Assembly: GCA_030141605.1 (NCBI GenBank)
Contig: JAQGDQ010000546.1
Span: forward strand, 1 to 64,000
Length of the DNA stretch: 64,000 nucleotides
Reading direction: 5' to 3'
Source of the DNA: Tubiluchus corallicola
Taxonomy: Eukaryota > Animalia > Priapulida
The notes beneath the pieces are model-generated. The model saw only the letters and a program-made list of their open reading frames with translations. It ran no database searches and was not told where the DNA came from. Shown here piece by piece: positions 1 to 64,000 of this stretch (positions are counted from its first letter, which is position 1; every line of letters begins with the position of its first letter). Both the position numbers and the translations under genes were made by a program.

Positions 1-853
<853 letters not shown>

Positions 854-870
854 GTGATTTTTGTATGTAG

Positions 871-3800
871 TTCTTACTGTGCATGGACAATATTTTGAAG
901 AACAACCTGTAGACGTGGCCGCCAATGTTAGCGAGTTGGTGATATTAAGATGTCGAGTGAATGCAAGTTATCTGTCATACGACAGTGATTTGGACTGGGT
1001 TAAAGATGGATCATCTATTCTCGATAACGACAATATCCAAATTCTAGATAATGAATGGATCGAATCTGGTGATTTCAGCATCAGAATATCAAACCTGTCT
1101 ATGACAGATGACGCTGATTACACTTGCAAATTTTCAATTAACAAGACTAATAATGGGTGGGAGTCTTCCGAACCAGCCCACGTGACAGTTTTGGGTAAGT
1201 TACTTATACGCCTAAACTTAGTTGTGGTAGGTATAGAGGTCCTAGATCTTCCTCTCCGAGCTCTGGTTTTCCCTCACATCTTATGTTACCATCTAAGAAC
1301 TTATTCGGTATCATGTTATTAAAAATAATTATGATGATGACGATGATGATGATGACGACGACGACGATGATGATGATGACGGTAATAATAATACATGTAA
1401 TGATAACGCAGGACTTATAACGATTTATAAAACTACTAAAATTTCTTTGTTAATTACGATCAAATGAATAAAGTCTTTATTTCATTAGATCATAAATTTT
1501 GCGTCCATACCTAGATTACGTTGTTGGAAAGGATAAAATCGCTTTGTTAAACAGCGTCCTAGCGAAAAAATGGTAATAACGAAATTCTCGTTAGACAGAC
1601 TCACGCAAAACTTCATTTTACATTATACACTGGTCCGCTTGAAGAAAACTTAATTTGTGGCTGCATAAAATCACGATTTTATAACTTTTCATCTACTTTT
1701 GTCATTTTTTTCGTACAAGTGTAGTATGCAATTATTTCTGGACACGTCTGTGTTGGTATTTCAGTTAATGTACATATATGTGGTACAGACTATTTTCATC
1801 TCTAGTGGCGTAGCTAGAGCTTATGGCACCCGGAGTGGCACTTGGCAGTTGCAGTAAGTTGTGAAGATAAATTGATAAAACAATAAAGCACTACTGGAAA
1901 AATCGTTTTGAAGAAATAAATTATAACTGCACGACTTCATATACCTTTCACTGAGATTCCTCTCCAAGACCGCCTCAGGTGTGTCCTAATTGAGAATCAC
2001 TGTGATAAATGCACGAAGAAGCCACCACACAGATCAGCGAAAAGTAAAAGTAGTTCCGTCATTGCTGGCTGATAGGGTGTTTTACTGAAGTTAATTCGTA
2101 ATGATTTAATAGATATATCAGCACCTTTTATGTCAACACAAATAAAAGCAAACGGCTATAATGACGATTTAAAGTTACTAGAAATTTGATCATAATCATC
2201 ATAAGGGAAGTCGAAATAATGATTAAATTTCTAACAGCTTTAAATCGCCTCTCTTCATATTTATTTGTGTTAATCGATAAATGAAAGCACTATTGGACTG
2301 ATGCTATTTTTTGTAAACAATTGTGTAACACCTGAATTTTACAGTGGCTCCAATTGTAAGAGAACTGGAACTGAATTTTACCGAAGTGAGTGGGAACGTC
2401 ACTATTTTTGCTGCCGAGTGGCACCTATTTCGATGTGAGGCAGCTGACGGAAATCCTGAACCAGAAACCTCTTGGTTTTTGGGTAAGTCGTGATACATAG
2501 GACGTCTGCAATTTTATCGTTTTTGCTGCTGAATGGAATTCTACTGTGTTCTACTGCGAAACATGTTCAATTACGTGTTCTACTACATGTGTTCTATTGC
2601 GTGTTCTACTACATGTGTTCTATTGTGAAACTTAAAAAAGTACAGTGATTGAACTCAACGTGACTTTTTAGACATCTAAAATAACTAGAATTGAGAGCAA
2701 AGTTTTTTGGCGACTATCGACTTCATTAAGATGGTCTCGTCATTCGTCAACAGCTTTCTTAAGAAAGACACGTGTGTTACTCAGTTTCTATGTTATTATG
2801 TGCGTTATCACAGCAGAGGTTTATTTTCTGCATTTTTAGGCAGAGACGACATAACGTCATACGCTGAGTCCAGTACAACTAAGGATAATGACACTCTGCT
2901 CACAACAACAGAAAGTTATTTAAATTTCAGTTTTGCATCTGATGACGATGGCAAATCCCTTGTGTGCGAGATTTCAATCCACGAGCAACTTCCACAAGAA
3001 CACGTTAGCGTAACATTAGATTTACGACGTAAGTTTTCTTCCTATGTTAAATCTTTCCTTCTTTTCTGAAACACGCCAGTTTCCTCTAGTTACCGCGCAC
3101 ATGAGAATGGGGTCTTATTTGTAGCAGTCGAACGAAATTTCAAAACTAGGACAAAACAAAAAAGTTTACAGTTGGTAGTTGTAACGTTAAAGGACAAAAA
3201 CATATATATACAACATAAAAATTATCTTAAAATTTTGTATCACTTACATACTATCATACTATAATATCTTTTTGCGCACAGAGCTTGTACTAGCAGCAAC
3301 GTTATATAAAATTAGAAATTTAAACTTCCGGGATGACCTTTAGGTGCAGCAATTTTAACGTAACTTGTTTTAACCTATAAGTCATTCGAAATAACTTTAT
3401 ATAACATTGCTTAAAGTTGGAAAAATAATCAGGGCATTCGACGATTCGTAACGCATTCATCGCCAAATAAGCAAAAGTTTAAATTACTGTATGTTGTCAA
3501 GAAAATCAATAATAATAATGTGATTTTTGCAGAGTCAGTGTTGCACACTTAGATGGTTATAGAGTGATGTTTTAACAGATGGCCCGAACGTTTTATATTA
3601 CCAAGAATTTTCTTTTTTAGTTACATAAGTCTTTACATCTAGTTACATAGGTAAGCGTAATGCTAAGTAATATAATTTTGTATGGAAGGTTTGGGGGATA
3701 TATTTTAAATTGTCTTTTTGTTCCTTTTTAAGTAAATTATCGTTTTATGATTAATTGAAATATTTTTTCGTTTGAGTACATCTTCAACCACGATTTCCCA

Positions 3801-6452
3801 CTCCCTTTGCTTCTTTTGCAGGTGCACCATATTTTAGAGTTCCCGACCTGCTACACTGTTCACGAAAAAATGAGTTAGGATCAGAAGAGTCAGTAACTAC
3901 ACCTATTTTCTGCTCGAAACCGAGGTTTACAAGAGTTACATGGTATTGGGGTTCAAAGAATTTTACCACAAATGAAACAACAGAAATAGAAGACTTTAGA
4001 ATAATTAACATCACAGCAGCTGATAAGGGTAATGTGACATCAGAGGAATGCTTTGAAGCAATACTGCTTGTCAAAAAACTGGAAAATGATGATTTTGATA
4101 ACTGGACATTTCAAGTGGAACTTGATGTTGATGAGCTAAGCACCACTCGTCACTTAATATTTGAATGTGAAATTAGAGAGGTTGATGAAGGTAAATTAAT
4201 TTCTACTTTGTGAATGGCTTATTAAAATGATATTTAATATGGGCTGCATGATAAACTAAAAATGATGTTATAACTAAACTTAAATTCACTTAGAAATGTA
4301 CTAAGATATATAAGCACAATCAAACTTTTTTTTAGAAGATGTTGATGAGGGGAATGTTTGGCTAATAGTTGGACTGACATTAACGGGCGTTCTGCTGGTG
4401 ATTATCCTAGTAGTGGTTATTGCTGCATATTGGAAGAAATTATTTTGTTTCAGTAAGAAAACTGCCCATGCACCACCAATCAAACTTGAATCGCCAAAAG
4501 GTAAATCACACTCTAGTTTTGAAAATGTCACTTTTTTCTGGCTTATTTTAGAAGCATCAATTTTAAATCTGTAGGTGTAGTAACGTAGCTACATATTGAA
4601 AAATTACAAACCGTGCCAACAGCAGCCAAAATAGAAATTTCATGGATGTTTTGAAGAAATTTTCAGGACAAATTTAATTCCAGCAAACAACAAAATTTGC
4701 TGGAAATGTTTGCTGGAACTTGATAATGAGACAGTGTCTTGAAAATTTATGCACTCAAAAATCAATAAAATTTCTATTTTATCTGCAGTTGGCGAAGTTT
4801 TTACAGTACTATTTTTAGTTGGTTGAAATCACTAATTATTAAGCCTAGTAACCGGATAAAGAAAGAAACAAATCCAGAAAATACCAGTTTATGACAGTAC
4901 TAGAACAGTGTGTCACTGCCGTTTTATTGCTTGTGTATCGCGTAGGCTCTATTTTTTTATGAACAACCATTTTTCTTGAAGAATATGATGCTAATTTGTG
5001 TAACCTAATACAAGCGCATGCTAATAAGTATCAGATCCTCAAATTAAGAGTGTAACACACGTGTGGATAAAGTTGGCTTAGGTCATCACATATATTTGTT
5101 ATTTATCAAGTATATGAAAACTGTTTCTGGTTGTCCTGGTTGTGTGGCCAAGTGGTTTAGATTTCGGACTGCAACTAGAGTCTTGCGCAGTCTTGAGTTT
5201 GAAATTAGCGACTGTCAACGTCAGGGCGCATAACCTACATGTTTATCGTTATTTGTGTGTTTCGTCCTTACGTGTATTGCTGTGTCGCTAAATAGCCGTT
5301 AGTGTTAATGTTGTCTGTTTTAAATGAGCGACGGTAAATAAGTCTTGTCTTTTTTCTGAAGTGACTAAGAATCAAGTTTCTTTATTTAAAACCTTTATTT
5401 GCTGGGTCGAATTACAACAAACTGATTGTGATTCTCCGTTGTGGATTCTTATCTATTTTTTAGGCACAAGTAGACGACCACCACCGATTCCACCGTCATC
5501 CGGCAGAACAACGTCCCATTACAGGCCGGTTAAGTTTATCGCTAGCAGCCAAATCAATTTCTTGGACCAACTAGGAGCAAGAACAATACGCGGTGAAAGT
5601 GGCACTTCTGGTGTTACAGAAGTACATAAAGCAAGATCGACTCAGTTGCCTGGCCACATGTGCGTGACTGTCAAATATGTCAGTCCTTCAGCTCACAAAA
5701 CGCATCCACACAAGACAGAGTTGTTTCAGAAAGAGATTGAACATCTAGAACAACTGCAATGGAAACCAATCCATGACAATGTTGTTCAGCTCTTGGGTGT
5801 GTCCGAGGATCATTATAAGGGTCATATAATGATTCTCGAGTATGCACAGAATTGGGACCTGAAGACATATCTTCTGAGTCATTCTGAAGGCGACATGTAC
5901 GAACAACCTGATGTTCTCCATGATTATCAAAATTTGGGTATCAATTTGAATAGGGATGTGAAATTTTCTTTGCAGATATTGTCAGGACTGCTTCATCTGT
6001 TATCGGAGAAGTTCTTGTGCTATGACCTTGCTGCAAGACATGTACTAGTTACAGACAACCATATTTGCAAATTGATCAGGTTTGGAAGGGAAGAGGACGT
6101 GATTAAAGAACGAGTTCGTCAGTTGTCTAATAAAGAAAACGTTCCCTTCCGCTGGATGGCGCCCGAGTCACTATTGTACAATATGTACTCAGTGAAATCT
6201 GACGTTTGGTCTTTCGGTGTTCTAATGTGGGAAATTAGCAACGATGGTGCTACGCCATACCCGGAATTGAACAGTGCAGAAAAAGTTAAAACTGTGGTGC
6301 GCCAAGGATATCACTTGAAGAAAACAAACAAAATTGGCACTGATTTTTATGCAATAATGCGCAAGTGCTGGAAAGAATTAGCCAGTGGGCGACCATCATA
6401 TTTACAGTTAAATCATGACTTACAGCAACTTGCACAATCGTTAAGCATGTAA
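871..6452 (+). CDS. 3xIg (Fasciclin-3/Kirrel-like) + TM + tyrosine pseudokinase receptor; 5' signal-peptide exon lies upstream of the window
   Basis: Exons 871-1194 (Ig1, C..W..D.A.YTC), 2345-2482 and 2840-3028 (Ig2, C2-set, CEAADGNPEP..W / DDGKSLVC), 3822-4190 (Ig3, FCSKPRFTRVTWYWGS..EECFEAILLV), 4336-4500 (TM WLIVGLTLTGVLLVIILVVVIAAYWKK), 5464-6452 (kinase). All introns are AG/GT phase 1 and the frame is open throughout (about 720 aa). Confidence 0.9.
5133..5351 (+). mobile_element. tRNA-derived SINE-like element in the last intron of the Ig-kinase gene
   Basis: A-box-like TGGCCAAGTGG, degenerate B-box GAGTTTGAAAT, and a short-repeat tail GTAAATAAGTCTTGTCTT. Confidence 0.5.
5464..6452 (+). 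CDS. Terminal exon: proline-rich juxtamembrane segment plus whole protein-tyrosine-kinase-fold domain, predicted catalytically impaired
   Basis: VTVK, E in alphaC, HDNVVQLLG, CYDLAARH, RFG, PFRWMAPES, KSDVWSFGVLMWEI, GATPYP, CW...RPSY; acceptor TTTTTAG ends at 5463. Confidence 0.93.
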
Positions 6453-6485
6453 ATTTCTGTGAACAAATACAATGTATTGCTAATA

Positions 6486-6615
6486 CAGTCATACCTCGGT
6501 TTTCGAACGTCTCAGTACTCGTACAAATCGGTTTTCGACCAGAAAATTCGAGTTGAAATTGTCTTCGTTCTCGACCAGAATTTCGGTACTCGACCAACCG
6601 CCACGCACGTGATAA
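6486..6615. mobile_element. Tc1/pogo (Tigger-like) terminal fragment
   Basis: TA followed by CAGTCATACCTCGGTTTTCGAACG, a pogo/Tigger-type terminus; partner end not found. Confidence 0.5.
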
Positions 6616-6623
6616 GCCCATAT

Positions 6624-8398
6624 CAAGGACTACTATACACTACAGGACGTGTACGGTCAGATCTCTGATTCCGCCAGTGGAGACGGTCTATTTTTAACAG
6701 TTAGTGCTAATAATTTGGACATATTTACCCCCCATGGTGACCTATAGCATGCCACAATACACATAGAACATATTCCTCATTCATCTAGTAATTTAAAAAC
6801 AGTGGTACCTATGATATCCCCCCCCCCAAAGAAAACTGATATCATCACGCTGGGGCCACCATGTAGACATTTAGCCATCACACATAGCATTGATGTAGCT
6901 TTACTGTCTGGCTCATTTTTTGCCATGCCATTTAGCACACCCCCTGAAAAAGCCACTGTTGGGCGTATTTTCACTTCATCCACCAATAGCATACAGTGTT
7001 TCTGCTCAGAGCTTTTCACTTTCTGAAATGTTTTACCTAGCACCTGGTCAGCATCTGTTGATGAAATAACTGACTGCAGCTTTCTTTTGCTGGGTAACAC
7101 TAAAAAGTCACGCAGTTGTTCGTAATTGCAATGGGGAAAGGACTCTATTGCAAAGCAATAATCAGACACTGTGAAAGTCTTATCACATAATAGTCGAAGC
7201 TGTCGTGTTAGAAATTTGAGCTTCTTGGCTTTAGCATTAACACTAGGAGATTGTTCTCGGTTTTGAGCTAGTTCAAGTTCAAGAGACTTTGTCACTTTGT
7301 TGACAATATCATCAACATGATGAATGTGGTTGACAACAGAATTCACAACCGCGAAAAATTGTGAGTAAGAGGACAGCCCATTGTTCGGACTGAGGATTTT
7401 ACTTAATGGCACACTGATCCCGTTTTTGAAAGCATACAGAGTAAGAGGGGAACACAAGGTAGGCTTATTGTGAACAATAATTGACATATAACATTGACTG
7501 TGGTCCTCTTCCATGAACATGCACACAAATTTGTCTTGTGTGCGAGATATAATGAGGTTCTGATACGTCTTATGCAGGTCTTTCTCAGGAGTGAATTCAT
7601 TGAGAGAAGTTATTTTATCCTTTTTAAAGAAATAATTCAGCTGCTGGTTCTCAGTTCTTGGAGGCGAGGTGGTGGCTTTGGAGTGGGCAAGCATGATGTT
7701 GGAACGTTGAAAATACTGGGTGGATCCACTGGCCTGGTGTGACCACCTGGAATTTTGACCATTTGAGTATCCGATGGCCAATGCTTTTCGCAAATGAAAA
7801 ATTTCGGTGGATCAACAACAAAGCCTTCGCGTGGAGGAAGAACACTTAGCCATTTCTGTTTCTCTACATGATCTCTTGGCAGTCTGAACACACGACACTT
7901 GTTCTCCGTGTCATAGTTACCTTTGCATTTCACAACTCCACACTTGTTAGGCATACTGTTGAGCACAGATGTATAAAATCCACGAGAAATTTTGAAAATA
8001 ATCCCCAAAGAAACAAACACAAGCATGAAAACAACGCTTCACTTGACTTTCAAGTTTCCCACAATGACAAAGCACTACTACCGGTAAAACGTAAACACAC
8101 TTACGCCTAAAGTAGTGCGCTATTTAAGAAGGAAAAATGAACACTAATTTCCTTTGATACATAAAATAAACAATTGGTACTTTTCTCCCGTAATGTAAAG
8201 AACCAATTAAATGAAAAATAATATCTACCGATCCGTTCATTCTTTAATTTCCAAGATTACTACTCTCTAAAGCGCACTATTCCTAGATTACGTTCATTCT
8301 AAAAATAGACCACAGGTAGGTAGCTGGGTCAGTATTGACCGCCTCCGTTAGCGGAGTCAGAAATCTGGCCCTGCGTGTCCTGTGTATAGTAGTCCTTG
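6624..8398 (-). mobile_element. P-element superfamily (THAP9-like) DNA transposon, internally deleted
   Basis: Perfect 17-bp TIR CAAGGACTACTATACAC extending to about 65 bp imperfect; 8-bp TSD GCCCATAT at 6616-6623 and 8399-8406; encodes a THAP domain and the N-half of a P transposase. Confidence 0.93.
6777..7954 (-). pseudogene. Truncated, frameshifted THAP/P-transposase
   Basis: THAP C2CH motif MPNKCGVVKC..FRLP..W..ICEKHW..PSIF from ATG 7954; frameshift near 7665; then YEQLRDFLVLPSKRKLQ and LLVDEVKIRP (first catalytic Asp); breaks off near 6835. Confidence 0.88.
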
Positions 8399-8819
8399 GC
8401 CCATATATATATATAGTAATTTATTTATTTGCATTATATACGTATACATGTAGGTTACAAGTTCCTGACTTTAACCATATGCCGTTTCATTAGTTAAAGA
8501 CTCCTAACTTTCTATGTGCTGTACTCCCAGACGATTTTTTTTCAGTAGATGGGCGATTCAGTTTTGGGCAAAGGTAGGCATTTTGTGAAACGTTTACGTT
8601 GAAGTACACAAAGTAAAAAGCAGGGAAAGCGGGAGAAATATTTCATAATTTGTAGAAAGGATGGGAGTCGTCCGATCAAACCGGGAATGTCAGGCTTTAC
8701 AAACGACCTAATCGAATTAAATCAGGCTTTCAGTTTTAGATAATATTCCTTTTTGTGGTGGATCCCCGCGGAATGGCGGATCGCTCTGCATTTTATGCCC
8801 AATGAATATCAATATCGCT

Positions 8820-9428
8820 CCCTACATCACTCCAGTGTTTTCGCTAGCAACATTCTCGCTAGTGAAAATAGACATCGCTGCGTGAAATATACAAGTCAAC
8901 CAAAGTTGAACGTAGACTAGCAAAAACTATTTCACGGTTTCACTAAAACTGACACTCAGATATGTGTGTTCTCACAGGACGCTTTCTTACGAATATCGAG
9001 TAAGTACATTATACGTTTGTACGAATGTGTCAATGCTATGTGTGATGCTATTCACGAAGCTCTCTCAGATTACGCGAAAGTCCTGTCTACTTCCAGAGAA
9101 TGGAAGCAGATTGCACTAGATTTTGAAGAGAAATGGAACATCCCCACTGCACTGGTGCTGTGGACTGTAACCACGTATCAATAATTATTAAACCACTGAA
9201 CTCGGGATCTGAGTAGTTCAACTTTTAAATTATTTTCAATTGCACTTTTAGCCGCTGTTGACGCAAATTCGCATTATAGCGTTTGATATCGAAAGACCAG
9301 GTGCAACCAGTGATGCAAGTATTGTCAATGGCTCAGTGCTGAATGATATAAATATTGCTTATGCCATGTATACCAAAGCCGAAAAAATACTAGCATATCC
9401 ACCAATTGGGTACTTTTTTATAGGATAT
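8820..9428 (+). mobile_element. PIF/Harbinger (HARBI1-like) transposase remnant, 5' part
   Basis: Decayed motifs EWKQIALDFEEKWN, HCTGAVDCNHV, PLNSGSE, SIALLAAVDAN, TSDASI, YFFIG; left boundary approximate. Confidence 0.82.
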
Positions 9429-9765
9429 TGGACTGCTGACCGCTTTTAACGGAGGCAGGACGGATGGCACCGCGGCCCACACCGTGCGGCATGTCACAAT
9501 TAAGTCCTTCAACACCAAACCAATAATAGAATCGAAATGACAATTTATTACTAAATATTACACCCCCAATAAGGAACAAACAGCTTATCTAAAAGAACGG
9601 AGTTTGCGACAAGCCTGTGAAATGTGAACAGAGCTGCAATGAAAGACACGACCACTGACAAGGATCTACAGCAGACCTTCCCTTTTTATAAGCTAAGGTG
9701 TGCACGTGACTAGTGGCTTTTACTAACACAAGGTCAGAATACGAGTCTGTGCTAGATAAAGCCAC
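9429..9765 (-). repeat. Gypsy 3' LTR (missing its first ~78 bp)
   Basis: Direct repeat of 21106-21442, about 17 mismatches in 337 bp by manual count. Confidence 0.93.
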
Positions 9766-10880
9766 GATCTTTGAAGATCTAGTCTTCCATCGGGAGGGAG
9801 AAGAACAGCTACCCTCACAGACCAGAAAGCAAGTCCGAGCACTGCTAATCGGCAATACAAAAAGTTTTTCCTTCCATTAATCAAATAGAATCACAGAAAT
9901 ATTTTGTAAAGACTGGCAATTCTACAAAACAACATAAGCTAGTGTATAACGCCTACTGAATTACAAATTAAAAGATGAAAACAATGTCAGTTTTCTCGTT
10001 CGAATAAGTTAAGGTTAAACATTGCATTTCTAGTAACAACAATTTCAATATAACGGCGAGTCGACTTAGAAAACTTCCAGCTAAATATGCCTAAGTATGT
10101 CTACGTAAGAATGCAAAAATGAACGAAATAAGTGTAATCAGGTATCATCCGCTATCCGTAAATAAACGTAACGTAGCGTAAATAATCCGCACAATCTGCA
10201 ATTCTTAATGATTCACCAGTACCAATCATCGTGTCTCAACAAGCAAAGGCATCCGATACCACGGGTATAACACCTGGGTTGGTAGAGCTTGCTCGGAAAA
10301 GATGCACGCTAGTACTCATGTCAAGCATACAGTTAGTTCAAGTGAATTTTCACTGCAGACCCAGCATAAGATTTATTGAGCTTAAGTATTGGCTCCTATG
10401 GTGAAAAACGTCGATTCTCCACAAATTTCCAAATATGCTGTGCTGTACAACAGAAGGAAAAAGGTAGTAAATCTGCTTGCACCGACTACATTCATAGCGG
10501 GAAACAAAAACAAAAGTTGCAAAACCCTTATATGCCACTGTATCTTCAAATAAATCAACATCTTTGATAAGCAACAACAATGCCGACAACTTAACTTGTA
10601 ATAGAATTTTAACACCTTACCGTGTTCGATGAACTTACGCAACCACGGGTTGGTCAGTGGTCAAAGTCGCTCTGTTCACATGGTAGCCAACGAACAAGGC
10701 TTTGTCGCGAAGCTAGAAAATAGGACTTCCAAGGACGAAAGCAACAACAATAAACATCAATTATCGAAAAAAAACTTATTAGAACTAGTCATCAACTGAA
10801 ATCGGTTGACTTAAAACAACGAAATTAAGAATTTCGATCATGACTATCTACTCGTGCATTTTAGACGAAACAGTCCAAAC

Positions 10881-13459
10881 AAACAGTAATTGTTTAGCAA
10901 AAGTAAAATGTTTGTTCTGCCATTTATCTCTCGAGATTAATGCTACAACAAATGACAATTTGCAATAACCATTTCAAAACAATTATCCTTTTTTTAAATC
11001 TCATTCAAGAAAAAAAATCAAAGTTTAATTAAAGAAGACACAGTTGATTTCCAATACCGCCACTTAAAAAAACATAGAAGAAAAACTAATATATTCGCGT
11101 CTCATGCTCTCTTTAAAGAAGAGTGAAAATTCCATTTTTCACAAAATACGACACAATAATGATGACGTGAGATAGTCAATATACAGCCAAGGGACTGTTG
11201 GTTCATCAGCTGCTAAAAAATAAAATTTTTACATTTTGAAACATGCTTATTAAGTAAATTTTATAATTCGAGTTAAACACGCATCTAGTCACGTATTTTC
11301 GTATTTTCATGTGTAAGTAGATGCAACTCCATTCTTAAGTGCTAATTTGGATGTGTCACATAGGATAGTTGCTGGAATTACGAAAATGTTTCGCGTAAGT
11401 AATTCTATGAGTGCATCTAAACGGGAGCATTTTCCTGCTTGTAAAGTGAGGGTTAAGATGAAAGAAACTCTTCTAACATCTCATTTCTCAAGTCTCGGAA
11501 TGGCGTATTCGATGTGCAGTAGGGTCTTCATAAATGAAGTTTCCATAATGGGTTGTAGGTTGTTTTGGCCTGGGGGGGTAAGGTCGGGGAGGACTGGACG
11601 GCAACTGGCCGTCAACAGCTGCATTGGCTTCCAAAAAGGTTAGTGGTGTACTAGAATGGGTCGTAACAACCAGGTCGCTTAATACGAGAACAGGATTAAT
11701 AGAAGCTGGAGAGAGAACAGGCTCCGGTAACGTAGGTTGTGATGTTACATTACGACCGGATTGAAACGATTTGGGTTGTCTATCAACAGCTTTTCTATTG
11801 TTTATCTCAAGACTACACTCAACATTGCTCCTCAAATGGTTCACCTGGGTAGACTTCTCGCCTGAAAGAGGCGTGCGTACACTATCGCCGGCCTTTTGAG
11901 AGGAGTCCTCAGGAATTGCTGAACCGGAGCTACCAGGAAGCCTACCAGACAATTAGTTGTCGAGTTGATTCGTAAGGGAATAAATTCAGCAGAGTCGGCT
12001 GTGTCAAGTAAATTAAGAGTGGTTGAGCCGGGAAAATAAACTCTTTTGGGTGTGGATGTTCGTGGTTTTGGTATAGGCGGAGAGAAGGTGGGCAATGAAA
12101 GCCGTACATCACCGTTGGATGAATTGTCATGGGAACGGGAAAGTGGATCACGAATGGGAACTAATGGGATCACGAAACAGTAATTGTTTAGCAAAAGTAA
12201 AATGTTTGTTCTGCCATTTATCTCTCGAGATTAATGCTACAACAAATGACAATTTGCAATAACCATTTCAAAACAATTATCCTTTTTTTAAATCTCATTC
12301 AAGAAAAAAAATCAAAATTTAATTAAAGAAGACACAGTTGATTTCCAATACCGCCACTTAAAAAAACATAGAAGAAAAACTAATATATTCGCGTCTCATG
12401 CTCTCTTTAAAGAAGAGTGAAAATTCCATTTTTCACAAAATACGACACAATAATGATGACGTGAGATAGTCAATATACAGCCAAGGGACTGTTGGTTCAT
12501 CAGCTGCTAAAAAATAAAATTTTTACATTTTGAAACATGCTTATTAAGTAAATTTTATAATTCGAGTTAAACACGCATCTAGTCACGTATTTTCGTATTT
12601 TCATGTGTAAGTAGATGCAACTCCATTCTTAAGTGCTAATTTGGATGTGTCACATAGGATAGTTGCTGGAATTACGAAAATGTTTCGCGTAAGTAATTCT
12701 ATGAGTGCATCTAAACGGGAGCATTTTCCTGCTTGTAAAGTGAGGGTTAAGATGAAAGAAACTCTTCTAACATCTCATTTCTCAAGTCTCGGAATGGCGT
12801 ATTCGATGTGCAGTAGGGTCTTCATAAATGAAGTTTCCATAATGGGTTGTAGGTTGTTTTGGCCTGGGGGGGGTAAGGTCGGGGAGGACTGGACGGCAAC
12901 TGGCCGTCAACGGCTGCATTGGCTTCCAAAAAGGTTAGTGGTGTACTAGAATGGGTCGTAACAACCAGGTCGCTTGATACGAGAACAGGATTAATAGAAG
13001 CTGGAGAGAGAACAGGCTCCGGTAACGTAGGTTGTGATGTTACATTACGACCGGATTGAAACGATTTGGGTTGTCTATCAACAGCTTTTCTATTGTTTAT
13101 CTCAAGACTACACTCAACATTGCTCCTCAAATGGTTCACCTGGGTAGACTTCTCGCCTGAAAGAGGCGTGCGTACACTATCGCCGGCCTTTTGAGAGGAG
13201 TCCTCAGGAATTGCTGAACCGGAGCTACCAGGAAGCCTACCAGACAATTAGTTGTCGAGTTGATTCGTAAGGGAATAAATTCAGCAGAGTCGGCTGTGTC
13301 AAGTAAATTAAGAGTGGTTGAGCCGGGAAAATAAACTCTTTTGGGTGTGGATGTTCGTGGTTTTGGTATAGGCGGAGAGAAGGTGGGCAATGAAAGCCGT
13401 ACATCACCGTTGGATGAATTGTCATGGGAACGGGAAAGTGGATCACGAATGGGAACTAA
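10881..13459. repeat. Tandem duplication of ~1.28 kb (copies 10881-12164 and 12175-13459) containing the Pro/Ser-rich tail of a Gypsy pol
   Basis: Near-identical copies (about 4 differences seen); minus-strand RPYPPRPKQPTTHYGNFIY resembles the RxxRxxxPPxxY end of Gypsy pol. Confidence 0.95.
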
Positions 13460-13603
13460 GGCTGGCATGGAGGAATTAAGTAGTTCTGGAATTTGGGCCG
13501 GAAAACTCGATGCATTTTTATTGTGCTCATCATTATAATCAGCTATTTTGCATGGTGAGTATTGTATTGCATTGTTTAGGAAACAATTTGATGATATACA
13601 TTT

Positions 13604-14143
13604 TGTTATGCAGTTGTGCCATAATGAATGTTTTTTAAGGCTTAGACTTAACAGAAACTTGTAGTATCTTAGGGAGGTGCTGCCATCTTTTGGTTGTTTG
13701 CCTGTATTTCTTAAGCTGTTTACTGTACTATCTATTTACATACCATTTACTGGGTTTCAGCTAAAGTTAATGAGGTGTAACAGGAGTCCTGGCTATTGTA
13801 TGTTGGGCAGTAGTAGTTCAGGTTTCATAGTTTGCTGGTGAAGTTCAAATTTCAAATTTCATAATGTAGTTTGTTAAGGTATGTTTGCTTAAAATTATAT
13901 TTTGTGTTTTTTTTATTTGCCTAAACTGAGGTTAGTGCTTTAAATTTAATTTTTGGTGTAGTGGTTTAAACCTAAGTGAATTATTAAGTTCCAAATGTTG
14001 CTTTTTACTTTTATTATTTCAGACTGCAATTTATGTTGAAACCCACCCCCTCTACACCGGCTTCACTTCTTCTTTTTTTGATAATAAAGGAAATCAACCT
14101 GTACCAAAGAGTTCATCATTTTTATTGGTTATGGGTTACAACA
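13604..14143 (+). repeat. Probable BEL/Pao 5' LTR
   Basis: TGTT...AACA termini, internal AATAAA near 14083, directly upstream of BEL gag; no second copy to confirm. Confidence 0.55.
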
Positions 14144-14204
14144 TGCAGACAGACAAACTGGACAAAACATTTCAACATAAATTCAGCACTTTCAATATGA
14201 ATTA

Positions 14205-15771
14205 ATGATGTCAGCTTCGGAGAAAAAGACAAGGAGAACTGTTGCAAAGTCAGCTTTGACAAGGGTACTGAGAAGGCTTCAAAATTTAATTGAAGAGGAA
14301 GACAGTGTGCAAGAAGTTAATCGCCTGGTGGATGCTGTGGAGGCTGCACTCAATCATTTGGAAGCATGCCACGTTGAATTCTTAAATGCATGCAAACAGG
14401 AACAGCAGCATGTGGATGAAGACCAGGCTTTTCAATACATGGAGCAAGAATATTAAAGAGCAGACGTTTTCGCATCAGATAAGGACTACAAACGGAGAAT
14501 CAGGAGAGTTGAAGAACTCAAGAAAGAGAAGGACGACGAAGCTAAAGCAACAAAGGAAGAGGAAAAAATCATCAGGTGGCACAAAATAGATTTTGATACA
14601 CTGATTCATTTATTGCATGGACATATTGAAAATCAGAAAAAGAGGCTTGAGAGTGGAGATACAGCAATTCAGGTCCTGGAGAGTTGTCGGTTAGAAATTC
14701 AGACATTGTTGGAAAAAGTGAGGTTATCATTCACCAAATATGCTTCCTTGGTTGCTGACTATCAGGAAGAAGATAGAAGATTCAATGACGTAGAGACAAT
14801 TGTTAAAGAGATAAATGACAAAGCAATGAACTATATTGGTTCTCAGTCATATCAAAGCAATCATGCATCTGGCATGTCAAAAAACACTGGAAATGAGCAA
14901 GCATCTGGTAGAGCAAAATTGGAAGCAATACCCATTCCCGGTTTTCGTGGTGGCTACAGCGAATGGCCGACGTTCATCACAAATTCGAAGAAGATTGTCG
15001 AGAAACATTATTCCAGTGAATTTTGGGCCGCCATCTTGAATGAGAAACTAAGTGGAGAGGCGGCGGATCTAGTAGCTGCCTGTAATGACAACTACGCTGA
15101 AATGATTAAATGCCTTGAAAGGAAATATGGAGATAGAAAGAAAGTCACAGAAAGCATCATGGCAGAAATCAGAGATGTCAAGCCTTTATCTTCTGGCAGC
15201 CATGTTGGTTTCATAAAGTTTGTCGACAGAATAGAAAAAGCCAGTACAAAACTAAAGTCACTAGGTATGTTACAGGAAACATGCAATGCGGGGGCCTAGC
15301 TGAAACTGAACACAGGTTACCGGAAGATATTCGTAATGAATGGGCAAGGCACATCATCAGCAAGATTGATGAAGAGAGATTGGAACCTTTCAAGCTTCTT
15401 TTACCATTTTTGTTAATGGAAAAGGAGCGCGTAGAGTATTTAACTGCAGGTGTACGAAAGCAATTTGGCAGTGTCAGTAGCCATTATCAGGACATTCAAC
15501 CTGAAGCCTTTGGGACTGGTGGCGGTGCTAAGTCAAAAAGCTGTTTCAAATGTGGCAAACAAGGACATTTTGCTCGTGAATGTAAAGCAAACGGGAAGAT
15601 GTGTGACAAAAGACCTTACGTCAAGTGCAGCACATGCGAAGTAAATGACCATTTAAACAGGGATTGTGAAAAGTTCAAAAATATGAATGTTAATCAAAGA
15701 CGAGATGTAATAAAGTGGAATGGTGCTTGTTATATCTGCTTTGGAAATCATGTGGCAATAGTATGCAAGGG
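14205..15771 (+). mobile_element. BEL/Pao LTR retrotransposon gag fragment
   Basis: RRTVAKSALTR N-terminus, KLEAIPIPGFRGGYSEWPTF..LSGEA..LERKYG (DUF1759-like), RLPEDIRNEW, three Cys/His knuckles; in-frame stop and frameshift. Confidence 0.85.
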
Positions 15772-18700
15772 TACAGCTTATATAGCGTCTACGCATTGTT
15801 TCATGAGAAATGCGAAGGTTTTCTCTGATGAAATGGTGAACGTCATGTAGACGATTCTCAAGATTTTTAACTTACTGGACGACAGTACTTGAATTAATGT
15901 TTGAAGGTGGGCATCCTGTTAATAGATCAAGAGGCAGCCTTAGTTCTCTACCAAACATTGCTTGAGTAGGGGTGAATCCAGTTGAGTCATGTACAACTGA
16001 TCTGTATGAAAGCAAAAACAAAGGAATCTTTTCATCCCAATCACGCTGGTGGGCACTAGTGAATTGCGCAAGCTGTCGGGAAATGGTCCTTATAAAGCGC
16101 TTGCACATTCCATCGCTTTTTGGGTTAAGCGCAGTCGTTCGAGTTTTCTCAATACCAATAATATTACAGCATTGCTGAAAGATCTTACTTTCAAAATTTC
16201 GGCCTTGGTCTGAATGAATTTCGTTTGGTAACCCAAATCGGCAAAAAAATCGTTTACCAATACTGCAGCTATAGTCTCGGCTTCTTGGTTCGGTAAGGGA
16301 TAGCATTCCGGCCATTTTGAGAAATAATCCACTGAAACTAATATGTATTTGTTGTTAGAATTAGACAACGGAAAAGGACCTGCCACGTCAATGGCGATTC
16401 GTTCCATAGGGGCGCCCACGCGGTATAGTTGTAAAGGTGCTCGAGGTTTTCGCTGCGGTCTCTTTTTCTTGCAACAAATTTCGCAAGTTCGCGTCCATAT
16501 TTCAACATCTTGCCGCATTCCCGGCCAAAAGAAGCGCTGCCGCAGTAAATCAAGAGTTTTGTTTTGTCCAAAATGGCCTGCAGTTGGAGATGAATGCATT
16601 TCCGTTAAAACTTTTTCGCGAAAAGCGCGAGGGACTAACCATTGCCGGCGAGTAAGACTCCCTTCAGGGCTTTCCCATATCCGCTGCAGAATGCCATCTT
16701 TTAAGCGCAGTGTGTCCCAATGCGCTAAAACCGCTTTAGCGTCTCTACTAAGTGGTGATCGCTGTTCCCATGTTGGTTTTTCGGTTGACGTTTCAAGAAA
16801 CGCTATGACTGGTGCTAGATCTTTATCATTTAATTGACCCTCTTTAAAACCTAGTCCAGTATCACGCAAAGTTGCACCGACTTTGACTAATTTTGCCGGT
16901 TCAGTGATTTCTGGTTTCACACATTTTGATGCCTGACTAATTTCACTGTCAATTTTACTTCCTAAGACTGACTGTAAGGCATTTTTGCTATTTTCAGCTT
17001 CTGAATTATTAACTGTTCTCAGAGTTTCAAATTTTATTTCACGTTTGTTGCAATGAGAGCATTCGTGTTCGCATGGCCGTCTAGACAGCGCGTCTGCATT
17101 CGCGTGACTTTTATCGGGCCTATGCTCTATCTTGTACTGATATTGGTCCAATTTCGCAAGCAGCCATCGAGCTAATTGTCCTTTCGGGCGTTTAAGCGTG
17201 CGAAGCCAGCGAAGTGCCGCATTGTCGGTGCGTACAGAAAAGGGTTTTCCGTAGAGATAGTGATGGAAGTTGGTCACCGCTTTTATCACGGCCAGGAGAT
17301 CAAAGTCTAATTGCACAGTAATTGCGTTCTGCGGGGCTAAGTATTTGACTGTAATAGGTAATTACACGTTTATGTCCATTTTGGACTTGAGAGAGTACAG
17401 CACCGATGGCGGCATTACTAGCATCGGTGTCAAGTATGAAATCTTTATCGAACTGAGGATACGCCAGTACAGGGGAGGAAGTAAGCAAGGCTTTAAGTCT
17501 CTCAAAAGACTGCTGCTGGTCTTGTTGCCACAAGAAAGGTTGGTGTTTACGAGTTAGTTCGTGCAGTGGGGCTGCTTTTTTTGCAAAGTCTTTGATGAAG
17601 CGCCTGTAGTAGGTACAAAGGCCAAGAAAACTACATTGCTCAGTCAAGTTTGTTGGTATAGGCCATTTCGCTACTGCATCAGTTTTTGCAGAATCGGTGT
17701 GTACTCCTTGGGAACTGACAATGTGTCCAAGGTAGGCTACCTGCTTTTGTGTCAGTAGACATTTCTCAGCATTAAGTTTAAGTCCGGCTGTTTGGAAGCG
17801 AGTGAAGACCTCTTGTAGACGCTCCAAGTGTTCGTCAAAGGTGTGGCCATAAACTATGACGTCATCGAGGTAGATTAGTAGGGTGCGCCAATGCAGGCCA
17901 GCCAGGACCTGCTCCATAAGGCGTTCGAAATTCGTCAGGCCAAAAGGCATAGCCTTGAATTGCCAGAGGCCTCTATGTGTAATGAAAGCCGTCTTTTCCT
18001 TGTCGTTAGGGTGCATTTCGACCTTGTGATACCCAGATTTCAGGTCAAGGGTGGAAAACCATTCTGAGCCTGATAGTGCATCTATCGAGTCGTCTATACG
18101 GGGTAAAGGATAGCTGTCTTTGATGGTAATTGCATTTAGGGCTCTATAATCAATGCAGCATCTAGTGCCCCCGTTTTTCTTTCGGACTAAAATCACTGCA
18201 GATGACCACGGGCTGCACGAAGGTTCGATCACACCTTGTGCTTCCATCTCTTCCATAGCTGCATCAAGCTGCAGTTTTATCGGCGCATGATTGTCAGTAT
18301 TGATCGTGTGCTGGACCACGTTGGTCCGGCCGATATCTGCTGGTCCAGAAGAAAATAGCTGGTTGTTTTTCAAGAGAAAGGCGTGTAAACGCTTAAGCTG
18401 TTTACTAGATAGATACTCTTTACTTTTCTCGAGCAAATTTCGAACAGGTTCAGATAGATGGGTGCATTTGTTTAATTTTCTATTAGCACGAAAACCATTG
18501 CGTTTTTGAACTGGTTTAGGTTTGAGTGGTTCAGGAAGTTCTTGCGCAACTTCCCACCGACCAATCACTTCATTAGCTGGTATCGTTACAGGTTCAGGTG
18601 ACAAATTTGCAAGCAATGTTTTAACAGTATTTGCACCAGGGGCTGCAGTTACACGGCCAGTTAAAAAACCTTCGCGACAGAAAAAGTCATGATTTACACG

Positions 18701-19320
18701 GGTAATCATGCCTGTGGCAAGTGACAACAGCACAGCTGGTCTACCTTCTAATACAGTTTCTAAGAATGGAGGCAAAATTATTCGGTTTACATTTAAAATA
18801 TCAGTAGTACCGTCCGCCAAGGGAAAATTTTTAACAAACTGACCGTCTGGGAAAATCAATAAATTTTTAGCGGTGTTCACAATAACATGATTAGCACGAA
18901 GCCACTCCAGGTCAAGCACACAATCATCACCTACAAGGTCATTCGAAAGCCAAACCGGTACTGCGCCAGACCACATTTCGGTTCATTGCCAAGTTGCAAA
19001 GAAACATTAACTGGGCCACACAATTCAAGCTCAGATCCGTTTGCGCTTAAACCGCTGCGATTTTCTAATAAAATTTCTCCAGTTGGTAAGGAAAGAAATT
19101 CTTTTCTTACTGTTGTCTGACTCGCACCAGTGTTAACTAAAATGCGACAAACACGACCGTTTATTGAGCCGCGCATACACAAACCAAGCGCAGGTTGCTT
19201 ATAAGCATTTTTGTTACGAACCGACGCAGAATAATTAATCGTGTAATGCGATGTGGGTGCTCCTATGGCGACTGCTCGTCTAGTGCGAGTGGCTGGCTGT
19301 CTCCTCCTGCCACCCGCTTT
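15772..19320 (-). pseudogene. Gypsy pol: protease, RT, RNase H, integrase (frameshifted, 3' truncated)
   Basis: ILVNTGAS (PR, D->N), IDYRALN, LPRIDD, YLDD, DTDAS, TDNAAL, H..GHFG..C..C, IDVAGP, HSDQGRNF. Confidence 0.95.
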
Positions 19321-19386
19321 TAAAAATGCGAACGCCCACGACCGAAGTTGTTGTAATTAGCTGTTGACTGGTAATAATTTTGGGGG

Positions 19387-21085
19387 TTAGTCCCAGTACA
19401 TGGATAAATTTTGCCCCATATTTGCGGAAAAACCATTGTTTTGGGAAAAACTATTAGAAAATTGTGCTCTATGGCGAGTTGGTTGGCCAGTCCTACTATG
19501 GGGAGGGGAAGAGCACTGTCTTGCTAAATGCCCAAAACCACCACAATTATAACAAACTGGGCCTGAACCACTATCCAAGGTTTAGGAGACTTTTTCTGGC
19601 CAACATTTGAAACTCTGCCGTGTTTTTCAGGGGTGCGATTAAGAGCAGATTTGCTACGTCGTTATTTGGGCTTTTGGATTTCGAACTGGGAAGCGAGGTA
19701 GCGGGTAGGTGCTGAACCTTAATTGAGCTTTTGCTTGGAGGTTCGTTTTCTGTTTAGACGTAGCCCGAATGGACTCAACTGTAAGTGCAGTAGCTAAAGC
19801 ACTTGCGAGATCAGGCGGTACACTTTGCTGAATGTGTATTGCTAACTCAGAATCCATTAAACCATCTACGAATTTATGAATTAGTGTATTGTCTTAAATC
19901 TTCACCAGTGTGGCGTTATAATGAGCACGATAAACGCTCTCCATATTTCGATAGCCGTATCTACGACAAAGAGCCGACGAAAGGACGTCATAGTTGGACC
20001 TTTGCGCCTCAGGAATGACTTCCAGCATGCCCGTAGCACTCCCTTTTAATTTTAATGCTAACCGCGCACCAGCCTCGGTGTTGTCCCAGCCAGTAGCCCG
20101 ATGGAAAAGCTGGACATGTGCCTCAAAACTTTCCCAAGACACTGTCTCGCCATCAAAAGGTGGCAGACCTCGGAGTGCCTTTTCACCGAGCCGCCCATGT
20201 CGATGTCACTCGCCATGTTTGCAGCAGTATTATCGACATTTTGTGTCACGGTAGTGTTTGTGCAGTAGTCCGCAACTTGAGCTCGAAAGACTGGTCTAGA
20301 TTGCTTAGGCCAGTTTCAAAACGTACACGTGGGGTAGCGCCAGAAGGACCATTTTTAATCTGGCTAGACCCCTGATTTTGATGCTGAGCGTCAGCAGTGT
20401 CAGTATTAGCCATTAAAGGGGTGGAACCCAAAAGAGGCTTCTTTGCCAAAGTATCACCTGTTGTAGGCGTCTCTGGTTCGCGACATGCAGTAAGATCCAA
20501 AATGGCACTGGAAATTGCCTGAGGCAGCCTAGCAACCACATTTCTCAGGTCTTAAAAACTCTCAGAAATTCTAGACAACTGTTGTCTGATTTGCTAAGTA
20601 TCTGACGCGAAATTTTGCCCAAAATTTTGATTACTTGGACTAACTCGCATGCCCAACACTGCATTTGGATCGTTAGCCGCGTGCCCTGAAAGAAAATCAA
20701 TATTAGAAGTACTCACGCTAGGCTGGGAAGCGGAATGTTGTGAAGTAACAGGTAGCAAAGGTAGCTGACCTTGGCTTTGCCTACTTGAACATTCAGGTGG
20801 TTTCGCTACATGCTTTTCAGTACAAAGGTTATACACAGGGCAAGTAACAAAAGGATTAGTTGTATTACAAGCACAGATCGACAATACATCCTCATTATTA
20901 GTACAACTAACATCAAAATTATAGCAATGTTCCGTAGAATCTAAGGCAGTGCCCCTTAATTCTTGACCATTAGAAGAATACGCACTCTGTTCTAATAGAA
21001 AATCGGCAAGCTGACGGTGTTGTAACAGTTCTAAGTCAACATTAACCACAGTACAATAATCGGAATGCCCAGATGAGGGTAACAT
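19387..21085 (-). pseudogene. Gypsy gag (broken)
   Basis: FDGETVSWESF..GW..LALKLKGSA..LCRRYG capsid motifs and CYNCGGFGHLARQC zinc knuckle, spread across frameshifted ORFs. Confidence 0.85.
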
Positions 21086-21104
21086 CCCACTTGTTCTGAC
21101 ACCA
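21084..21104 (-). promoter_or_regulatory. Primer-binding site (tRNA-Leu type)
   Basis: TGGTGTCAGAACAAGTGGGAT 1 nt after the 5' LTR, matching the common Gypsy TGGTGTCAGAAGTGGGAT PBS with a 3-nt insertion. Confidence 0.85.
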
Positions 21105-21105
21105 G

Positions 21106-21520
21106 TGGACTGCTCTCCGCTTTTAACGGAGGCAGGATGGATGGCACCGTAGCCCACACCGGGCGGCATGTTCCAATTATGCCCTTCAACACCAAACCAA
21201 TAATAGAGTCGAAATAACAATTTATTACTAAATATTACACCCCCAATAAGGAACAAACAGCTTACCTAAAAGAACGGAGTTTGCGGCAAGCCTGTGAAAT
21301 GTGAAAAGAGCTGCAAAGAAAGACACGACCACTGACAAGGATCTACAGCAGACCTTCCCTTTTTATAAGCTCAGGTGTGCACGTGACTAGTGGCTTTTAC
21401 TAACACAAGGTCAGAATACGAGTCTGTGCTAGATAAAGCCACATTCACATGCACACCTGAGAAGTCTACTGTATTCCCCTGCCAGCATTACACTTCATCT
21501 CATCACAGCCCTGTAGTACA
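21106..21520 (-). repeat. Gypsy 5' LTR
   Basis: Minus strand TGTACTAC...GCAGTCCA (TG..CA with imperfect inverted ends), internal TATAAAA near 21365 and AATAAA near 21222. Confidence 0.88.
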
Positions 21521-22325
21521 CTATGAAGCATTTCCTCTTGGGCGTAAAATGATGAAGCCATTCCCTCGATGCAATGAAAACACTTCTAAAGCGATATTTA
21601 ATTATGACTTATGCTGGGCACGTAGTGTATCAGAAATCTATCGGCATAACGGTAAGCCGTTTTAGAATGGTCGGAACTGGGCACAATATGCCAATGTATG
21701 CTATTCCCGTTGTGAGGATTATTATCAGCATAACTTTCTGATCACAACTAGAGTTAACCAGTGTTCACCTGTTGGGTACAGCGACAGGCCAACAGATGAT
21801 AGTAACTTCCAGCAAGGACAGGGGCGGCAAAGAGATCGCCATCAACTGGACAATCTACAGAAGATATGTATGTACATAAACCCTACCACTGAAAGAACTA
21901 AAGTGCGCGAGGTACTGATGGAATATTTTCTTAATGAAGGTCAGATTGGTTTCCGATGGAACAGAGTTGCTTAATTAATTGCGATTAGTGACAAGCGAAA
22001 ATATTAAAAACTATAAAGAATAACTAAAATTGCACATGAGATTCCTTTACAATAACATTTTAAATTATTTATTAATTTAACTTTGTGCTTATGGATCCTT
22101 TTAAGCATCTGTTTACTCACACGTTTTTACTTGTTTTATTTTTCTCTACACCTTTAAGTAGAGCCGCAGTGCAGTGCCTTGCTTTCACTAGAAATTTCTC
22201 AGTCTTCCGAGAATAAAGCTCAAAGTGCAAGAAATTCTTTCTCGCTGCAGCGATAACGTTTTGGCTATCGTTTTTGCAGCTATATCGCCAGCAGCGAGAA
22301 AAACGCTAGTCAACACGAACCTTTA
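21521..22325 (+). mobile_element. PIF/Harbinger transposase remnant, 3' part
   Basis: Resumes exactly after the Gypsy LTR: (G)YEAFPLGRKMMKPFP..IFNYDLCWARSVSE..SRFR, matching the HARBI1 GDxAFPL..FNxxLSxARxxVE motif; right boundary approximate. Confidence 0.8.
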
Positions 22326-23347
22326 GGGACCTAAAATAAGTGGGTCCGCGAAGAAAAGTAAACTGTTCTTCTGTCAGCACGACATTTATCAGGGTCAACA
22401 TTTCTTTCAAAACAACAGAAGCAAGAGAGCAGGTGCAAAACACCTCAGTTACACTTTTAATTTGCGACTGTATTATAATAGTATTATGGTTAAAATGGAT
22501 AAAAACTGTGAATTGCAGTCTGCAGTTTTTATTATCTACTCAGGATAGGTTGGTGCGGATTACCCAATATTCCGGATAATTGGAATCTAACTGTACAATA
22601 AAAAGAAACCTTCAATGAAGATGGCAGTATAAAGTCAGGCATTTGCATTATTAAAAGTCTTCAGCATGCACTTGCAGTCACCAGTGACCTTTTTTACTTG
22701 TAAACTGATTGTTCCTGATTGTTTCAAGTACAGTAGCGACCAATTAGGCAGGAGTGACCGTGAGGATTTATATAACTCACTGCTGACTTAGTGGGTTAAA
22801 AGCGTCTAGTTACCGCTGTTTCTGTTCTGGCTGAATCTGGTGATAATAGCGTAAGTCAAATGTTTATTATGCAAGTTTGTCTTAAATTAATTTTTTCTTA
22901 AAATTACGCAGTTGTCTGCAGAGCACGTATATGCATAATTTCAATCTATAGATAATCGTATGAATAGTCTTCCAGAAACTGATTTGCGCACGATCATATT
23001 TTTTTGTTATGTAAATTATGATTTCTGTATGCCTGTGCATGAAAATTAATGTCCAGTTTAATTGTTAATCTACTTTAATATGCCTATTATATAGATTGAC
23101 CTGATTTTCGTTTCATCATTTGCATGATCCTTTAATTTTATGACTGTTATAAAAATTGTACTTGTGTTATGAAGTATATTCCAGTTACCATTATTCTTAT
23201 GTTTCCGTTTTGAAATTTTTATTTTCAGTTATTGTTTGATTTTTTTTATTATACACTTATCATTATTATTACATTATTGTATATATATATATATATATAT
23301 ATATAGTAGTACATATGCACATTTGCCGGTAGACGGACGCATTGCCG

Positions 23348-25110
23348 CAGGTGCGTCCACAGAATTTCTTTAGAAAAACATTTTTATTGCTAAATAAAGT
23401 TTTTTTAGCAGTAAACCAAGAAACACACCAATCTCTTGTTTGTTTGCGCAATCCCCGAGCAGTCAGCTGATTTGCATAGTGAAGTCATGTTTATGTATCA
23501 CTTACATAGTGTCGATTCTCTTATCGATTTCCGTTGACTAGGCACTGTCCAGCATTGTTTCAATTGTCTAGTAGACAGTTTTTAGGTAACTGTGACTGCA
23601 CTTCTCACTCTAACGCAGACAAAGCGAAATCGACAGATACCTACATTCTGCCCTGTTTCATAATTGGTATTCGGTAATGGCAAGCCTCCTGCAAAGCAGC
23701 TAAAATTATCGCAGGTTTTTAAGTTATCTGCTGACACTGGAACTGATAATTCTGAGAATACGGATCATGTGCTTGCGACTTCTGTAAATGAAGGCGACAA
23801 CATAGCTGCTGCAAACAATTCTAATGCAACCGAATCAACTGATAGGAGCGTTGACCAAGAGGTATTTGAAATTGGTAATGATGATTTTTCATCACAGACG
23901 ACTGACAAACTAAAAAGAGAAATTTTGGAAAATTTATTTATACGAAACAAAAACTGGAAAGAACCACACTAAAGAATTTTAGGAATAAAAAGCGGCGAAT
24001 CCCTGACATCATCAATTTGACACAACTACTTATCCGTATATGAGTTATAGTGTTAAACTTGACAGTTTATTTTCGTACAACGTGCTCAGTGTTCGCACCA
24101 GTAAGTGTTTGTGGTGTCGTTACAAGTGAGCCATATTCAAACTCGTATCGAGCCAGTTGAGCGTGCACATATGCTTTTTTGAAAATTACAACAGGAAAAG
24201 ATACATCCATAAAAGAAAAATTATCTACGTCTTACAACGAAAAGGTAAAGCAAAACAAACAAGCACTTTCTGCGTTGTGAAAACTATCATTTTATGTGGG
24301 CACCAAAATATCGCTGTTAGAAGGAAAACTGACCAAAAAAGTAATTTTATATCATTACTAAAGTATAGAGCGGAAACTTATGCTGATCACCTTATGCTAA
24401 TCACTTATTATGAGTGATCACCTCCATAATGCAAAAAGATGTTCAATACAGAATGAACTGATAATGTTATGTGGAGAGCAGATACAAGATAGCATATTAG
24501 ACATCTGCCGGAATGCTAAGTACTATATTCTGATTGCTGACGAAAAAACGGACATTTCAATTAAAGAACAAGGCAGTATATTATTATGGTTTTTAGAGGA
24601 CTGTCAGCGATTTGATGAGTTTGTTTCTTTCGAAGTTACTGCTGATACTAGTAGTGAGACACTTTATTTACTTTTGTGTGATAAACTAAAATCTCTTGGA
24701 TTACAAAAAGAAAATATTGTGGGATTAGGCTTCGATGGAGCAGCGAATATGTCGGGTAAATTTAAAGGAGTGCAAGCGAGGCTCAAAAACGAAGCATGTT
24801 CCCACAGTTCAATATGTACTGCCGTGCCCACAATCTGAATTTGACCATAATTCATGCTTGTCTGGAACCTGCTCTGCGCAATATGTATGGAATAGTTTCA
24901 AACGTTGTTACTTCTATTGGTACATCTGCCAAAATACTACAAAATATACTTCGAAGGAGATGCACATGGTGACCATTTGAAAAAAATCGTGCCACACGTT
25001 GGACATGTCATGAAGAGATGCTTCGTACTTTTGTAGACAACTCAGGTAATGTTGTAGACACATTAGAAATTCTTAGTGGAGACTCTGATACTCTGATGAA
25101 ACTGGTAGTT
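23348..25110 (+). mobile_element. Decayed hAT transposon (ZMYM1/THAP12-like, DUF4371 type)
   Basis: IQNELI, IADEKTDISIKEQ, GFDGAANMSGKFKGVQARLK, HNLNL, CHTRW fragments; CAG-initiated putative terminus at 23348. Confidence 0.85.
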
Positions 25111-25170
25111 AGCTCAATGCTATTTGCTAAAGTAGAAAATGATAATCATTAATACATTTTTATTACACAG

Positions 25171-36730
<11,560 letters not shown>

Positions 36731-36889
36731 TTAAAAAACTCGTGAATATTTCGTAGAGCCGATTTAAGCGGAATATTCGCATGTTTATATTTACAACCTC
36801 GGTACGTCTTGTAATACACATTTTCTATTGGCAAATATGAAATCCCGCTGCATATTACATATACTTGAAGAAATCATTTATTGTGTGAT

Positions 36890-37025
36890 TAGCCACTAAA
36901 CGTTAAGCAAACTGGACCTAGCTAGTAAATGGATGGGTGACCGTGCTGTTGAGTGATGTCTGTCTGGTGTGGCCTGTCATCCCATTTCCAGTGACTATCA
37001 AGTATTTCCAGTGTAAATATCAGTC
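36890..37025 (+). mobile_element. SINE fragment with 5S-rRNA-like segment, in the collagen 3' UTR
   Basis: GTTAAGCAA...CTAGTAAATGGATGGGTGACCG resembles the 5S internal control region (GCTAAGCAG...TTAGTACTTGGATGGGAGACC); too short and diverged to be a 5S gene. Confidence 0.55.
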
Positions 37026-37142
37026 TTTGTATTTTTTGTCTTTAAGTTGGAGGAAATACATTACCCACTTCAAACATTTATGTTCTTGATAAACTTGTGC
37101 AATTGTGTGCTTAATGATACAGTGTAATTAACCGTACGAAAA

Positions 37143-37171
37143 ATTAAAAAAAACAATAACTTATTTTTATT
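37143..37171. terminator. Putative back-to-back poly(A) signals (ATTAAA on +, AATAAA on -)
   Basis: Each is the first hexamer after the respective stop codon and has a U-rich downstream element. Confidence 0.45.
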
Positions 37172-38356
37172 GTTCTTTTTACAGTTTACAACTACATGTT
37201 TCGGGGTGCTCAGACTAGAGAGTTTTCTCTCTGACTTACTTCTACAATGTTTAGAAGTAACTCGCAGAAAGTCTTGGTAAGTTTAAACAAGCTTGCGAAC
37301 TACTGCGAGATTACTTGGCGAGATAACTCATTAGTCCAAATGTGCCGTTAGATAAAATCGAACGTGAGAAATTTTTCTTTTTATAAATGATGCAAATCAT
37401 AGACACTTTCTATAATAGCAACATTTCTAAAAAATGGGGACCCTCGTCATAATGCATTTATGTACTATCAAAATAAGCTACCTATTACTTCTTAAGCTAA
37501 GCTACCTCAAACACAAAATCGCTTAAAATAGAATTATTTTGCATACTATGGAAGTGAAACTAGCTTGTTCATTTAAACAATATTCTAATGTAATTGTTTT
37601 CAACATACTAAGCATCTAAAATAAATATGTAACAGTAATGTAAGAGCAAAATGAACAAAATACAAACATACTGTTAATAGTTAAAAATATAAAATAGTAA
37701 CAACATGTTTACATTTGGTCGTGGTAACAGCAACTGTGACGCTGCCATTCTTGTATTACTCATCTCGCAATGCTGCAACTGGAAGCATTTCCATTTTCTA
37801 TCGATACAATGCCGCCTAGGATGCCAGGGTTCTGAGCTTGAATTTCGCTTATGTCTCAATTTTTCATACCTTATGCCATTCAATATACTTTGTAGCCACC
37901 TTAGGTGTGTTCAACTAGACATGTACAGGGGAAAGAAAGATGGTCGAGCCAGAGGTAGCTTATGTGCCAAATCAAGGAAAATACATGACTTCTATCTTAA
38001 TGCCAGGTCCACCTGACATGAGGCGATTCTTCTTGTTGTTACTGCATATATCACAGGTGCATACCTGCATGCTATTGCCATCCCTGGTTTTACAACTGGT
38101 GTACCAATTTTAGCTTAGGTACAGATAATATAGCAATAACTATTAATTTTAAAATAAATATAGAAAATGCATACAGAAGATATATATATAATATAATATA
38201 CTAAAGTTGTTGTTATTGTATATATATATACATATATATATATATGTATATATATATACAATAGCAACAACTTTAGTAAGTTGCAGTATATATATATACA
38301 CTGTAGTAATCTGTTATCTAACGAAGTGCAAAGAATTAGTCTTGCAACTTACTAAA

Positions 38357-38482
38357 GTTATTGTTGTTGTTGTTGTTGTTGCTGCTGCTGCTGCTGCTGC
38401 TGTTATTGGTGTTGCTGCTGTTGTTGTTGTTATTGTTGCTTTGTTGCTGTTGTTGTTATTGCTGCTCCTGTTTTCGTTGCTG
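38357..38482. repeat. (GTT/GCT)n microsatellite in the fibulin-1D 3' UTR
   Basis: Trinucleotide runs. Confidence 0.9.
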
Positions 38483-38503
38483 TAGACTGTAGAGTTTACA
38501 CAG

Positions 38504-62469
<23,966 letters not shown>

Positions 62470-64000
62470 CTTCAAATAAACACAAAACAAAACACACTAA
62501 TTAATACAGTGCCAAATAAATTGTTATCAAAAACTATAAATGGCTATAAAATGCATTTGAAGTCAAGGCATCCCGAACTTTCATTACAACTATTTTGCTT
62601 GTTTATAAAATTGCAATTCAAATGCCAAAGCAATCTTGATGTTTCGAATGTAAATGCCTGTACATATGATTTGCCTAATTTGCAAACAAAAATTTTGAGA
62701 AAAAGTATAACACTGTATAGTCTGTAATGCTAAGGCCGACAATAAAATTACTTTTGTTTCTGTCTAATCGCTTGGGTAATATTTTTTTATCATACACTTT
62801 ATAATTTTTTTGGGCACTCATATACAATTTAAAACGTAAAACGCAATAATTATTATAACATCTTTCTTTTGGGGAACGCAGGATGCAGCCATGTTTTCCT
62901 ATGGCTAACTCTCGGCCAGAGTTGCCATTTTGTATGGTGCTCATTGATTGAAGGTTAAAAAGTATCGAATTTTCCACCAAATTGGTGTATTAACGGCCGA
63001 GTTCTGTTGCCGCTTTTGCCATAATTATCAAAACATACGTATGTTCATGGCACAAAAAAGAGACTATACAATAATCGATAATTATATGATAATTTAGTAA
63101 TGCGAAACAAAAAAACTTAGTATAGCGTGAAAAAACGTGCAAAATTAAAACAATACTGCTAACCAGTGGGAAATAAACAAACTTTGATTTCAACTGATTT
63201 TAAATATTCCACAATTCAGCTTTAAACATTCACGAACCTTTAAAGAAATTTTTTTGAAAAAATATTTTTTCCTCTTTCGCTACTGACATCTTTTGAGCTC
63301 ATGATGTAAGACAGAAACAAATTCTTTTGTGGTCGGACTAACTGTAATTAAACGGAAGCTATTTCATAATATTGTATTATGAAAACACATGCAAGTGCAA
63401 CAGGCTTAGCCTCGCCAGATACTGAATCAAGAAATCAGGAACAATTTACATAGGCTAATCAGCTAGAGCCACGGGGGGTGGGGGTCATAAGCTCCCATGT
63501 GCAGCGAGGGGTATTCACTATTGCACTCAGTAAAATTTAAAATTAGGCAGATTGAATTACATGTACAGTATGATACATGAAAATAAGATTGAAATATACA
63601 CTAAATCACAAAAGCACTTTAAAATGCAACTGAATAGCGAATCATGCAACCATAGTACGTCCATGGACTATGGCATCAACAGCGACAAAGCTGGAAAATG
63701 TGTTTTGTATATATTACTCTGTTTTTATTTGTGAAAACATTTATGAGCAAATCAGGGCAAAAATTGGAGACAATTAATAAGGGGAAATAGGCTGAAAAAA
63801 AACAATCCCAGAAAAAATGGGACATACTTAAATGTTTTCATACCAATTTTAATATAACTTTTTAAAATTACCTCATTGTGAAAAAATATATTCTGACAAC
63901 CTGATGACTCCTAAAGTGTCATTTTATGTAATTTATTATTTTGTTTATGTCAAAAGCTTAATTTTGTCTGAACACGCCGCAGCTCCAGCAATTGCTGCTG

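Follow-up and report, generated by a model that had tools for sequence, protein, structure and literature searches.

Receptor pseudokinases are known from a few families, and the question raised by this locus is whether an adhesion-type ectodomain and a degenerate tyrosine kinase domain form a single transmembrane protein and, if they do, where each part came from. Should the splice joining them be real, the gene would represent a separate origin of such a receptor in which both parents are still recognizable, and a tractable case of a receptor gaining a kinase and then keeping it as a scaffold. The preliminary description, drawn from the window (the whole 64-kb stretch analysed here), proposed a candidate new class in which a Fasciclin-3-like ectodomain is fused to a dead kinase.

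Gene model and the splice to the kinase exon

The six in-phase exons of that description, encoding the end of a signal peptide, three Ig domains, a transmembrane (TM) segment and a kinase fold, hold together as a gene model (Table 1). Joined, they give an open frame of 723 amino acids whose sole stop lies at 6450-6452; as read from the sequence, all six have an AG acceptor and lie in phase 1, and the first five end in a GTAA donor, in keeping with GT-AG splicing. Pfam assigns I-set/V-set to exon 1 (E 3e-8), C2-set_2 to exons 2-3 and PK_Tyr_Ser-Thr to exon 6 (329 aa, E 4e-54), and the hydropathy peak of the TM helix falls at aa 348-370 (mean 3.16). Exon 1 likely begins within the end of a signal peptide, which Ig1 adjoins; a search of the 64-kb window returned no start exon and no exons for further Ig domains corresponding to D3 and D4 of the relatives described below.

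Table 1. Features of the gene model and its kinase domain, in positions of the window.
Feature	Positions	Strand	Description
Exon 1 in view	871..1194	+	Ig1 (V/I-set, Kirre/SYG-1 D1-like), preceded by likely signal-peptide end
Exon 2	2345..2482	+	First half of Ig2, C2-set_2
Exon 3	2840..3028	+	Second half of Ig2; Pfam C2-set_2, E 4.6e-5
Exon 4	3822..4190	+	Atypical Ig3; homologous to the fifth Ig domain in the five-Ig family of arthropods
Exon 5	4336..4500	+	TM helix at about 4356-4430, between an acidic stalk and basic stop-transfer residues; tail begins here
Candidate rival short last exon	4552..4769	+	7-aa tail, stop 4572-4574, AATAAA at 4764; predicted from acceptor scan
Exon 6	5464..6452	+	Proline-rich juxtamembrane part, whole likely tyrosine pseudokinase domain and stop; no introns
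RRPPPIPP	5472..5495	+	Fits RxxPxxP
Trp525, hinge exit	5853..5855	+	Gly in 89/89 kinase matches
YQNL, kinase insert	5925..5936	+	YxN pattern
Catalytic loop CYDLAARH	6018..6041	+	Alignment to 89 kinase matches
Activation segment, RFG to APE	6078..6167	+	No Tyr; Tyr there in 83/89 matches

The supposition that the gene is maintained is supported by the open frame and by neutral simulation, in which the frame stayed free of stops in 3 of 2000 runs taken to 29% amino-acid change and in 0 of 2000 taken to 40%. Neutral decay is therefore unlikely. The join of the TM exon to the kinase exon at 4500/5464 is one that we infer, because it is read from splice signals. The kinase-exon acceptor, with pyrimidines at 13/15 positions, ties for best among the six acceptors, and it is the only one of the five strong acceptors in 4501-12000 to open a long frame. 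A rival acceptor at 4552 (12/15 pyrimidines), together with the AATAAA downstream of it, would allow the gene to stop short of the kinase, which counts against a fused receptor; the exon that it opens is a possible source of a kinase-less isoform. Taken further, the two halves might normally be separate: the gene would be an ordinary adhesion molecule whose short tail ends at 4574, and exon 6 would be an independent or seldom used unit, e.g., a recent copy of a diverged kinase gene. No A(A/T)TAAA occurs between the kinase stop and 7200, and the neutral simulation is compatible with a recent copy whose parent had diverged beforehand. We nonetheless judge such a separation improbable, since exon 6 has a strong in-phase acceptor and opens with a juxtamembrane-like stretch, with no separate ATG exon upstream of it in view, and since the five-Ig relatives carry an unfolded cytoplasmic tail of about 84-196 aa (62/63), not 30-50.

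Contigs from sequencing run X1 span the introns and the 5464 acceptor, i.e., they are DNA-like, and run X2 matched repeats only; no splice joint of this gene turned up, a result without bearing on its expression. One contig of depth 2 carries three amino-acid differences in Ig3, as might be expected of a polymorphic immune or self-recognition receptor whose V and C2 domains bind non-self ligands and whose dead kinase carries docking tyrosines. This we hold to be very improbable: the differences occur in a single contig of low depth, where they may be errors, the contig covering 5464-5875 has none, the window contains no second copy of any exon, and the kin of the ectodomain are adhesion proteins of the Kirre/Rst type.

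Residues and relatives of the kinase domain

Compared with a set of 89 kinase matches, the domain bears out the motifs first ascribed to it. Retained are K465, E485, D582, the APE motif, R586 and three Gly of the Gly loop, itself disrupted by two small insertions. Overall, 47 of 66 near-invariant positions are conserved. Among the 19 lost are H580, R581 and N587 (H580C, R581Y and N587H, where all 89 matches keep H, R and N), D600 (D600R, giving RFG; DFG in 87/89 and NFG in 2/89), the Gly-loop Phe, the beta3 Ala (replaced by Thr in VTVK) and the hinge Gly. Trp525 occupies what we take to be the solvent front, and the loss of the HRD Arg goes together with the absence of an activation-loop Tyr. 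Both metal-binding residues are gone, so that scaffold signalling rather than catalysis is predicted and the domain is likely of the pseudokinase type. Of the potential docking sites, YxN is a Grb2-type pattern that 70/89 matches also have in the kinase insert, in aligned columns other than those of YQNL, and RxxPxxP is an SH3-ligand pattern. The retention of K465, E485 and D582 counts against a dead scaffold and, with R586 and the three loop Gly, might allow weak or metal-independent kinase activity or an ATP-binding switch, Arg600 or His587 replacing the metal. We give this very little credence, both Mg ligands being gone, Trp standing at the pocket mouth for a Gly invariant in 89/89 and Thr for the beta3 Ala, though PMC13259870 gives accessible ATP sites for EphB6 and EphA10, which carry similar changes.

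The changes themselves have precedents that the earlier list of pseudokinases omitted. According to PMC13259870, EphB6 has RLG, with Arg at the DFG Asp, and EphA10 has His at the catalytic-loop Asn, and the window gene resembles each in that respect. Like EphB6, EphA10, PTK7, ROR1/2, RYK, HER3 and STYK1 as presented there, it would encode a single-pass receptor with catalytic residues missing, and it shares with the receptor pseudokinases so described the presence of docking motifs around the kinase domain (PMC13259870). It differs from the known ones in its Kirre-like three-Ig ectodomain without a SAM domain or long C-tail, in its set of catalytic residues, with Lys, Glu and Asp present but His, Arg, Asn and the DFG Asp lost, and in having Cad96Ca, orphan 'FGFR-like' and FGFR sequences as its closest kinases.

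The best kinase identities are 37-40%, with no match above 40%; the orphan Ig-RTKs and Cad96Ca stand at 35-39%. A search for orthologues returned none, which counts against the reading favoured below. Bit scores reach 154 for Cad96Ca and orphan kinases and 134 for FGFR2, the best single-domain PDB match; PTK7/Off-track, a kinase of the insulin-receptor-like subgroup, is absent from the best 60 of 1330 PDB matches. At the FGFR brake site Gln503 is aligned to the second Asn of HKNIIN in FGFR2, which we take to be the molecular-brake position, so the brake Asn is absent. This Asn marks the FPVR subgroup, as stated in PMC8662651. In kinase trees built from 44 of the 89 matches and then from 20, with no priapulid, Fas3, Kirre, true FGFR or PTK7 sequences among them, the window kinase lies on a very long branch (3.3). 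A test of four placements rejected none, with p-AU of 0.36 for grouping with amphioxus P0080, 0.34 with Acanthaster P0003 and 0.38 with the Cad96Ca clade.

Ectodomain and its kinase-less relatives

The best single-domain PDB matches of Ig1 are D1 of Kirre (E 2.7e-5) and of SYG-1 (E 4.7e-5), and domains 1-2 are Kirre/Rst/SYG-1-like in type. An unnamed family of five-Ig proteins (P0091, P0094-P0159) occurs in insects and crustaceans, its records bearing the labels hemicentin-like, kin-of-IRRE-like and irreC-rst-like. Ig1-2 scores 45-61 bits to five of its members and 20-26 bits to four more, whereas ten Ig proteins from outside it, of which nine are Ig-RTKs, give 19 bits at most. The family profile matches the ectodomain in order at positions 22-240 (72 bits) and 479-607 (30 bits), a correspondence to family domains 1, 2 and 5 with domains 3 and 4 absent. 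A kinase Pfam domain occurs in 0/67 matches and a kinase HMM match in 0/65 family proteins; likewise, 0/67 are named fasciclin. The proposal that the ectodomain stems from a kinase-less adhesion family is thus supported by profile, HMM and Ig1-2 scores, by which it is closer to this Kirre/Rst-like family than to any Ig-RTK ectodomain compared. A homodimer prediction for Ig1 gave a score of 0.00 and no answer, its controls not having folded.

The atypical membrane-proximal Ig3 noted at the outset is, by these comparisons, a genuine domain, and one that the kinase-less arthropod family also has. Its motif lies at 3908-3955 and 4046-4066, and the Cys encoded at 3911-3913 and 4049-4051 are both invariant in the family (61 sequences). 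An HMM built from the family only gives Ig3 38.2 bits. Because the family was reached via the window's own motif, the Ig3 score is partly circular; with the motif masked it is 12.6 bits. The fold model of Ig3 has a pLDDT of 39 from the single sequence and 57 with 61 sequences, the latter showing an Ig fold. Its best Z in VIA, 7.5, is a value that common arrangements also reach. It belongs to KIRREL3 D5 (rmsd 3.7, 103 aligned), in a tie with other Ig domains, and no Fas3 entry is among the VIA matches listed. Exon 4 has no Pfam family, Ig3 has 0 matches to PDB sequences at E 10, its model has no Foldseek match at E 0.001, and 0/46 candidates proved to be a relative. Single-sequence searches found no Ig3 relative, which counts against the reading favoured below, and the ESM Atlas returned generic Ig clusters only for Ig3 and the L060 domain. 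A search of 1.84 billion representatives gave one match, to a repeat protein that is presumably Calx-beta-like and was rejected as a composition match, and 63 of 65 loci in a scan for the Ig3 motif were chance matches.

Origin and comparison with known receptors

Our analysis favours, with confidence slightly better than even, a lineage-specific receptor pseudokinase, acting at cell contacts, that arose by domain gain, combining a Kirre/Rst-like three-Ig ectodomain with a dead kinase in a scaffold role. An adhesion gene would have taken up, as its new last exon, an intronless kinase belonging to the RET/FGFR/Cad96Ca-like group, possibly a retrocopy, after which catalysis would have been lost and the fold retained. 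Ig1 would bind an Ig receptor of the same or a related kind on the opposing cell, as D1 of Kirrel and Nephrin does; once clustered, the receptor could be phosphorylated on tyrosines of the insert and juxtamembrane part, e.g., YQNL, by an active kinase of the Src family or by a partner RTK, and SH3 proteins would bind RRPPPIPP. Scaffold signalling through trans-phosphorylation and SH3 sites is described for pseudokinases in PMC13259870. Retroposition is reported in PMC2926785 to be rare among the ways in which genes gain domains (under 1%), which counts against a retrocopy, and a single-exon, possibly retroposed gain would be of interest as an instance of this route. The more ambitious version, in which a Kirre/Fas3-type gene captured a retroposed kinase and the scaffold was then conserved across an animal group (perhaps priapulids), wiring adhesion to SH2/SH3 proteins, seems doubtful to us. 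Were it true, receptor pseudokinases would have arisen independently here, with wiring like that of PTK7/Off-track assembled from different parts.

Alternatively, the gene may descend from an old, fast-evolving Ig-RTK, a bilaterian Kirrel-like receptor with an active kinase, which arthropods lost and the window lineage kept in degenerate form; this would also entail the loss of two Ig domains and of the kinase introns, with a scaffold role still expected. Branchiostoma P0080, a protein of 941 aa that is named FGFR4-like, has an intact kinase and matches the five-Ig profile at positions 93-599 (144.5 bits), Acanthaster P0003 combines V, C2-set_2, TM and an intact kinase, and in these and Patiria P0012, all orphan Ig-RTKs, V and C2-set_2 domains are found on the closest kinases. 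Grouping with P0080 or P0003 survives the tree test, and the p-AU for P0080 therefore leaves such descent among the possible histories. It is, however, unlikely in our view: against P0080 the Ig1-2 and Ig3 of the window gene score 9 and 2 bits, and against P0003 19 and 1, a long way short of their scores to the arthropod family, the last Ig of P0080 keeps a Y-x-C strand instead of the atypical Cys pattern, and the kinase is intronless although the ectodomain is intron-rich. The orphan Ig-RTKs and Cad96Ca also keep HRD, N and DFG and have ectodomains much less similar to that of the window gene than the kinase-less family has, and the cadherin-type ectodomain of Cad96Ca is absent from the window gene.

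The claim of a new class is too strong. It is not established, as it comes from one gene for which no orthologue turned up, whose TM-kinase splice is inferred and whose kinase has no settled place in the trees; P0080 has a related layout, and a single gene from a single genome does not yet define a class. Our literature search found no receptor pseudokinase of a Fas3- or Kirre-like kind described. Fasciclin 3 has three Ig domains, one TM segment and a short non-catalytic tail, and is not known to carry a kinase; the window gene shares the three Ig domains and one TM, whereas its long model ends in the kinase exon. The last-domain motif of Fasciclin 3 is, we assume, similar to that of Ig3. Kinship with Fasciclin 3 in the strict sense is conjectural; the relatives compared are five-Ig proteins, and the type of Ig3 is seen only in their family. 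In Drosophila, Fasciclin 3 acts as a homophilic adhesion molecule, according to PMC2200178. PTK7/Off-track, as presented in PMC13259870, has seven Ig domains, VLVK, an intact catalytic-loop N and ALG, a pattern unlike the three Ig domains, VTVK, CYDLAARH and RFG found here.

The arthropod family, to which we guess that Drosophila teiresias belongs, has homologous Ig1, Ig2 and atypical last Ig in the same order before the TM, with five Ig domains where the window gene has three and an unfolded tail in place of the kinase. Teiresias is described as five Ig domains and a TM segment in PMC7578032. Kirrels, according to PMC10084454, have five Ig domains, a PDZ-binding end and no folded cytoplasmic domain; the D1 and D2 types of the Kirrel/Neph proteins (Kirre, Rst, SYG-1) match the window gene, which differs in its three Ig domains in view and its folded cytoplasmic domain. 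The locus also draws attention to the five-Ig family of arthropods, which has no name, and to Kirrel-like RTKs of amphioxus that bear a mistaken FGFR label.

Gene model and the kinase domain

The six in-phase exons of the preliminary description are present in an open frame (table), with AG at every acceptor, GTAA at the start of all five donors and phase 1 at every junction. Joined, they encode 723 residues, numbered here from the codon at 873, with a single, terminal stop. Pfam assigns exon 1 to a V/I-set Ig domain (Ig1), exons 2 and 3 together to a C2-set_2 Ig domain (Ig2) and exon 6 to a tyrosine kinase, and finds no domain in exon 4 (Ig3). A search of 1-870 gave no exon with an ATG, so the gene likely begins upstream of the window; neither tblastn nor HMM scanning turned up another copy within the 64 kb. 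We infer that the transmembrane (TM) exon is joined to the kinase exon, whose acceptor is in phase and, with 13 of 15 pyrimidines, level with the gene's best; four other strong acceptors as far as 12000 yield just 2-16 residues each. One of these four, at 4552 and followed by AATAAA at 4764, could produce a candidate short isoform. The gene is real in the DNA and probably functional.

Features annotated in the window
Feature	Position	Strand	Remarks
Exons 1-6	871-1194, 2345-2482, 2840-3028, 3822-4190, 4336-4500, 5464-6452	+	splice signals and open frame
167-codon frame	7-510		intron before exon 1; no Pfam match
(ATT)n tract	733-851		intron before exon 1, after the 7-510 frame
THAP domain and P-element-type transposase remnants	6777-8038	-	325 bases past kinase stop
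Two near-identical frames	11491-11952, 12825-13247	-	1.3 kb apart; local duplication
LTR retrotransposon piece	14457-15847	+	DUF1759, zinc knuckle
LTR retrotransposon piece	16093-18982	-	RT, RNase H, integrase
179-codon frame	25153-25689	+	hydrophobic stretch, coiled-coil-like part
Fibulin_C and EGF_CA exons	44473-57486	-

Among 1710 candidate proteins of 575-2000 aa, 89 matched the kinase at 30-40% identity (Cad96Ca, RET, insect orphan RTKs, and echinoderm and amphioxus "FGFR-like" proteins), and the best single-domain solved match is FGFR2. The matches share 66 positions that are at least 95% constant; 47 are kept here and 19 lost. The residue reading in the preliminary description holds: K465, E485, D582 and the APE motif are kept (as are R586, WMAPESL, DVWS-G, WE, PY, CW and RP), and N587 and D600 are lost. 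Further losses are H580, R581, the Gly-loop Phe, the beta3 Ala (now Thr) and the hinge Gly, which is Trp here and Gly in 89/89 matches. The activation segment has no Tyr, present there in 83 of the 89. The N587 and D600 sites are the two metal ligands of kinase chemistry and, since both are lost, normal catalysis is unlikely. For comparison, EphB6 has RLG and EphA10 has His at the catalytic-loop Asn site (PMC13259870, in its Table 2). In a neutral simulation confined to substitutions, stop-free runs numbered 3/2000 at 29% amino-acid change and 0/2000 at 40%, a result that would also fit the recent copying of a gene that had diverged beforehand.

In trees built without true FGFR, PTK7, ROR and vertebrate Tie sequences, the kinase has no supported sister and sits on a branch 3.3 long (quick tree, 45 rows) or 2.0 long (21 rows). 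Four placements were put to the AU test, and none could be rejected (amphioxus five-Ig RTK, p = 0.36; Acanthaster V-C2 RTK, 0.34; Cad96Ca, 0.38; RET, 0.20).

Relatives of the ectodomain

The best single solved-domain matches to Ig1 are Kirre D1 and SYG-1 D1. Direct sequence search turned up no relative of Ig3, and metagenome contigs were therefore scanned with a degenerate version of its motif, returning 65 loci of which two were real: L060, which encodes a kinase-less TM protein of 748 aa with five Ig domains, and L040, a genomic piece closely resembling ant records. A profile of these and Ig3 matched 67 of 4861 candidate proteins, namely 66 members of one five-Ig family, the named ones insect or crustacean in every case, and one weak amphioxus match; none of the 67 carries a kinase Pfam domain or is named fasciclin. 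An HMM of the family's last domain, built from 63 of 67 family sequences (four lack the anchor motif) with the window left out, scores Ig3 at 38.2 bits, against 10.3 for the best of 2000 shuffles and 18.6 for the best of the other 63 loci, chance carriers of the same motif; with the motif masked, Ig3 scores 12.6 bits and the best shuffle 8.9. Six residues never vary in 61 sequences of this domain: the two Cys and one each of Pro, Trp, Asp and Leu. The full family profile aligns D1-D2 to the window at 72 bits and then D5-TM at 30 bits, D3-D4 being absent, and the family's D1-D2 match structures of Rst, SYG-1 and Neph1. The predicted Ig3 model has an Ig fold at modest confidence (pLDDT 57), with KIRREL3 D5 first in fold comparison, tied with unrelated Ig domains. 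From the HMM scores, invariant residues, profile order and Ig-fold model, the atypical membrane-proximal domain singled out earlier is genuine, unusual and common to kinase-less adhesion proteins. It may also resemble Fasciclin 3 D3.

The family (P0094-P0159, L060:125-2368 on the minus strand, and L040) has no consistent name, and in some water-flea-type members the last Ig domain is interrupted by a long insert.

Origin of the combination and proposed mode of action

The 19 proteins compared comprise nine family members and ten other Ig proteins (nine RTKs). Ig1-2 scores 45-61 bits with five of the family members and 20-26 with the four hymenopteran ones, but no higher than 19 with the ten other proteins; Ig3 scores 10-25 bits with eight of the nine members and no higher than 2.3 with the remaining proteins. 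These scores favour an ectodomain from the adhesion family set on a foreign kinase. The ectodomain has four introns and the kinase none, which would fit a kinase that arose as a retrocopy; intron loss in the kinase is a possible alternative, and retroposition is reported to account for under 1% of domain gains (PMC2926785). Ectodomain shuffling among RTKs is described in PMC8662651. Against a fresh fusion, the Branchiostoma protein P0080 has a five-Ig ectodomain matching the family profile at 144.5 bits, together with an intact kinase; the general layout thus exists elsewhere. The chimera proposed earlier is supported in part. The P0080 record (B. floridae, 941 aa, named FGFR4-like) reads as a Kirrel-like RTK by ectodomain profile and kinase. 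With that related layout, the gene does not yet amount to the "new class" of receptor first suggested; a literature search with subscription papers mostly outside its coverage found no such Fas3- or Kirre-like receptor pseudokinase.

Candidate docking sites in the tail would be YQNL in the kinase insert, Y540, Y414 and RRPPPIPP, assigned from adaptor-binding patterns; a YxN occurs in the kinase insert of 70/89 matches, in a column different from YQNL. By analogy, Ig1 would engage a like or related receptor on the facing cell, as D1 of Kirrel and Nephrin does (PMC10084454). Clustered tails would then undergo trans phosphorylation and recruit adaptors, as section 5 of PMC13259870 describes for HER3, EphB6 and ROR.

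Reads and neighbouring elements

In X1, a sequencing run behaving as DNA, one contig over 5290-5875 runs from the end of intron 5 into the kinase exon, of which it covers the first 412 bases. It shows no coding difference, and its depth is 15 where seven other single-copy pieces have 2-5; contig depth is not copy number. In X1 contigs of depth 2, differences occur at 3915, 3953, 3959 and 4370 (three non-synonymous in Ig3, one synonymous in the TM exon) and may be errors. The 7-510 frame resembles the 3' end of a LINE, and a high-copy repeat begins near 6484. The Fibulin_C exons likely belong to a fibulin or hemicentin-end gene, and the 179-codon frame may represent an exon from a gene for a type II membrane protein.
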